Positions 1-64,000 of a DNA stretch of 64,000 bases are shown here, in pieces. Source of the stretch: Candidatus Poribacteria bacterium (GTDB lineage: Bacteria; Poribacteria; WGA-4E; PCPOR2b); NCBI GenBank assembly GCA_965208675.1, contig OZ242351.1, forward strand, positions 864,001 through 928,000, in the 5' to 3' direction. The first letter of the stretch is position 1, and each line of letters begins with the position of its first letter. Made by a program: the position numbers and the translations under genes. Under the pieces are notes generated by a model, which was not told the origin of the DNA, did not search any database, and was given only the letters and a program-made list of their open reading frames with translations.

Positions 1-127
1 CATTTGCCGTCGGCGAAAACCCGACCTGAAACTGGCCAGTCGTCGTAAAGTTGGTAACACATCCCGTAATACTGATTGATGCCAAAATTGCAAAAATAAC
101 GCAGCAATTCATCAAACGGGTAAGCAT
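1..127 (-). CDS. Lipoprotein, N-terminal part only (runs off window start)
   Basis: Not in ORF track. SD AAGGAGG precedes ATG at 127; translation MLTRLMNCCVIFAILASISITGCVTNFTT... has a signal peptide and lipobox ITGC, and the frame stays open to base 1. Confidence 0.7.
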   Translation of the reverse strand, partial: MLTRLMNCCVIFAILASISITGCVTNFTTTGQFQVGFSPTAN

Positions 128-178
128 GAAAGTAACCTCCTTATAACCACGGTTTTTCAGGATACGTGATTTTTTCAT

Positions 179-1351
179 TCATAACCTCACCTGTTGATAT
201 TCAACTTCATCAAGGTTATTCGTACCGAGTCCCAATCGCCATGAAGACCGAATGTATTTGGTAGATTGAGCGGGTTTTAACCCCTCCTCTTGGCGCTTCT
301 CATTTATGGTTTCCAACGCAATCTGATCGACTGCAACTGGATCGGGACTTACCAGTAAACCTCCATATTTCCACACACCGTTTGGATCATATACCGGTCC
401 TCCATTAAACGCGGCAAGCAATCCATCGGCGATATTTAACACAATCTTGTCTTGAATAACAGGGTGGGCAAATATTTCCCCAATCGCGGGGTCACAATTC
501 AGCGGGTTTGAGTGGAACCTGGATGTATTGTCAACACTTCCAAATGCAAGGTTTTTCAAGCAGCCGCTTATCCCGGTAATCGCATGGTGCTTAATTACGG
601 GGACGTTAATGATTGCCGAAACCTTGTCGGTAAGAATCTTGGAGTACCTGGATGCAGTGCTTCCATTCACGCGGCGAACTTCAACATCTTTTTCAGTTTC
701 ATAGAATATTTCGTCATCATACCCGACGCCTGTACTATCTGACGCAAAGCAACGCACGCCTTGGCTGCTCTGGTTGATTTTGTATCCGGCGTTGATTAAA
801 TGCGCCTCGAATCGATCCCAGACGATAACTTGATTGTTGAGAACACCGGCTTCGTAAAGTTGATCGACGATCGTATCGACAAGGATCTGATGCGTGCAGA
901 GGTTTTTCCCGCCTATGGGATTAACCTTTATGCCGATGATGTCGTGGGGCAGCACAAACTCTCGCCACGCCTCCTTCACGGAATCTAGACCTGTTAGCTT
1001 GATCATTGCGCGACTGAGCATTTCTCCGACAATCTGTCCATTGAGCGAATCACCGTCCCACACCGTTTCGTCGATAACTTCAACCACGGGGGTTAAGTCT
1101 TGTAAGGTGGATTCATCTAACGGTAGATGGCCCTCTTGAGCGTACGAAGGTTCATTTCTCTGAACGAGTGCTCCTAGCGCTAACCCACTACCAATCGCTC
1201 CTTTTGCCGTCCGAGCAATGAAGCGGCGCCGATTCATCCGCTTAGTTTTCAAACTGGATGAATGCGATGCGCTGTCCCTCTCACGTGAAACGAGCCGGCA
1301 ATCTTCAATTATCTGTTCCGTAATCGGATCGATTGATGTCAGTTTCTCCAT
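179..1351 (-). CDS. DUF362 family protein with twin-arginine-like signal
   Basis: IGIKVN, INVPVIKHH-GISGCLKNL and DPVAVD motifs typical of DUF362; NRRRFI plus a hydrophobic stretch at residue ~40 (alternative start 1237). Confidence 0.8.
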   Translation of the reverse strand: MEKLTSIDPITEQIIEDCRLVSRERDSASHSSSLKTKRMNRRRFIARTAKGAIGSGLALGALVQRNEPSYAQEGHLPLDESTLQDLTPVVEVIDETVWDGDSLNGQIVGEMLSRAMIKLTGLDSVKEAWREFVLPHDIIGIKVNPIGGKNLCTHQILVDTIVDQLYEAGVLNNQVIVWDRFEAHLINAGYKINQSSQGVRCFASDSTGVGYDDEIFYETEKDVEVRRVNGSTASRYSKILTDKVSAIINVPVIKHHAITGISGCLKNLAFGSVDNTSRFHSNPLNCDPAIGEIFAHPVIQDKIVLNIADGLLAAFNGGPVYDPNGVWKYGGLLVSPDPVAVDQIALETINEKRQEEGLKPAQSTKYIRSSWRLGLGTNNLDEVEYQQVRL

Positions 1352-1890
1352 CGGTCAAACAACTTCCTCCTATAATCACAATTCATTCTGGTATCTCATT
1401 CAATCGACTTCGAACAACGGGCTATAGTTTTCTCAATTCATCAAGCACGGTGACGATAGAAATAGAATTGCCAATCCGATTATCGCCGGACTTGCACCTG
1501 ACGATCGTTGTTTTGACAAATAATATAGCCATTGCGACCAATAAGTCTAATACACTGATTTCTTTGATTGGTTTGTGGGAGAGGCTTCCCAACCTCGATT
1601 TCAAATGAGTGGATTGCTCTTTATGTGAATATGAACCGGCATCGCATAGCTTTCAATCCACAACTTCTGTCCACATCTTCTTCTCCTACGGAAAGGTGCC
1701 AAGTCGCGCGCCAGCATACCCGCGTTATTCAGCCGCTTTATGGCTTATGGACAATATTCAAAACACCGCTATCCAGAATGTCAATACGGACGACGCGAAG
1801 TGGCGTTTAAAGGAGTTGATTACGGTATGCATAAGAATCCCCACAATCTCCCCAAATATCAAGATTACATCCCTGCCGCCAAACCTCACA

Positions 1891-2733
1891 TTAAATCTCC
1901 GCGAATTCAGGTTCTACAGAATCTGAAATAATGCCAGATTCGTAACCACGCCGAAGCAGTTCTTTGACCCCCGCTCTACCTTTAACGCCGAAGTCAAGCG
2001 TGTAGTCGTTCACAAACATTCCAACAAATTGATCCGCAAGTTCCATCTCCATATCACGTGCATATGTCATTGAATACGCCAATCCCTGCTCACGGTGTTC
2101 GAGCGCGTATCGAATGCTCTGTTTTAGGAGCGACGCAATTTTATGTATTTTTTCTTCTCCGATATCTCGGCGGATGGCATAAGCCCCTACCGGAAGCGGC
2201 AATCCCGATTCTTCATACCACCATTGCCCCAAATCAACAACTTTACATAGGCCCGCACGCGCATAAGTTAACAGACCTTCGTGGATTATCAATCCGGCAT
2301 CTGCCCGTCCGTCGTTTACGTATTCCGATATCTTATCGAACGGGACAAACTCAGGTCGAAAGTCCGGCTGGAAAAGACGCATTGTCAAATTAGCCGTTGT
2401 CATTTCGCCGGGAATTGCGACCGTCTTACCCGCTAGGGCATCGCGAGACATCTGGTCTTTAGAGATCACAAGCGGACCGAATCGATCTCCAATGCTCGCG
2501 CCGCAGGGAGCCAATACGTAGTTGTCTGCAACATAAGGGTATGCGTGGACAGAAATGGCTGTAACCTCTAATTCCGCTTCGAGCGCACGGCGATTTAAGC
2601 TCTCAATATCTTCAACGACGCACTCAATCTCAAGAGTATTGGTAGGGATGTGTCCTTCGGCGAGGGCATAAAACATAAAGGCGTCATCAGAACCAGAGTT
2701 GTGACCAATTCGTATTTTTTCGGTGAGCGGCAT
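1891..2733 (-). CDS. mqnD: 1,4-dihydroxy-6-naphthoate synthase (futalosine menaquinone pathway)
   Basis: IGHNSGSDDAFMFYAL, DIESLN, PGEMTTA, IIHEG and DLGQWW-LPLPVG motifs of MqnD. Confidence 0.85.
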   Translation of the reverse strand: MPLTEKIRIGHNSGSDDAFMFYALAEGHIPTNTLEIECVVEDIESLNRRALEAELEVTAISVHAYPYVADNYVLAPCGASIGDRFGPLVISKDQMSRDALAGKTVAIPGEMTTANLTMRLFQPDFRPEFVPFDKISEYVNDGRADAGLIIHEGLLTYARAGLCKVVDLGQWWYEESGLPLPVGAYAIRRDIGEEKIHKIASLLKQSIRYALEHREQGLAYSMTYARDMEMELADQFVGMFVNDYTLDFGVKGRAGVKELLRRGYESGIISDSVEPEFAEI

Positions 2734-2984
2734 TGTTTCCTCCTACGGCTATCCAAAATCGCTTTTGTATTTGTAGACGTAAAATTGATGTTGCTCGCTT
2801 TAAGCAAAACTGTGCAAATTATAGCAGACTGAAAGAGTCAAGTCAAGGCTTGGCTAAACCGGAAGGCTCGCAATCGAGGAAAAGATCAATCTCTTGTTCA
2901 GTCCGAATTAGCAAATTGTTTAAGAGTGGAAGATTAGGGGTTTTGTGTTCAAGTATGATATTGCACCGACCGTTACGCGGCCGT

Positions 2985-3260
2985 TCTTTGCAATCTATGC
3001 CTTTCTCGGTTGAATTCGTTTGATTTCCCGCACATGATGGGTTCAGCTATCCTAAGATGGTGGATTAGAGTGAGAAGTAAAGGTCGAATTTGGTTGACCC
3101 GAAGGACTTCCGTCGGTATCAACAAATTGCTTGTTCTAACATAACATGAACACTACCGTTTTTTGAACCTGTGTTTGTTTGCGTTTCGTTAATGGCATTG
3201 TGGACAGTGTTGCTAACTTTCCGGTTAACTGACCGCAATCCACTCAGAAGGATCAAGGAA
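2985..3260 (+). pseudogene. Decayed 3' part of a tandem paralogue of the downstream MFS gene
   Basis: YAFLG at 2996 (followed by TGA), QIACS, and FEPVFVCVSLMALWTVLLTFRLT at 3162 mirror YAFLG (4332), IQACS and FEPVFISCGILALSAALLTFRLT (4500). Spacing is 166 vs 168 nt; a 15-nt block is identical at 3210-3224 and 4548-4562. Confidence 0.7.
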
Positions 3261-3323
3261 ACAGAAGATGACCACCATAGCGTTCCAATAAAGATAATAA
3301 TCCTCAACAATAGCGGCATTTTT

Positions 3324-4595
3324 ATGAACAATATTGAAATTTCATCTCAACCTCATGAAAAACACAACTTCACTGTATTTGTTGTGAATCAGGTATTGGG
3401 GCGCATCGGCTGGATATTTAAGAACGAAACTGTCATCATCCCGCGATTCTTTGATTTTCACAGCCCGTTGGGTGTAATGCGTGGATTCCTCCCACTAATC
3501 ATTGGAGTCGGGCAAAGTTTACCTCAGTTTCTCATTGCATACCCGGTTTCAAAGATGACTAGAAAAAAAGGCGTGTTCATACTTTCTGCATTTGGCATCG
3601 CCATCCCTTGGTTTGTTTTGGCGGTGATATTAGAACGGACAGAGTACGCTGGACCTGTCATCATCGGGATTTTTCTTGTATCGCACTCACTAAGCTGGTT
3701 AATGCAGGGCTGCAATGGCCTTGCAGTGGGCGTCCTGCAGGGAAAGCTAATTCGCATTGATCAACGTGGGCGGCTGTTAGCTTATGACAACAGTATCGGG
3801 TGTCTCCTCGCAATCGCTGCTTTTTGGCTGGTCATGCCACATTGGCTTCGAGAAGGAAATACACATTATGCGTGGATATTTGGCACCGCCGGGGGTTTCT
3901 TCGCTCTATCTGCGTGCGCCAGTTTCTATTTTCGGGAAACGCCGGATTGGTATTCTTGGGAGTCTACCGGTTCATCCGCGCCGACCTCTCTTGCGCAGTT
4001 TCTTAGTTCGGGATTGATGCTAGTACGTTATGACCGGAACATTCGAATGCTGGCGGTTGTTATCGTGTTATACTATTTTGCGCGGGTGCTCGTCCCGCAT
4101 TACACGGTATTTGGGATGCGGCGATTGGGATTGGTACCAGCAAACTTTTTTTGGATAATAACGGTACAGAATATCGCAAACGCATTCGGTTATTGGGCAA
4201 TTGGTCACATAGCCGACCGGAAAGGCAACCGAATTATATTGCGTATGATTATATTCATTGGTGCTTTCGCCCCGATGGTAGCAATTGGAATCAGCCGGTT
4301 ACCCCTGGGAACTGACTTGTATTGGTTGGTGTACGCTTTTCTGGGGTTCTTTCCGACATCGTATCGGGTTGTGATGAACTACACGCTTGAGATCGCGCCG
4401 CGTGAAAAGCACGCACAATATTTGGGAGTGGTAAACCTAATTCAGGCTTGCTCGCTGATTGCATCGCCGCTGATCGGACTATTAATTGATGAATTCTCTT
4501 TCGAACCGGTGTTTATTTCCTGCGGTATATTGGCGCTGTCGGCGGCATTGCTAACTTTCCGGCTGACGGAACCCAGGCACTCTCGCATTCTTTAG
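3324..4595 (+). CDS. MFS transporter
   Basis: About 12 hydrophobic helices and the GHIADRKGNR MFS motif A. Start moved from 3171 to MNNIE at 3324 because the upstream extension is the pseudogene remnant. Confidence 0.85.
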   Translation: MNNIEISSQPHEKHNFTVFVVNQVLGRIGWIFKNETVIIPRFFDFHSPLGVMRGFLPLIIGVGQSLPQFLIAYPVSKMTRKKGVFILSAFGIAIPWFVLAVILERTEYAGPVIIGIFLVSHSLSWLMQGCNGLAVGVLQGKLIRIDQRGRLLAYDNSIGCLLAIAAFWLVMPHWLREGNTHYAWIFGTAGGFFALSACASFYFRETPDWYSWESTGSSAPTSLAQFLSSGLMLVRYDRNIRMLAVVIVLYYFARVLVPHYTVFGMRRLGLVPANFFWIITVQNIANAFGYWAIGHIADRKGNRIILRMIIFIGAFAPMVAIGISRLPLGTDLYWLVYAFLGFFPTSYRVVMNYTLEIAPREKHAQYLGVVNLIQACSLIASPLIGLLIDEFSFEPVFISCGILALSAALLTFRLTEPRHSRIL

Positions 4596-5174
4596 TCAAA
4601 ATAACTTCTGCAATTCCTTTTCATAAATTGCTTTTTCGCCCTGCGCCCCGTCAAACACTTGTACGATTCTACCTACGCGATTAATGAGGTACGCAGAAGG
4701 TATAGCTGTAAGTTTATATTCCTCGACAATTCCGGGCTCCGCCAGGAGAATTGTGTAGTTGACCCCCAACCTCTCAATAAAAGGCTTGACCACCTCAAGC
4801 CCCTCTTCATCCAGAGAAATACCGACCATCTCAAACCCTTGCGTGCGATATCCTTCGTAGAGTTCGACGAAAATGGGAATCTCCTCTTCACACGGTTTAC
4901 ACCAGGTCGCCCAGAAATCCAGAAGAACAATTTTACCCTCATAGTCCGAAAGACTGACTTCTTCTAACTCAGTGCTTGCTAACGTGAAAGCGGGAGCTAG
5001 CGGCAAAGATTCGTCCACGGCGAGACCGGGCTCCATCGTGTCGTCACCGTTCGCTGCATCACCATTTGTCATTTTTTGATCATCAGGGTCCATTATCGTG
5101 TCCGTATCGGAGCAGCCAATTATCACTAGTACCCAGAGAACCAGAGTGAAAATACTCAACAATCTTGAACGCAT
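4596..5174 (-). CDS. TlpA/ResA-type thiol-disulfide oxidoreductase lipoprotein
   Basis: DFWATWCKPC motif, lipobox IIGC; likely start MRSRL (track start 5195). Confidence 0.9.
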   Translation of the reverse strand: MRSRLLSIFTLVLWVLVIIGCSDTDTIMDPDDQKMTNGDAANGDDTMEPGLAVDESLPLAPAFTLASTELEEVSLSDYEGKIVLLDFWATWCKPCEEEIPIFVELYEGYRTQGFEMVGISLDEEGLEVVKPFIERLGVNYTILLAEPGIVEEYKLTAIPSAYLINRVGRIVQVFDGAQGEKAIYEKELQKLF

Positions 5175-5309
5175 GTGTCGCCTCCCAATAAGCAATTCTA
5201 ATTTTTATATTATAGCCCCAAAGATGCTAAGATTACGATATTTTATTTGGTTGCAAAATAGAATCTTGATTTACTAGCACAATTGACTCCTCCGAAATCC
5301 AAGATTCGC

Positions 5310-6248
5310 TTACCTACCCAATCGCAGTATGGTTCCATTAGCCCCAACAATCCAGCCTTGATTTTTATAGAGGCAAATATCAAGAAGGTTATGTTCTGCT
5401 AGGCTCGGTTGTGTTTCCCAGCTTTGCCCACCATTGACTGTGTGTAAAATCAATCCATGTTCGCCCACTGCCCAGCCTTTTCGATCATTGAGAAATGCGA
5501 CAGCTCGTAAAGTTTTCTTGGTATTGCTTTTTTGCCGTACCCAGTTTGCTCCCCCGTTCACCGTGTTCAAAATCAAACCGTTCACGCCAACAATCCACCC
5601 GTTCTCCACGTCGGCAAAATAAACACCGAACAGTGGTTCTTCCGTGTTGCTCTGCTGTTCAAGCCAGGATGCACCGCCGTTTGAAGTATAGGAGACTTTG
5701 CCTTGCTCTCCGACCATCCAGCCATTCTGATCGTCAACAAAATTCACCGCCCATGCGTGTGTGCCCGTCGGCGACTGCTGATTCTCCCACCGACGGCCGC
5801 CGTTGTTCGTGTGAAGAATCGTTCCACTTCCCCCAACTGCCCAGCCTTCTGCCGGACTCACGAAGTAGACGTCCAACAAACCAGCCTGCTTGGCATTGGT
5901 TTGTCTTGTCCACGACTTGCCGCCGCTTGCAGTATAGAAAATTTGTCCCGTCCTATTGACAAACCACCCGTGGGTTGAACTAGAAAAATGCACTTTATTG
6001 ATTACAGAATTGGGAATTGCGTCGTTTTCCGGCTGAATCGCCCACGTCACACCGCCATCCGTAGTGGCTAAAACCACACTATCCTCACCGACTGCCCATC
6101 CATGCTTGCTATCCACAAAATGGACACCATATAAGTGAGCATCTGTTCCTGATTCAGCGAACTGCCAACGAATTCCCGCGGTATCTCGATTGCAAGCGGC
6201 AAGGACGGTTATACCAGTTAACACTAGCAATACCGCACGATGTTTCAT
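5310..6248 (-). CDS. YCF48-like BNR-repeat beta-propeller lipoprotein
   Basis: Repeated F-x-D/S...GWAVG...T-x-N/DGG-x-x-W units; lipobox LAAC; likely start MKHR (track start 6269). Confidence 0.85.
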   Translation of the reverse strand: MKHRAVLLVLTGITVLAACNRDTAGIRWQFAESGTDAHLYGVHFVDSKHGWAVGEDSVVLATTDGGVTWAIQPENDAIPNSVINKVHFSSSTHGWFVNRTGQIFYTASGGKSWTRQTNAKQAGLLDVYFVSPAEGWAVGGSGTILHTNNGGRRWENQQSPTGTHAWAVNFVDDQNGWMVGEQGKVSYTSNGGASWLEQQSNTEEPLFGVYFADVENGWIVGVNGLILNTVNGGANWVRQKSNTKKTLRAVAFLNDRKGWAVGEHGLILHTVNGGQSWETQPSLAEHNLLDICLYKNQGWIVGANGTILRLGR

Positions 6249-6432
6249 CAAGTTTTGCCTCCTCGGCAATTTTCCTTAAGTTGTTCCGATTCGATGTACA
6301 AATTAACTTGCAAATTAAGCGGCGGTTTTGTATGCGCTCATCTAGGACACAATGGACCTTATCTTTTTGTTACGAGTTCTCACTAAATGTTTCGAGAAAA
6401 ACGAGTCAACAGTCAGGAAACTGGAATTTGTG

Positions 6433-6461
6433 TTGACAAACCGATGTGCGTATGCTAAGCT
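6433..6461 (+). promoter_or_regulatory. Sigma70-type promoter upstream of the dapB leader
   Basis: TTGACA (6433-6438), 17-nt spacer, TAAGCT (6456-6461) with extended -10 TG. Confidence 0.65.
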
Positions 6462-6467
6462 ATCGCT

Positions 6468-6605
6468 ATCTCAATAAGCGAAAGGGGGTGATCATTCTGT
6501 CATTTAGCGGAATGGTCAAGGGAGGTGCGGCCTCCTGAGGGGTCGTCCCTCCCTTGACTATTAATCCAGCTACAAGGCGGGGCTGAATTTTAGCCCCGCT
6601 TTTTA
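6468..6605 (+). ncRNA. Candidate structured small RNA or leader with a 16-codon uORF
   Basis: Bounded by a promoter and a terminator; long hairpin 6511-6562 (AATGGTCAAGGGAGG / CCTCCCTTGACTATT); SD-like AAAGGGGGTGATC at 6481. Confidence 0.5.
6574..6605 (+). terminator. Intrinsic terminator
   Basis: GCGGGGCTGA-loop-TTAGCCCCGC followed by TTTTTATTT. Confidence 0.8.
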
Positions 6606-6704
6606 TTTCGATTTACACACAATGGCAAATACCCCGCGCTCCAAACATCTTAAAAGAAAAATTGAATGAACATCTCATCACGTATGGAAAAGGAAGAAAG
6701 AAAG

Positions 6705-7508
6705 ATGATTCGTGTAATTGTTGATGGTGTGTGTGGACGAATGGGCAAACTGTTGGCACAAGGCGTGACCCGCGAGGAGGACATGAAACTTGTCGGTGCG
6801 GTAGAATTTGCCGGACACCCTAATGTCGGTGAAGATGCTGGCGAGATGTTGGGAATGGGGCGGCTCGGCGTACCCGTAAGAGGAAGCCTTTCTGAAGTTG
6901 TCTGTGACAGCGATGTAGTCATAGAATTTACCAAACCAGAAGCGACCCTTGAAAACGTCCGAGCAGTGGTTGAAGCAAACCGGGCGATGGTAATTGGAAC
7001 AACCGGATTTACGGACAATCAACTCGCCGAACTACAAGCATTAGCGGCGAAAATCCGCTGTGTGATGGCGCCAAATATGAGTGTCGGCGTCAATGTTATG
7101 TTGCAAGCGATTCAGCTAGTCGCAAAGGCGCTCGGAGCTGACTACGATGTTGAGGTCATCGAGGCGCACCATAACGAAAAGGTAGACGCTCCAAGCGGTA
7201 CGGCGATTCGGATTGCCGAAACCCTATCCTCCGCTCTTGACAGAAGTCTGCCCCAAGCGGCAGTTTATGGCCGCCATGGGATTGTAGGGAAACGTACAGA
7301 AAAGGAGATTGGGATACACGCCATTCGCGGCGGGGATATCGCCGGTGACCACACCGTACTCTTCGCTGGAGCAGGTGAGCGAATCGAGATTGTGCATCGC
7401 GCACATACGCCCGAAGCTTTTGCGAAAGGGGCAATCCGTGCAGCAAGGTGGGTCGTTGCGGCGCCGCCGGGATTGCACGACATTGGAGAAGTTTTGTTTT
7501 CACAATAA
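6705..7508 (+). CDS. dapB: 4-hydroxy-tetrahydrodipicolinate reductase
   Basis: GVCGRMG, VIGTTG, PNMSVGVN, EAHHNEKVDAPSGTA, RGGDIAGDHTV; likely start MIRVIV (track start 6666). Confidence 0.95.
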   Translation: MIRVIVDGVCGRMGKLLAQGVTREEDMKLVGAVEFAGHPNVGEDAGEMLGMGRLGVPVRGSLSEVVCDSDVVIEFTKPEATLENVRAVVEANRAMVIGTTGFTDNQLAELQALAAKIRCVMAPNMSVGVNVMLQAIQLVAKALGADYDVEVIEAHHNEKVDAPSGTAIRIAETLSSALDRSLPQAAVYGRHGIVGKRTEKEIGIHAIRGGDIAGDHTVLFAGAGERIEIVHRAHTPEAFAKGAIRAARWVVAAPPGLHDIGEVLFSQ

Positions 7509-7549
7509 AATGGTGGAGTGGCAAATTTTACACCTTCTACTGGTGCGAA

Positions 7550-8245
7550 TCATTTTTGAGGTCCGGCAGGCGGCAATTTTACACCTTTCTGCAGATGTTC
7601 TTGTTTATCCCGTAATTTTGCGATTGAGTGCATAATGAGTTCTCCGATACGCCGCTGTGCTTCTCGTCTGTCCACAATTTCAAGAATTTTTTTGAAATCT
7701 ATGGGCTGACCAAATGTCACCGAAAGTTTTGCCGGCTTCAACCATTTCGCATCCCGGGGCATCATCTGTTCCGCCCCCTTAAGAAATACAGGAATTGTAG
7801 GGACATTAGCGCGATAAGCGATGAAACTAGCCCCACCGAGTGCCTTGCCTAAGACGCCGCCGACGCCGCGGGTACCTTCGGGGAAAATGAGAACGGCTTT
7901 GCCCATCTTTAAGAGCGACAGTGTATGTTTGAGGGCGGCTCGATCGGCTGCCCCTCGATGCACGGGGTAAGCATTTAGCGCGGTAATCAGCCAACTTAGT
8001 CCGGGAATTCGAAACACGTCGTGCCTAGCCATATAATGGAGTTCTCGGTTTGCGGCTGTTCCAATAATGACAGGGTCTGGAAGGCTAACGTGGTTCGACA
8101 CCAAAAGAACGCCGCCTTGCATCGGAACATTCTCACTGCCGTAGGATTCAAGTTTTCCCAAGGCATTGAAGAAAAAAGAGGTAATTCGGTGCGACCGACG
8201 GTACACAGGTTGATCTGTCCGGAAGCTGTATTTCCGCCATTGCAT
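7550..8245 (-). CDS. plsC: 1-acyl-sn-glycerol-3-phosphate acyltransferase
   Basis: NHVSLPD (HX4D) and FPEGTR motifs; lies directly after cmk. Confidence 0.9.
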   Translation of the reverse strand: MQWRKYSFRTDQPVYRRSHRITSFFFNALGKLESYGSENVPMQGGVLLVSNHVSLPDPVIIGTAANRELHYMARHDVFRIPGLSWLITALNAYPVHRGAADRAALKHTLSLLKMGKAVLIFPEGTRGVGGVLGKALGGASFIAYRANVPTIPVFLKGAEQMMPRDAKWLKPAKLSVTFGQPIDFKKILEIVDRREAQRRIGELIMHSIAKLRDKQEHLQKGVKLPPAGPQK

Positions 8246-8919
8246 TATAGACCTCGAATTCGCCCTAAAACAAAATTAACGACTTGATCGATGGTCATAT
8301 CGGTTGTATCGACAACGATAGCATCTTCGGCAGTTCGAAGCGGGCTATGTTCACGGGAGCGATCCTTGGTATCCCGCGTCCGGATTTCCTCTTGTATCCC
8401 GTTTAGCGTGGAATCAATCCCCTTAGCTTTCAGTTCAGCAAACCGTCGTCGTGCACGTGCTTCAACCGAGGCGGTCAGAAAATATTTGTGGTCCGCATTC
8501 GGAAACACAACTGTAGTAACGTCGCGGCCCTCCGCGACAATCGAAATATCCGCACCGATTCTGCGCTGCTGTTTGACAATTTCTTGCCGAAGTTCGGATA
8601 TCTTTGAAATATCGGAGACCACCTTGTTAATTTCTGGCGTTCGGATTGCGTCTGAGACATCCTCGCCATCAAGCAATGCAATCTTTCCGTTCTCGGCGAA
8701 ATCAATATTACACGTTTTCACTAGCCGAATTAACTCCGGGATATTTGTTGGATCTATGCCAGTGCGAATCGATTGCAGCGTCACTGCGCGGTACATCGCA
8801 CCGGAATCAAGGTAGAGACAATTCAATGATTCAGCGAGGCGTCGAGCAACAGTGCTCTTACCTGAGCCGGCAGGTCCATCTATTGCAACCGTCAAGTGTT
8901 TGATTGTTTTACCTCCCAA
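8245..8919 (-). CDS. cmk: Cytidylate kinase
   Basis: AIDGPAGSGKST, LDSGAMYRA, AEGRD, RDTKD-R-HSPL. Confidence 0.95.
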   Translation of the reverse strand: MGGKTIKHLTVAIDGPAGSGKSTVARRLAESLNCLYLDSGAMYRAVTLQSIRTGIDPTNIPELIRLVKTCNIDFAENGKIALLDGEDVSDAIRTPEINKVVSDISKISELRQEIVKQQRRIGADISIVAEGRDVTTVVFPNADHKYFLTASVEARARRRFAELKAKGIDSTLNGIQEEIRTRDTKDRSREHSPLRTAEDAIVVDTTDMTIDQVVNFVLGRIRGL

Positions 8920-9905
8920 GCGTCCCGTATGGATTTGGACGCATTCAGGATACGCTCAATCTCACCTGCGTCGCCATTTTCGAGGAGCGATTTAAATTGG
9001 GCAAGGTTCTCAATGACGGCATCAATCATCGGTTGCAGTGCAGGGGCGTTTTGCATAAAAATGCCTCTCCAAATCTCCGGCGAACCCGATGCAATACGTG
9101 TAGTGTCGCGGAAACCGCTTGCTGCGTAGTCCGATGCGCTAACTGAATCACCTTCTATTTGCGCCACTGTCTTCGTCAAAATTGACGCAATTAGGTGTGG
9201 AAGATGGCTGGCGCCTGCGATGAGATGGTCGTGCAGATTCGGATCGAGCAGATGAACATTTGCCCCAACAAACTTCCAAAGTTCGACAACACGTGCTAAC
9301 GCCTGCGAGTCGGTATTCCCAATTGGGGTAACGATGCATTTCGCTCCATTGAAAAGATCGGCACGCGCTGCAGCGACTCCAGTTTTTTCCGATCCTGCCA
9401 TTGGATGGGATCCGACGAATCGCACGCAGTTAGGTTTTTCGACTTGCAGGAAACTATTGACTTCTTTAACGATCTGCCCTTTGACGCCGGCGACATCGGT
9501 GATATACAAAGTGGCTGCGTCAGATCTGACACGCTTGGCACACTCTGAAATGCGCCGCACGGTATCCGATACGCGATCTACCGGCATACCAATAATGACC
9601 AAATCGCATTCACGGATGGCTGCAGAAATGTCGATTGTAGCATGGTCAATTGCGTTGTGCTGGAGAGCAACTTCAAGTGTGCTCATCCGCCTTCCGAGCC
9701 CGGTGATTGTTCCCCGGAATCCTTTGGCTTTCAAGGCCAATCCGAGTGAGCCGCCAATCAGGCCGGTGCCAAAGATTGTAATATTTCGAATCTTCCGAAA
9801 GTCATCAGCCATATTATGCGTAGGTGTTTTGACCTGTCGACTGGGCGGCTCTGTGTAAAGACAAACCGACCATTTCTCGGGAGCGAGGATTCCTTCTTGC
9901 TGCAA
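8892..9905 (-). CDS. tyrA: Prephenate/arogenate dehydrogenase (start may be 9812)
   Basis: GTGLIGGS, GSHPMAGSE, SHLPH, GFRDTTRIA. Confidence 0.92.
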   Translation of the reverse strand: MQQEGILAPEKWSVCLYTEPPSRQVKTPTHNMADDFRKIRNITIFGTGLIGGSLGLALKAKGFRGTITGLGRRMSTLEVALQHNAIDHATIDISAAIRECDLVIIGMPVDRVSDTVRRISECAKRVRSDAATLYITDVAGVKGQIVKEVNSFLQVEKPNCVRFVGSHPMAGSEKTGVAAARADLFNGAKCIVTPIGNTDSQALARVVELWKFVGANVHLLDPNLHDHLIAGASHLPHLIASILTKTVAQIEGDSVSASDYAASGFRDTTRIASGSPEIWRGIFMQNAPALQPMIDAVIENLAQFKSLLENGDAGEIERILNASKSIRDAWEVKQSNT

Positions 9906-9993
9906 GAAGTCCTGAAATCAACGCGCTTGAATGAGTCCATCTCAAGTTGCAGCGTCAAAACTAAAACCCTTATAGGTAGTTACTGGTGCGGGC

Positions 9994-10022
9994 ATTATAT
10001 CATTCTGGTGATAACGTGTCAA
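9994..10022 (-). promoter_or_regulatory. Perfect-consensus sigma70 promoter for tyrA-cmk-plsC
   Basis: Minus strand TTGACA-17 nt-TATAAT with extended -10 TG. Confidence 0.8.
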
Positions 10023-10271
10023 CCACAAACCTTTTCGTGAAAGAGTTGCGGGCTGCGCAGAACCGTGCGGCTTTAGAGACCGCGGTCACCCGCCCAATGG
10101 AAGTAACCTACAATTTCATGGGATACTCACTGGTGTTGCTGTCAGTGAATATTTGACGGCGCAACACTATTGTCAAATTGTGATAAATTAAGGTCGGTTA
10201 ATACAAGGAGCCTAACTTCAGGTAGGAGGGCGGGGAGGAATAGACTCGAGTGAGAGATTGTACTTCGAGTC

Positions 10272-11333
10272 TTACTCAGGTATTTGGATTTGCAAGCCTT
10301 CTTGAATGCTCTTAATTGCTGCGAGAATGAGCGGATCTGGATAAAGCTGATAAGCTCTTTGGTATGCTTCAAGGGCGGATTCTGGCTCCTGGAGGAAACT
10401 AAGATTAATCGCTCCCATTTTCTGCCATGCATCAACTTGGTTTGCATCGAGTTCGACAATATATTCATATACTTCGAGTGCTTCCCCGTAAAACCGAACA
10501 TCCCCCTCACCCCGCTCAAGACTTTGTGCTTGAACGTAGAGCAAATCAATAAGGTCGTCTTTCGCGTCGGTAAAGTTAGGTTCTTGAGCCACAGCTTCCT
10601 TGAGCAGCTCAACAGCCTTATCCGTTAACTCTCCAATTTCAGAAAGTTCTTCGGCGGACAGGTCGCGGTCGCCATAGGTGTAATCGTGTACGATGCGCCT
10701 ATAGGTCCGTGAAAGTTGCAGGCGAGCGCGCAATCCAAATGGCGCCGATTCAAACGGCAATGGAACTAATTCGGCGTCATTTTCGATAGCCTGTTTGTAG
10801 TAGTGAATGGCTTCCTTGTATTGCTGGGCGCCTTGATATAACAACCCTAAGGTATAGTGTGCTTCGGTATTAGTAGAGTCCTTTTCGAGCACATGAAGCA
10901 ACGCTTCCGTAGCAGCAGCTTTTTCGCCATACCCGTATAGCAACTTGCCACGGAGTAGATGCACGCCAATATGATCCGGTTGCTCCTTTGCTACACGTTC
11001 AAGGTGTGCTTCTGCATCTTCGTTCCAGTTGCTGTGAAAGTAAATCTCGGCGACACGCAAGTGGGCATTCAACAAGCTTTTTTCCAATTGATCCCCTGTG
11101 TCTGACCGCCCTTCCTTTGCATTTTCAATCGAATTTATTGCACCCCAGTAGGCGACCAATGCATTCACTAAATCCTGTTTGGCAAAGTCGGCATCGCCGC
11201 GTTCCATTAACGATTGCGCTTGCGATAAAGGCTGTGGATTTTCCTCGGTGCCAGCTCTTTTTACATGCAGAAACATCAGGACGAAAAATAACGCCAAGAC
11301 CATTGTTTCAAGGTATAGCAACCATTTTTTCAT
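10272..11333 (-). CDS. Membrane-anchored TPR protein
   Basis: N-terminal TM helix and several TPR units (AHYTLGLLY...EAIHYYKQAI). Confidence 0.85.
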   Translation of the reverse strand: MKKWLLYLETMVLALFFVLMFLHVKRAGTEENPQPLSQAQSLMERGDADFAKQDLVNALVAYWGAINSIENAKEGRSDTGDQLEKSLLNAHLRVAEIYFHSNWNEDAEAHLERVAKEQPDHIGVHLLRGKLLYGYGEKAAATEALLHVLEKDSTNTEAHYTLGLLYQGAQQYKEAIHYYKQAIENDAELVPLPFESAPFGLRARLQLSRTYRRIVHDYTYGDRDLSAEELSEIGELTDKAVELLKEAVAQEPNFTDAKDDLIDLLYVQAQSLERGEGDVRFYGEALEVYEYIVELDANQVDAWQKMGAINLSFLQEPESALEAYQRAYQLYPDPLILAAIKSIQEGLQIQIPE

Positions 11334-11396
11334 ACAGATTCCCCATAATCAATACGACGCAATTTAAGGTTCCAGAATTGACGCAGATCATCTCTA

Positions 11397-13250
11397 CTAC
11401 TGAACGTCCGCCACAAGATCCAAGAATTCCTCGGGATTGACAAATTTTTCAATGCGTTTCTGCTTTAATTGATTGCCCTTTGAATCATAAAAAATTACGA
11501 CTGGCAATCCCACAATGCTGTACTTTTCCTTCAGTCGCTCGGCTTCGTCTGAATTTTTAGTGAAGTCTAGCTTGATGTTAACAAATTGCGAAAGTTTCGA
11601 TTGCACGTCGGGATGGGAGAATGTCTTGTGGTCAAGTTCTTTGCAGGCAGCGCACCATATTGCGTAAAAATCGAGCATGGCGGGTTTACCTTCTCTTCGG
11701 GCAATTTCTAAGCCTTTTTCTTCGCTGGCAATCCAATCTAAGTCGCTTTCCACTGCAGTCAGGCCGCCAAATATCATATACAATCCGACAACTGCCAATA
11801 ATATGCCGAAAGCCTTGCGAAACCGCGCCAGACTAGACAGGTCTTTAAACCGTTGCGTAAATCGTCCCAATGATACACCGAGTAGCAGCAACACACCGGC
11901 AATAACGAAAAATCCCCAAGAATATCTTAGAAAAGATCGCAGCGGTTCGATGACATCTTTGAGAAAGTATAATGCTACCGTAACAATCGCGACACCAAAT
12001 ATGTTCTCCAGCACATACATCCAAGTACCGGATCTCGGTAGAATGACTCCGGAAAATGTACCGATTAAGATGAACAGCAATCCCATACCGATGGCATATG
12101 TGAGCATCAGCCAAAATCCGAGAAAAATGTCGCTGGTAGTTGCAATATAAGCAAGCACCGCACCCAATGCGGGGCCCGTGCAGGGTGCAGCGATTATTCC
12201 CGCCACGGTACCCATACCAAATGCGCCGGCAAATCCGACGCCTCCGACGCGATTTAGCTTGTTCTGCACTGCGTATGGAAGGCGAATCTCGTAAACGCCT
12301 AGCATTGCCAAGCCGAGCACAATTAAGATTACGCAAACCGGTATTATGACTCTTGCATCCGCCATCACTTCTCCAAAAACTGCTCCGGTTTGCGCGGCAG
12401 CCATACCGAGGATTGCATACGTCAGAGCAATACCTAACACGTAAGTTACGGATAAAAGAAAAGACCTCAAGCGGTTAGTAGACCCGCCTGCTCCAAATAC
12501 GGAGACTGTAATCGGAATCAGTGGATATACACATGGTGTGAGGCTTGTGAGTATTCCGCCGCCAAACACCAAGAGAAACGCCCAAAAAAGACCTTTCGAC
12601 AACGCTTGCGACAATTTCCCGCTCTCGCTGGTTGCAATCTCCGCGCCGTTCAAATTGTCAAATTTTATTCCAGAAAAAACCTCATCGTTAATGGGTTGGA
12701 TCGACTCGTTCAATCCAACCACCTCAATTGGCACTTCTACCGTGATAGTTTTTGGCAATCGACATGTTTCGTCGCTGCACGCTTGGTATTTCAATTGAAG
12801 AGGCAGTATTTTCTCACCCAGTTGAGCGGTTTCACTCAAGACTGCTTGGATGCCGATTGCTACTTTATCATGGTAGACAGGCACAGGGGCTTCGCCGAGG
12901 GACTCAATTTTCAATAGATCGCCCTGTGGATATACAATTTCTCCGAAGGTCACATCTGGTGTGTTCGGCGGATTAGCTTCTGTCGGAATTAGGTAATCGC
13001 CTCCGGAAGGATTCGCATTTGCGTGCCACCCTTTCGCAAAATCCATCACGAGACCAATGAGGAATATGCTGCCAGGTTGCACCTTATCGACCGACAACAC
13101 ACCATGCACCGTAACAACCTCAGTTGCGCCGCTATTTTTCTGCAGCTGTCCAAGGTTTGATAACTGTGCGTGAGAAATGAGAGGCATGCCGAAGTAAACG
13201 GAGAAATAAAGTAAGCACAGTCCGGTGACGAAAACCCACTTTCTAATCAT
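11397..13250 (-). CDS. dsbD: Protein-disulfide reductase DsbD family
   Basis: N-domain YQACSDETC, TM domain LTPCVYP and AAPCTGP, C-terminal thioredoxin WCAACK. Confidence 0.92.
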   Translation of the reverse strand: MIRKWVFVTGLCLLYFSVYFGMPLISHAQLSNLGQLQKNSGATEVVTVHGVLSVDKVQPGSIFLIGLVMDFAKGWHANANPSGGDYLIPTEANPPNTPDVTFGEIVYPQGDLLKIESLGEAPVPVYHDKVAIGIQAVLSETAQLGEKILPLQLKYQACSDETCRLPKTITVEVPIEVVGLNESIQPINDEVFSGIKFDNLNGAEIATSESGKLSQALSKGLFWAFLLVFGGGILTSLTPCVYPLIPITVSVFGAGGSTNRLRSFLLSVTYVLGIALTYAILGMAAAQTGAVFGEVMADARVIIPVCVILIVLGLAMLGVYEIRLPYAVQNKLNRVGGVGFAGAFGMGTVAGIIAAPCTGPALGAVLAYIATTSDIFLGFWLMLTYAIGMGLLFILIGTFSGVILPRSGTWMYVLENIFGVAIVTVALYFLKDVIEPLRSFLRYSWGFFVIAGVLLLLGVSLGRFTQRFKDLSSLARFRKAFGILLAVVGLYMIFGGLTAVESDLDWIASEEKGLEIARREGKPAMLDFYAIWCAACKELDHKTFSHPDVQSKLSQFVNIKLDFTKNSDEAERLKEKYSIVGLPVVIFYDSKGNQLKQKRIEKFVNPEEFLDLVADVQ

Positions 13251-13407
13251 CGTAAAGGCTCCTTTTGTGAATGAATTATATCACGTATCGGTGAACAAAT
13301 TGCTGCGATGCGAATTACAGCGATTCCCAGCTATGGTATACGCGCAAAATAGCAGGGTTTTAAATACTGGTTTTACTATGAATCCATCAAAATTTGCTAA
13401 TCTGTTT

Positions 13408-13986
13408 CTAATTCTCGTGTCCCATTCTGCCTGCGATCTTTTGTATGGCCGCGGCTTGCAATTCTCCACGATATCTCAATCCGGGTGCCTCGGCGTTCTG
13501 CAGACTCGATAACAGGTGCGTCTTTAACTCCTCAAAGGATGCCCAGCGAGCGTCCGCAATCTCTTTTGTATCCACAGGTTCCAGGTTACCGCCGACTGCT
13601 TGAGCGGTAAACACATGCAAGGTCCAGAGAACTTCCGTGTCTTCATACGAAAATTTAACAAAAACCTTTAGGAGATACTCCCGAAGTTGTATTTTCAATC
13701 CCGTCTCTTCGTATGCTTCCCGGCAAACTCCAGTTTCAAAATCCTCCCCCGGTTCGATACCGCCGCTAGGCGGACGGAATACACCGGGAGGATAGCTCGG
13801 TTTTCGGATAACTGCAATATTATCTCTATTCAAGATAAAAGGTGTTACATCGTGAGCCCGTCCATGCCTCATACTCCATTGAAGCAATTCAATCGAGCGC
13901 TTGTCCATCGTATAAGCGGTGCGAAGGATTTGCGGTACGCCGTACTTCCGTTCGATTTGATACAACACTTTCTTGGTGATATACAT
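13408..13986 (-). CDS. NUDIX hydrolase
   Basis: Nudix box GGIEPGEDFETGVCREAYEETG; likely start MYITK (track start 14013). Confidence 0.88.
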   Translation of the reverse strand: MYITKKVLYQIERKYGVPQILRTAYTMDKRSIELLQWSMRHGRAHDVTPFILNRDNIAVIRKPSYPPGVFRPPSGGIEPGEDFETGVCREAYEETGLKIQLREYLLKVFVKFSYEDTEVLWTLHVFTAQAVGGNLEPVDTKEIADARWASFEELKTHLLSSLQNAEAPGLRYRGELQAAAIQKIAGRMGHEN

Positions 13987-14067
13987 GACGCCGCACTTAT
14001 GCCGGAATCGCAAGCGGTCAACGGCAACGTAGAAAATGAAATGACTAATCTGCGGGGCACCAATTTG

Positions 14068-15396
14068 TTAAATTCCTGAAACAAATCGTCCCGGACAAAA
14101 AAGATTGAGCGGATCAAGCCTTGCTTTAATCTGCTGCATTAATTTTAAGCTGCTGTCGATTTGTCCCCAAACGTCAACTTGACGTTTAATTGACGTTGGA
14201 GCTGATTCGACAATCAGATTACCCCCAACATTTCGGGCGTGATTACGCAAACCAGCAATCACATTTGAAGCCAATTTTGCTGAGGCTGTGTCGGCTGAAG
14301 GCACAGAGAAGGCAACATAAACTACGCCGTTACCGATGAGTCCCAGGACACGCAAGTCCAGCAAATCACTGCATTGATCGAGTGCCGCCGTGATGAAATT
14401 TTCTACGTCGGTCATTCGGAGATGAGCTTTACAGACAACCGCCCGAGGATTAGTTTCGGGAAACGCCGACATAGATGTCCGGACATCTCGCTGATGCGCG
14501 CCATCATTGACTTCCACACCCGTTGGGTCATTTAGGTTCGCGGCGGAACGAATTTGATTTATCTGCCAATCTACAGTTTCGTGGTGGCCGTCTAGTCCAA
14601 TCACAAGGCAGGGTTCGACAAAGTCAACTGATGGGGCGCCCCCGACAATCAAATTTAGAAAGATTGGCAAAAGATGGGAATCCGATATTTCAATAGCTGT
14701 GCGTGAAGCTTGTGCAACGCTCTTGAAGGTTATTAGCATCGTTCGCTCAACTTCTGGCAACGGGTTCAGCTTGAAGGTAATTTCCGTAATGATTCCTAAA
14801 GTACCGAACGATCCTATGTACAACTTGTTGAGATCGTACCCTGCAACATTCTTTACGACCTTTCCGCCGCATTTTACGGCGGTACCGTTCGACTGCACAA
14901 GTTGCATACCAAGCACGCGATTCCGGGAATTGCCATAGTAGAGTGATGATGGACCGCTAGAATTTGCCGCGACAATACCGCCGAGCGTTGCCCGATTAAG
15001 GTAAGGTGGATCGAATGGCAGACACTGCCCGTTTTCCGCTAGTTTAGCCTGAAGGTCGGCAAGCCGAACTCCAGATTGTACTGTGGCGGTTAAATCACCC
15101 GGCTCATATTCGAGCACCTCGTTAAGGCCTAACGTCGAAACAACCAGATCGACGCGCTCAGGGGGATTCCCAATACCCAGCTTCGTACCGCTGCCAGCAG
15201 GAATAACAGAGAGCTTGTTGTCAGCGGCATAATTCAAAACATCTCGAATTTCACCGACGGAAGCGGGCAAAGCAACTGCTTTGGGTAGTAGGTCGTCAAC
15301 ACCATAAAGATTATCTTGATCGTCGTGCAGTATACCGTTTTCGCCAACGAGTTGGCTCAATTCAACGCGCAGCCGGTTATTGACAGGTTCAGTCAT
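14068..15396 (-). CDS. glcE: Glycolate oxidase FAD subunit GlcE-like
   Basis: GGKVVKNVAGYDLNKLYIGSFGTLG and terminal DPLNLFCPGR; downstream of glcD. Confidence 0.8.
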   Translation of the reverse strand: MTEPVNNRLRVELSQLVGENGILHDDQDNLYGVDDLLPKAVALPASVGEIRDVLNYAADNKLSVIPAGSGTKLGIGNPPERVDLVVSTLGLNEVLEYEPGDLTATVQSGVRLADLQAKLAENGQCLPFDPPYLNRATLGGIVAANSSGPSSLYYGNSRNRVLGMQLVQSNGTAVKCGGKVVKNVAGYDLNKLYIGSFGTLGIITEITFKLNPLPEVERTMLITFKSVAQASRTAIEISDSHLLPIFLNLIVGGAPSVDFVEPCLVIGLDGHHETVDWQINQIRSAANLNDPTGVEVNDGAHQRDVRTSMSAFPETNPRAVVCKAHLRMTDVENFITAALDQCSDLLDLRVLGLIGNGVVYVAFSVPSADTASAKLASNVIAGLRNHARNVGGNLIVESAPTSIKRQVDVWGQIDSSLKLMQQIKARLDPLNLFCPGRFVSGI

Positions 15397-15458
15397 CTTG
15401 AGATTAAATATTTGAAAAAGAAGAAATTCCTTCTTCTCTCCGTTCTTTACTTTTCCAA

Positions 15459-16883
15459 TTACACAGATGGGCTTTCAATCCCAAGCTTCACATAGGATTC
15501 CGTGGTTGGGAAAATTTTGCCGGGATTGCACAATTTTGATGGGTTAAAAATGTCTCTGACGGTTGTCATCACTAAGAGATCCTCCGGGCTAAAAATCAGC
15601 GGCATGTAATCCATCTTTTCAACTCCGATGCCATGCTCACCTGTGATTGTGCCTCCGACTTCAGCGCAAGTTGTCAGAATCTCTAAATTCACGGCATCAA
15701 CCCGTTCGCACTGGTCTGGATCCCGCTCATCGAACAGGACGACTGGATGGATATTGCCGTCACCTGCATGAAAAACATTCGCTATAGGAATGCTGTATTT
15801 TTCAGAGATTTCTGCGACGCGGCGGAGCACCTTGGGTAGTTGGGTGCGAGGCACCACGCCATCTTGTGTGATGTAACTTGGCGCAAGCCGACCGAACGAT
15901 CCAAAAGCGCTTTTGCGTGATTTCCAAATGTTTTGACGGTCTGTTTCATCTTTTGCACGATGAATTTCGCGGCAGTTGTGGGAATTGAAGATTTCTATGA
16001 TTTGTTCGGCTTGATGCTGCATACCCGCACTGATACCGTCTAATTCAACGATGAGAACTGCACCGGCATCAAGCGGAAAACCCCAATGGAAGGCTTCCTC
16101 GACCGTTTTGATTACCAAGCTGTCCATCATTTCAAGGGCAGCGGGGATCATCCCTGCACCAATAATTTCGGACACCGCGCTCGATGCATCATTGATGGTT
16201 TCAAATACTCCCAACAATGTTTGATAGGCTTGCGGTATGCGCGTGAGCCGTACAATTGCCTTGGTGACTATTCCAAATGTGCCTTCACAGCCTACCATCA
16301 ATCCGCGGAGATCGTAACCCGGCGTCTCTTCAACATAGCCCCCAAATTCGACAATTTCCCCATCAGGCAACACAACTTCTAGACCGGTTACGTGATCCGT
16401 TGTAACGCCGTACTTCAGAGTGTGAGGCCCACCTGAATTCTCTGCGATGTTTCCACCAATAGTGCAGGCTTTTTGGCTGGATGGATCCGGAGCAAAATAG
16501 TAACCTCGATCTTCAACCGCCTGGGATAGCAGAAGATTAACGACACCCGGTTCAACTACCGCACGTTGATTTTTGACATCAATTTCCAGAATACGGTCCA
16601 TTCGATTTAGAGCGATGATAATGCCGCCGTTGACAGGAAGCATACCCCCACTTAAACCGGTACCGCCCCCCCGTGCAATAAAGGGCACACGGAATTTATT
16701 GGCGAGCTTTACAATCTTCGAGATCTGCTCTGTCGATTCAGCGAACACAACGATATCAGGTGACGCCTTAAACAGTGTTGCTCCGTCGCATTCATAGACT
16801 GAAAGCGCAGTTGAATCAGTGAGCACATTTGCCGCCCCGACAAGATCTGATAATTCAGCAGTTATGCGATTTTTTTCTATCAT
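15459..16883 (-). CDS. glcD: Glycolate oxidase subunit GlcD-like FAD-linked oxidase
   Basis: RGGGTGLSGG, PDPSSQ, GGPHTLKYG, FHAGDGNIHP, GEHGIG. Confidence 0.9.
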   Translation of the reverse strand: MIEKNRITAELSDLVGAANVLTDSTALSVYECDGATLFKASPDIVVFAESTEQISKIVKLANKFRVPFIARGGGTGLSGGMLPVNGGIIIALNRMDRILEIDVKNQRAVVEPGVVNLLLSQAVEDRGYYFAPDPSSQKACTIGGNIAENSGGPHTLKYGVTTDHVTGLEVVLPDGEIVEFGGYVEETPGYDLRGLMVGCEGTFGIVTKAIVRLTRIPQAYQTLLGVFETINDASSAVSEIIGAGMIPAALEMMDSLVIKTVEEAFHWGFPLDAGAVLIVELDGISAGMQHQAEQIIEIFNSHNCREIHRAKDETDRQNIWKSRKSAFGSFGRLAPSYITQDGVVPRTQLPKVLRRVAEISEKYSIPIANVFHAGDGNIHPVVLFDERDPDQCERVDAVNLEILTTCAEVGGTITGEHGIGVEKMDYMPLIFSPEDLLVMTTVRDIFNPSKLCNPGKIFPTTESYVKLGIESPSV

Positions 16884-17108
16884 CTAAGATGCCTCCAAGT
16901 CGTGTCCAAAGTTACCCATTACCGCATTGTTTTGAACACGAATTGTCTTTCAATTGTGTAATTTCGAATTGGAATTCTTAATTTTTGATTTGAAGTGCCC
17001 CGCAACTCAACATTGGACGGAATACAAATTGGTTTCATTTTTGCACGATTGGAACAATTGTAAAATTTTTCGTAAAAAATTTACCATTTGAGTCACATTA
17101 TTGGCTTT

Positions 17109-20100
17109 TCAAACATAGCGATTATATTTTCGCTGTTCCCCGGCGCGAGTAGTACGATTGCTAGGTTTAACGGAATTGCTGCCGAAGAGTTCTTCAATTT
17201 GTGAGATTAGTTTGGGTTGAAATGGAATTCTGTATCGAGTGTCACATTGAGCAATAACCTCGCCGTACTTGGGGCTCATCAGATGCAGGATGAGGTCACA
17301 TTTGCCGCTGTTCTGTGTGCACAAGTTTTTTAAAGCATCAATCTTCTCCGTTCTATCAATGTCTGATTCCGGAATGGTGACTTCAACAGCCGATGTCATT
17401 TTATCGACGACCTGATTGATTGGCTGCACTTCAGAAGCCTGAATTTGACGCACATCCTCTTCCATTTCATCGTCATTTCGCTGGTTTCTCTGTCTTCCAG
17501 AACCGACATTGCCGCGTATCCATACGATATTCCCCGCATCTATAACGGACCTGGCATCTTTGTAAGCTTCCGGAAACACAACGACATCAGTGGCACCTTC
17601 CAAATCTTCGATGACCATAATTGCCATTGGCTCGCCCTTTTTGGTGTCGGTGAGATGCACTGAAGCTATTAAACCTGCCACGTATACTTCTGTGCCGTTG
17701 GAGTGTTCGACAAGGGATTGGCTGGACGCAGTTGTATAATATTTGAGGACATCGTCGTGTGCTTCCAATGGATGCCCGGAGAGATAGAAACCCAGTTGCT
17801 CCTTTTCATTCCTAAGCAGTTCATTATATGACCACTGCGGCACGTCATCAAGCACAATTTGTGAAATCGGCATAACCTGTTCACCCGCGCCAAAAAGGTT
17901 CATCTGCCCTTTTTCACGATCGGCTTGCGTACTTTGCGCCATTTTCATCACTTGCTCCAAGTTTGCAAAGTGTTGGGCTCTGTGTCCTTCAAATGAATCA
18001 AATGCACCTGCCATTATCAGGCTTTCAATAACCCGTTTGCTTACAGACTTTGAATCAACGCGTTCGCAGAAATCCTGGAGCGATGTGAATGAACCATCCT
18101 GATCTCGGGATTCCACTATGGCTTCAATCGCCCCTTCATTGACATTCTTGACCGCAGCTAACCCAAAACGAATGTCCTCACCGTCAACCGTGAAGTCCCA
18201 ACCGCTGCTGTTCACGTCGGGCGGCAGCACGTCCATCTTTATGTTGAGATACTCGGATAATTCTCGGCATTCAGCGATATACTTAACAATCTTATCACTA
18301 GAACCGGATTCGCCGCTCATCATTGACGACATGAATTCGCGGGGATAGTGCGTTTTGAGATACGCCGTCTGATAAGACATAATCGAATAAGCGACTGTGT
18401 GTGCACGGTTAAACGCGTATCGCCCGAACGGTTCAAGGTAGTCGAATATTTCCTCTGCCTTTGCCGCTTTGATTCCATTATTTACAGCGCCGTCAATGAA
18501 TTTTGCGCGTTGCATTTTGACAATATCCATTTTCTTTTTGCTCATTGCATCACAGAGAACGGCGGCTTCGCCAAGCGTAAACCCAGCCATATCCCGAGCA
18601 ATTTGCATCACCTGTTCTTGATAGATGCAAACGCCGTAGGTATTCTTAAGTGCATTTTCCAATGTTGGATGAAGAGATGTCGCCTTTTCAACCTTAAGTT
18701 TTCGGCGGATGTATTGATCCATCATACCGCTGTCAAGGGGGCCGGGCCGGTAAAGCGCAGAAATGGGTATGAAATCCTCAAAGTTGTTGGGTTTAATCTG
18801 CATGATGAGGCGGCGCATTCCCGGTGAGGTTTCCAACTGAAATAGTCCCGCGACAAGGCCGTGGCTAATAAGCTCGTATGTTTTTTCGTCATCGAGTGGA
18901 ATCTCTTCGAGCACAAGTTCAACACCGTGCCGCTCCTTAATCTGCGCGAGACAGTGAAAAACTTCACTCAACGTTCGCAGGCCGAGCAAGTCGAATTTGA
19001 CCATGCCGACATCTTCAAGCATCTTGAGATTGTATTGTGTTGCAATGCGGTCGTTCTTGTCTTTGAAAAGCGGGACATATTCAGTAAGAGGACCGTTTGC
19101 CAAAACAATGCCGCATGCATGGATTGAAACATGCCGCTTCATACCCTCAATCGACCTAGCGACCTTCATCATATCTCGATTGTCCGCGGCATCGGCAAGC
19201 TCCTGCAACCGCGGAACATTTTCCAATGACTCGTTGAGCGTTACCCCAGGAACGGCGGGAATTAATTGCGTCACTCTGCGAACATCCGAGACCGGCATAT
19301 CGAGTGCACGACCGACATCAGTAACAGCCGCTTTTGCAGCAAACGTACTAAATGTTGCAACTTGTCCAACGCACTCAGCCCCGTACTTTTCCGTCAGGTA
19401 ATCAATTACAATTTTGCGGTGTTCATCGCTGAAGTCGACGTCAATATCTGGCAGGCTAACGCGTTCAAGATTAAGGAATCGCTCGAACAAGCAATCGTAT
19501 TCTATGGGGTTGTAGGTTGTCACACCAAGCGCGTACATCGCCAAACTGCCACCTGACGATCCGCGGCCGATGAAGGGAATGTTCTGCTTTCGTGCAAAGC
19601 TGGCATAATCCCAAACAATCAGAAAATAGCCGGCGTAACCTGTTTTTTGGATTACATCCAATTCATTGTCCAGCCGCGTTTTCATCTCTGTCGAGATTTC
19701 ACCGTACTTTTCACAGAGGGCCGTATGGCATAGTTCTGCAAGGTAAGAATCTGCGGTGTAACCGTCGGGAACTTCGTATTTCGGCATAATGTGTTCCCCA
19801 TAGTCGAGTTCAAGCTGGCAGCGCTTAGCAATTTCAAGCGTATTGGTAATCGCTTCGGGTGGAAAATCTTTCAACGCCCCATGCATCTCATCCGTATTCT
19901 TAAAGTAGAATTCATTGCGGAAGCGGAGGCGATTTTCTTCATTCACCGTACGCTTCATCTGGATACACAACAACACATCATGCATCTTATGATCTGATTT
20001 ATCAAGGTAATGGCAATCGTTTGTCCCGACGATTGGCAGACCATGTTCTTGGGCGAGCTGCACCATTACCTCATAGGCGCGTTTCTCCTCGGGAATACCG

Positions 20101-20636
20101 TGATTCTGAACTTCGACATATAAGTTGCCACGCCCCATAACATCCTGAAGCACCCTGAAATTCTTTACCGCTGTTTCGCGTTGGTTTGATGCCAATAGCG
20201 CCGGGACATACCCCTGTATACATCCTGTCAGCGCGATGATGCCTTCACGGTATTCGCGTAAGATTTCCATATCGATTCTCGGCTTTGAATAAAACCCTTC
20301 AAGATAACCGAGCGAAACAAGCTTCATTAGGTTTCGATAGCCTGTGGCATTCTCCGCAAGCAAGGTCAGGTGATAGGGGCTGCCTTGCTCTTTTCCGCGC
20401 TCGTGCCGGCTTTCAGGGGCAACATAGACCTCGCACCCAACAATCGGATTGACGCCTTTATTCTTCGCCTGCTTGTAAAACTCCCACGCACCAAACATGT
20501 TGCCATGGTCCGTTAGTGCAACTGCTGGTGCACTCGTTTGATAAGCCCAATCAATCATGCCCGAGATTCGGCATGCACCATCAAGCAGGCTGTACTCGCT
20601 GTGATTATGTAGATGAACAAACCCTGGATTTGACAT
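17109..20636 (-). CDS. dnaE: DNA polymerase III alpha subunit
   Basis: PHP HLHNHSEYSLLDG, FERFLN-ERVSLPDIDVD, KFDLLGL, YAFNRAH and OB domain. Confidence 0.98.
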   Translation of the reverse strand: MSNPGFVHLHNHSEYSLLDGACRISGMIDWAYQTSAPAVALTDHGNMFGAWEFYKQAKNKGVNPIVGCEVYVAPESRHERGKEQGSPYHLTLLAENATGYRNLMKLVSLGYLEGFYSKPRIDMEILREYREGIIALTGCIQGYVPALLASNQRETAVKNFRVLQDVMGRGNLYVEVQNHGIPEEKRAYEVMVQLAQEHGLPIVGTNDCHYLDKSDHKMHDVLLCIQMKRTVNEENRLRFRNEFYFKNTDEMHGALKDFPPEAITNTLEIAKRCQLELDYGEHIMPKYEVPDGYTADSYLAELCHTALCEKYGEISTEMKTRLDNELDVIQKTGYAGYFLIVWDYASFARKQNIPFIGRGSSGGSLAMYALGVTTYNPIEYDCLFERFLNLERVSLPDIDVDFSDEHRKIVIDYLTEKYGAECVGQVATFSTFAAKAAVTDVGRALDMPVSDVRRVTQLIPAVPGVTLNESLENVPRLQELADAADNRDMMKVARSIEGMKRHVSIHACGIVLANGPLTEYVPLFKDKNDRIATQYNLKMLEDVGMVKFDLLGLRTLSEVFHCLAQIKERHGVELVLEEIPLDDEKTYELISHGLVAGLFQLETSPGMRRLIMQIKPNNFEDFIPISALYRPGPLDSGMMDQYIRRKLKVEKATSLHPTLENALKNTYGVCIYQEQVMQIARDMAGFTLGEAAVLCDAMSKKKMDIVKMQRAKFIDGAVNNGIKAAKAEEIFDYLEPFGRYAFNRAHTVAYSIMSYQTAYLKTHYPREFMSSMMSGESGSSDKIVKYIAECRELSEYLNIKMDVLPPDVNSSGWDFTVDGEDIRFGLAAVKNVNEGAIEAIVESRDQDGSFTSLQDFCERVDSKSVSKRVIESLIMAGAFDSFEGHRAQHFANLEQVMKMAQSTQADREKGQMNLFGAGEQVMPISQIVLDDVPQWSYNELLRNEKEQLGFYLSGHPLEAHDDVLKYYTTASSQSLVEHSNGTEVYVAGLIASVHLTDTKKGEPMAIMVIEDLEGATDVVVFPEAYKDARSVIDAGNIVWIRGNVGSGRQRNQRNDDEMEEDVRQIQASEVQPINQVVDKMTSAVEVTIPESDIDRTEKIDALKNLCTQNSGKCDLILHLMSPKYGEVIAQCDTRYRIPFQPKLISQIEELFGSNSVKPSNRTTRAGEQRKYNRYV

Positions 20637-20835
20637 TTCTCACCGTTTGCTATTGGAGTTTGACGTTCGCCGTGTTTGGAAGGAACCAAATGTAAGTGCC
20701 GCAGGTACTAAATTTAACAGGTGTATTTGTTGACTGTTTTGCAACTTTTGAGAAACGAATGAAGTCGTATTCCTTTTTATCGCCCTATCCGCCTTGCATT
20801 TTCGCCGTCTACTTGTTTGGACGGATGGAAATCTA

Positions 20836-21663
20836 TCACCGCTGCTTAGGAGGCGGAAGCCGCTTCTTAACCTCACGGAAGCGAAGAGAATCTTTCCGGA
20901 GATTGGGCTTGCGCGGTTGACGAGCAATTTGGGTGCGCACATTCTGAATTCGTTCATCAGTTGGAGGATGGGTTGAAAAAAACTGTTCAAGTTGACCCGG
21001 TTGTCGCTTATGTAATTGGCGCAGCGTTTCAAAAAACGTCGCTATTCCTTCCGGATCGATGCCGGCATCGCGCATTTGACGCACAGCGTAAGCGTCAGCT
21101 TCTCTTTCGGCATCGCGGCTGTATTTCATCAGCGCCCCAGTTCTGGCGATGGTGCCCGCAAGCTTCTCCAATTCGTTTGGGTTTTTACCCAGGACTATCT
21201 GTTCCAAAGCGGCAAACCCGAGCTGTTTGGTCAACTGCTTTGCACCGTGACTACCCACAACATGGCCAATCTCGTGCCCCATCACCCCCGCTAACTCAGC
21301 CTCATTTTCAGCAGCTCGGATTAGTCCAAGGTTGACGTATACATAACCGCCGGGTAACGCAAAAGCATTTACCTCTTCGGCGTCAACTACTTTGAAATGA
21401 TAAACGATGTTTTTCCGTTTAGAGTGCCGAACGAGACGCGCACCTAGTTGCCTGATGTATTCGCTAACGACAGGGTCCCGCCTATACAGCGTAAGATCTT
21501 TTTCAATCTCTGTCGAGAAACGATTGCCAAGCTCTACCTCATCTTCATCATCGAAAATATTTACATCACTTAATACTGCGGCGCAACTCGATAATCCACC
21601 GACTAAAATCACTGCTAATATGAGATTAACAGTAATTGGAACACTTAGACATATTTTTCGCAT
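20836..21663 (-). CDS. M48 family metalloprotease lipoprotein
   Basis: NAFALPGG, HEIGH, EREAD, STHP; lipobox LSSC; likely start MRKI (track start 21696). Confidence 0.9.
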   Translation of the reverse strand: MRKICLSVPITVNLILAVILVGGLSSCAAVLSDVNIFDDEDEVELGNRFSTEIEKDLTLYRRDPVVSEYIRQLGARLVRHSKRKNIVYHFKVVDAEEVNAFALPGGYVYVNLGLIRAAENEAELAGVMGHEIGHVVGSHGAKQLTKQLGFAALEQIVLGKNPNELEKLAGTIARTGALMKYSRDAEREADAYAVRQMRDAGIDPEGIATFFETLRQLHKRQPGQLEQFFSTHPPTDERIQNVRTQIARQPRKPNLRKDSLRFREVKKRLPPPKQR

Positions 21664-21868
21664 TGGAGCGTTGAACCTATTGTAATAATAATCCACCTGG
21701 TACGAATAAACAGTGGCATCAGAGTAATTTTAAATAGATAGTTGATTACGTCAAATTCAATACATTTTGATTCATTTATAGGCGATATTATAACCGATTT
21801 TCTAAATCCTGTAAAGCGGTGCGTTTGTCTAAGCAAAAACTCCCAACAAACTAGTGAGACTATTGAAG

Positions 21869-22534
21869 TTATGGTTTCGCAGCTTTGAAATATAGGCAGT
21901 GCGCCGTAAAGGCGCACTCATGGCAGGCAGGATTTCGGGCATGGCAAATTCGGCGCCCAAATGTAATTAAGTTCATGTGAAACGACAACGACTTTCCCAC
22001 TGGGACGATTTGCGCCATGACTTCGTGAGCTTTTTCAGCCGTACAATTCGAAGGCACTAAACCGAGTCGCCGACTAATCCGCAGAACGTGTGTATCGACA
22101 GGAAAAACCTCATGTCCGCATGCGAAAGTAAGCGTGACCGAAGCAGTTTTTATGCCGATTCCTTTGTGCTGGCACAAGAATTGGATTGCCTCCGCCGTTT
22201 CCATTTCGCATATAAATTCCAAATCCAGTTCCCCATGATTTGCTTTAAGCCATGTCAGGAAATTTTTGATGGTCCGGCTTTTCTGGACATGCAGCCCTGC
22301 AATTCTAATTGTCTCCCCTATCTCCTCGACATCCGCTTTCTGTGCCTTTTCCCATGTAGGGAAACGCTCCTGGAGCGCCGTGAAACCCTTATCGCGATTG
22401 ACGTCGTTTGTGTTTTGAGACAGAACAGTGCGGATTAAGCAATCCAAGACATTCTCATCCGCTTCACGTTCAGGAATGCCGTAAAGTTCTTCTAAAGCGT
22501 CAGAAATTTTCCGCGTCTTATTTTTCAGATTCAA
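21869..22534 (-). CDS. nth: Endonuclease III-like HhH-GPD glycosylase with 4Fe-4S cluster
   Basis: LSQNT, GIGIKTA, PVDTHV-R, C-x6-C-x2-C-x5-C. Confidence 0.88.
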   Translation of the reverse strand: MNLKNKTRKISDALEELYGIPEREADENVLDCLIRTVLSQNTNDVNRDKGFTALQERFPTWEKAQKADVEEIGETIRIAGLHVQKSRTIKNFLTWLKANHGELDLEFICEMETAEAIQFLCQHKGIGIKTASVTLTFACGHEVFPVDTHVLRISRRLGLVPSNCTAEKAHEVMAQIVPVGKSLSFHMNLITFGRRICHARNPACHECAFTAHCLYFKAAKP

Positions 22535-22759
22535 ATAATCCCTCCAAACGGGGTAGTCAATTCATTGGATAAATAGAGACTAAATTGGGCAATCAATAAA
22601 GGCACAGATTCGTGCGGCGAGAAGTGGGGGCTTGCATGAGGGCATCTTGTAAAATCAATTATCTAAATTAGCGCCATGGTTCATTACTGCCCTGTCAGAA
22701 GAGTAAGGCACATGAGAACCCGAATCATGTTCTTCATTTTAGCAATCATTCGGAAAACA

Positions 22760-23518
22760 TTACCGCCTTCCTAATACCATCAACACTTCTTCCTTCGTCA
22801 TGCCTAGGAGTTCGTAAATTTGCTGATGCAACTCATCGCGTTGGCGCTCATTTTCCCGATAGAGTGCAGCTAATTGATCTCTTTCGATTATCCATTCCTG
22901 TTTTAACCTCTCACCTTCCTGGTGCATAAACTCGAGCTGTTCATCCGAAAACTCAATCTTCTCGGCTTCTCCCTCTGTCAGACCGAAGACTGAATAAGTA
23001 TTTTTCCAGTATTTTGTCAAAGCATCGTGTGCTGGCCTTTCTAAGTTTTCCAAAAATTCAAGTTCCATTGCCATGTCGTAGAGTTTGTCGTTAAGTTTCT
23101 TGTATTCGGGGGTTTTTCTGATGCGCCAATATCGCTGTTTGAGTTTTTCTTCATAACTCAACGGGGATTCATCAAGGGTATCTGTCAATGGTGTATCAGA
23201 ATTCGCATCATCCCAAGAACTTTTAACCCGCTCATTACGGTTTTCCGTCGAGTCCATGTTTTCCAGCGCAGCAATCGCTGCGTCAATATCTGCTTCACTC
23301 GGTAATTTGGAGTTTTGAACCGCTGTTTGAATCGTTGATGGTTGGGACGATTCCGAGACAACTGCACGCTTCGGTTCGGCGTGGGGCATTTCAGATTTTT
23401 CCTCAGATTCATAAACCATCCTTGTAAAAATGAGAGAAATCAGGAAAAACCCGACTCCGACGACAATTGCACTGATGACAAAGATTTTGTGAAAGTTTAA
23501 CTGATTTGAGATCTTCAT
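22760..23518 (-). CDS. Single-TM acidic helical hypothetical protein, paralogue A
   Basis: SD GGAGGA before MKISNQ at 23518; N-terminal half closely similar to 23677-24474. Confidence 0.75.
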   Translation of the reverse strand: MKISNQLNFHKIFVISAIVVGVGFFLISLIFTRMVYESEEKSEMPHAEPKRAVVSESSQPSTIQTAVQNSKLPSEADIDAAIAALENMDSTENRNERVKSSWDDANSDTPLTDTLDESPLSYEEKLKQRYWRIRKTPEYKKLNDKLYDMAMELEFLENLERPAHDALTKYWKNTYSVFGLTEGEAEKIEFSDEQLEFMHQEGERLKQEWIIERDQLAALYRENERQRDELHQQIYELLGMTKEEVLMVLGRR

Positions 23519-23676
23519 CAGATTTTCCTCCTTTTGTGTTATTAGGGCTCCAGAAATTATTTGCCACAAGAATCTTATTCCTTAAGCGGAACCCTGAGTG
23601 ATTGTATTGCCAGTACATGTTGTATTTTCATAAGTAGTGAGTCCAACCCGTGTTGCATGTGGAAACACTGCTACGG

Positions 23677-24474
23677 CTAATACCGTTTTCGGAGTCTCTC
23701 TAATTCTCCTAATTCTCTGAGTCTGTCATATTCGTCTAAAGCGATTTCAAATTCCTCATTCGTCATCCCTAACACATCCAGTCTTCGCTGATGCAATTCA
23801 GCTTGTTTACGGTTATATTCATTAACGATACTAACATTTCGTTTCATTTCGGCATCAACTTCCTGGCGAAGCCTCTTGCCTTCCGCTATGAGAATTTCGT
23901 ACTCCTCAGCCGGGAGGTCCATCCCGCTATCGTATTCATGCTGAGTATAGCCGAACATTGCGTATGGGTTTCTATCGTGTTCCTCCAAGGCATCTTGGGC
24001 CGAGGTGTCAAGAGTGTCTAAATCCAGCATAGGGAAGTAACCAAATTCGTAATTAGCCTCTTGGTATTCCGGAGTTTCTGATATGAGTAAATATCGCTGT
24101 GCGAGTTCTTCCTCATAACTCAACGGGGTTTCATCAAGGCTATCTGTGAATGGTGTCTCAGAATTTTCCTCATCCCAAGAATTTTCAACCCCCTCATCGC
24201 GGCTTTCTGCTGTGTCCATGTTTTCCAGTGCGCCAATTGCTGCCTCAATATCTGCTTTACTCGGTAATTTGAGGCTTTGAACCGTTGACTGCTCTGCCGT
24301 TTCTAAGACAATCTCGCGCTGCTTCTGTTCAGGTATCCCCGTTTCGGTTGTCTTAGTCTCAGATTTATCAATGACTCGCGTAAAAATGAGAGAAAACAGG
24401 AAAAACCCGACTCCGACGACAATTGCACTGATGACGAAGACTTTGTGAAGGTCAAATTGTTTTCCCGATTTCAT
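23677..24474 (-). CDS. Single-TM acidic helical hypothetical protein, paralogue B
   Basis: Shares FVISAIVVGVGFFL, KLPS-ADI-AAI-ALENMD, PLSYEE-L-QRY and LGMT-EE with paralogue A. Confidence 0.8.
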   Translation of the reverse strand: MKSGKQFDLHKVFVISAIVVGVGFFLFSLIFTRVIDKSETKTTETGIPEQKQREIVLETAEQSTVQSLKLPSKADIEAAIGALENMDTAESRDEGVENSWDEENSETPFTDSLDETPLSYEEELAQRYLLISETPEYQEANYEFGYFPMLDLDTLDTSAQDALEEHDRNPYAMFGYTQHEYDSGMDLPAEEYEILIAEGKRLRQEVDAEMKRNVSIVNEYNRKQAELHQRRLDVLGMTNEEFEIALDEYDRLRELGELERLRKRY

Positions 24475-24508
24475 CGGTTTTCTCCTCTCTATCTATATAT
24501 ACGGGTTT

Positions 24509-27500
24509 CTACCGGTATTCAACAATTCCATCGAGTTCCCAGATACGCATGGTTCCATCACCCGAATTCGAGAGTAATTTCGCGCCATCGCGGCTGAAGT
24601 CTAACGAACTGATCTGTCCTCGATGTTCTCTCAACCCTGCGACGCTTTGCCATGTTTGTGTCTCAATGAGTTCGACAGCGTGGTCCGTTCTGCCCACCGC
24701 CAGCAATGACGTATCCGGATTGAGGGCAACGCTGAGTGGATAAACGAACTCTGGTGTCTTCGGTAGGTAGCCGGGGAGTAGCGTTTTGTCGACGGTGCCA
24801 CTAGCGATATCAAAGACCACGAAATTCCCCGACGCAAGTCCTGCGAATAACCGCTCGCCGTCCTTACTGAACTGCAAGAACATCGGCAAATTGGGAGTAT
24901 CCTGTTGACCATCTGCTTTCGGTTGCCCCCCTCCATCAAGCAGTGGCAAATCGGAAGGCATACTCAATTTCTGGCTTAGTTTACCCGTTTGCACATCCCA
25001 TATCCAGATGGCATCAAACTTGCCGCCACAGGCAAGTCGTTTCCCGTCCGGGCTAAACGCAAGTGCCCTCACCATTGGCTCTATTCTTCCTATGAATCGA
25101 AATAATCGGTGTAATGCCGGCTTTCCATGATTGACAAGTCGATTCACTTCGGTCGCTGTCGAAATGTCCCACAAGCTTGCGGTATAGGCATGTTCGCCAA
25201 TAGCAAGTTGCTTCCCGTCCGGGCTAAATGCCAGTGCGTGAGGGTCATTACGGTCAAAGGGAATACGATGAGTTACTTCCCGCTTTGTAGCATCCCAGAT
25301 TTGAATCTCTTTATGATTGATATCCGGAACCGCGACGTGATTATTTACCGGACTGACGGCGGAAATTCGCGGATAAAAATCTTTCAAGAAAATACCCTTC
25401 TCGATGATGTCCCCTGTATTCGCCTTGAAAAGTGAAAGGCTAGTACCTGTGCTGAGGATTGTGTCATCATCATGCAAGAAATTCGCACGCCATCCTAAAG
25501 ATATGCCCGGTCTGATCGTTACCGCCCGCGACAATTTCTGCATCCCCACATCCAGCAGTTTAACCGAAGCCCCTTCATTAAAAAGCAGGTGCGTATCGTT
25601 GAGAAATTGGCTATTTGTCATACCCTCGCCCACATGAACCAGTTCGCCTGTTTGGAAATTCCACACGGCGTTTCCCAGTGCGAGGTAACGTCCGTCGGGT
25701 GAGAAAGCGATTGAGTCATCCGCAACTGTGCCACCACGCACTTTGAAGGTCTTTCTGACCTCCCAATCAGTTGTATCTACTACATCAACCCGGCGTTCTT
25801 CCCACGCTCGGAACGCGAACCATTGACCCTCCGGGCTGTATGCGGAGGTCGTCACTGCCGGAACATCATACGGAATGTCGAATTTGTGTAGAATTTCACC
25901 ATTCTGGGGATTGATGAAAAAGAATTGGTGCGGGTTCTCACCATATTTGGCTCCCGATTTAAATATCATCAGTTGCCTCCCATCTGGACTATATTCCATG
26001 GCGTGAACGGCGGGGCCTTGGGTCTCCCATTCAAATGAGCGAATCCAATCGCCTGAAATCGGATCGATGAACATAATTTCATCCAAAGCCAACGCCACAG
26101 CGACCTCCTTCATCTCTGGATGGATTGCTGTGTGGTTAATAAAATCCCACGCCGCACCCGGCTGGGAGTAGACGCTTAGCTTATCGCCTTCTTTTCGTAC
26201 GCCACAAATACGGGGGATGTCTCGATCCCAGAAGTGCCAATCAACTTGGGTTGGTACGGAAGAAGGAAAATAGATATCGTCAGACAGCCGCAAGCCGTGC
26301 TCAGCAAACACGTTTCGCATGTCATCTGAAATGATCTGATTATCTAAATCGGTTGCAAACTCCGACCCAATGTGGAACAGGAATTTCATTTTAAATGAAT
26401 GAGTCCCAACCAAAGCTTGTTTCTCAATATCCCATACCTTTAACTGTTTCGTGCCGTGCCAGACCAGAAATCGGCTATCGCGGCTGAAAGTTGGGGATTG
26501 AATGTCTCCAGCGGTATCGACAGTGATTGGTGGTTGGTTACCATCGGGCTGATGCAGCTCCAAGCCAAATGGCGTAAGGACCGTAAACCGCTTCCCATCT
26601 GGTGACGTGGCAATGTCCTGAATGCGACCGTTGCCGATGACCTGTACAGACGTCACGCTGATTATGTCGCCAACACCATTCTGTCCGCCCGGTTCTACCC
26701 GTTTGGTTGGCACACCAATCCGTTTCTTCGGCGTGTCCGCTTGTGCTACCTGAATAGCCGAGTCGGTATTGAGTAACGACACGTTGACCGCATCCTGCGA
26801 CGCGCCACCGTCTCTGCCCGTTTGAAAAAGCCCTGTGAGTCCACCTAGCAACACAACGCTCAAAGCAGCAGCGAGCGGAAGCGGCGCGAACCGATGTGCT
26901 TTTGGTACGGGGGAACTCGGCACCGACGGCTTCGAGAGCGGAGCAATTTTGTCCAAGATTGCCAAACAAAAGTTGGGTTTGGCGGGCGAGCCGAAGTATT
27001 CTTCAAATGTACTTTTTAACCGCAGACCGAGCTGCTGGCGTGCGCGAAACAGACGGACTTTAATCGCCTCACGCGATATCCCCAAGAATTCCCCAATCTC
27101 TTTGAGGGTGAATCCGCTGAAGTAGTGCATTAGAACGACCAGCCGTTGTGATTCTGGTAAGGCATCAATCTCTTTTTTGACCGTGAGTTGCGTTTCTGGA
27201 TCACTATATATCGGTGAGGTTGTAGTTACCGTTTCAGCGGCAGATTCCAACGGTTCGTGAAATTGATGCTTGCGGTGCCACATTCGGCATTCGTTGGAAG
27301 CGATCGTATATAACCAACTCCGAAAAGCGTACGGTTTTTTCAGTTGTCCAAGGTTGAGATAGGCTTTGAGCAGCACCTCTTGTGTGGTATCTTTTGCGTC
27401 CTCTTCGCTTGGTACCTGGTTCAGACAATACGCATAGACTGCCCCTTGGTAGCAGTCAACCAAGAATACGAACGCGTCTTTATCCCCATCTAACACCGCC

Positions 27501-27532
27501 TTGACTAAACCGGCATCATCATCGTAACGCAT
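24509..27532 (-). CDS. ECF sigma factor fused through a TM helix to WD40 beta-propellers
   Basis: Sigma2 (DTTQEVLLKAY...FRSWLYTIASN) and sigma4 (EIGEFLG...VRLFRAR) regions, a hydrophobic segment, then many AFSPDG/WD repeats. Confidence 0.9.
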   Translation of the reverse strand: MRYDDDAGLVKAVLDGDKDAFVFLVDCYQGAVYAYCLNQVPSEEDAKDTTQEVLLKAYLNLGQLKKPYAFRSWLYTIASNECRMWHRKHQFHEPLESAAETVTTTSPIYSDPETQLTVKKEIDALPESQRLVVLMHYFSGFTLKEIGEFLGISREAIKVRLFRARQQLGLRLKSTFEEYFGSPAKPNFCLAILDKIAPLSKPSVPSSPVPKAHRFAPLPLAAALSVVLLGGLTGLFQTGRDGGASQDAVNVSLLNTDSAIQVAQADTPKKRIGVPTKRVEPGGQNGVGDIISVTSVQVIGNGRIQDIATSPDGKRFTVLTPFGLELHQPDGNQPPITVDTAGDIQSPTFSRDSRFLVWHGTKQLKVWDIEKQALVGTHSFKMKFLFHIGSEFATDLDNQIISDDMRNVFAEHGLRLSDDIYFPSSVPTQVDWHFWDRDIPRICGVRKEGDKLSVYSQPGAAWDFINHTAIHPEMKEVAVALALDEIMFIDPISGDWIRSFEWETQGPAVHAMEYSPDGRQLMIFKSGAKYGENPHQFFFINPQNGEILHKFDIPYDVPAVTTSAYSPEGQWFAFRAWEERRVDVVDTTDWEVRKTFKVRGGTVADDSIAFSPDGRYLALGNAVWNFQTGELVHVGEGMTNSQFLNDTHLLFNEGASVKLLDVGMQKLSRAVTIRPGISLGWRANFLHDDDTILSTGTSLSLFKANTGDIIEKGIFLKDFYPRISAVSPVNNHVAVPDINHKEIQIWDATKREVTHRIPFDRNDPHALAFSPDGKQLAIGEHAYTASLWDISTATEVNRLVNHGKPALHRLFRFIGRIEPMVRALAFSPDGKRLACGGKFDAIWIWDVQTGKLSQKLSMPSDLPLLDGGGQPKADGQQDTPNLPMFLQFSKDGERLFAGLASGNFVVFDIASGTVDKTLLPGYLPKTPEFVYPLSVALNPDTSLLAVGRTDHAVELIETQTWQSVAGLREHRGQISSLDFSRDGAKLLSNSGDGTMRIWELDGIVEYR

Positions 27533-27577
27533 AATTTCCTCCTAACCTGAACCGTTCAATAGTTAAATTTCAGCAGA

Positions 27578-27607
27578 TTAGATGCGAGAATTGAGGAAAC
27601 GGTTACA
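27578..27607 (-). promoter_or_regulatory. Putative ECF-type (autoregulatory) promoter
   Basis: Minus strand TGTAACCG-17 nt-TCTAA about 45 nt upstream of the ECF gene, resembling AAC/TCT ECF promoters. Confidence 0.45.
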
Positions 27608-27773
27608 CGAAAAATAAAGCTTAGCGGGATTTCAAGTTGCCTGAAGTAATAGAGGAAATATTGGTCGGCGGCCCATTTAGAATAATTCTCTACTGAGTTT
27701 ATCGCCGCTGGCAGTCGGTTTTAAATTATTGGAATGCGTGCCGCATAGCGTGATGTCCAAACGACATATTTCA

Positions 27774-28919
27774 TTAAAACACGCGATAGTTAAGCGTCAT
27801 CAGATAGTTCTGTTCGAGCTTTGACTTCTCATACTTTTCCAGTTCTATACTCGTTGTCAAATTGATTTGGTTTTCAACAAAGAAGACAAATAGCAGTTTC
27901 AATGTATTGCTAATCTGTGTGTCATCATCTTTTGATCGTTTTTCTACATTTAACAGATGGCGCATGACGAAATCTATACGATTGGTCACTTCGTAGGAGA
28001 AATCGCTCGCTGAGATGATATTGTACGTTTTCAGAAAATTTCCTCCAACTTGGCTGTTAGCGGTAAATCGCTCGTTAAATTGGGCGCGCCAATTTATCGG
28101 CAAGGAATACCTCGCAGTGATATCCGCAGCTGGAGCGACACGTTTTTCTGAGGATTCAGATGTCAGCAATTCGAGCTTTGCCCCCAAAGTGATATCCCAA
28201 CCATAAAATCGATCAGAAATGTTTTCTCTAAATAACACCTCGTCCATTCTCAAAATTCCTACAGCGTCTATTTCCTCCCCTTTCAACATGTTAGAATGTT
28301 TGATTATTCCTGCCATATCGTCGTACCAATACCGCTTAAACGCCTCTCGATAGCGCGTTCTATACTCATCCCGCTTTTCAATAATTTGGCCCAAACTCAC
28401 CATGGTCTCAGCAGGAAGATCGTCGTGCAGTTGGTCAGAAAACAACAGGAAATCTTCAATTCGTACAGCCTTCGCTAAGGCTGTGGCATTAATAAAGCGA
28501 CCGAACCCAAAGCCAATCGTGACATCCAAAGTTGGCCGATCATATCCTTTTAGGTATGCACTATGCGGATTAACCGATGCGAAGAAATTTCGATGCGGCC
28601 AAACATATCGCCTTAACCGCCAATCCATGTCTGCATTGTAGTCGTTCGCCCGTCTCTCCTTTGACGCCGACCAAATTAGGTCAAATGAATATCCGTAAGT
28701 CAACGATTCGTAAAAGGTGTTGTAGACCGTTCCAATTCTACCGTGATTACTGGTTGTCTCCTTTCCGTCGCTCGCGTAGTTGTAGTTAAAATCAATAAGG
28801 AAACTATGTGCCGTACTCACGGGAACTTTATAGTCTTTGATTAATAAATTTTGGGAATTAACCTGATTTCCTGTGGTCAAAAAAGCTAAAATAATTAGAG
28901 TCGTCGCAATGTGTTTCAT
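27774..28919 (-). CDS. Putative outer-membrane beta-barrel protein, paralogue A
   Basis: Signal peptide, amphipathic strands, C-terminal LNYRVF beta-signal. Confidence 0.7.
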   Translation of the reverse strand: MKHIATTLIILAFLTTGNQVNSQNLLIKDYKVPVSTAHSFLIDFNYNYASDGKETTSNHGRIGTVYNTFYESLTYGYSFDLIWSASKERRANDYNADMDWRLRRYVWPHRNFFASVNPHSAYLKGYDRPTLDVTIGFGFGRFINATALAKAVRIEDFLLFSDQLHDDLPAETMVSLGQIIEKRDEYRTRYREAFKRYWYDDMAGIIKHSNMLKGEEIDAVGILRMDEVLFRENISDRFYGWDITLGAKLELLTSESSEKRVAPAADITARYSLPINWRAQFNERFTANSQVGGNFLKTYNIISASDFSYEVTNRIDFVMRHLLNVEKRSKDDDTQISNTLKLLFVFFVENQINLTTSIELEKYEKSKLEQNYLMTLNYRVF

Positions 28920-29030
28920 TTCTGATTATCCTAGTCGATACAGTGGTGGAAAAAAATAAATCCCTGAGTCAAATAGTATTGGTTTTAGCTCTTAGGTCTT
29001 CGTTGTCTCCATAACTTAATCTTCACAGTC

Positions 29031-29816
29031 CTATCGCGCATCGGTAAGAACCTCGTATTTCACGAGTGTAATGATATTTTCTCCTTTTGAGTCCTCTTGC
29101 TTAATTATTCGATACGGATGTTGCTTTTCTACCCAAAACAGGTATTTAGTCTTTATGACTTTCCCTTTGAGACCGGATACGCCTGACTCTATGAAGTAAC
29201 AGTCGAAAATACCTAACGGTGTCGTGACTTTTTGTTCGGCTTTAATTTTCGCATATACCCCTACCACGTGGTCGGTCGTGACAAGTATGAATTTTACCTT
29301 CTCCTTATTGAATGGATATCCGCGAATCACTTCTAGAATCGTATTGACATCGTAACTATCCTCTCGAATCTCCTTCACTACATTTCGCTTTGGGCCGGGG
29401 TAGATGAAACGGACGCGCTGCTCGGCGCGGTGTTTATAGTATTCGATGGAGTATTTTTGTTGTCCGGCATCGTCGCGCTGTTCGATCAAGAGTGGCCGCA
29501 AGTCATCTGCCCTGACAACCATTTTCTGGGAATCCGTCGAAATAACATATACAAACTGACCGTCGAAATTTTCGCGTGAAATTTTATGGATTGAGAAGTG
29601 GATTTTGCCCTTTTGGTTAACCTCATACGTTGATTTCTCTATGGTAGGAAATTGAGGGTCACGGAATGGCGGCAGTTTGACGCCACATAACCCAGTCGAA
29701 CTGAAAACGGTAGGCAATAATATTAACCCACTGAACACAATGTGAGAAAAGCGGAGCGTATAATGTGCAATGAAAACTCTCGAATTAGCAAATCCAAAAC
29801 ATCTTCCCATGTGCAT
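29031..29816 (-). CDS. Exported beta-rich hypothetical protein (DUF3108-like)
   Basis: Hydrophobic N-region; V-TPLG-FDCY and FWVEK-PY motifs; start uncertain. Confidence 0.55.
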   Translation of the reverse strand: MHMGRCFGFANSRVFIAHYTLRFSHIVFSGLILLPTVFSSTGLCGVKLPPFRDPQFPTIEKSTYEVNQKGKIHFSIHKISRENFDGQFVYVISTDSQKMVVRADDLRPLLIEQRDDAGQQKYSIEYYKHRAEQRVRFIYPGPKRNVVKEIREDSYDVNTILEVIRGYPFNKEKVKFILVTTDHVVGVYAKIKAEQKVTTPLGIFDCYFIESGVSGLKGKVIKTKYLFWVEKQHPYRIIKQEDSKGENIITLVKYEVLTDAR

Positions 29817-29849
29817 CTTCGCCCATTGTCCGATTCGCGTTTCAGTCTA

Positions 29850-31025
29850 CTAGAAAACGCGGTAGTTGAGTGCAATGGTAAAATTGGTAGTGATGCTTTC
29901 CTCTGGCGCCTTTTCGATCTGTTGCGTTGCCACCAAGTTTACGTAGTTCTCAATGTAATAGAGGAACGAAAGTCCGAATGAATGGCTAGCCGCTGTGTCC
30001 GCTGCTTCGGGTTTTTCTAGGCGAATCAGATGTCGAAGGCGAAGGTCGACACGGTTGGACAGTTCGTACGAAATTTCGCTCGACAGCGACGACGAGAAGG
30101 CTTTCCCCAACCCATCAAACGGTGTGTTGATGGAAATGCGCTCGCTGACCTGCCACCGCCACGTTATTGGGCGGGCATAGCTCGCACTTACATCAAGATT
30201 TATGGGTGGGCGATTTTCATCTGTAAACGGCCTCGAGATATCGAATTTGGAGCCGAGCGTTACGTCCCATCCGTAAAAGCGATCGGCGACGTGCTCACGT
30301 TCAAGGACCTCCTCAATTCGAAGAATTCCAACTGCACCTAGCGCATCTTCCTTGAGAAGACCTGACGCACGCATGACCGCTTCCATGTCGTCATACCACT
30401 CTTTTTCGTAGGTCTCGCCATATCTGTCTTCATATTCTCTTTCACGATTGATAATTTTGCTAATTTCAAGGATTGCTGCTTTCGGGAGGTGGTCTCTGAG
30501 TTCTCCCTCTCTAATGAGAAATGCCTCAATTCGAACGGCTTTTGCTAGAGCGGTTGCTTCAATTAATCGCCCATATCCTACACCAACAGTTACCGCAGAT
30601 GCGGGTTGATCGTACTCCCGGCGCAAGTTCGAATTGACACGCACCGAACCAAATAAATCTTTGAGCGACTCATGATTCTGCATAAGATACTTCTTGACAC
30701 GCGCATCGGCATCCGCATGATAATCTGTTTTATACGCCTGTTTTTCTATGTTTCTATCAACTAGCCCTGAGCCAATAATGTCAATGGAATATCCGAACGG
30801 CAAGGAATCATAAAATCTATTGTAAACACTGCCAATGCTCCCCGTGCTGGTAGTAATAGTCGAGCCGGTTGCGGCGTGGTTCATGGAGAAATCAATAAAG
30901 AGGCGATCCGCAGTGCTAACGGGCACTTGATAGTCGGAAATAGATACCTTCTGCGCGGAAACGCCGCTAACGGCAAGGGTAGAGATTGTGATTATCATTA
31001 TGCGCCAACTCAGTCCACCGAACAT
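29850..31025 (-). CDS. Putative outer-membrane beta-barrel protein, paralogue B
   Basis: Shares DY-VPVSTA, ATALAKAVRIE, WYDDM, DRFYGWD and terminal LNYRVF with paralogue A; start approximate (track start 31109). Confidence 0.7.
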   Translation of the reverse strand: MFGGLSWRIMIITISTLAVSGVSAQKVSISDYQVPVSTADRLFIDFSMNHAATGSTITTSTGSIGSVYNRFYDSLPFGYSIDIIGSGLVDRNIEKQAYKTDYHADADARVKKYLMQNHESLKDLFGSVRVNSNLRREYDQPASAVTVGVGYGRLIEATALAKAVRIEAFLIREGELRDHLPKAAILEISKIINREREYEDRYGETYEKEWYDDMEAVMRASGLLKEDALGAVGILRIEEVLEREHVADRFYGWDVTLGSKFDISRPFTDENRPPINLDVSASYARPITWRWQVSERISINTPFDGLGKAFSSSLSSEISYELSNRVDLRLRHLIRLEKPEAADTAASHSFGLSFLYYIENYVNLVATQQIEKAPEESITTNFTIALNYRVF

Positions 31026-31231
31026 ACCTCGCCCTTTGAAATAATAATGGTTTGTTACTAAGACGGTATTCAATCCAATACAAGTGGTACTACTACTACG
31101 GCAGAACATCCACGATTATTGCGATTGCGCTCGAAAGTCCGCTTCGCCGGATTGCCCGGCAAGTGTTGAAATGTGGCTTCCTAAGTTGGAAGATGCGCAT
31201 AGTCTTGATTACCGCATTATTTGTGTAGTCA

Positions 31232-32647
31232 TTAAGGGAAGATTCCTAGTTCTAGATAAGAGCGGGCAATTTTGTTGATGGCACTGATGAAAGAAGCTAT
31301 TCTGAGATCAATATCGTTTCCATGTTGTTTATGGATTTCCCTGATTTCATGGTAGGCGTCAATCATTGTGTCCTCAAGGCCAGAGTTGACTAGGTCGAGT
31401 TCGCCCGCACCGCGTGACAATCGGCTGACTTCTTTTTCCGGAAACGCCTTCCCCGTTATTTTTTCGATTGCACTGAGCATGTTTTGGTTTGAACTCTCTT
31501 CAAAACGTTTCTCCAACCGTCCAAACCGCACATGCGATAGATTCTTAAGCCATTCAAAATATGAAACCGTTACGCCGCCCGCGTTCAGAAACGAATCGGG
31601 GATAATCATTGCACCTTTCTCGTTGAGTATGTCGTGCGCGGCAGGGGTAGTCGGGCCGTTTGCCGCTTCACCGATTATCTTAGCCTGAATGCGCGGTGCG
31701 TTCTCATGAGTAATCTGGTTTTCCAATGCGGCGGGAATAAGGATGTCACATGGCAACTCAAGTGCTTTTGAGGACGACTCAATATTGGTGGCGCCGGGAA
31801 AATCAAGGATTGATCCGTTTTCACGTCTATGTTCCATAACGCTTTCGAGATCCAATCCCTTTGGATTGTAGGTTGCCCCCTCGTACTCCGCCAACCCGCA
31901 TATGACCGCACCGCTTTCTTGCATAAACTTCGCGACGTGGTATCCTACATTTCCAAGCCCCTGTACGACGACCGATTTTCCTTCTAGTCCCGATGATAGG
32001 CCGAGCGGCTTCATGTCTTCCGCAAGGCCGCAAGCCTCCCGGATGCCGAAGTATACGCCCCGGCCGGTTGCTTCTTTCCTTCCACGGATACCGCCTTGCG
32101 ATATCGGTTTACCGGTGACACATGCCATAACCTCCAACTTCTCAGAAGCCAACGCGTTGTACGTACCGAACATCCACGCCATTTCTCGAGCACCTGTTCC
32201 GTAGTCCGGTGCCGGTACGTCTACGCCTGGACCGATGAAATTCTTCATCACCATTTCATAGGTAAAGCGCCGTGTTATTCGTTCTAGTTCTTCAGTAGAA
32301 TATTTCCATTTTGCAATTTTAATCCCGCCTTTGGCACCCCCGAACGGTACATCAACGATGGCGCATTTGTATGTCATTAGTGCCGCGAGCGCCATTACCT
32401 CATCTTCATTGACCAACATACTGTAGCGAATGCCGCCCTTGGTCGGCAGTTTGTGGTGGCTGTGTTCAGCCCTCCATGCGTGAATCGTCTCGATTGTACC
32501 GTTGTCCTTTTCGAGAGGAAATGTTATGTGATAAACGCTGTTACAGATTTTAATCTGCTCTAACAGGCCGGGATGATGGGGAGTTAGCCTAGCGGCTCGG
32601 TCGAAGTTCAGATTGACCTGTTCAAAAAACGGGGTTGTCTCTGGCAT
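31232..32647 (-). CDS. gdhA: Glutamate dehydrogenase (Glu/Leu/Phe/Val family)
   Basis: [48 protein letters not shown]. Confidence 0.95.
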
Positions 32648-32760
32648 AGCGCACGCTCCTGTGAAAAATATTGCCCGGTGTAATTGCGAGGCGTATGATG
32701 ATTCTTGCTAATTACACTTCCGCTGTATTGCTCAACTACATCCTAAATAGTTTGGACTCT

Positions 32761-32789
32761 ATCATAACACAAACGGATAACAAAAACAA
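32761..32789 (-). promoter_or_regulatory. Possible sigma70 promoter for gdhA
   Basis: Minus strand TTGTTT-17 nt-TATGAT with extended -10 TG. Confidence 0.4.
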
Positions 32790-33420
32790 CGGTTCGATAG
32801 TCCCTTTATACAACATCTAACGCCTAGAGCCCACGAGGCAAGCCGTAATTCCCTTATTCACTGGACAGCGATGAACAAGGTGGAAGGCGGATTCCGGCGC
32901 CGATTTGGTCAAGTTGAATCGCCGGAAATCATGCGTAATTCACATCGAGCGGAATTAGAAAAAGGAGCCATAGCCGGAAAGTTAACTGTCATCCGGGAAT
33001 GTGGCTAGGAGAAGAGGATAGAAACGGGTGAAGATTGGCAATTATGGGCATGAAGGGTAAATGAGGTAGGCGCGTCCCCTGCCAAGCCCTCTCGGTTGGG
33101 TAGGTTGAATCAGAGGGCTTGATAGAGAGAGGTTATTGTTTTAAATACGTAATCGTATTCTAATTAAGTGAGATTATTGCGCCGGCGTGCGGCGTTAGTG
33201 CCCGCGGTTCATGATCACGGGGTTATTGAAACCGTGATTTCTTATTAAGCCCGTGTCTAAACGATTCGGTAATCACAACAATGCGGACACCGAATCGTCG
33301 AGGGACACCTTGGTTATCGCACATGGGCGGTCCTTTTAAATTCCCATAGTGAATCGCTCGCACATCAATGGTGTCAATGTTCCCCTAATCCCCCGGTGCG
33401 ATTTTTACGCCGTGTTTCAT

Positions 33421-35034
33421 TCACTCTACTCGCTTCATTTCTCCGGATTTGTAGCGGCCCCAATAGTCTTGCACTTTCACCAGAACTCTTGGCGCGAGAA
33501 TTATGCTGCCTACTATATTTGGAAATGCCATGCTGAGAATTAGCAAATCAGAAAATTCAAGTACATCTGTCAATGTGTTTACCGCTCCGAGAATAATAAA
33601 ACCGACAAAAATGATTCTGAAAACGATGACCGATTTCAAACCAACCCCGCCGAAGTGATCCAACAGATAAACCCAACCGCGTTCGCCATAGTAACACCAA
33701 GCAATCATCGTGGAATACGCAAAAAGCCCTATGCTGATGGTGAGAATATATGGGAACCAGCTAATTGCACTGCCAAATGCGGCTGTCGTTAGCGCAACAC
33801 CAGCATTTTGGGGAATGCTCGGATTAATCCAAGCGCCCGTGATAATCACTACTAATGCAGTCATCGTGCATACGATGATGGTATCAATGAAAGGACCAAT
33901 CATGCCGATGATGCCTTCCCGGACAGGTTCATCGGTCTTCGCCGCGGCATGGGCGATAGCTGCACTGCCAAGCCCGGCTTCGTTGGAAAACGACGCTCGT
34001 CTAATTCCCCAAACAAACACGCCGACAAAACCGCCATAGAACGCATTTTCGGTGAACGCCATACTAAAAATCAAACCGATAGTCGCAGGCACCTTGGTAA
34101 TGTTTGAGAGAATGATGAAGAGCGAAGCTACTACGTAAATGCCGCACATCGCCGGAACGATTTTGGATGTTGCTGCGCCAATCCGCTTGATCCCGCCAAT
34201 AATTACTATCCCGACTAACACCGCCATGATGATGCCAATTAGCCAGTTGAAGCTCTCCGAAATCCCGAACGTACTCCGAAACGCTTCGGCAGTTTGGTTG
34301 GCTTGGAACATGTTGCCGCCGCCGATTGCGCCGCACATAATCATGAGCGCGTACATCACGCCAAGGACTTTCCCGATCGGCTTCCAGGACCCACCCATCT
34401 GTTTCAATCCCAGGTCAACATAATACATCGCACCACCCGAAATAGAACCATCGGCGTTTACCCGGCGGTACATCTGCGATAGAACGCAGGTGCAGAATTT
34501 TTCGGACATCCCGAACACTGCAGCGAACATCATCCAGAATACCGCGCCCGGACCTCCCAATTGAATCGCGATAGCGACACCTGCGATGTTGCCAAGCCCA
34601 ACTGTGGCAGAGAGCGCGCTTGTCAAGGCACGAAAATGGGAAATCTCGCCGGTGTCTTCCGGCTTGTCATACTTCCCGCGAATGACATCAATTGAGTGTT
34701 TTAGCCCTCGCACATTGATCCAGCGATACCAAAACGTGAAAAAGATACCTCCTAAAATGAGAAGCATTACGAGAAATGGAACTGGAATAACGCGCTTCGC
34801 CGGATTACCCATCTCGTCGTAAATCGGCATTCCCTCCCGATCCACTTGGTCTAGCTGGACTGCGCCAAAGGCGATATCAAAGAACAAGACGGCTGAAACG
34901 GCTTTATTTACCGTAGCAAGGACTGTCGGTGATTCCTCCGCTTCTGCCCACGCGGACGTACCAATTAGAATTGTCAGCAATACCAGAACTACAGCTAACA
35001 TCTTACTGTAAAGCAATAAGGTTTCTCCTTTCAT
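33421..35034 (-). CDS. Alanine/glycine:cation symporter (AGCS family)
   Basis: TVGLGNIAGVA, GGPGAVFWM, FSNEAGLGSA, PFIDTIIVCT. Confidence 0.93.
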   Translation of the reverse strand: MKGETLLLYSKMLAVVLVLLTILIGTSAWAEAEESPTVLATVNKAVSAVLFFDIAFGAVQLDQVDREGMPIYDEMGNPAKRVIPVPFLVMLLILGGIFFTFWYRWINVRGLKHSIDVIRGKYDKPEDTGEISHFRALTSALSATVGLGNIAGVAIAIQLGGPGAVFWMMFAAVFGMSEKFCTCVLSQMYRRVNADGSISGGAMYYVDLGLKQMGGSWKPIGKVLGVMYALMIMCGAIGGGNMFQANQTAEAFRSTFGISESFNWLIGIIMAVLVGIVIIGGIKRIGAATSKIVPAMCGIYVVASLFIILSNITKVPATIGLIFSMAFTENAFYGGFVGVFVWGIRRASFSNEAGLGSAAIAHAAAKTDEPVREGIIGMIGPFIDTIIVCTMTALVVIITGAWINPSIPQNAGVALTTAAFGSAISWFPYILTISIGLFAYSTMIAWCYYGERGWVYLLDHFGGVGLKSVIVFRIIFVGFIILGAVNTLTDVLEFSDLLILSMAFPNIVGSIILAPRVLVKVQDYWGRYKSGEMKRVE

Positions 35035-35052
35035 TTTTGTTCATGCAGAACA

Positions 35053-35856
35053 TTACTCTTCTACAGCAACGACCTGGCGAAAATCAAACTCAAAATCAAC
35101 TTTTGACCGACTCCCTTCCCCATTCATTATTATGACATTGGGAATGATAACGCTCACATCCGTTGCCTCAAGATCGAGCCGATCAAACACCAATAGCCCA
35201 CTGCGTTTGGCACCCCGAAAAAGTTTCCCGCCTTCGAAGATAGTGTCTCGAGCAACACTTCGGGCGTCGTTTAAATCATATGAGTCTGGATAGGTGTGGT
35301 ATATTCGGTAAGGTGGATGATAACGGTAGCGATGAAGATGTCCGTGGAAATAGTGGCGGTAAGGGCTGCGGTAAAGTGAACGAGGATACGGATAAGAATA
35401 CCGATATCCAATATCGTGATAAACTACTGTCCGAGGACTCGGAGAATCGTAGACATCACTAAAAAAGCTGTACGGCAATGAAGCATACTGATCGCCGTGC
35501 GCATCAATTAAAAATCCGGTTTCGTCAATAACTACCCGCCTATTATCGACGTTACGTACGCGAACGCCAAAGACTGTATACAAAGGTACTAAGTTTCGCC
35601 CATCCGAAACTATGTAAGGGTTGATGTTAGGGTGTTCTATTAGCTCGGCTAGCTTGGCTGAATCGAGCGGTTCAAGCGTAACACGGACACCCTTCTGCTC
35701 GACCGTTATTGAACCCGCCTGGGGATTGATTTGAGCATTCTCGCCCTCAACGACAGGCTCCATGTAGACATCAATATGCTGTTTGAGACCACAGCCCGTT
35801 AGATAGCTCGTGGCCGCCACCAAGAAAAGTAAGCCCCAAAACTTTCGGTACATCAT
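35053..35856 (-). CDS. Lipoprotein with a Tyr/His/Arg/Pro-rich insert
   Basis: SD GGAGG before MMYRK at 35856; lipobox LTGC. Confidence 0.75.
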   Translation of the reverse strand: MMYRKFWGLLFLVAATSYLTGCGLKQHIDVYMEPVVEGENAQINPQAGSITVEQKGVRVTLEPLDSAKLAELIEHPNINPYIVSDGRNLVPLYTVFGVRVRNVDNRRVVIDETGFLIDAHGDQYASLPYSFFSDVYDSPSPRTVVYHDIGYRYSYPYPRSLYRSPYRHYFHGHLHRYRYHPPYRIYHTYPDSYDLNDARSVARDTIFEGGKLFRGAKRSGLLVFDRLDLEATDVSVIIPNVIIMNGEGSRSKVDFEFDFRQVVAVEE

Positions 35857-36156
35857 TTTTCGTTCCTCCGTTAAGAAATTGAGTATATTGCTGCTTCTAC
35901 CGACACTGAGCAATTTAGATGCCATCATTCACTCAATCAATGACTAGGGCTAAACGGGGGTTATAATATGGCACATAATATCTACTGTGGCAAGCACGAT
36001 ACAATACTGTAGCAAAAAAGTAACTAGAAATGTCTTTCGGATTACGATTGAATCAACGCCGAATGTATAACAGAATTAGGCGTACGCCCATTTCACGAAT
36101 GCTCTTAGTTTAACACAGCGCGGGAAAAATTGCAATTGCTTTTCATTTTCTTTCAT

Positions 36157-36729
36157 TCAGCCGTACTGCCGCCATAAAAATCGTCCTACTATCAGTCCAA
36201 CGACAGCAATAATTGCGGTGAGTGTGCGTTTTTCACTCTTTAACGCGCGGGAGAAGGAAAAATCGTGCTTGGAAGGATTGGCATATCGGTGAATTTTAGG
36301 AAGGAATTGAGGCACTGCCGCAAAATAGGATTCATATACTGAACCACAGAACTTGCGCAGGTAAGCCTCTTCAGAAGCGATAATTGGGAGATACTGGGCA
36401 GCGTAGCCAATGAAGAGTAAGATTATCATCCAGTAGACATTAGCGATTAAACAGACACCGAAACTTAGGAACAGATTTCCCAAGTAAAGTGGATTTCGGA
36501 CATAGGCGTAAGGGCCTGTTGTAATGAGGTTGCGCGCTACGCCTAAATCTTGGGCGCGGGTGGTGCCGCCCGCATAACCGGCGGTCCACAAACGAAGACA
36601 CTCACCAATACACAAAAAGGAGATTCCAATCAGAACAGAAATCGGCGTAGGCCGGGAATAATAGGCTAGGACGAGAACAAACGGAATGGGAGTCAGGCTC
36701 CGCAAGCGAAAGAGAAATCTGCCAATCAT
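36157..36729 (-). CDS. Isoprenylcysteine carboxyl methyltransferase/PEMT-family membrane methyltransferase
   Basis: LITTGPYAYVRNPLYLG, EEAYL, Y-AAVP motifs. Confidence 0.88.
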   Translation of the reverse strand: MIGRFLFRLRSLTPIPFVLVLAYYSRPTPISVLIGISFLCIGECLRLWTAGYAGGTTRAQDLGVARNLITTGPYAYVRNPLYLGNLFLSFGVCLIANVYWMIILLFIGYAAQYLPIIASEEAYLRKFCGSVYESYFAAVPQFLPKIHRYANPSKHDFSFSRALKSEKRTLTAIIAVVGLIVGRFLWRQYG

Positions 36730-36748
36730 ATTGGCCTGCCCATTACGC

Positions 36749-37810
36749 TCACTTGGGAGTTTTCCAAATCAGCACTGCTCCAATGATTGCATAAATTGTG
36801 TTTGCGCCCCAACACGCTACGATTGGTGAAAGTTTGCCGTTTTCGCCAAGTCCCTCAAGTGTTGCAAACGAAACACCCCAATACAAAAAACTGAGAAAAA
36901 AGGCAATCACCAAACCGGCGAAAAACCCGGCTTTGCCAAATCGTATAGAAATTGGCGCACCGATTAATACAACGACGAACGCTGCAAACGGATAAGCCAA
37001 TTTGTGCTGTATCTTCACCTGCTCACGCCGAATAGTTTGGCCCGCGCGCCTTTTATACCGAACCTGCTCCTGCAGCTCCGCAAACGTCATCGCGCGTATA
37101 TCTTTGTCGTTCCCAGCGAACCGCTCCGGATTTTCAGAGCGATTAATCTGCTTGGTATCGAACGGCTCAAAAGAAATTTCAACGTCTTTCTCAATGCGGC
37201 GTATAAAACCGTCGACGAGATGCCATTGGGTAGGTGACCATGTTACCGAATGGGCAAAAATCTCCTGCTCAAGATTTCCGATCGAATCAAACTCATAAAT
37301 TGTCATTTTATTGATGTTTTGGTGTTGGAGATCCAAATTTTGGATGTAGAACAGCCGATTATGTTGCCCTTTAAACACCACATTTCGACTACGGCGCAAC
37401 GGAATCTTCTTTTTCAATTGATTCGCCCGGTGGTAAGCAGGTGCAGCAATCTGATCGTAGAACAGTGAAAAAAGGATGCAAATTAGGAGAGTAGAAGCGA
37501 GAATTGGGGCGATAATACGATACACGCTGATGGTCGCCATCTTCATTGCTGTGAGTTCATTGTTTCTTGCCATGCGGCCTAAAACGAAGAAAGTCGCGAG
37601 AAAACTGGCGAGCGGGACAACCTCCATGATTCTGCGCGGCGCCTGAAATAAAACAATCTGGATTGCCGTGGTGTAAGGTACATCTTCATCAAATCGTTTG
37701 ATGTCTTTATCGAGCAAGCGAACAACAACTACAAGCGTAATAAAAAATGTAAGCGCCAACACAAAAGTTCTTATATATTCAGCAAAAATGTACCGGTCTA
37801 GGATTCTCAA
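36749..37810 (-). CDS. lptG: LPS export permease LptG
   Basis: ILDRYI start, NELTAMK, KLAYPFA; follows lptF. Confidence 0.85.
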   Translation of the reverse strand: MRILDRYIFAEYIRTFVLALTFFITLVVVVRLLDKDIKRFDEDVPYTTAIQIVLFQAPRRIMEVVPLASFLATFFVLGRMARNNELTAMKMATISVYRIIAPILASTLLICILFSLFYDQIAAPAYHRANQLKKKIPLRRSRNVVFKGQHNRLFYIQNLDLQHQNINKMTIYEFDSIGNLEQEIFAHSVTWSPTQWHLVDGFIRRIEKDVEISFEPFDTKQINRSENPERFAGNDKDIRAMTFAELQEQVRYKRRAGQTIRREQVKIQHKLAYPFAAFVVVLIGAPISIRFGKAGFFAGLVIAFFLSFLYWGVSFATLEGLGENGKLSPIVACWGANTIYAIIGAVLIWKTPK

Positions 37811-37812
37811 TC

Positions 37813-39027
37813 TTATTCCCCGAGATGTTGTATTTCCGGATTTTTCAAAACTACTGGCGGATTTTCACCCCGCGTTCGCCACGCTGTCAATCTATCTTCA
37901 AAAATCGTCATTACGATGATTCCCATTCCAATCGCTCCTATAGTAATATTCGGCAACCAAATCGAAAATGCGGGCGGCAGCGTGCCATTTTCTCCAGCCT
38001 CCTGCCCGAACTGCAAAATCAGATAGTAAAACAGAATCAGTGTCATCCCTATTCCTGCCCCGACCATTTTGCCGCTTCGTTTCACTATCAACCCTAGCGG
38101 CACGCCAATTAAACCGAAAACAAAACACGCAAACGGGATTGAAAACCTCTTCTGATACTCTACCCGTGCCTTCCTTGACTTATCTATTATTAAGTCTGAA
38201 CTGTTCACCTGCGAAAGACGGCTTTCAAGTTTATTCACGTGGGCTCTGAGCTTTTCCATCGACATGGTCCGAGGACTTTCAAATTCTTGTTTCGTACGTT
38301 CCACTGTCTCGCTCAAATCGAGTGCGATTCGATGTTCAGCAAACGATGTCAGCCGGAAACCGTTAGGTGAAGAGGGAATAGGTTCATAGGTTAAGCCGTC
38401 GTAGAGTTTTAACCAAGCCTGACCGTTTTCAATCTCAATGTCCCCTCCAGTTGCATGGATAAAACGAGGCTGCCCCGACCAAATTGAATCCCACACCTTA
38501 ACGTCTTGCAGCCTATCCGTGTTTGAGGCTGTCGATTCGTACATCCAGAGTTTTCCCTCCCGTTCCAACTCCTTCATGATCACACCCTCTTCTAACACAA
38601 AAGCTGGATTCTGCCTGTTTATATCGCGCTTTAACGAAGCATAAGCCACATTGCCGCGGGGCAAAGCGTAGTCCATGAAGAAAAAATCAAAAACGCCAAT
38701 TAAGCTTGCAACGACCAACAGCGGCAAAAGGATTTGATGAAATCCAATTCCGTGCGATTTCATAGCGGCAATCTCATTGTCTGTCGAGAGTCTTCCCAAG
38801 GCAAGCAGGATTCCAACGAGGGTTGCCATTGGGATAGTCAAGACTAGTATCACCGGCAAGACATAAATCAGCAGTTCAATCAGATAACCGAGGTTGATTC
38901 CCTTTTCTACAAAGCGTTTTGTGAGTCGGAAAATTTCGTCAAGTAACAGGATGGAAGTAAAACAGAGTAGCGCAAGAAAGAAGGGTGGGAAGAACTCTTT
39001 TAGTGCGTATCTAGTTAAAATTTTCAA
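37813..39027 (-). CDS. lptF: LPS export permease LptF
   Basis: ILTRYALKE, LGRLSTDNEIAAMK, KRFSIPFAC, WLPN. Confidence 0.85.
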   Translation of the reverse strand: MKILTRYALKEFFPPFFLALLCFTSILLLDEIFRLTKRFVEKGINLGYLIELLIYVLPVILVLTIPMATLVGILLALGRLSTDNEIAAMKSHGIGFHQILLPLLVVASLIGVFDFFFMDYALPRGNVAYASLKRDINRQNPAFVLEEGVIMKELEREGKLWMYESTASNTDRLQDVKVWDSIWSGQPRFIHATGGDIEIENGQAWLKLYDGLTYEPIPSSPNGFRLTSFAEHRIALDLSETVERTKQEFESPRTMSMEKLRAHVNKLESRLSQVNSSDLIIDKSRKARVEYQKRFSIPFACFVFGLIGVPLGLIVKRSGKMVGAGIGMTLILFYYLILQFGQEAGENGTLPPAFSIWLPNITIGAIGMGIIVMTIFEDRLTAWRTRGENPPVVLKNPEIQHLGE

Positions 39028-39736
39028 GCCTATAAAACTCCGATTGCCTGCACAATGTACATCATATTGTTGGTTTATTTTACACCACGCAAGTCAATAT
39101 ATGCAAGATATTAGTTGCTACGCAAAAGTTGAATCTTCAGTTACACAACACCTTTGACCGTCAACGAGAAATTTCCCGCGTCCCTTTCTACTGAGTCATC
39201 TTGTTCCAGACGTAAAATCATGTGCGCACATTTGCCAATTGCATTTTAAGTCTAACGCCTTTTCACTGCACAACGCACGTTTCGCATCCATCCATGCCGG
39301 CGAGAAAAACCATTTGGCCCAACAACGGCTCTAGCACATAATTTTCAAACAGGAATTAAAGCAATGCACTATCTGCGAGAAAATTCTCTCTTATAGGCGG
39401 AATTTTCGCTAAAAGTGCATCCGAATCTGTGTTGCAGTAAACGACTGTAAAATTGTCTTCTCAACAGCATTTATACAAATAATATACGTCGCGCAATCAT
39501 CCATGACAGCGAGAAATACAATTACCTCGTCGCCCATGCATGAATCCCACTTTAACACGGACGCGGCGGTGACAAAAATTTACCAATATGCGTTTTTGGG
39601 GTTAATTTCGTTGTGCAATTGCTAACATCTACAATGGACAAACAAAACAGCTAGGATATTACCCAATGCGAGAGGCTTTGGACCTTACGGCAACGGGAAA
39701 GGTTTGATGCAACTCACGTATCATCAGGAGAATGAA

Positions 39737-40945
39737 ATGAGAATGGATTTAAATAATGTGCTTCAACGTTCAACGAGCGTACGGGTAGAAGCCCACTGGG
39801 AACCGATTGCGGATTCTTCGTTTAATCTGCATAACGAATATCGTGAGCACGCTGGGTTATTCGATCTGTCTCCAATCTACCCCACCAAAAAATATGAGCC
39901 GGACGCGTTTAAAGCGTTTCTTCCCTCCCGGCCGATGTTGGTAGGTGATGTATGGGAGCTCGACTCCGAGGGAGTTGTTCAGTTCCTTCGCCAATTCCAC
40001 TCTGGAGCGACGATGAAACTACATCATGGCACGGAAGGCGCCTACGCGTGCCTTCGCGCGCTTTCGTCAAAATATGCGGAAATTACATTTCGCATTCATG
40101 CAGATTTTGCCTTATCGAGTATCGCGTATGAAAATTGGCGGCGGGACAATTCGTTGAAGGAGGATGAGGGCAAAGCCCGCTTTATCCCATCACAATTTGC
40201 AGGGCGATTGGTAGTCAACCTTAAAGAGAGGACGGTTAGAGCGTTTTCACTTGCGTTGCCGCCCCGCAATAGCAACGTAGACATCAACGCCTACGGCGGC
40301 GCTGATATGGTTTTAGTACCGCGTATGGAACTCGTCGGTGCTAACGCCAATGACCAGTGTGAAATTGCGTGGGACACTAACATCACTGAGGATGAAGCGC
40401 GCAGGGCGTTGGAGTTGAAGTTCTACAAGTTCGCTGAAATTGAATGGCGGCCGGTTGAAGAAGCGGTTAAACTTGCTGTGGAAACGGGTCGTCCGATCCA
40501 TGCAATCCTTGTCTGGGGGGCGTTGGACGACGAATCATGCTGAGCGAACGGCAAACAATTGAGGGCGGGTCCGCTCTCCAATTCAGAAGTGATAAAGACG
40601 CTCAACCAGAAGTTCGTCAATACTTGGGTGTTCCTACGAGAGTTGCCGGAACTAATAGGCGGCGCGAGAGGGGAAGGTGCGAGCCGCGTCGTGGCAAAAC
40701 TACAACAGCATTACTCCGATTCGGTAGATATATTGATGCTGTCTTCAGAAGCAGAGGTGCTGGCACATCAGCCGGAGATGGCGCTTCCTTACAGGGGCAG
40801 GACAGAAGCTTACTTAAAGTTCCTCAATCGAACTTTAGAATCCTTTGAAGGAAGATATTTCTCAAAATTAGATGCAAAACCCATCAGATTGGGGAGGAAG
40901 TTTAAGAGCCTGTTTGAAAAAGAAAAAAGATGTCTGAACGGTTGA
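39737..40945 (+). CDS. Selenoprotein N (SELENON)-like selenoprotein; Sec UGA at 40541-40543; C-terminus cut off by an IS
   Basis: Track ORFs 39704-40543 and 40559-40945 are in one frame separated by a single TGA. The read-through HAILVWGALDDESC-U-ANGKQLRAGPLSN...LNQKFVNTW matches the SELENON LLWGALDDQSCUGSGRTLR...LNESFISTW motif as I recall it. SD AGGAG lies before ATG 39737. Confidence 0.88.
40557..40583 (+). promoter_or_regulatory. Bacterial SECIS element
   Basis: Hairpin AATTG-AGGGCG-[GGTC]-CGCTCT-C-CAATT; the GGUC apical loop starts 24 nt after the UGA and resembles the E. coli fdhF SECIS loop. Confidence 0.75.
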
Positions 40946-41792
40946 TGTTTACGTTTACTCACTGGAGCAGTTGATTCCGAACCAATGAAGGGAGTAAACA
41001 TGAACCGAAAACGTTATCCTAGTGATTTGACCGATGTACAATGGCAGAAACTGTCAGCGTTTCTGCCAACCCCTCAACCATTAGGTAGACCTCTAAAATG
41101 GGAGATGTACTTAATTGTCCATGCCATCTTTTATGTCGTCAAGTCCGGTTGCCAGTGGCGAATGCTACCATACGATATGCCACCGTGGCAAACCGTCTAT
41201 TACCATTTTAGGAAGTGGGAAGCCGACAATACATGGCTCTTGATTCATCAGGCACTTCACGAACAATCACGCTGTGATGGTGGCAAAGAACCATCACCGA
41301 CAGCAGCTATCATTGACAGCCAATCCATTAAGACAACTGAACTGGCGACGACTCGCGGTTTTGATGGTCACAAGAAGGTCAAAGGACGCAAACGACATCT
41401 AGTAACGGATACGACGGGTATTCCATTGATGGTCAAAGTCACTGACGCGAATGTCAGTGATAATCAGATTGCTATCGAGTTACTAACAGAAGTGTTTAGC
41501 TGGTACATAACCATTCAGTTGGTGTGTGCCGATGCCGCCTATCGTGGAGAATTGGAAGACTGGTTATATTTTGCTCATCAATGTCAACTGGAGATTGCAT
41601 CTACGCTAGGACGGGAGAAGTTTGAAGTTATCCCGTTACGATGGATTGTTGAGCGCACATTTTCTTGGCTTGGTTGGTTTCGTCGATTGACTTTGGATTA
41701 TGAACGCTATCCTAGGACTGCTGAGACTATGGTGTACATCGCTTCCATTTACTTAATGCAAAATCGAATCAAATGACTTTTCAAACAGGCTC
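40906..41792 (+). mobile_element. IS5-family insertion sequence (IS1031-like), 887 bp
   Basis: Perfect 15-bp terminal inverted repeats GAGCCTGTTTGAAAA (40906-40920) / TTTTCAAACAGGCTC (41778-41792); TAA target duplication at 40903-40905 and 41793-41795. Confidence 0.95.
41000..41776 (+). CDS. IS5-family DDE transposase
   Basis: YPSDLTD-QW, GCQWRMLP, IIDSQSIKT, KGRKRH, ADAAY, RWIVERTF; intact; SD before ATG 41000. Confidence 0.95.
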   Translation: MNRKRYPSDLTDVQWQKLSAFLPTPQPLGRPLKWEMYLIVHAIFYVVKSGCQWRMLPYDMPPWQTVYYHFRKWEADNTWLLIHQALHEQSRCDGGKEPSPTAAIIDSQSIKTTELATTRGFDGHKKVKGRKRHLVTDTTGIPLMVKVTDANVSDNQIAIELLTEVFSWYITIQLVCADAAYRGELEDWLYFAHQCQLEIASTLGREKFEVIPLRWIVERTFSWLGWFRRLTLDYERYPRTAETMVYIASIYLMQNRIK

Positions 41793-42147
41793 TAAGGAGG
41801 TACTGTATGTTTTTCGCTCCTCGGGCACGCCAGATTACACGATTGTCGACATTGACACAACCTCTTTTGAACACGACGGGATACTCTACATAGAGATACA
41901 GGTCGGTGGGGGCGAGGCAGCAGGGACGTTTGAATTGTTCGATGGTGACACGGAACTTGTTACAGATGAATCTCCTGATGAAGCCCTGACTGGAGCGTGG
42001 AATATCCCGCCCGGAGGAACTGGACACATTATGTACGGCTTCAAACGGGGGCAGCGTTTTAAGTTGACTGCTGCCGGGGGTATATCAACCAAGGCGGGGT
42101 GCATCAACGCATTTATTGCGCATATTTATGTGGTCAACGAGGCGTGA
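41773..42147 (+). CDS. Detached C-terminal beta-rich domain of the SelN-like gene
   Basis: Removing the IS and one TAA joins ...GRKFK to EVLYVFRSS... in frame. An IS-derived ATG at 41773 overlaps the transposase stop (ATGA). Confidence 0.75.
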   Translation: MTFQTGSKEVLYVFRSSGTPDYTIVDIDTTSFEHDGILYIEIQVGGGEAAGTFELFDGDTELVTDESPDEALTGAWNIPPGGTGHIMYGFKRGQRFKLTAAGGISTKAGCINAFIAHIYVVNEA

Positions 42148-42313
42148 AAGTATTGGGAGGCTCCGCAGTAATCCATTTGACGCCTTGGTTCTGTCGGTTT
42201 ACAGCCCAGAAAGATTGTACACGTTGCTGCAAACTGCGCGCGTAATCCAGGCGAACGTAAATAGACATTTAGGACTTTACTCTTGTAGTACAGCGAATTG
42301 TGATACAGCGAAT

Positions 42314-43582
42314 TTAATTCAACGACTGCAATACATCAAAGTAAGTCGGGAAGGTTTTGTTGACGCAACTAGGATTTTTTATTCGAATACCCGGCACTTT
42401 CAACCCAATCAGAGAGAAACTCATGGCGATTCGGTGGTCGTTATACGTGTCAATTGCCGCAGGCGTAATCCTCGACGGAGAAATTTCGACACCGTCCTTA
42501 CCCTCGACAACTTTCACACCCAGTTTTCGTAGTTCTGTGACCGTGGCGTGAATGCGGTCTGATTCTTGCCAGCGAGTATGCCCAATATTGCGAATGCCCA
42601 CTTTGCTGGCGGCGAAAGGAGCGATTGCAGCCAACGTGGGCCAAGTGTCCGAAATTGCGTTCATGTCTATATCTATCCCCTTAAGCTGCTTAGCTCCAAT
42701 TACTTCACACCCACCACGTTTCCAATTGACCTGGCACCCCATTTTTTCCAGCACATCTACGAAATGCACATCTCCCTGAACAGAGTCCGAATTGAGGTTA
42801 TCTACTTGGACGCGGCCGCCTGTGAGCGCAGCGGCTGCAAAGAAGTAGGATGCGCTTGAGGCATCTGGCTCAATTAAAAATTCGCAGGCTTGATACTTCT
42901 GCCTACCTTCGATGAGGTAGGACCGATAGTTGTCGTGGGTCACAGTCACACCAAACGCCTTCATTACGGACAGCGTGATGTCAATATACGGCGTTTTAAT
43001 TTTGTCAGTGATTTCGACCTCTATACCTTTTTTTGTATATGGTGCAACGAGCATTAGCGATGTCAAGAACTGGCTACTTTTATTTGTATTCAGTCGGGAT
43101 TTTCCACCCTCAAATCCATTTGCATTGACAATGGCAGGAAGAAATCCGTTGTCGTATACTGAGCGCACATCAACGCCGAGTTGCCGCAGCGCATCCAGCA
43201 GATTAGCGATCGGACGGGTGCGGCGCATGGGTTCGTCGCCATCAATGACGAAATTGCCTTTCCCGAGCGCAACATAACTCACAAGTGACCGCGATGTCGT
43301 TCCGGAATTGCCGACGTAGAGTTCAGCGTGATTGACAGGGATTTTACCGCCGTTGCCAGCAACCCAAAATGTACACCGATCTTCGTTCGCCTCGATCTCT
43401 ACCCCCAGTTCTCGCAGGGCGATGCACATGTAACGGGTGTCATCGCTGAAAAGCGCCCCTGTCAGCTGAGAACGGCCTTCAGCGAGCGCAGCAACCAACA
43501 GCGCCCGGTTTGTGAAACTCTTGGAACCGGGAATTGCGACTGCGGCATCAATTGCGCTCTTAACGGGTTGAATCTCGATCAT
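42314..43582 (-). CDS. aroA: EPSP synthase
   Basis: PGSKSFTNRAL, GNSGT, SSQFLTSL, QESDRI, DHRIAM, KTFP. Confidence 0.95.
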   Translation of the reverse strand: MIEIQPVKSAIDAAVAIPGSKSFTNRALLVAALAEGRSQLTGALFSDDTRYMCIALRELGVEIEANEDRCTFWVAGNGGKIPVNHAELYVGNSGTTSRSLVSYVALGKGNFVIDGDEPMRRTRPIANLLDALRQLGVDVRSVYDNGFLPAIVNANGFEGGKSRLNTNKSSQFLTSLMLVAPYTKKGIEVEITDKIKTPYIDITLSVMKAFGVTVTHDNYRSYLIEGRQKYQACEFLIEPDASSASYFFAAAALTGGRVQVDNLNSDSVQGDVHFVDVLEKMGCQVNWKRGGCEVIGAKQLKGIDIDMNAISDTWPTLAAIAPFAASKVGIRNIGHTRWQESDRIHATVTELRKLGVKVVEGKDGVEISPSRITPAAIDTYNDHRIAMSFSLIGLKVPGIRIKNPSCVNKTFPTYFDVLQSLN

Positions 43583-43731
43583 GCTTTTGCGGTTTTTCGG
43601 CCTAAGTCAGTGTATATTTCTTGTCGGCTCGATTTCACCATTAAACCTTGTGATACTGTCGAATCCACAGAATGAGGGATTGAGTTTGACTTTCCATAGT
43701 CCAAGAATTAACCGGTGAATATTAGCAATTT

Positions 43732-44628
43732 TCAGACTAGTCCGTGGTCAACCAACAGCTTTCTCAATTCACCTTTCGCGCCGTCATTGAGCGGCATTAG
43801 AGGGCTCGTCGTGTACTCACGGCAGATGTCTAGGATTTGCATGCAAGCTTTCATACAACTGACTCCTGCGCCATACGTGTAGAGCTCGCTAAGCTTTAGC
43901 ACCCGTGCTTGCAAACGCTGCACCTCATCAATATTTCGGTTTTTCGCCGCGTCATATAGCTGGACAGAGGTTTTCGGATCAATATTCGATATTGAGATTA
44001 CCGCACCTTCTGCGCCGAATGTAATCGCCGCACCTGCCATTGTGTACGAGCCAATCAGAATTGAAAAACGTCCATCATCTCCTAGATAGGTAAAAATTTT
44101 GAGAAAATTTGTCCAATCCCCGGAACTATCTTTGATTCCAACGATGTTTTTATGCCGTACCGCCAAGTCTCTGACAATCTCTGGCTTAATCGCGGTTTTG
44201 ACCATCATTGGAATGTTGTAAATGACAAAAGGTAAATCGGTGCTCTGGGCGGCCGTACTGTAAAAAGTCTTGATGTCATCATCGCTGCTTGACGGGTAGT
44301 AGTATGGAGGCGTTGCGGCAACCGCATCAACCTTGAGTTCTTGCGCCATCTCGATATTTTGAATGACGCGACGGGTACTCGAATCCATCACCCCACAAAT
44401 AATCGGCACACGTCCGCCGATTGTGTTTACCGCAATTTCGATTGCCCGTTGACGCTCCGCATTGGTGAGCGAAACGAACTCGCCGGAACTGCCCAGCAAG
44501 TAGATGCCGTGTACACCGCTGTCGATTAAACGGTTGAGATGCCTTACAAACCCTAATTCATCAACGCGCTCTTTCGCGTCTAACGGCGTTATCGTAGGTG
44601 TAAAAATGCCTTCAAATCGTACGTCCAT
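43732..44628 (-). CDS. DHDPS/NAL-family aldolase (KDG-aldolase-like)
   Basis: GSSGE (not GTTGE), PPYY, YNIP, GIKDSSGD Schiff-base lysine. Confidence 0.85.
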   Translation of the reverse strand: MDVRFEGIFTPTITPLDAKERVDELGFVRHLNRLIDSGVHGIYLLGSSGEFVSLTNAERQRAIEIAVNTIGGRVPIICGVMDSSTRRVIQNIEMAQELKVDAVAATPPYYYPSSSDDDIKTFYSTAAQSTDLPFVIYNIPMMVKTAIKPEIVRDLAVRHKNIVGIKDSSGDWTNFLKIFTYLGDDGRFSILIGSYTMAGAAITFGAEGAVISISNIDPKTSVQLYDAAKNRNIDEVQRLQARVLKLSELYTYGAGVSCMKACMQILDICREYTTSPLMPLNDGAKGELRKLLVDHGLV

Positions 44629-44755
44629 GATGATAATCTCCTCATTTTATGCGATTATAAACTTAGTTTAACAAAAAAATTAGCCGAGTGTCAATAACTT
44701 GCATTGGGCTACTCTTTCCAAATATAGAATCTCATTGGCATGCCCTAAACGATTG

Positions 44756-44784
44756 TTGACTTACCCAATAATATGTGGTATGAT
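44756..44784 (+). promoter_or_regulatory. Sigma70 promoter for the RLP operon
   Basis: TTGACT-17 nt-TATGAT with extended -10 TG. Confidence 0.65.
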
Positions 44785-44899
44785 TGGATTTGCCTGACAG
44801 TCAATTTCACAGTCCAATTACACCCGTTCCCATAGCGGATTCCACGACTCGAATCGTTACCGTTATTAACTCTTAAACGCACACAAAAAAAACTGCATT

Positions 44900-46327
44900 A
44901 TGACACTCGTCGAAACCACAAAGCTTGAATTACTCTGGAGCGACGGAGACGCGCGTGAAATGTGTCTCCGCGAGATTGTCGGAGAACGGCTCACAACAAC
45001 ACCGCCACCGGTTTTGGAGGGTTACATTGTAGCGACCTACTTTCTGTCGCTCCGCACACTAACACTGCAGGAGGCGGCCGAAGAGATTAGCTATCACGCC
45101 AGCAGCGGTGACAGATATCCGCCAGCAGGTTCATTATTGGAAGAGTGCACCGCCAAGGTAGCCGGTGTTGATGAGTTCGATTCCAGCAAACGGCTGGGTC
45201 TGTTGCACATGGCATTTCCCTTGAAAATGATGTCCCAACCTGACGGTCATGTGACCTCTTGTGACATGCTCCACACAATGGCAGGCGCAATTATTTTTGA
45301 TGTTTATGAAAATCAGGATGCCCGGCTAGTTTCCTTGAATATCCCGGGGAAGGTAATCCAAACCTTTCCGGGGCCAGCGCACGGCATGAGTGGAATTCGG
45401 CAGCTTACGGGATTTCCGTCCGCCCAACCCGCTTTTGGCACAATCCTAAAACCGACCGCCGGAATTACTCCGACTGAGGTTGGACAGCTTGTAGAAGAAG
45501 TAGCGAGATGTCCTCTGTTTCTCTTCGTTAAGGAAGACGAAAACCTCTACCCCAACCTAGATTATTCCCCGGCCGCCGAACGCACACGACAAGCTGTGGC
45601 TGCCATTGAGCGCGCCCAGGATGAGCGTGGTGGACTAGGACTCATTTTCGCACCGCATATCAGCGGTGCGCCGCATGAGATTTTGGAAACGGTACATGCC
45701 GTGCTAGATGCGGGTGCCAGCGGTGTTATGTTCAGCGAGACGTTTGCAGGCGGAACGGTTCGCATGGTGCGCGAAGCCACAAAAAACCTAAGTACACCCC
45801 CAATTATCTATGGCCACAACGCGGGAATTGGTGTAAAGACGCGGGCAATATGGCGCGAGATTATCGATCTGCTAGCGCGGCTAGACGGAATTGATTTACG
45901 CCAGACATCGCCGGTACGACCGGGAACACCATTTTTGCGACCTTACGGCGCAGAATGGGAGGCATCCGAGGAAATTCTTACCCGCCGGTTGTCTGGCATT
46001 CACCCAACCGGAATCGTTCGTGCGGGTTCATTAGATCAGGGCAACATTTGTATCAACCTGGCAGACGCCGAGAAACGCGGACGCCGCGAAAACGTCATGT
46101 TTGTGTCGGGGTCCGCAATTAACTCCATCAAAAATTCAGCAGGCAAAACCGACCCAAGAATTGGCGTGGAAGCGATGCTGCAAGCTATAGAGGTTCATGA
46201 CTCGAATGAATTACGGGACGTACCAATGGTGGATCACGTCGCAGCGCTGATGGCGACTGCCGAACGCAAACAGCTCAAGGCTTTACGCGAATCGCTGCGT
46301 CAACGGTATCCCGGTAAAACAGTTTAA
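44900..46327 (+). CDS. RuBisCO-like protein (form IV)
   Basis: FPGPAHG, GTILKP-G, VKEDENL (KDDE-like), YGHNAG, AGSL and GSAI elements of the RuBisCO large-subunit fold. Confidence 0.85.
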   Translation: MTLVETTKLELLWSDGDAREMCLREIVGERLTTTPPPVLEGYIVATYFLSLRTLTLQEAAEEISYHASSGDRYPPAGSLLEECTAKVAGVDEFDSSKRLGLLHMAFPLKMMSQPDGHVTSCDMLHTMAGAIIFDVYENQDARLVSLNIPGKVIQTFPGPAHGMSGIRQLTGFPSAQPAFGTILKPTAGITPTEVGQLVEEVARCPLFLFVKEDENLYPNLDYSPAAERTRQAVAAIERAQDERGGLGLIFAPHISGAPHEILETVHAVLDAGASGVMFSETFAGGTVRMVREATKNLSTPPIIYGHNAGIGVKTRAIWREIIDLLARLDGIDLRQTSPVRPGTPFLRPYGAEWEASEEILTRRLSGIHPTGIVRAGSLDQGNICINLADAEKRGRRENVMFVSGSAINSIKNSAGKTDPRIGVEAMLQAIEVHDSNELRDVPMVDHVAALMATAERKQLKALRESLRQRYPGKTV

Positions 46328-46360
46328 CTTCGTCGCTGACCAGTTACTTCAATTTTTATC

Positions 46361-47434
46361 ATGAGCAGAGAAACACGACGTTTGCGAATCGGCGTATTGG
46401 GGTGCGGTCCGGTCGCGCAGATTGCACACCTTGACGCCTGCCGCAAAGCCCGCAACGCAGAACTTTATGCTATCTGTGATGTGGCAGAGGACTTGCTGGA
46501 AAAAATGTCCGTAGTCCACGAACCGCGAGTTGTCTATCGGGATTACGGAGATATGCTCGCTGACCAGCAGGTAGACGCAATCATCATAGCGGCAGCAGAC
46601 CAATTTCATGTACCGCTTTGCCGTCAGGCGGTCGTTGCGGGAAAACATGTATTCATCGAAAAACCCCTCGGTGTAAATGTTGAGGAATGCGAAGATTTGC
46701 TGCGCCGGATTCAAAACACCGGGCTAACGCTTCAAGTAGGTAACAACAGGCGTTTCGATCCTGCAATAGACCACGCACACTCATTCATCAAAGAGGAACT
46801 AGGACAAATCATTGCGCTCAAGTCGTGGTATTACGATTCGACCGACCGTTATACCATGACCGACAACTTACAGCCTATCCCTGTGGTTAGCGTGAGCGCG
46901 AAACGTCCCGAAGGTAATCCAAAGGCTGACAAATATCCATATTTCTTACTCGGACACGGCAGCCATTTAGTGGACACCGCGCGTTTTCTGGGCGGAGAGA
47001 TTTTGAGTGTTCATGCCCGGTTTCTTGAACGGTTTGGGAGCTACTGTTGGTTTGTGAGCGTCGACTTTACAAACGGCAGCTTAGGACACTTCGACTTAAT
47101 CATTGCCATACGCGGGGATTTTGAGGAGGGGTTTCAGGTTTTCGGCGAACATGGCAGCGTCCGGGGAAGAATTTACCTGCCGTGGTACCACAAGTCTGGC
47201 CACGTTGAATGCTTCTCGGTTAAGGATGGATTGTTTCGCCGCCCACTGGGGGCAGACGCCTACACCTACAAACTACAAATCGAGGGGTTCGCAGACACAA
47301 TCCTTAATGGGGCTCCTATGCACGGTGCAAGTGTTGAGGATGGCGTCGCTGCTATTCGGGCGATGGTTGCTATTGCCCGTTCAGCAAAAACCGGCGAAAA
47401 GGTACGGTTATCGGATGTCACCGGAGGTGTCTAA
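46361..47434 (+). CDS. Gfo/Idh/MocA family oxidoreductase
   Basis: IGVLGCG, GKHVFIEKP, RRFDP, HGSHLVD. Confidence 0.9.
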   Translation: MSRETRRLRIGVLGCGPVAQIAHLDACRKARNAELYAICDVAEDLLEKMSVVHEPRVVYRDYGDMLADQQVDAIIIAAADQFHVPLCRQAVVAGKHVFIEKPLGVNVEECEDLLRRIQNTGLTLQVGNNRRFDPAIDHAHSFIKEELGQIIALKSWYYDSTDRYTMTDNLQPIPVVSVSAKRPEGNPKADKYPYFLLGHGSHLVDTARFLGGEILSVHARFLERFGSYCWFVSVDFTNGSLGHFDLIIAIRGDFEEGFQVFGEHGSVRGRIYLPWYHKSGHVECFSVKDGLFRRPLGADAYTYKLQIEGFADTILNGAPMHGASVEDGVAAIRAMVAIARSAKTGEKVRLSDVTGGV

Positions 47435-47695
47435 TGCAAATCCGCATGCTAGGCTCACGTCAATTTTTCACATATTTAGATTGATTACGAAGAAGTTTAA
47501 TGGCTTTAACCAGAATCATGCTAGCACGCCGGTCGGCGAAAACGAGTGTTATTCGACGACATTACATGGTCTCACTGAACGCTTGAAATGGTCCATCTGG
47601 AGAGTTGACAGCTGCCGTATTACATTGAATTCAGCGAAGACGTTGGGAAATCGTCCGATAAGATTTTAGCCACATATACTAATTGGTGCCCTCTA

Positions 47696-49297
47696 ATGAG
47701 TCTCCAGCGACCGGCTAAAAATTGTGCGTGTGTTGAAGTGCGGATTCGCTTGAGCTTGTATCCAACACTGGGGTACGTCCTTTCGGTAATTTTGATTGGG
47801 GTGGTGCTAACTACAAAATTAGCTTTTGCGGGCGCAGCCCGGACGGAGCATATAGTGAAACGGCACTTCGAGCAGGGGGTGCATTTTGTTGAAATTGGAT
47901 TGTACGATAAAGCCCTCGCTGAGATTCAAAAAGTGTTAGAACTCCAGCCGGATAGCAGCGAGGCCTTTTGCTTCCTTGGCGACGTGTATCAATACAAGGA
48001 GATGTTTAATGAGGCGGCAGACGCCTATCAACGCGTGCTTACACTAAATGGATCAAAGCAAACACGTGGGATAGCAAACTGGTGTCTAGGCATCATCTAC
48101 AATAAGCAGGGTAAATTCTTAGAGGCGGAGAAATACGGAACGGAAGCCGTTTCATTGCTTCCTGACGCGGCTTGGACTCACTATAGATTGGGCAATATCT
48201 ACACACAGCGCGGGAAATTAGACGAAGCAATGGGGGCGTATCAAAAAGCGATTCAATTGAATCCGGAACTAGCCGAAGCTTATCGCGGACTAGGGCGTAC
48301 AGCGCTAATGCAGGATGAACCAGAGACCGCAATTCAATATTATCGCGGCGCAGTTCAGCGAAACCCTTATGAGGAAAGTGCATACTACAATCTTGCCAAA
48401 GCGTACCGGCGCGCAAATCAATTTGAACAGGCGAAATCCCAGATGGAGCTATTCAAGGAGGTTAAAGCGTACCAAGATACTGTCCAGGACTATCGAAAGA
48501 AGCTGAAGAAGAACCCCACTACAGTCGGTTTGTACGCGGAATTGGCGAAGGTTCATCTCGAAATCAATAACATTGAGGCAGCCATCCAAGAGTTTAATAT
48601 TGTGACATCTTTGGCACCTACCCTTGCACTCGGTTATTACAATCTGGGCGCGCTCTACATGCAAAAAGGCGAGGTACAGCGGGCAATTGAAGCGTTCCAA
48701 AAAACAATTGAATTGGATGAAAACGACACCGAACCGTACATTCGTCTCGGATGGATTTTTGCCAGCCAGAAAAAGTTTGATCTTGCCAAGTTCTACCTTC
48801 AAGGCGCACTTCAACGCAGTTCAACGTTGGGGGAAGCTTATCATGGTTTGGGTGAAATTTATGCTCAAGAAGGCGCCCTGATTGACGCGATCACAGCATA
48901 TAAAGCGTTGACAGAAATACAACCCAAGTCCGCCGCGGGCTGGCTGCGGCTAGGTACGCTACAGGTTAAAGCCAAACAGTTCGACGAAGCTGTACACGCT
49001 TTCCAAACGGCTATCCAAACGGATCCTGACCTGCCAGATGGCTATAATAATCTGGCATGGCTTTACGCCGACCGGAACATGAATCTAGCCAAAGCTGTGA
49101 CATTAGCAGAGAAGGCGGTTGCATTGAATCCGTCAGCTTCAAATCTTGACACACTTGCCTATGCCCACTACCAAAACAGAAATTATCCAGAGGCAGAGCA
49201 TATGATTCAGCGCGCCCTTGAAATCGAACCCAACAAGGATCAATACCTCAAACTCTTGCAAGAAATCCAAAACGCACAGAAGATTAACGGTAAATGA
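47696..49297 (+). CDS. TPR repeat protein (exported or anchored)
   Basis: Many TPR units, YNNLAWLY, LDTLAYA; N-terminal hydrophobic segment; start uncertain. Confidence 0.88.
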   Translation: MSLQRPAKNCACVEVRIRLSLYPTLGYVLSVILIGVVLTTKLAFAGAARTEHIVKRHFEQGVHFVEIGLYDKALAEIQKVLELQPDSSEAFCFLGDVYQYKEMFNEAADAYQRVLTLNGSKQTRGIANWCLGIIYNKQGKFLEAEKYGTEAVSLLPDAAWTHYRLGNIYTQRGKLDEAMGAYQKAIQLNPELAEAYRGLGRTALMQDEPETAIQYYRGAVQRNPYEESAYYNLAKAYRRANQFEQAKSQMELFKEVKAYQDTVQDYRKKLKKNPTTVGLYAELAKVHLEINNIEAAIQEFNIVTSLAPTLALGYYNLGALYMQKGEVQRAIEAFQKTIELDENDTEPYIRLGWIFASQKKFDLAKFYLQGALQRSSTLGEAYHGLGEIYAQEGALIDAITAYKALTEIQPKSAAGWLRLGTLQVKAKQFDEAVHAFQTAIQTDPDLPDGYNNLAWLYADRNMNLAKAVTLAEKAVALNPSASNLDTLAYAHYQNRNYPEAEHMIQRALEIEPNKDQYLKLLQEIQNAQKINGK

Positions 49298-49338
49298 AGC
49301 GCCCATTATTATAACGCCTGGAGGTTGGGGATTGAACG

Positions 49339-51159
49339 TTGCAATCGCTGAAGGTTTGGAGACCGCGCCAGTCGCGTAAATTGGATTCAACAGCCAATTC
49401 TAAATGGCATTTGCCGTTCCAGGCGATGGTTTCAATCAGTTCTGCTGCTTTGCTCAAGCCACCTAAACAAACCTCCAATTCACTGCACGCGTTTACCTTC
49501 ATACTCGTTTGTACGCTCTTTTGTCCTTCCTCTGCAAACACCCTCCAATCGAACGCTGCCTTCATCAATATAGCGACCGACGCTGGGATTGATTTTGAAC
49601 ACACCGACGGCAAGAGCGAATTGCGTCTCTTCAATGAATACCTCGGTGCGGGCGGCGGTTTTTTCGACTATAACAATGACGGACATCTAGACATCTATCT
49701 CGTAAACGGCGCGCTTCAGACCGATCAGCGCAAACACATCCAATCGTCCATTCCGACAAACGCCCTGTATCGAAATAACGGAGATGGTACGTTTTCTAAT
49801 GTTACAGGCTCAACTGGTGTAGGCGACACCGGCTACGGCGTTGGCGCCGCAGTCGGCGATTACGACAACGACGGAGATTTGGATTTATATGTGACAAATT
49901 TTGGTTCCAACGCCTTCTACCGCAATAATGGAGACGCGACTTTCGACGAGGTGTCATTAAACGCCGGCGTTGCAAATACACAATGGGGGACTAGCTGTGC
50001 GTTTGCCGATGTTAACAACGACGGCTACCTCGACCTATACATTTCGAACTATGCGGATTACGCCATTGAACGGGACAAGCCGTGCGTTATCAGAGGAATA
50101 TGGCAATATTGCGGTCCAGGTACGTATCCGCCTGATACAGATGTCCTTTATCATAACAACGGTGACGGCACATTCTCTGATGTGTCGAACACAAGCGGGG
50201 TTTTGAACGTGCCAGCCTATCACGGCTTAGGGGTGGTTTTCGGCGATTACGACAACGACGGAGATCAAGATGTCTATGTCGCAAATGATCAGGATGCAAA
50301 TTTCTTATTTCGGAATCGCGGGGATGGGACATTTGACGAGGTGGCGTTATCGACAGGCGTTGGGTATAGCGACATGGGTAAGGAGGAGGCGGGGATGGGA
50401 ACCGCTTTTGGCGATTACGACAATGACGGCATGCTGGATTTGACGGTAAGCAATTTTCAAAATGAAACCAATACGTTGTATCACAACCGAAGCGGAGAAT
50501 ATTTTACCGATGAGACGATAACATCCGGAATTGGCGAGGTGACGTATAGCTACCTAGGGTGGGGAATTTCTTTTTTCGACTATGACAACGACGGCTACAA
50601 GGACGTATTTGTCGCAAATGGGCACGTTTTGGATAACATCGCTGAAATCGATCGTTCCACATCGTACCCCCAGCAGAATTTGCTGTTTAGGAACCTTGGT
50701 AACGGGACATTTGCCGATGTGACAAATGAGACGGGTTCAGGGTTAGCACTCCGCAAGGTCAGCCGCGGCGCTGCATTTGGGGATTACGATAACGATGGCG
50801 ACATTGATATCCTGATTACAAATTGGAATCAATCAGCCGATCTGTTACGGAATGACGGAGGAAACCATAACAACTGGGTGCAGTTCCGAGCGGTTGGAGT
50901 AGATAGCAATCGATCGGCAATTGGGGCGCAAATCACAGTTACTTCAGGTCAATTGTCGCAATACGCAGAGGTCAACTCCAGCGGCAGTTACCTGTCCTTC
51001 AGTGATCTACGCGTTCATTTTGGACTCGGCAAGTCAGTAAAAGTAGATTTCATGGAAATCCGTTGGCCAAGCGGGCAAATTGATAGAGCGCATAATCTGC
51101 CCGTAAATCGACTGTACGTCGCAACCGAAGGGCATGGACTAACGGAATATAAAGAATGA
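49339..51159 (+). CDS. CRTAC1/ASPIC-UnbV FG-GAP repeat protein
   Basis: Repeated DYDNDG-D motifs; C-terminal SNRSAIGA...HFGLG...WPSG; start uncertain. Confidence 0.92.
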   Translation: MQSLKVWRPRQSRKLDSTANSKWHLPFQAMVSISSAALLKPPKQTSNSLHAFTFILVCTLFCPSSANTLQSNAAFINIATDAGIDFEHTDGKSELRLFNEYLGAGGGFFDYNNDGHLDIYLVNGALQTDQRKHIQSSIPTNALYRNNGDGTFSNVTGSTGVGDTGYGVGAAVGDYDNDGDLDLYVTNFGSNAFYRNNGDATFDEVSLNAGVANTQWGTSCAFADVNNDGYLDLYISNYADYAIERDKPCVIRGIWQYCGPGTYPPDTDVLYHNNGDGTFSDVSNTSGVLNVPAYHGLGVVFGDYDNDGDQDVYVANDQDANFLFRNRGDGTFDEVALSTGVGYSDMGKEEAGMGTAFGDYDNDGMLDLTVSNFQNETNTLYHNRSGEYFTDETITSGIGEVTYSYLGWGISFFDYDNDGYKDVFVANGHVLDNIAEIDRSTSYPQQNLLFRNLGNGTFADVTNETGSGLALRKVSRGAAFGDYDNDGDIDILITNWNQSADLLRNDGGNHNNWVQFRAVGVDSNRSAIGAQITVTSGQLSQYAEVNSSGSYLSFSDLRVHFGLGKSVKVDFMEIRWPSGQIDRAHNLPVNRLYVATEGHGLTEYKE

Positions 51160-51205
51160 ACCTTGCATATTTCTTGTGGTTGGGAAATTCACCGTTGAAA
51201 TTCGG

Positions 51206-52081
51206 TTATCTCGGCCAGCGGTAAGGTTGAGCTCCCTGTGAAAACTTGAGTGCAAATTCCCACCTTTGGCACCACGTCGTGTAATCGGTCTGTAGCGCAT
51301 TCGGCCGTGACTGGCTGCGCATCAAGAATGCGGGATAGTAGGGGCGCCCCGTCGGTTGATAAGCATCGTGGTAGCGTAAGTCAAAACTCCATCGCACTGT
51401 GTCAGTTTTATTTAATAGCGAGTGGTGCATCGTGTAGTTGTGGAATAGAAGTATGCCGCCAGCCCTCACCGGAAGCGGCATTGGTTCTATAAGAGGGCGT
51501 TCTTCGAGCGGTATGTCCAGCCCATGGGGCGAAAAAACGTGCTTCCGAAGCCCTTGTTTATGGCTACCGGGTACCACTTCAAGACACCCATTATCCAAGG
51601 TCACATCTACGATGGGTATCCAAATTGTGAGGATAAAAAACGGGTCGGTTTCAGGCCAACAAACACCAGCGTCCTGATGCCAGGGAGTCGGCCCTTTAGG
51701 GATTTTACCGTGCGGTAGTGTAGCTCGGATGTGTTGTATGGGGTTGCACAGAATCTCCGACCCAACGAAGGATTCCGCCAGATCCAAAATTTTGGGGTTT
51801 TTTAAGAAGTTGAAGGACGCCTCGCCGCGTGCTTGCATGATGTCCAAATTGTCAGCAATCTCTGGAGCTTCTTCAGCTAAGCAAACTAGTCGGCGCGTAA
51901 ATGGTTCATTTTCGTGCAGCGAGCTAACTCGTCCTTGTGCATAATACCGCCGCGCACGTTCGTCAATGATAGCGGAATACTCGTCAATGACCGGTTGCAG
52001 TTCGTCCGCGTCCAGCCAATCCTCTAGCAATAGATATCCGTTTTCATAGAAAGACGAGACTTGCGATTCCGTTACATGCAT
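51206..52081 (-). CDS. Phytanoyl-CoA dioxygenase (PhyH) family Fe(II)/2OG oxygenase
   Basis: FYENGYL, PWHQD, NGCL-VVPGSH, distal H and R. Confidence 0.9.
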   Translation of the reverse strand: MHVTESQVSSFYENGYLLLEDWLDADELQPVIDEYSAIIDERARRYYAQGRVSSLHENEPFTRRLVCLAEEAPEIADNLDIMQARGEASFNFLKNPKILDLAESFVGSEILCNPIQHIRATLPHGKIPKGPTPWHQDAGVCWPETDPFFILTIWIPIVDVTLDNGCLEVVPGSHKQGLRKHVFSPHGLDIPLEERPLIEPMPLPVRAGGILLFHNYTMHHSLLNKTDTVRWSFDLRYHDAYQPTGRPYYPAFLMRSQSRPNALQTDYTTWCQRWEFALKFSQGAQPYRWPR

Positions 52082-52296
52082 GATAATCGTGTCCTAACGT
52101 AACAACTTAAAGTCCGCGCGCCTTAATCTTCAGCAGTCACCTTCAACTGATTGCGTGCGAGTTGCCGGAAATACCGTTCAAGACAAACTCAACCTCGGGC
52201 ATCGCCGCAATGAAAGTAACCGCGGAACGCGGTTCGCTGCTGTTGCTCGATTGAAAGAATCAGTATCAGATTGCCGCTGATTAATCGGGTTCTACA

Positions 52297-53094
52297 CTAA
52301 TCCCATTGAATTACACCTTGATTCCCCTTCAATGTGACGGTCGGCGTCATCAAAACCTCGCCTTCCTTTATATCAGGCATCCCAATCGGATCTAAAGCAT
52401 GGGCAATTCTGCGGGAGAGGTGTTTCCCCAAATCTGCCTCCATCTCACTATCGGTCTTAAATGTAACCTGTCGCCGCTGCTCTGTTTGATAGGCATACCA
52501 ATATTTTATATAGCCTCTGATTGAATCATTGAATATCAGTTGTCCGGAATTCGTATCAATCACCTTTATCCAAGCGCGCATGTAGGCACTCAGCCGTGTG
52601 CGAACAAAGGTTGCAGATCCTGATATCCCTGCTTGCCTCCCTAGCCGCTGGAGCAGCGTGTTATAATCTTTTCTAGCAAAGGTCGGCTCATCCAGTTTTC
52701 CAACCACAATCAGATTTGCGTTTAATTCTCTCCCTACTTTTGCGGCTAAGGCAGAGTCCTCAAACATGTGGTTCAGCGTTACGCCCATCTCTTCGAGCTT
52801 CGATGCAACCGGGTTTACACTCTTCGACTGATCATAAACGAACTGTATATCTTTGTCTGCATTCTTGAACTTCAGATCGAAGTTTTCTGCCACCCGAATC
52901 GGAACCCATCTCCCAAGTTTTTCAGCCATCTCCGCGATAAACGGAGCAATCGCAACTCCTTGCGCCTGTTCAATTGGAGGAGGAGTGGTGATTTTTTCAC
53001 CTTCGATCGCTTTAGTGCAGCCAGTAACTATAAGAAGTCCCGCCAAAATCAGAAAAACTTGAAACGGAACAGAAACCATCAACGCTCTCTTCAT
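52297..53094 (-). CDS. Lipoprotein, CsgG/TolB-N-like fold suspected
   Basis: Lipobox VTGC; VAIAPF, AAKVGRELNANLIVVG, IKVIDTNSGQLIF; SD AAGGAG. Confidence 0.65.
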   Translation of the reverse strand: MKRALMVSVPFQVFLILAGLLIVTGCTKAIEGEKITTPPPIEQAQGVAIAPFIAEMAEKLGRWVPIRVAENFDLKFKNADKDIQFVYDQSKSVNPVASKLEEMGVTLNHMFEDSALAAKVGRELNANLIVVGKLDEPTFARKDYNTLLQRLGRQAGISGSATFVRTRLSAYMRAWIKVIDTNSGQLIFNDSIRGYIKYWYAYQTEQRRQVTFKTDSEMEADLGKHLSRRIAHALDPIGMPDIKEGEVLMTPTVTLKGNQGVIQWD

Positions 53095-53158
53095 GATTCA
53101 GTTTCACTCCTTACCTTGAATGAATAAAATGCGAACTCGCTTTTTTGGAAACGCACAG

Positions 53159-53187
53159 ATTATAGCACAGTTAGATTCCTATGTCAA
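53159..53187 (-). promoter_or_regulatory. Perfect-consensus sigma70 promoter for the 52297-53094 lipoprotein
   Basis: Minus strand TTGACA-17 nt-TATAAT with extended -10 TG. Confidence 0.8.
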
Positions 53188-53739
53188 TCATCTCCATGAA
53201 AACTTGACAAAAATGTAAGGCAGGTACTGAATGCAATCCATTTCATATGGAATGCCAGAAAGAGTCGTACAAACAAAGACTTTAGAACAGTTGTCAAAAT
53301 ACTTTTGCCAAATTGCGGTAACGCATTTTTGTCTACTGTACCCATATGTTTACAACGTCCGCACGCCTGATTTATTCAGGGTTCTCGCGACCTTCGCCCG
53401 AATCTTACCGTAATTCTGTCAAAAAAATGTTACACCCGTCTCCATACTCCGTCAGTACGCTATCCACTAGACCAAATAATTTCAAACTGCCCGGATGCCA
53501 TGGTACATGCGGATTTTCGACTCCAAACCGAGTCTAAATTGAAGTGGATTGTTGGATTTGGCATATATTTTGCGAATTAAAACCTATATTTTAAGTAATG
53601 GATTAAGCCCAATAGTATTGTTCTGTTTACTGATTCTGAAGCGGTTGAAACAGTATCATCTTGGAGAAAATTTAACGATTTAACGTTCGATACTACATGG
53701 GCTTCACTAAAAAAGGGTTGACTCAACGGAGGTGACGAC

Positions 53740-53853
53740 GTGAGCGCTAAACGCAAGACACAAAGATATTTTCGCAAGATAATTAAGCGGTACCTAAAGC
53801 GGCAAAATCCTAGGATGCAGGTAATATACCGAAAGACAACCGAAAACTACTAA
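53740..53853 (+). CDS. Small basic protein, 37 aa (below ORF-track cutoff)
   Basis: SD GGAGGTGA at 53728-53735, GTG start, MSAKRKTQRYFRKIIKRYLKRQNPRMQVIYRKTTENY*. Confidence 0.55.
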   Translation: MSAKRKTQRYFRKIIKRYLKRQNPRMQVIYRKTTENY

Positions 53854-54222
53854 TCGCCGCGAGAGATTTCAAGTAAAGATTTAAAATAGCGTATGCGGAT
53901 AGCTAGAGCATCTTCAGATGGTTATAAAGGCTGACTTCAACTGTTCAAATTTGCCGCACTTCTCTCTTTCAGCAAGCATAAACTCCAAATCAACCTACAA
54001 GATAAAACGCAATGGACTCGATACTGAAATGAGTGGCGAAGATGGAGCTATAAAGGTTCGCAGTAGCGCAATATGTTGTACGTTTTTGCGCCAATTATCA
54101 TACTAGGCGTCGTACAAGCAGGTTAAGAATGAATTGACGTGCAATCGATTGCGTTAATACAAAATGAACTGCGTAACCGCATGCATGCTTCAACCGCGAA
54201 AACATGTTGCGTCAATCACATT

Positions 54223-55014
54223 TTACTTACGGCTAAAGCCCATAATTCCTATGATACCGAGCAATGCTAGATTTGGGAATAGCAGCGGCGCAAGTATCGG
54301 TGCACCGTGGAGAAAGCTCTCTCTTAAGCTTTCCGCGGGCGCAGCGAGATTCGCCGACAGGTGCAGATAGAAGCCGACAACGCCCGTCAGACCGTTCAAC
54401 GCCAAGATTAAAACGCAGAACGCAAGAAACGATGCATTGCGCGGCTGCACGATTGCAGTCATCAAAAAACTGACAGCCATGGCGCTTGCATACACAGGAA
54501 TCCACTCGCGCCAATCGAAAAATCCGTTCTGGGCGTGGTCGCAAATTGACAAGATGAAGTTGCCAAGAAATCCGGCGCACGCCATGACCAGCACCCATCT
54601 ACCCCATTCCAGCGACTCTTCGTGGACTGTATGGTGCATGATTAACAGCAAACCAATGCCGGCAAAAGAGAGCGGTGCGATGAATGGCGCAGTGTACACC
54701 AGACTCCGAATGGTAAAATTGGCGAAGAATTGGCTATCAAGATGATACAGCATACCGACGACGCCGACCACAATGGAAACCGAACCAACCCCAACGCCCG
54801 TAAACTGGTTCGCCCACGTTCCTCCGAAGATGCGAGCAACCAATAATAACGGCACCGCGGCAATCGAAACAACGAACGGTATCCATTCCGCGCTATGTGC
54901 AAAGGCATTTATCGAGTGTGCAATGTAAACGTCTACAGCCAAAAAAGCTAAGTTAATGACGATGAAACACTCCAAAAACATTGGACACTTATCCAGCAAC
55001 TTACGGTTTTGCAT
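54223..55014 (-). CDS. Polytopic membrane protein with two internal repeats, partner of the octaheme cytochrome
   Basis: About 8 TM helices; repeats H...EWIP, G-YHL/G-LHL, AP-APL-F; overlaps the cytochrome stop (track start 55038). Confidence 0.8.
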   Translation of the reverse strand: MQNRKLLDKCPMFLECFIVINLAFLAVDVYIAHSINAFAHSAEWIPFVVSIAAVPLLLVARIFGGTWANQFTGVGVGSVSIVVGVVGMLYHLDSQFFANFTIRSLVYTAPFIAPLSFAGIGLLLIMHHTVHEESLEWGRWVLVMACAGFLGNFILSICDHAQNGFFDWREWIPVYASAMAVSFLMTAIVQPRNASFLAFCVLILALNGLTGVVGFYLHLSANLAAPAESLRESFLHGAPILAPLLFPNLALLGIIGIMGFSRK

Positions 55015-56236
55015 GGCGTTCTCGGAGTTCCGCCGCAATGTGCTCCATCTCTGTGGCCTTCAGGAGCAGTTCATAATTCCCATGCCACTGCACGAAATCT
55101 GCGCCACCCATAAATGCGCCGTGTTTAGCGGTCCGTCCATAATAATGCCACAGGTCGAAATAGATAAATTCTATCGGCTCATCGAAAGGATCGGGCGTAA
55201 GCAAACCCTCCTGCCGAAGTTCAGTCATTAACGCATTCGCCTCGGAAATCTTTGCATTGGTGGCTTGAACAACCCCTTCAGCTTCTTGATAGATTTTCTC
55301 GACGTGTGTTTGGGCGTGACATTTGAGGCAAGTCTCTTTCATCGCGCTCTGCGCCTGATGATAGGTTGGCCGCTGCTTTGACACCGGCGCGAATAACCAA
55401 TATGATAACCGCTCTGACGTGTCGTGCGTAACCTTCAAGCCTTCCAATCCGCTAAGGTGGCAGGTCGAACATGTGGGTACGGACATATCAGCGGTGGATA
55501 GATGTTTTGGATCAGCGCCGAGATTCATCTCGCGTTTCTGTGCGTTGTAAAGTACGCCGTGTTTCGACTCATGGAAAATCTCGATTTGCGAGTGATCCGG
55601 ACCCATGTGGCATTGTCCGCAGGTTTCGGGTTGCCGTGCGAGCGCGACTGATGTAGAGTGCCGCGCGTGGCAATGCGTGCAGGTACCGATTGATCCGTCC
55701 GAGTTCGGCTTGCCGATGTCGTGACAGCCTAAACATCCGATATCAATAGCGCTTTGCCCTTCTCTCTGCGCGAGTTGATTGGCAACACGATTGACCGCCC
55801 CTTCATGGTAAGTTTCCGCAAATTCAATCTGTTCAACCGTGAAATCCTGCTTGCCTCGGACGGCTGCCCAAGCCGGCGCGCCGTGGCGGCTCTTGATAAA
55901 CTGCTGGTACTCAGTCGTATGGCACTGGCTACAGTTTTTCGCCGTAAGTTCCCCGGCGATGGTGAATCCGTTATGCGCCTGATGTTCTTGCCCCTCTATA
56001 GCTTGGTGACAATCGAGGCAGGTCACGCCGCTGTTTGCATGTCGGCTTCTTTCAAATTGATGTACGACCGCTGAGGTCTCTCTTCGATGGCATGTTGCAC
56101 ACTTGCCCGTCGCTCGCACAAACTCGGCTTTCGGCTGCTCCGTCTCGTGAGCCGGGCGTCTTGCATTGAAAAGAACCGCGCCCACGATGAAGGCTGCGCC
56201 CACAACCACGCTGATGAAAATTGCTCTGAACGTCAT
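55001..56236 (-). CDS. Octaheme cytochrome c, hydroxylamine oxidoreductase family
   Basis: Eight CxxCH motifs (CATCH, CLDCH, CSQCH, CLGCH, CTHCH, CGQCH, CSTCH, CLKCH); CHMGPDH-Q-E-ESKHG; GAFMGGADFVQWHG; N-terminal anchor. Confidence 0.9.
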   Translation of the reverse strand: MTFRAIFISVVVGAAFIVGAVLFNARRPAHETEQPKAEFVRATGKCATCHRRETSAVVHQFERSRHANSGVTCLDCHQAIEGQEHQAHNGFTIAGELTAKNCSQCHTTEYQQFIKSRHGAPAWAAVRGKQDFTVEQIEFAETYHEGAVNRVANQLAQREGQSAIDIGCLGCHDIGKPNSDGSIGTCTHCHARHSTSVALARQPETCGQCHMGPDHSQIEIFHESKHGVLYNAQKREMNLGADPKHLSTADMSVPTCSTCHLSGLEGLKVTHDTSERLSYWLFAPVSKQRPTYHQAQSAMKETCLKCHAQTHVEKIYQEAEGVVQATNAKISEANALMTELRQEGLLTPDPFDEPIEFIYFDLWHYYGRTAKHGAFMGGADFVQWHGNYELLLKATEMEHIAAELRERHAKP

Positions 56237-56630
56237 TTGTGCTCTCTGATTATTTTCTGCCTATTCCCCGGAATTCCCATATGTGAAAGGTACCTGTACA
56301 TGCTACCGAAACCGATATTGGCCAATCCAACATCGGAATCTGAAGCAAACTGCGCTTCCACCTATGTGGGGTGATAAGGTTAGATTTAGAAACTATTGCA
56401 TGGTGCTGCAAGTAATTTACGCAAATTATACGACAAGAAGTCACGTAAGATCAAGTTGGCTTCCACGAGTTTTGATTGCGCAACACATTTGATCGCATTA
56501 TAATACCCTATCTGTAATTTTCACTGAACGATAAATTCTATAAGTGCCTATCCGCCAAAAACGCCGCCTGTTCTATACGAAAACCGCAGTTAATCCCTCA
56601 ATCCCGTAAATTACCAGTAATTAGGAGATC

Positions 56631-57410
56631 ATGGTTAGCGAAGAGGTTACAAACGGCTCGCGAGTCGCAATCGTTACAGGGGCAGCTAGTGGAATTGGAC
56701 GCGCTATTGCCGAAGCGTTCGCACTTGACGGCATCCAAGTAATCGTAGCCGATATTAACAGAGAACGGGGACAGGCTGTCGCTGACGCGGCGGGCGGCGA
56801 TTTAGTAGCTGTGGATCTCGCCGCAAAAGAGGACTGCCGCCGTTTGGTGCACGAAACACTGGCACTCCATGGCAGAATTGACATTTTGGTCAATAACGCA
56901 GGGATGCAGCATGTTGATTCTATTGAGATGTTTCCCGAGGAGATTTGGGATAGGATGCTGGCGGTGATGCTGACCGCTCCGTTTTTACTCACCAAGTATG
57001 TTTGGCGAACGATGACAGCGTCCGGTTGGGGGCGCATTGTGAATATCGGCTCGATTCACAGCCGTGTCGCATCGCCCTTTAAGAGCGCCTACGTGACAGC
57101 CAAGCACGGCCTCATCGGTCTCACGCGCACAGCCGCACTGGAAGGCGGTGCGCACGGCATTACCGTTAACGCAATTTGTCCCGCTTATGTGGATTCCGCC
57201 CTTACGGAAGACCAAATCGCCGATCAGGCACGTACGCGTGCACTCTCTCCCCAAGAAGACGTTGAGCAAGTTATGTTGGAACCTGCTGCAATCAAACGGC
57301 TCATTGCACCTGAAGAGGTGGCGTCGCTAGTCGCCTACTTGTGTTCGGACGCCGCTAGCGCCGTCACTGGGTCGGACTGGACGATTGATTTAGGCTGGAC
57401 GGCGCGCTAA
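56631..57410 (+). CDS. bdhA: 3-hydroxybutyrate dehydrogenase (SDR)
   Basis: [29 protein letters not shown]. Confidence 0.85.
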
Positions 57411-57527
57411 CCGAGAAAAACCGTAAACCTGATGAGTCAACACGAGCTGAAGAAGCGAATTTAGGCCTTGTACATTCAACTCAATGCATGGATTCGCAAC
57501 GTCTTTCTTTCGCGTGGAGGAGGTAAT

Positions 57528-58658
57528 TTGCCTAAAGACATTTACGATGCGATTATCATCGGCGCTGGAGGTATGGGGAGTGCAACAGCATATCACCTTG
57601 CCAGCTCTGGCGCCAAAACGCTGGTATTGGAACAATTTTCCCGCGGACATGCACTCGGCAGTTCGCACGGAGATAGCCGGATTATCCGTCTTGCCTACGA
57701 GAAAAAGTTCTATGTGGAGTTGATGAAATCTGCATACACCGAATGGCGTAAGTTGGAGTCGGCGTCGGGGAAGAAACTGCTATACGACACCGGTGGTATT
57801 ACAATTGCTCCTAAAGAGCACGATTATATCATTGGTTTGCGTAACAGCTTAGAAGCGGCGGGCGTTGAATCGGAATGGTGGGACAGCAGGCAGGTTTCCC
57901 GGCGTTTTCCTCAATTTGAGATTAATGGCAACGTGTGCGTGCTGTGGCAAGAAGATACCGGTTTCCTCTACGCATCCGAGTGCGTTTCAACGCATTTGCA
58001 GCTGGCTGAAAGTCACGCCGCTGAGATTCGAGAAAACACCTGTGTCAGCAAAATCGACTGGCAGCGCAGTGTTCCTCAAGTAATTGCTAATGGTGAATCT
58101 TTCAAGGGAAGAAACGTGATTGTAACCGCCGGACCTTGGGCAGCTTCCATTCTCAGCACACTTGAACTCCCCTTGACAGTAACCCGTCAGCAGGTCGTTT
58201 ATTTCCGTCCCACAGACGTAAACCTATTCCATCCGGTAAAATTCCCTGTCTTCATCGAAATATCACAAGGCGAGTTCATCTACGGGATACCTGCCTTCAA
58301 ATTTGCCGGCATAAAGGCTGCCCGGCACGGGTTGGGGGAAACGGTATCACCGGACATATGCGACCGCAACCCTAGCGCCGATTATATAGAGCATTTGCGC
58401 GCTTATCTAAAGGCACGCATTCCCGACGCCGCCGGCGAGTTGCTTCACGCAGAAGTTTGCTTGTACACGGAGACTCCCGATGGCGACTTTATAATCGACG
58501 CCCATCCTGACTGTCCGCAACTCATCTTTGCGGCGGGGTTTTCAGGTCATGGGTTCAAGTTCTGTAGTCTTGTGGGGCGGATTCTTGCGCAATTAACCTC
58601 TTCCGGTAAAACGAACCTCGACGTTCGGCCATTCAGTGTGGCGCGATTCGCGCCGTGA
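57528..58658 (+). CDS. Monomeric sarcosine oxidase / N-methyltryptophan oxidase family
   Basis: IIGAGGMG, GSSHGDSRIIR, CLYT-TPD-DFIID, GFSGHGFKF; TTG start after GGAGGAGG (track start 57468). Confidence 0.9.
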   Translation: MPKDIYDAIIIGAGGMGSATAYHLASSGAKTLVLEQFSRGHALGSSHGDSRIIRLAYEKKFYVELMKSAYTEWRKLESASGKKLLYDTGGITIAPKEHDYIIGLRNSLEAAGVESEWWDSRQVSRRFPQFEINGNVCVLWQEDTGFLYASECVSTHLQLAESHAAEIRENTCVSKIDWQRSVPQVIANGESFKGRNVIVTAGPWAASILSTLELPLTVTRQQVVYFRPTDVNLFHPVKFPVFIEISQGEFIYGIPAFKFAGIKAARHGLGETVSPDICDRNPSADYIEHLRAYLKARIPDAAGELLHAEVCLYTETPDGDFIIDAHPDCPQLIFAAGFSGHGFKFCSLVGRILAQLTSSGKTNLDVRPFSVARFAP

Positions 58659-58755
58659 GGGCAAACTCCAAAATTGACTCAGTAAAACTTCTCAGAGCAT
58701 ACGTCCGCTCCTAAATTAATCTCGTCGGAGTTGGGAGCCAACCACATCAGAACCC

Positions 58756-59325
58756 ATGAACACGCAATCACATGTGATTATCAATGCCGCACTGCTGAAT
58801 CGGAAGGATAAGCCGCATCTGCAGCGCTACTTGCTTTTGGGTGCATTGATACCAGACCTGCCGATGTTTGTCTTTTTCGTTGTCGAAGCATTCATGTTTG
58901 GACATCCTCAACAACAGATTTGGTCAGAACGCTATTTTCTCCCGCAATGGCAAAACTTCATTGACATTTTCAACGCCGTGCCGCTCATACTGATTGTTCT
59001 CGGAATTGGTTACCGCCTCAAATCCGAGGCGCTTATATTCTGCTGCTTGAGCATGCTGTTACATTGCGCCGCGGATTTTTTCCTGCATCACGACGACGCC
59101 CATCGGCATTTTTTCCCATTACTCCAATTCAGATTCAGCAGCCCAATCTCATACTGGGATACAGCCCGTTACGGACGCGTTGTTTCGCTCGTTGAAATCG
59201 TGATAACAATCTTGGCTTCCATCCACCTTTTTCCTCGACTACGTTCCCGCATCACGCGAGGCGTTTTGATTGCCGTGAATTCCCTCTCCGTCCTCCTCTA
59301 CATCGTTTTTGCAGTCGTGTATTAA
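58756..59325 (+). CDS. Membrane protein, YdjM-like putative metal-dependent hydrolase
   Basis: N-terminal T-SH, GALIPDLP, LHCAAD-HHDDAHRH. Confidence 0.7.
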   Translation: MNTQSHVIINAALLNRKDKPHLQRYLLLGALIPDLPMFVFFVVEAFMFGHPQQQIWSERYFLPQWQNFIDIFNAVPLILIVLGIGYRLKSEALIFCCLSMLLHCAADFFLHHDDAHRHFFPLLQFRFSSPISYWDTARYGRVVSLVEIVITILASIHLFPRLRSRITRGVLIAVNSLSVLLYIVFAVVY

Positions 59326-59361
59326 CTGACCTGTGGCGTCCATTTGGCAGTGAGCCGATGG

Positions 59362-60243
59362 CTACACATGTAGTCGATTAATCAAGGCAAGCAGGTTTCG
59401 CATGCAGTGTCGCGACGCTTCTTCTCCAGCTTGGGAGAATTCGGCGCCACCCGGGCGATTAAGCTGGTCGTCGTCGATTCTCAGACTTGGGCGCCAATGC
59501 GTTTCCAAACAGAGGTGTCCACGATACCCGTCATCAACAAAAGCCTGAAGTTGCCCGTGCCAATCAACCGTGCCTTCACCGACAGGGACACATTCAATTT
59601 TACCGGTCACAGGGTTTTTTAGCGCGTCCTTCAAGTGAGCATGAACCATTAGTGTTTTGAGGCGGTGATAGGCGTTAGGGTAAGGTATTTCTCCATCCTT
59701 ATCCGCATGGGCTTCATTTGCTGGGTCCCAGATGGCGCGGACGATTGGCGAATTGATTTCGCGCACAAATCGTTCCGTTAGCTTGGCCGTCGCGAGTGAA
59801 GTAGAATGTTCGTTTTCCATACCCAAGATTACCCCTGCACTTTCGGCAATCTGCACCGGTTCATAATAGGCGGCGACAATTTCAGGCCAACGCTCCTCCG
59901 TGTTATCCGTTTTCCAGAATGCGAAGGTGCGAACCAGATTGGTGTCAAGTGCCTTCGCTAGCTTGATACACCGCTTCAGTATATTCAGATGCTCCCTACG
60001 TTCATTTTTATTGTCAATGTCACATTTCAAGAACGGCGAAGCGATTCCGACAATCTTGAGGTTTGTCCCTTTCAAAATCCGTTTCATTTCACCGATGTCG
60101 GTCTCGGACAAATCCTGCGGCGGCTTTCCCCACACGGTCCTAATCTCAATGGAATCGAGTTTGAACGACGTTGCAAAATCTACAACCGTTTGAAAGTCCT
60201 GAGACACCTCGTCACTGATAACGCCAATTTTGAACATCTGCAT
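59362..60243 (-). CDS. Sugar phosphate isomerase/epimerase (xylose-isomerase-like TIM barrel)
   Basis: ISDE, MENE, WDPAN, HLKD, G-G-VDW, LETH. Confidence 0.85.
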   Translation of the reverse strand: MQMFKIGVISDEVSQDFQTVVDFATSFKLDSIEIRTVWGKPPQDLSETDIGEMKRILKGTNLKIVGIASPFLKCDIDNKNERREHLNILKRCIKLAKALDTNLVRTFAFWKTDNTEERWPEIVAAYYEPVQIAESAGVILGMENEHSTSLATAKLTERFVREINSPIVRAIWDPANEAHADKDGEIPYPNAYHRLKTLMVHAHLKDALKNPVTGKIECVPVGEGTVDWHGQLQAFVDDGYRGHLCLETHWRPSLRIDDDQLNRPGGAEFSQAGEEASRHCMRNLLALINRLHV

Positions 60244-60259
60244 CTACTCCAAGAGTAAG

Positions 60260-61885
60260 TTAACGCATAGGGTCGCCTTTATGACGATGGCGGAGTGCCT
60301 TCTTGTCGAGTTTTCCCACACTGGTCTTCGGAATTTCATCTACGAATGAAATTTTGTCGGGCAACCAAAATTTTGGGAACTTTGAATCGAGGTGCAAAAC
60401 TAGTTCTTCTTCGGTTACGGCGCCGGCGTCCGAATCCAAAACAACAACTGCAAGCGGCCGCTCAATCCACCGTTCATCGGGTATTGCAATGACTGCGGCT
60501 TCCCTTACCCTGGGGTGATCCAAAAGTGCGTTTTCGATTTCGAGGCTTGAAATCCATTCACCGCCGCTTTTTACTAGGTCTTTCGCACGGTCGACTATCT
60601 GCATGCACCCATCGGGGCTAATCACCGCCACGTCGCCGGTACGAAACCATCCATCCGTAGTGAAGTGCTCTGGACTGGGCTTAACCTTGTAATAGCTATT
60701 GGCAACCCACGGCCCGCGGACTTGCAGTTCGCCCATCGCAACACCATCCCAAGGTAATAATTCGCCTGCCTCGTCCACAATGCGCATCTCGACACCCGCA
60801 AGGGGATAACCCTGCTTTGCTTTGATATCCCATTGCGCAAGTTCTAAGATTGCGCTATGATGGCTCTGCAGATTTAACAGCGTTCCAACGGGTGATGTCT
60901 CTGTCATACCCCATCCTTGCATCACATTGACATGCAACTCTGTCTCGTAGGCTTGAATAAGTGGACGGGGCATAGCGGCGCCTCCTACCGCCAATGTGCG
61001 GATATGTGATGTATCCCTTGGTTTTGTTTTTAGCTCTTCATACAATCCTGACCAGAGCGTCGGCACCCCTGCGGGTACCGAAACCTTTTGGTCCGCGATC
61101 ATTTGTGCCAGATCGGAAGGTTTTAGATATTGTCCAGGCAAAACCATATCCGCTCCGGCAAATGCACAGGCGTATGGCAACCCCCACGCCATAGCATGGT
61201 ACATCGGTACAGCCGGCATGACCACGTCTTGTTCGCTTAAGGCGAATGCGTTTGCGTGGCTAATTCCCATCGTGTGCAGATACACGGATCGGTGGCTGTA
61301 AAGCACACCCTTTGGATTTCCCGTGGTCCCGCTCGTGTAACACAAGCCCATTGCCGCTTTTTCGTCCATGCCGCTCCATTCATAATCCTCGAACGCTTGC
61401 GCCATCAAATCTTCGTAAAAACTGACGTTAGGCAGTTTCGTTTGCACCCCGGAATCGACGTTGAACAAAACATAGTGCTCCACGCAGCCAATCTGATCGG
61501 CGGCCTGCTCGAATACCGGCAACACTGTCGCGTCAATAAACACAACCTTATCCTCCGCATGATTTACGACATAAGCGAGTAGTTCAGGAGATAGGCGGAT
61601 GTTCAACGTGTGACACACTGCGGCGGTGCACGGCACTGCGAAATACAATTCGAGGTGTTGAAAACTGTTCCATCCAAACGTGCCCACCCGGTCGCCCGAT
61701 TCGACGCCTAGAGCGCCCAACACGTTTGCCAGCCGTTTAACGCGTTGATAAAGATCGGCGTATGAATACCGGTGCATAGTGCCGCCGGCTAGCTTTGTGG
61801 TAACCTGCTTGTGGGGATGCATGCGGTAAGCGTGTTCCAAAATACGGTCTATTGTGAGTTGGTAATCCATCATTAGACCTTGCAT
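60260..61885 (-). CDS. Acyl-CoA ligase (AlkK/DmdB-like AMP-binding)
   Basis: [45 protein letters not shown]. Confidence 0.92.
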
Positions 61886-62002
61886 TGATATTGCTCCTCA
61901 AACGAGTTAACCTGGTTAGCCGTAGTTCAACAATCAATCCTCGGATTCACCGTTCCGTGCACAGCGTCTTGCACGTGCCCCCCGTCTTCATCGTAATGGA
62001 CG

Positions 62003-64000
62003 CTAAGACAGTTCATTAAGCAGAGCCTTTGCCAGCTTGAGATCTGCAGTATCAAATCCCTCCTCGAACCAGCCGTAAACCTGGCTAAGCATGGTTCGAG
62101 CTTCCTCTTGTCTACCTTGCGTCTGCCACAGGCGGCTCAAACTTACTGCTGCCCGCAACTCTAAAGATTTTGCATTCTGCCGCCGCGCGATTTCGAAAGC
62201 TCGGCGGAAACACACCTCTGCATCTGATACGGCATCGCCTTCCAACAACAACAGTTCTCCTTTGATTCGATACAATTCGGCTTCAAATAAACGTTCGTCA
62301 CTATCGGACACTGCCACTAACGCATCATTCAGTACGGCATGTCCTTCTTTCGGCTTTCCCGCTTTCAAAAACGCTTCTGCCAACAGGGCTTGAAAATATG
62401 GGCGCAATATCTCCGCGCCGGTTGCACGCCAGTCCGCCAGCCCCTGTTGCATTTGTGCAATTCCCGCGGTTTCCATGCCCTGCTCGGATTGCGCCCAACC
62501 CTCGCCAAAGGTTCCTGCAGATGCCCAGAGCGTAAATCCTTGTTCAGTTGAAATCTTTTTCACGGCTTCCGCCTGCGCTTCGGCAGCTTCCACTTCACGC
62601 CGGCACTGATGGACCATTCCAGCGAAATACAACGCAACCGCCATGCTGAATGGGTGGTCAATTGATTTAGCAAGGACTAACACCTCATGAATTCTCCTAA
62701 AGGCCTGGTCCGGATAGCCGAGAACCCACAGTACCGCTCCTGAATAGGATAGACATGTGAGACGGGCATCCGCCAAATAATGGAAGAAAGTACGGGAACG
62801 GTGCTGTTGCGAGTCATAAAGTTTAATGCCCTTCTCTAAGTGTTCCTCAGAGGCAACCAAGTCTCCAAGATAACACAAAGTTGCCCCTAACGCCCGATAT
62901 GCTTCCAAAAGCAAAGCCCGGTCTTCAGTATGTTTAGCCAGATTTAGCAGTTGCTCTCCCAGCTCGCGCGCCGCCTGTAACTCCGCCCTTACCAAATGCG
63001 CCAACCACAGCCCGAACAGCACTGGGAAAAGTTGAGGAGTTTCACCCAACTCGTGGCAGAGCTCGCGTGCGCGAGTGTAAGCGTCTACCACTTCTGAAGC
63101 TGCATATCCTCTAGTGGCTATTAACGCCGGACCAAGGGTGGTTTGCAATTTGAGTTCATGCTGGGATTTTGCGGGACTATCCGGAAGGGCATTTAACAAC
63201 TCTAATCCTCTGGATACGTGACGAATTGCTTCTACGTTGGCTGACCGTTCAATGGCTCTCTGGCCTGCCCGCTGCCAATAGACTAACGCGTCATTGTCGA
63301 GGCTTGCTTCAGTGTAATGGTGAGCTAATACGCCAGGCTGAGTTTCGGCAACCTCCGGAAATTGCTCCGCCAGAACCTGTGCAATTTGCCGATGGTACTG
63401 CCCCCTTGCACTTTTGAGCAGTGAGTGATAAGCAGCCTCTCGAATAAGGGGGTGCTTGAAAAAATACAATCCCGATTGGTTGTGTTGCTGGTAACCGAGA
63501 AGCCCAGCGTCAACTAACCGAGATAATTCTTTGTGCAGCGTCTTATCGTCAAGCGGCGAGACCGCGCCGAGTACCTCGTCGGAAAACTGGCTTCCCATAA
63601 CAGCGCCTAGTTGCGCTAACTCTTTGGCTGTGCCGAGCTGATCTAACCGGGCGGTCAGCGAATCTTGCAGCGTCGTAGGAATTGCCAGCGACAAAAGCGG
63701 CTGCGTTAATTCATAACCCCCGTCCCGTTCCTGGAGGAGACCCGAATCTAAAACCATCTTGGTCAATTCTTCCACAAACAGAGGCACGCCATCCGTCTTC
63801 GAAACAATCTGTTTCATCACTTCGGACGGCAGCAATTTGCTCTTTGTGACGTGTTCAACCATGATTGCTACCTGTTTCCGAGTTAAGCGGTTTAGCGTAA
63901 TTGGTGTAACATACGGGCATGAAAGCCACGGCGGGCTAAAATCCGGGCGAAACGTCAGTAAGGTAAGCAGATTGGGAGTCGAACCTCGATCGACAATGAG
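62003..64000 (-). CDS. C-terminal part of a STAND-ATPase/TPR protein of the adenylate/guanylate cyclase-associated type (5' end outside window)
   Basis: Frame open to 64000 (LLTFRPDFSPPW); DGVPLFVEEL, IPTTLQDSLTARLD, FKHPLIREAAY, terminal GFDTADL-A-ALL. The cyclase domain itself is not visible. Confidence 0.88.
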   Translation of the reverse strand, partial: LIVDRGSTPNLLTLLTFRPDFSPPWLSCPYVTPITLNRLTRKQVAIMVEHVTKSKLLPSEVMKQIVSKTDGVPLFVEELTKMVLDSGLLQERDGGYELTQPLLSLAIPTTLQDSLTARLDQLGTAKELAQLGAVMGSQFSDEVLGAVSPLDDKTLHKELSRLVDAGLLGYQQHNQSGLYFFKHPLIREAAYHSLLKSARGQYHRQIAQVLAEQFPEVAETQPGVLAHHYTEASLDNDALVYWQRAGQRAIERSANVEAIRHVSRGLELLNALPDSPAKSQHELKLQTTLGPALIATRGYAASEVVDAYTRARELCHELGETPQLFPVLFGLWLAHLVRAELQAARELGEQLLNLAKHTEDRALLLEAYRALGATLCYLGDLVASEEHLEKGIKLYDSQQHRSRTFFHYLADARLTCLSYSGAVLWVLGYPDQAFRRIHEVLVLAKSIDHPFSMAVALYFAGMVHQCRREVEAAEAQAEAVKKISTEQGFTLWASAGTFGEGWAQSEQGMETAGIAQMQQGLADWRATGAEILRPYFQALLAEAFLKAGKPKEGHAVLNDALVAVSDSDERLFEAELYRIKGELLLLEGDAVSDAEVCFRRAFEIARRQNAKSLELRAAVSLSRLWQTQGRQEEARTMLSQVYGWFEEGFDTADLKLAKALLNELS

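What the first reader, a model, noticed from the sequence alone, without database searches (positions are those of the whole stretch)
39737..40905. Bacterial homologue of animal selenoprotein N with an in-frame UGA (Sec)
Seen: two ORFs share a frame and are separated only by TGA 40541-40543, giving WGALDDESC-U-ANGKQLR with Sec as codon 269 from ATG 39737. Known, from recall of SELENON: collinear blocks match, including GAYACLRA..FRIHADF ~ GAVACLTA..FRIHAEF, PSQFAG ~ PAQFTG, NVD, P-MEL, EARRALE..Y-F ~ EAARRLE..YPF, WGALDDESCU ~ WGALDDQSCU, LNQKFVNTW ~ LNESFISTW and YLKFL ~ YMQFL. SELENON is generally regarded as a eukaryotic ER redox protein. Inference: this is a soluble bacterial version with no evident TM anchor or EF-hand, which standard annotation would miss as two hypothetical genes. 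It bears on the origin of SelN or on inter-domain transfer, especially if the organism is an animal symbiont. I cannot confirm that it is unreported.
Basis: partly seen in the sequence, partly recalled or inferred. Interest (0 to 1): 0.92.

Follow-up and report, generated by a model that had tools for sequence, protein, structure and literature searches.

The report
Bacterial selenoprotein N homologue, IS-interrupted
A sponge-symbiont bacterium (Poribacteria) carries a true relative of the animal muscle-disease protein selenoprotein N, with a UGA codon that almost certainly encodes selenocysteine, but this copy has been cut near its end by a jumping gene.

Summary
From ATG 39737 the frame is open except for TGA 40541-43 (codon 269, ...DDESC-U-ANGK...). 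The product is a real SELENON homologue: local phmmer against a chordate protein that the ESM Atlas names selenoprotein N gives E 2.8e-23 (scaled to 1.84e9 sequences), aligned on both sides of the TGA. Sec is well supported. The TGA is kept in 73 of 76 motif hits in 80 poribacterial loci, and Cys forms exist. Codons just after the TGA vary synonymously. A conserved hairpin sits 20-37 nt downstream. The genome has tRNA-Sec, selA, selB and selD.

It detaches a C-terminal beta-sandwich domain (41796-42147). An intact 512-aa paralogue and three more copies lie elsewhere, and a related sponge metagenome holds the IS-free allele.

The family is greatly expanded in Poribacteria: 121 of 151 genomes, up to 13 or more matches each. 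It lacks the TM anchor and EF-hand. It is absent from a 2026 inventory of 119 prokaryotic selenoprotein families, although one database cluster name already reads "Putative selenoprotein n 1". An exploratory tree does not place the animal clade next to Poribacteria.

The parts
39726..39730 (+). Shine-Dalgarno-like AGGAG, 6 nt before the start codon
   Evidence: Read directly from the sequence.
39737..40540 (+). Codons 1-268: the SelN-type N-terminal beta-rich domain and the first strand of the thioredoxin-like domain, ending in ...DDESC (Cys268)
   Evidence: Translation. The 120 listed database homologues are 264-292 aa; the 6 I read all end at this Cys. The fold comes from the AF2 model of orthologue L020, pLDDT 86.3.
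40541..40543 (+). In-frame TGA, codon 269, read as selenocysteine; it forms the vicinal Cys-Sec redox pair (SCU)
   Evidence: 73 of 76 motif hits in 80 loci have TGA here. Cys forms P0180 and P0193 exist. The Sec machinery is present.
40561..40578 (+). SECIS-like hairpin: 7-bp stem and GGUC loop, starting 20 nt after the U of UGA
   Evidence: Folding. 94.7% of cells are paired in 68 distinct sequences, and 7 cells have changes on both sides. Synonymous sites inside the hairpin are frozen (GGT 65 of 65 Gly codons, CCG 58 of 59 Pro, CTC 62 of 65 Leu), while flanking codons vary freely.
40544..40905 (+). Codons 270-389: the rest of the thioredoxin-like domain and the linker, up to the IS insertion point
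   Evidence: (database second-half proteins), and the domain model with pLDDT 89.7 that hits DsbH, thioredoxin, AGR and UAS folds.
40903..40905 (.). Left copy of the TAA target-site duplication
   Evidence: Sequence. BLAST ends of the IS copies. A contig in run X6 joins 40902 to 41793.
40906..41792 (+). 887-bp IS5-family insertion sequence with 15-nt terminal inverted repeats. Its first 40 nt add 13 foreign codons and the stop TGA 40943-45 to the truncated gene
   Evidence: Inverted repeats read. Eight full-length copies at 99.55-100% identity in the genome. Depth is 8-10 times that of the flanks in X1 and X3.
40985..41776 (+). IS transposase ORF, 263 aa
   Evidence: Pfam DDE_Tnp_1 4.9e-25 and DUF4096 7.2e-25, both matched over nearly their whole length.
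41793..41795 (.). Right copy of the TAA target-site duplication
41796..42147 (+). Displaced 3' remainder of the gene: the C-terminal beta-sandwich domain (about 116 codons) and the original stop TGA 42145-47
   Evidence: It is in frame with 39737-40905 once the IS is removed. It is contiguous in P0124 (91% identical) and in paralogue P0122. Strands 387-504 in the L020 model.

Best explanation
This is a poribacterial member of the selenoprotein N (SELENON) family.

SHOWN:
- The gene encodes a three-domain protein of about 506 aa: a SelN-type N-terminal beta-rich domain, a thioredoxin-like domain, and a bacterial-only C-terminal beta-sandwich.
- Codon 269 is a conserved UGA next to Cys268, just before the first helix of the thioredoxin-like fold.
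- The genome has a full Sec-insertion system.
- A conserved hairpin follows the UGA.
- An 887-bp IS5-family element has inserted at codon 389/390.

INFERRED:
- SelB with Sec-tRNA(Sec) reads the UGA as selenocysteine, directed by the hairpin at 40561-40578.
- Cys268 and Sec269 form a selenenylsulfide redox couple, like GCUG in thioredoxin reductase and SCUG in animal SelN. The protein would then act as a cytoplasmic thiol-disulfide or peroxide-linked oxidoreductase or redox sensor.
- The IS insertion is recent. The copy can now yield only a 402-aa product that keeps the catalytic N-terminal and thioredoxin-like module but has lost the C-terminal domain.
- Intact paralogues elsewhere in the genome carry the full function.
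For: Homology:
- Window protein against chordate P0326: E 2.8e-23. Against P0306: E 3.7e-19. Both with Z = 1.84e9, and both cross the Sec position.
- P0326 is named selenoprotein N, Chordata, by the Atlas at 0.98.
- The Cys-form relative P0180 has its nearest Atlas cluster in 'Selenoprotein N' at 0.93, sharing 207 of 256 features.
- P0180 finds P0326 at E 1.3e-14 among 1.84e9 representatives.

Sec:
- TGA in 73 of 76 motif hits in 80 loci.
- 67 loci have TGA followed by an open frame.
- In the own genome, 5 of 6 matches contain one TGA. The sixth is a fragment that stops short of the site.
- Gly at codon +3 uses GGC 31, GGT 26 and GGA 10 times; Lys at +4 is kept in 68 of 68. In 11 of 68 sequences the first possible restart codon is Phe.
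- Cys forms are SCCG in P0180 and ACCA in P0193.
- tRNA-Sec scores 77.5 bits with anticodon TCA. SelA and SelB lie next to it. SelD itself contains a TGA.
- The gene's own stop, the IS-truncated stop and the transposase stop are all TGA, so TGA is not reassigned genome-wide.

Hairpin.

Fold:
- Full-length orthologue model: pLDDT 86.3, pTM 0.73.
- Thioredoxin-like domain model: pLDDT 89.7. Its best PDB hits are Thioredox_DsbH, DsbH, thioredoxin, AGR3, ERp19 and the UAS domain, at TMq 0.49-0.58.
- A natural fusion of the post-Sec half to an AhpC/TSA-Redoxin domain exists (P0179).

IS. The IS-free allele is seen in run X6, and loose ends in X5 are consistent with it.
Against: - There is no direct evidence that selenium is incorporated, or that the gene is expressed.
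- The single-sequence hairpin is not more stable than shuffles (z -0.39).
- Covariation is modest: 2 of 7 pairs change on both sides.
- The peptide LRAGPLS that the stem encodes is also kept in the Cys form P0180. Part of the hairpin's conservation may therefore be protein constraint.
- No Pfam or NCBIfam model names the protein.
- Two relatives have TGG or TGT at the site (L049, L044).
- The window copy has SCUA rather than the animal SCUG.
- Catalytic activity and substrate are inferred only from the fold and the motif.
- Some relatives are fused to ECF sigma factors, which hints at sensing rather than catalysis.
Confidence: 0.85

Rival explanations
1. The TGA is an ordinary stop. The locus would then be two separate genes (N-domain protein and downstream protein) or a nonsense-mutated pseudogene.
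For: Every public gene call treats it this way. The 120 listed hits are 264-292 aa, as expected for calls that stop at the TGA, and the 6 I read all end in ...ESC. The downstream halves are called from a TTG/CTG Leu codon.
Against: The TGA sits at one homologous codon in 73 of 76 motif hits. The five codons between the TGA and the putative restart are conserved as amino acids with synonymous change, and the restart codon is Phe in 11 of 68 sequences. Cys-containing relatives and animal SelN are single polypeptides across the site. The thioredoxin-like fold is only complete if both halves are joined.
Confidence: 0.03
2. The IS insertion has killed this copy. It would be a decaying pseudogene, and only the paralogues matter.
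For: The IS separates the last 117 or so codons. An intact 80%-identical paralogue exists in the same genome. Related strains keep the uninterrupted allele.
Against: The insertion looks recent. The IS copies are 99.55-100% identical, and there is no other stop or frameshift in either piece. The truncated ORF still encodes the whole N-terminal plus thioredoxin-like module. It extends past the point where 16 natural short forms (372-391 aa) end.
Confidence: 0.4
3. The family is mainly a redox sensor or regulatory module, not a bulk oxidoreductase. Cys-Sec oxidation would switch a partner or a fused ECF sigma factor.
For: Relatives P0182 and P0277 carry N-terminal Sigma70_r2 and r4 (ECF) domains fused to the SelN-like region, and P0239 carries LRRs. 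Animal SelN is described as a calcium-sensing redox regulator of SERCA2 (passages in PMC12839072 and PMC10298544).
Against: The window copy and most poribacterial copies have no such fusion and no regulatory neighbour. One relative is fused to a peroxiredoxin/redoxin domain instead.
Confidence: 0.2
4. The poribacterial genes were acquired recently from the sponge host, or the sponge gene came from Poribacteria.
For: SelN was described as apparently animal-specific (passage in PMC2375036). A sponge has one SelN (table in PMC3473315). Poribacteria live in sponges.
Against: In a FastTree of 111 N-domain sequences, the 4 EF-hand-bearing, eukaryote-like rows form one clade (100). That clade lies in a 49-row half of the tree with no poribacterial row. 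All 20 poribacterial rows fall in the other half (99). The bacterial genes use a bacterial in-ORF hairpin and lack the TM segment and EF-hand. The family has 331 clusters at 50% identity.
Confidence: 0.07

Closest known systems
Animal selenoprotein N (SELENON/SEPN1)
   Same: The N-domain and thioredoxin-like domain are collinear with it, with E 2.8e-23. Sec sits at the homologous position next to a Cys. Paralogues read SCUG as in animals (motif from PMC12839072). The fold around the motif is thioredoxin-like.
   Different: It has no N-terminal TM anchor, no EF-hand and no ER context. The window copy reads SCUA. It has an extra C-terminal beta-sandwich domain. The recoding signal is a hairpin inside the ORF right after the UGA, not a 3'-UTR SECIS (that contrast is from general knowledge). 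The family is multi-copy.
Thioredoxin_7 / DsbH / AGR / UAS group of thioredoxin-fold proteins
   Same: These are the best structural matches of the Sec-bearing domain: 7tkv, 2ju5, 2lst, 3f9u, 3ira, 3ph9, 2dlx and 1sen, at TMq 0.49-0.58. The A4 profile also weakly hits 3ira at E 0.038.
   Different: Sequence identity is only 12-18%. No Pfam thioredoxin model matches. The redox motif is a vicinal C-U, not CxxC.
Thioredoxin reductase C-terminal GCUG redox centre
   Same: Both have an adjacent Cys-Sec pair expected to cycle through a selenenylsulfide. The comparison is made in PMC12839072 (passage).
   Different: In thioredoxin reductase the pair sits on a flexible C-terminal tail of a flavoenzyme. 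Here it sits at the N-terminus of helix 1 of a thioredoxin-like fold.
IS5-family insertion sequences (DDE_Tnp_1 + DUF4096 transposases)
   Same: The transposase domains, terminal inverted repeats, a 3-bp TAA duplication and multiple near-identical copies all fit.
   Different: I did not assign the subgroup within IS5 with any tool. My impression that it resembles the IS1031 or IS427 type is recall only.

Membership tests
Selenoprotein N (SELENON) family | Significant sequence similarity to animal SELENON on both sides of the Sec codon | tested here: met
   E 2.8e-23 against P0326 and 3.7e-19 against P0306 at Z = 1.84e9. The stretch query 208-323 to target 403-514 spans codon 269. tie P0326 to the name selenoprotein N.
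Selenoprotein N (SELENON) family | Sec in an S-C-U-G redox motif at the homologous position | tested here: met
   The alignment column is shared with the chordate sequence. The window copy reads SCUA. Paralogue L004 and others read SCUG. The motif definition comes from a passage in PMC12839072.
Selenoprotein N (SELENON) family | Thioredoxin-like fold carrying the motif | tested here: met
   The AF2 domain model (pLDDT 89.7) hits the DsbH, thioredoxin, AGR and UAS folds. This was tested on orthologue L020, not on the window protein itself.
Selenoprotein N (SELENON) family | Luminal EF-hand calcium sensor | tested here: not met
   A regex scan found no EF-hand pattern and Pfam found none. P0326 shows weak EF-hand hits.
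Selenoprotein N (SELENON) family | N-terminal membrane anchor / ER residence | tested here: not met
   The highest 19-residue Kyte-Doolittle mean is 0.82, and the N-terminus is hydrophilic. Some non-poribacterial relatives do have signal-like N-termini.
Selenoprotein N (SELENON) family | Redox (reductase) activity toward a partner such as SERCA2 | not testable with these tools
   Known only from the literature on the animal protein.
Bacterial selenoprotein gene | Conserved in-frame UGA, with Cys in some homologues | tested here: met
Bacterial selenoprotein gene | SECIS hairpin shortly downstream of the UGA | tested here: inconclusive
   A hairpin at +20 to +37 is present and 94.7% paired across 68 sequences. 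Synonymous sites inside it are frozen and 7 cells are compensatory. However, the single-sequence z-score is -0.39, and the stem overlaps a conserved peptide. The likeness of the GGUC loop to the E. coli fdhF SECIS is recalled, not tested.
Bacterial selenoprotein gene | selA, selB, selC (tRNA-Sec) and selD in the genome | tested here: met
   tRNA-Sec, anticodon TCA; SelA, 526.9 bits; SelB wing 3, 67.7 bits; SelD, 375.8 bits, with its own TGA. The genome is 96.4% complete in one contig.
IS5-family insertion sequence | DDE transposase, terminal inverted repeats, target-site duplication, multiple copies | tested here: met
   The empty site is seen in run X6.

The most novel reading that the evidence does not exclude
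Selenoprotein N is not an animal invention. It would be the ER-adapted offshoot of a large, old bacterial superfamily of Cys-Sec (SCU) thioredoxin-fold proteins.

The evidence that leaves this open:
- The superfamily has 331 clusters at 50% identity.
- It is expanded to 13 or more matches per genome in sponge-associated Poribacteria.
- Some members are fused to ECF sigma factors or to peroxiredoxin-type domains.
- It has gone unlisted in inventories of prokaryotic selenoproteins because gene callers split every member at the UGA.

If this is right, soluble bacterial members, including natural Cys forms, become tractable models. They could be used to find the unknown substrate chemistry and structure of the human disease protein.
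Probability: 0.4. Interest if true: 0.85.

Novelty: new variant of a known kind. Interest (0 to 1): 0.72.

Why it matters
Human SELENON mutations cause congenital myopathies. The sequence searches here found no solved structure of any family member in the 2026 PDB copy. The papers I read describe its chemistry only through the SCUG motif.

A soluble bacterial homologue changes what can be tested:
- It has the same N-domain, thioredoxin-like domain and Cys-Sec centre.
- It has natural Cys variants and hundreds of sequence relatives.
- Structure, redox potential and substrates therefore become directly testable.

For microbiology, this looks like one of the larger selenoprotein families in a sponge-symbiont phylum. 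It was found in 121 of the 151 genomes searched. Even so, it is absent from the 119-family inventory published in 2026, and automatic annotation splits it in two.

It also revises the published impression that SelN is specific to animals.

The IS insertion in this copy, with the empty site still present in a related population, is a small clean example of ongoing gene turnover inside an expanded family.

Tried and rejected
- Pfam and NCBIfam give no family for the window protein, its paralogues, the Cys form or orthologue L020. This is uninformative, because the chordate protein itself only shows weak EF-hand hits.
- PDB sequence searches found nothing useful: the single protein gave only a Fab at E 1.3. 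Profile A5 gave nothing meaningful. Profile A4 gave only 3ira at E 0.038.
- The Foldseek search with the whole 506-aa model returned only generic beta-sandwich matches (SEC14L and p24 GOLD domains, Ena fibres, capsids) at TMq 0.18 or less. The output gives no query ranges, so I could not assign them to a domain. I then modelled the thioredoxin-like domain alone.
- The first mixed alignment of halves, A3, misaligned the C-terminal halves (14-18% identity). I dropped it in favour of A4, built from read-through translations of loci.
- Rfam found no family in the window at gathering thresholds. Whether Rfam holds a suitable bacterial SECIS model is not known to me.
- Run search: no RNA holder was listed, so nothing can be said about expression.
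- In read laying, contigs of X1 and X3 break around 40520-40575. No single listed piece spans the TGA there, and no alternative letter was listed at 40541-43 in any of the 4 runs. I give this little weight.
- The nearest X1/X3 contig over the left IS junction has only 26 letters on the IS side, so I do not count it as bridging.
- Literature: nine full-text searches found no paper describing a bacterial selenoprotein N. I saw search listings only for most papers.
- I read passages in PMC13326102, PMC4807772, PMC12839072, PMC10298544, PMC3473315 and PMC2375036. A term search in PMC7474598 found no occurrence. I read section 7, parts 1-2 (all of Table 1), of PMC13188914.
- Supplements were closed, so supplementary selenoprotein lists (for example BSepDB, or S9 of PMC4807772) may hold the family without my seeing it.
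- I have an unverified memory that a poribacterial SelenoN has been used by structural biologists in the SelN field. No search or PDB look-up here supports it.
- The code 4/25 reading (TGA = Trp or Gly) was considered and rejected. The gene's own stop and neighbouring stops are TGA, and the Sec machinery is complete.
- P0188, which has W at the site, is probably a gene call made under another code. I did not test that.
Full report
OBSERVATION

Translating window 39737-40905 with TGA=U gives 389 residues with a single non-standard codon. That codon is U269 = TGA 40541-40543, in the context WGALDDESC-U-ANGKQLR. Under table 11 the two halves are listed as ORFs 39704..40543 and 40559..40945 in the same frame. 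An AGGAG lies 6 nt before ATG 39737.

The end coordinate needs a correction. The frame does not stop at 40905. It continues for 13 codons and ends at TGA 40943-45.

AN INSERTION SEQUENCE CUTS THE GENE

An ORF for a 263-aa transposase lies at 40985-41776. It matches Pfam DDE_Tnp_1 (4.9e-25) and DUF4096 (7.2e-25). It is flanked by 15-nt inverted repeats and a TAA direct repeat at 40903-05 and 41793-95. This defines an 887-bp element at 40906-41792.

BLAST of this stretch against the laid genome finds:
- 8 full-length copies, the window's own included, at 99.55-100% identity;
- one 767-nt partial copy at 91.7%;
- one 143-nt fragment.

Removing the element inside a script restores one frame of 506 codons plus the stop, with a single internal TGA. 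The restored junction is contiguous in a 91%-identical database protein (P0124) and in the intact paralogue.

The empty site exists in nature. A 435-nt contig of a sponge-metagenome run (X6, about 96% alike) joins 40902 directly to 41793. Loose ends in run X5 point the same way: one at 40906 continues with letters close to the sequence that follows the IS, and one at 41793 is preceded by the letters that come before it. In the likely source sample (X1, X3) the IS region has 8-10 times the depth of the flanks.

This copy can now make at most a 402-aa product with 13 foreign residues at its end. The last 116 or so codons (41796-42147) are detached.

IT IS A SELENOPROTEIN N HOMOLOGUE

No Pfam or NCBIfam model matches, so I looked for an animal sequence through the tools.
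- A search restricted to residues 255-389 found P0180. This is a 411-aa single-chain relative with Cys-Cys in place of Cys-Sec and a signal-like N-terminus.
- The ESM Atlas places P0180 nearest a cluster named "Selenoprotein N" (Eukaryota 98%, Chordata) at 0.93, sharing 207 of 256 features.
- An exhaustive phmmer of P0180 against 1.84 billion representatives gave 331 proteins at E <= 0.001 (187 at <= 1e-10, 41 at <= 1e-30). Among them is P0326, 588 aa, at E 1.3e-14.
- The Atlas holds P0326 letter for letter and names it selenoprotein N (Chordata) at 0.98.

A local phmmer with the database size set to 1.84e9 gives these results for the window protein:
- Against P0326: E 2.8e-23, 99 bits, aligning query 45-323 to target 195-514. 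The stretch query 208-323 to target 403-514 spans codon 269 at iE 4.3e-13.
- Against P0306, a second animal-like sequence: E 3.7e-19.

The multiple alignment is collinear from the N-domain to the C-terminus of the animal protein.

EVIDENCE THAT THE UGA IS SELENOCYSTEINE

1. Conservation. The 120 listed database homologues of the N-terminal part are 264-292 aa, and the six I read all end in ...ESC. In 80 loci from species genomes, almost all titled Candidatus or uncultured Poribacteria, a motif scan found 76 hits:
- 73 are followed by TGA;
- 1 is followed by TGT (L044), with the frame closing 13 codons later;
- 1 is followed by TGG (L049);
- 1 is an unrelated hit.

A frame-based scan found 67 loci with TGA followed by an open frame:
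- 50 of 501-548 aa, plus L085 (474 aa), a long-type copy whose match starts later;
- 16 short forms of 372-391 aa;
- 12 loci were not scored, because their match does not start at the assumed position, runs off the contig, or carries TGT or TGG;
- one further row (L042) was an artefact of the assumed start.

2. Translation continues through the TGA. Gly at codon +3 uses GGC 31, GGT 26 and GGA 10 times. Lys at +4 is kept in 68 of 68 sequences. The Leu codon that gene callers use as a restart is Phe in 11 of 68.

3. Cys homologues exist (P0180, P0193).

4. The Sec machinery is complete. tRNA-Sec scores 77.5 bits and has anticodon TCA. SelA (526.9 bits) and SelB lie next to it. SelD scores 375.8 bits and itself contains a TGA. 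The genome is one contig and 96.4% complete.

5. TGA is also used as a real stop, both by this gene (42145-47) and by the transposase. A genome-wide reassignment is therefore excluded.

6. A hairpin follows the UGA. It has a 7-bp stem and a GGUC loop, 20-37 nt after the UGA (40561-40578).
- Across 68 distinct sequences, 94.7% of cells pair.
- 7 cells change on both sides. They include G-C to C-G in 4 sequences, which changes Leu to Phe and Ser to Cys together.
- The second paralogue group forms a 6-bp hairpin in a register shifted by 2 nt while encoding a different peptide.
- Synonymous sites inside the stem-loop are frozen (GGT 65 of 65, CCG 58 of 59, CTC 62 of 65), whereas flanking codons vary freely.

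Three things count against the hairpin:
- The single-sequence energy is ordinary (z -0.39).
- Covariation is modest.
- The encoded LRAGPLS is also kept in the Cys form.

ARCHITECTURE AND LIKELY MECHANISM

An AlphaFold2 model of the intact orthologue L020 (506 aa, alignment A4) has pLDDT 86.3 and pTM 0.73. It shows:
- a beta-rich N-domain, residues 1 to about 215;
- a beta-alpha-beta-alpha-beta-beta-alpha domain, residues 218-370, in which Cys268-Sec269 sit right before helix 270-277;
- a low-confidence linker, residues 374-383;
- an eight-strand C-terminal sandwich, residues 387-504.

The middle domain was then modelled alone (pLDDT 89.7). Its best PDB matches are Thioredox_DsbH (7tkv), DsbH (2ju5), a thioredoxin (2lst), AGR3, ERp19 and the UAS domain of UBXD7, at TMq 0.49-0.58. 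The thioredoxin-like fold expected for SelN is therefore supported.

The window protein has no hydrophobic segment (highest 19-residue Kyte-Doolittle mean 0.82) and no EF-hand pattern.

I infer a cytoplasmic redox protein. Its adjacent Cys-Sec pair would cycle through a selenenylsulfide, as proposed for the SCUG of animal SelN and the GCUG of thioredoxin reductase (passage in PMC12839072). Domain fusions in relatives point both ways:
- one is fused to an AhpC/TSA-Redoxin domain (P0179), which suggests catalysis;
- two are fused to ECF sigma factors (P0182, P0277), which suggests sensing.

The substrate is unknown.

FAMILY SIZE AND EVOLUTION

The window's genome has at least four further copies. 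Each has a TGA at the same place:
- an intact 512-aa paralogue, 80% identical;
- a tandem pair of 41%-identical copies beside it;
- a 546-aa SCUG copy elsewhere.

A profile search of 151 genomes of the phylum found matches in 121. By family the counts were f3 98 of 100, f2 9 of 10 and f1 12 of 25. There were up to 13 scored matches per genome. By my reading, all but one of the 150 listed rows contain a TGA.

I built an exploratory FastTree of 111 sequences, using the N-domain only. It is midpoint-rooted and most rows have no taxon label. It shows:
- The window copy is next to its own-genome paralogue (support 87), within a 4-row set that also holds L020 and L021 (97).
- The 20 poribacterial rows fall in two lineages within one half of the tree (99).
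- The four EF-hand-bearing, eukaryote-like rows form one clade (100) on a long branch in the other half (99), among 45 unlabelled rows.

This gives no support for a recent exchange between sponges and Poribacteria. It leaves a bacterial origin of the family open.

WHAT IS KNOWN

The literature I could read contains these statements:
- A 2007 survey states that SelN appears specific to animals (passage in PMC2375036).
- A sponge selenoproteome table lists one SelN (PMC3473315).
- A term search of a 2026 SelN review found no occurrence of 'bacteri' or 'prokaryot'.
- A 2026 review offering "the most comprehensive inventory" of 119 prokaryotic selenoprotein families lists no SelN-like family. It names only SelD, GPX, deiodinase-like, SELENOW-like and MsrA as shared with eukaryotes (PMC13188914, section 7, Table 1, read in full).

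Nine full-text searches found no paper on a bacterial SelN.

Against full novelty:
- An Atlas cluster whose commonest phylum is Candidatus Poribacteria already bears the automatic name "Putative selenoprotein n 1 (Fragment)". It matches the Atlas model of chordate SelN at TM 0.81. Some database annotation has therefore made the link.
- Supplements were closed.
- I have an unverified memory of a poribacterial SelenoN being used in the SelN field. No PDB entry matches it.

VERDICT

It is best described as a bacterial variant of a known family. It is soluble, has no EF-hand, has an extra C-terminal domain and uses a bacterial-type recoding signal. The family is large and under-annotated, and this particular copy was recently truncated by an IS element.

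I put interest at 0.72. The result is surprising to most selenoprotein and muscle-disease specialists and is useful as a model system. It is probably not wholly unseen by database curators.

Noticed in passing
window 40906-41792; also G000:C1 near 10 kb, 784 kb, 1.12 Mb, 2.16 Mb, 2.45 Mb, 2.67 Mb and 2.98 Mb: An 887-bp IS5-family element is present in 8 near-identical copies (99.55-100%), which implies recent transposition in this genome. Its right end supplies an in-frame ATG (41773) to the detached C-terminal domain ORF 41773-42147.
   Followed up: partly
L003, L005/L006 and L002 (G000:C1 about 2,539,500-2,545,300): There is a tandem array of three SelN-like genes, each with the TGA. It is followed by a separate 207-aa ORF (L002:3478-4101) that resembles only the linker and C-terminal sandwich of the L004-type paralogue. 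This looks like a naturally split form.
   Followed up: partly
L017 (G000:C1:4649539-4650462): The selD gene of this genome itself contains an in-frame TGA, so SelD is probably a selenoprotein too.
   Followed up: no
L045, L054, L058 and L062 (about 20 and 37 nt after their TGA): A paired change in the hairpin (G-C to C-G) simultaneously changes Leu to Phe and Ser to Cys in the encoded peptide (FRAGPLC). RNA pairing appears to drive a double amino-acid change here.
   Followed up: partly
L049:3311 and L044:3305: Two poribacterial copies have TGG (Trp) or TGT (Cys, with the frame closing 13 codons later) at the Sec codon. They are possibly decaying copies or sequencing variants.
   Followed up: no
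Proteins P0182, P0277, P0239 and P0179: Relatives are fused to ECF sigma-factor domains (P0182, P0277), to leucine-rich repeats (P0239) or to an AhpC/TSA-Redoxin domain (P0179). P0277 groups with poribacterial sequences in the tree.
   Followed up: partly
window 36749-39027 (-) and 42314-43582 (-): The neighbours are not obviously related in function. Upstream are two multi-pass membrane proteins that look like LptF/LptG-type permeases. Downstream is an ORF that looks like EPSP synthase (aroA). Both names are my reading of the translations and were not tested. The SelN-like gene stands alone between them.
   Followed up: no
Protein P0188: This full-length relative (526 aa) was recorded with Trp at the Sec position. 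It is probably a gene call made under a TGA=Trp code rather than a real Trp.
   Followed up: no
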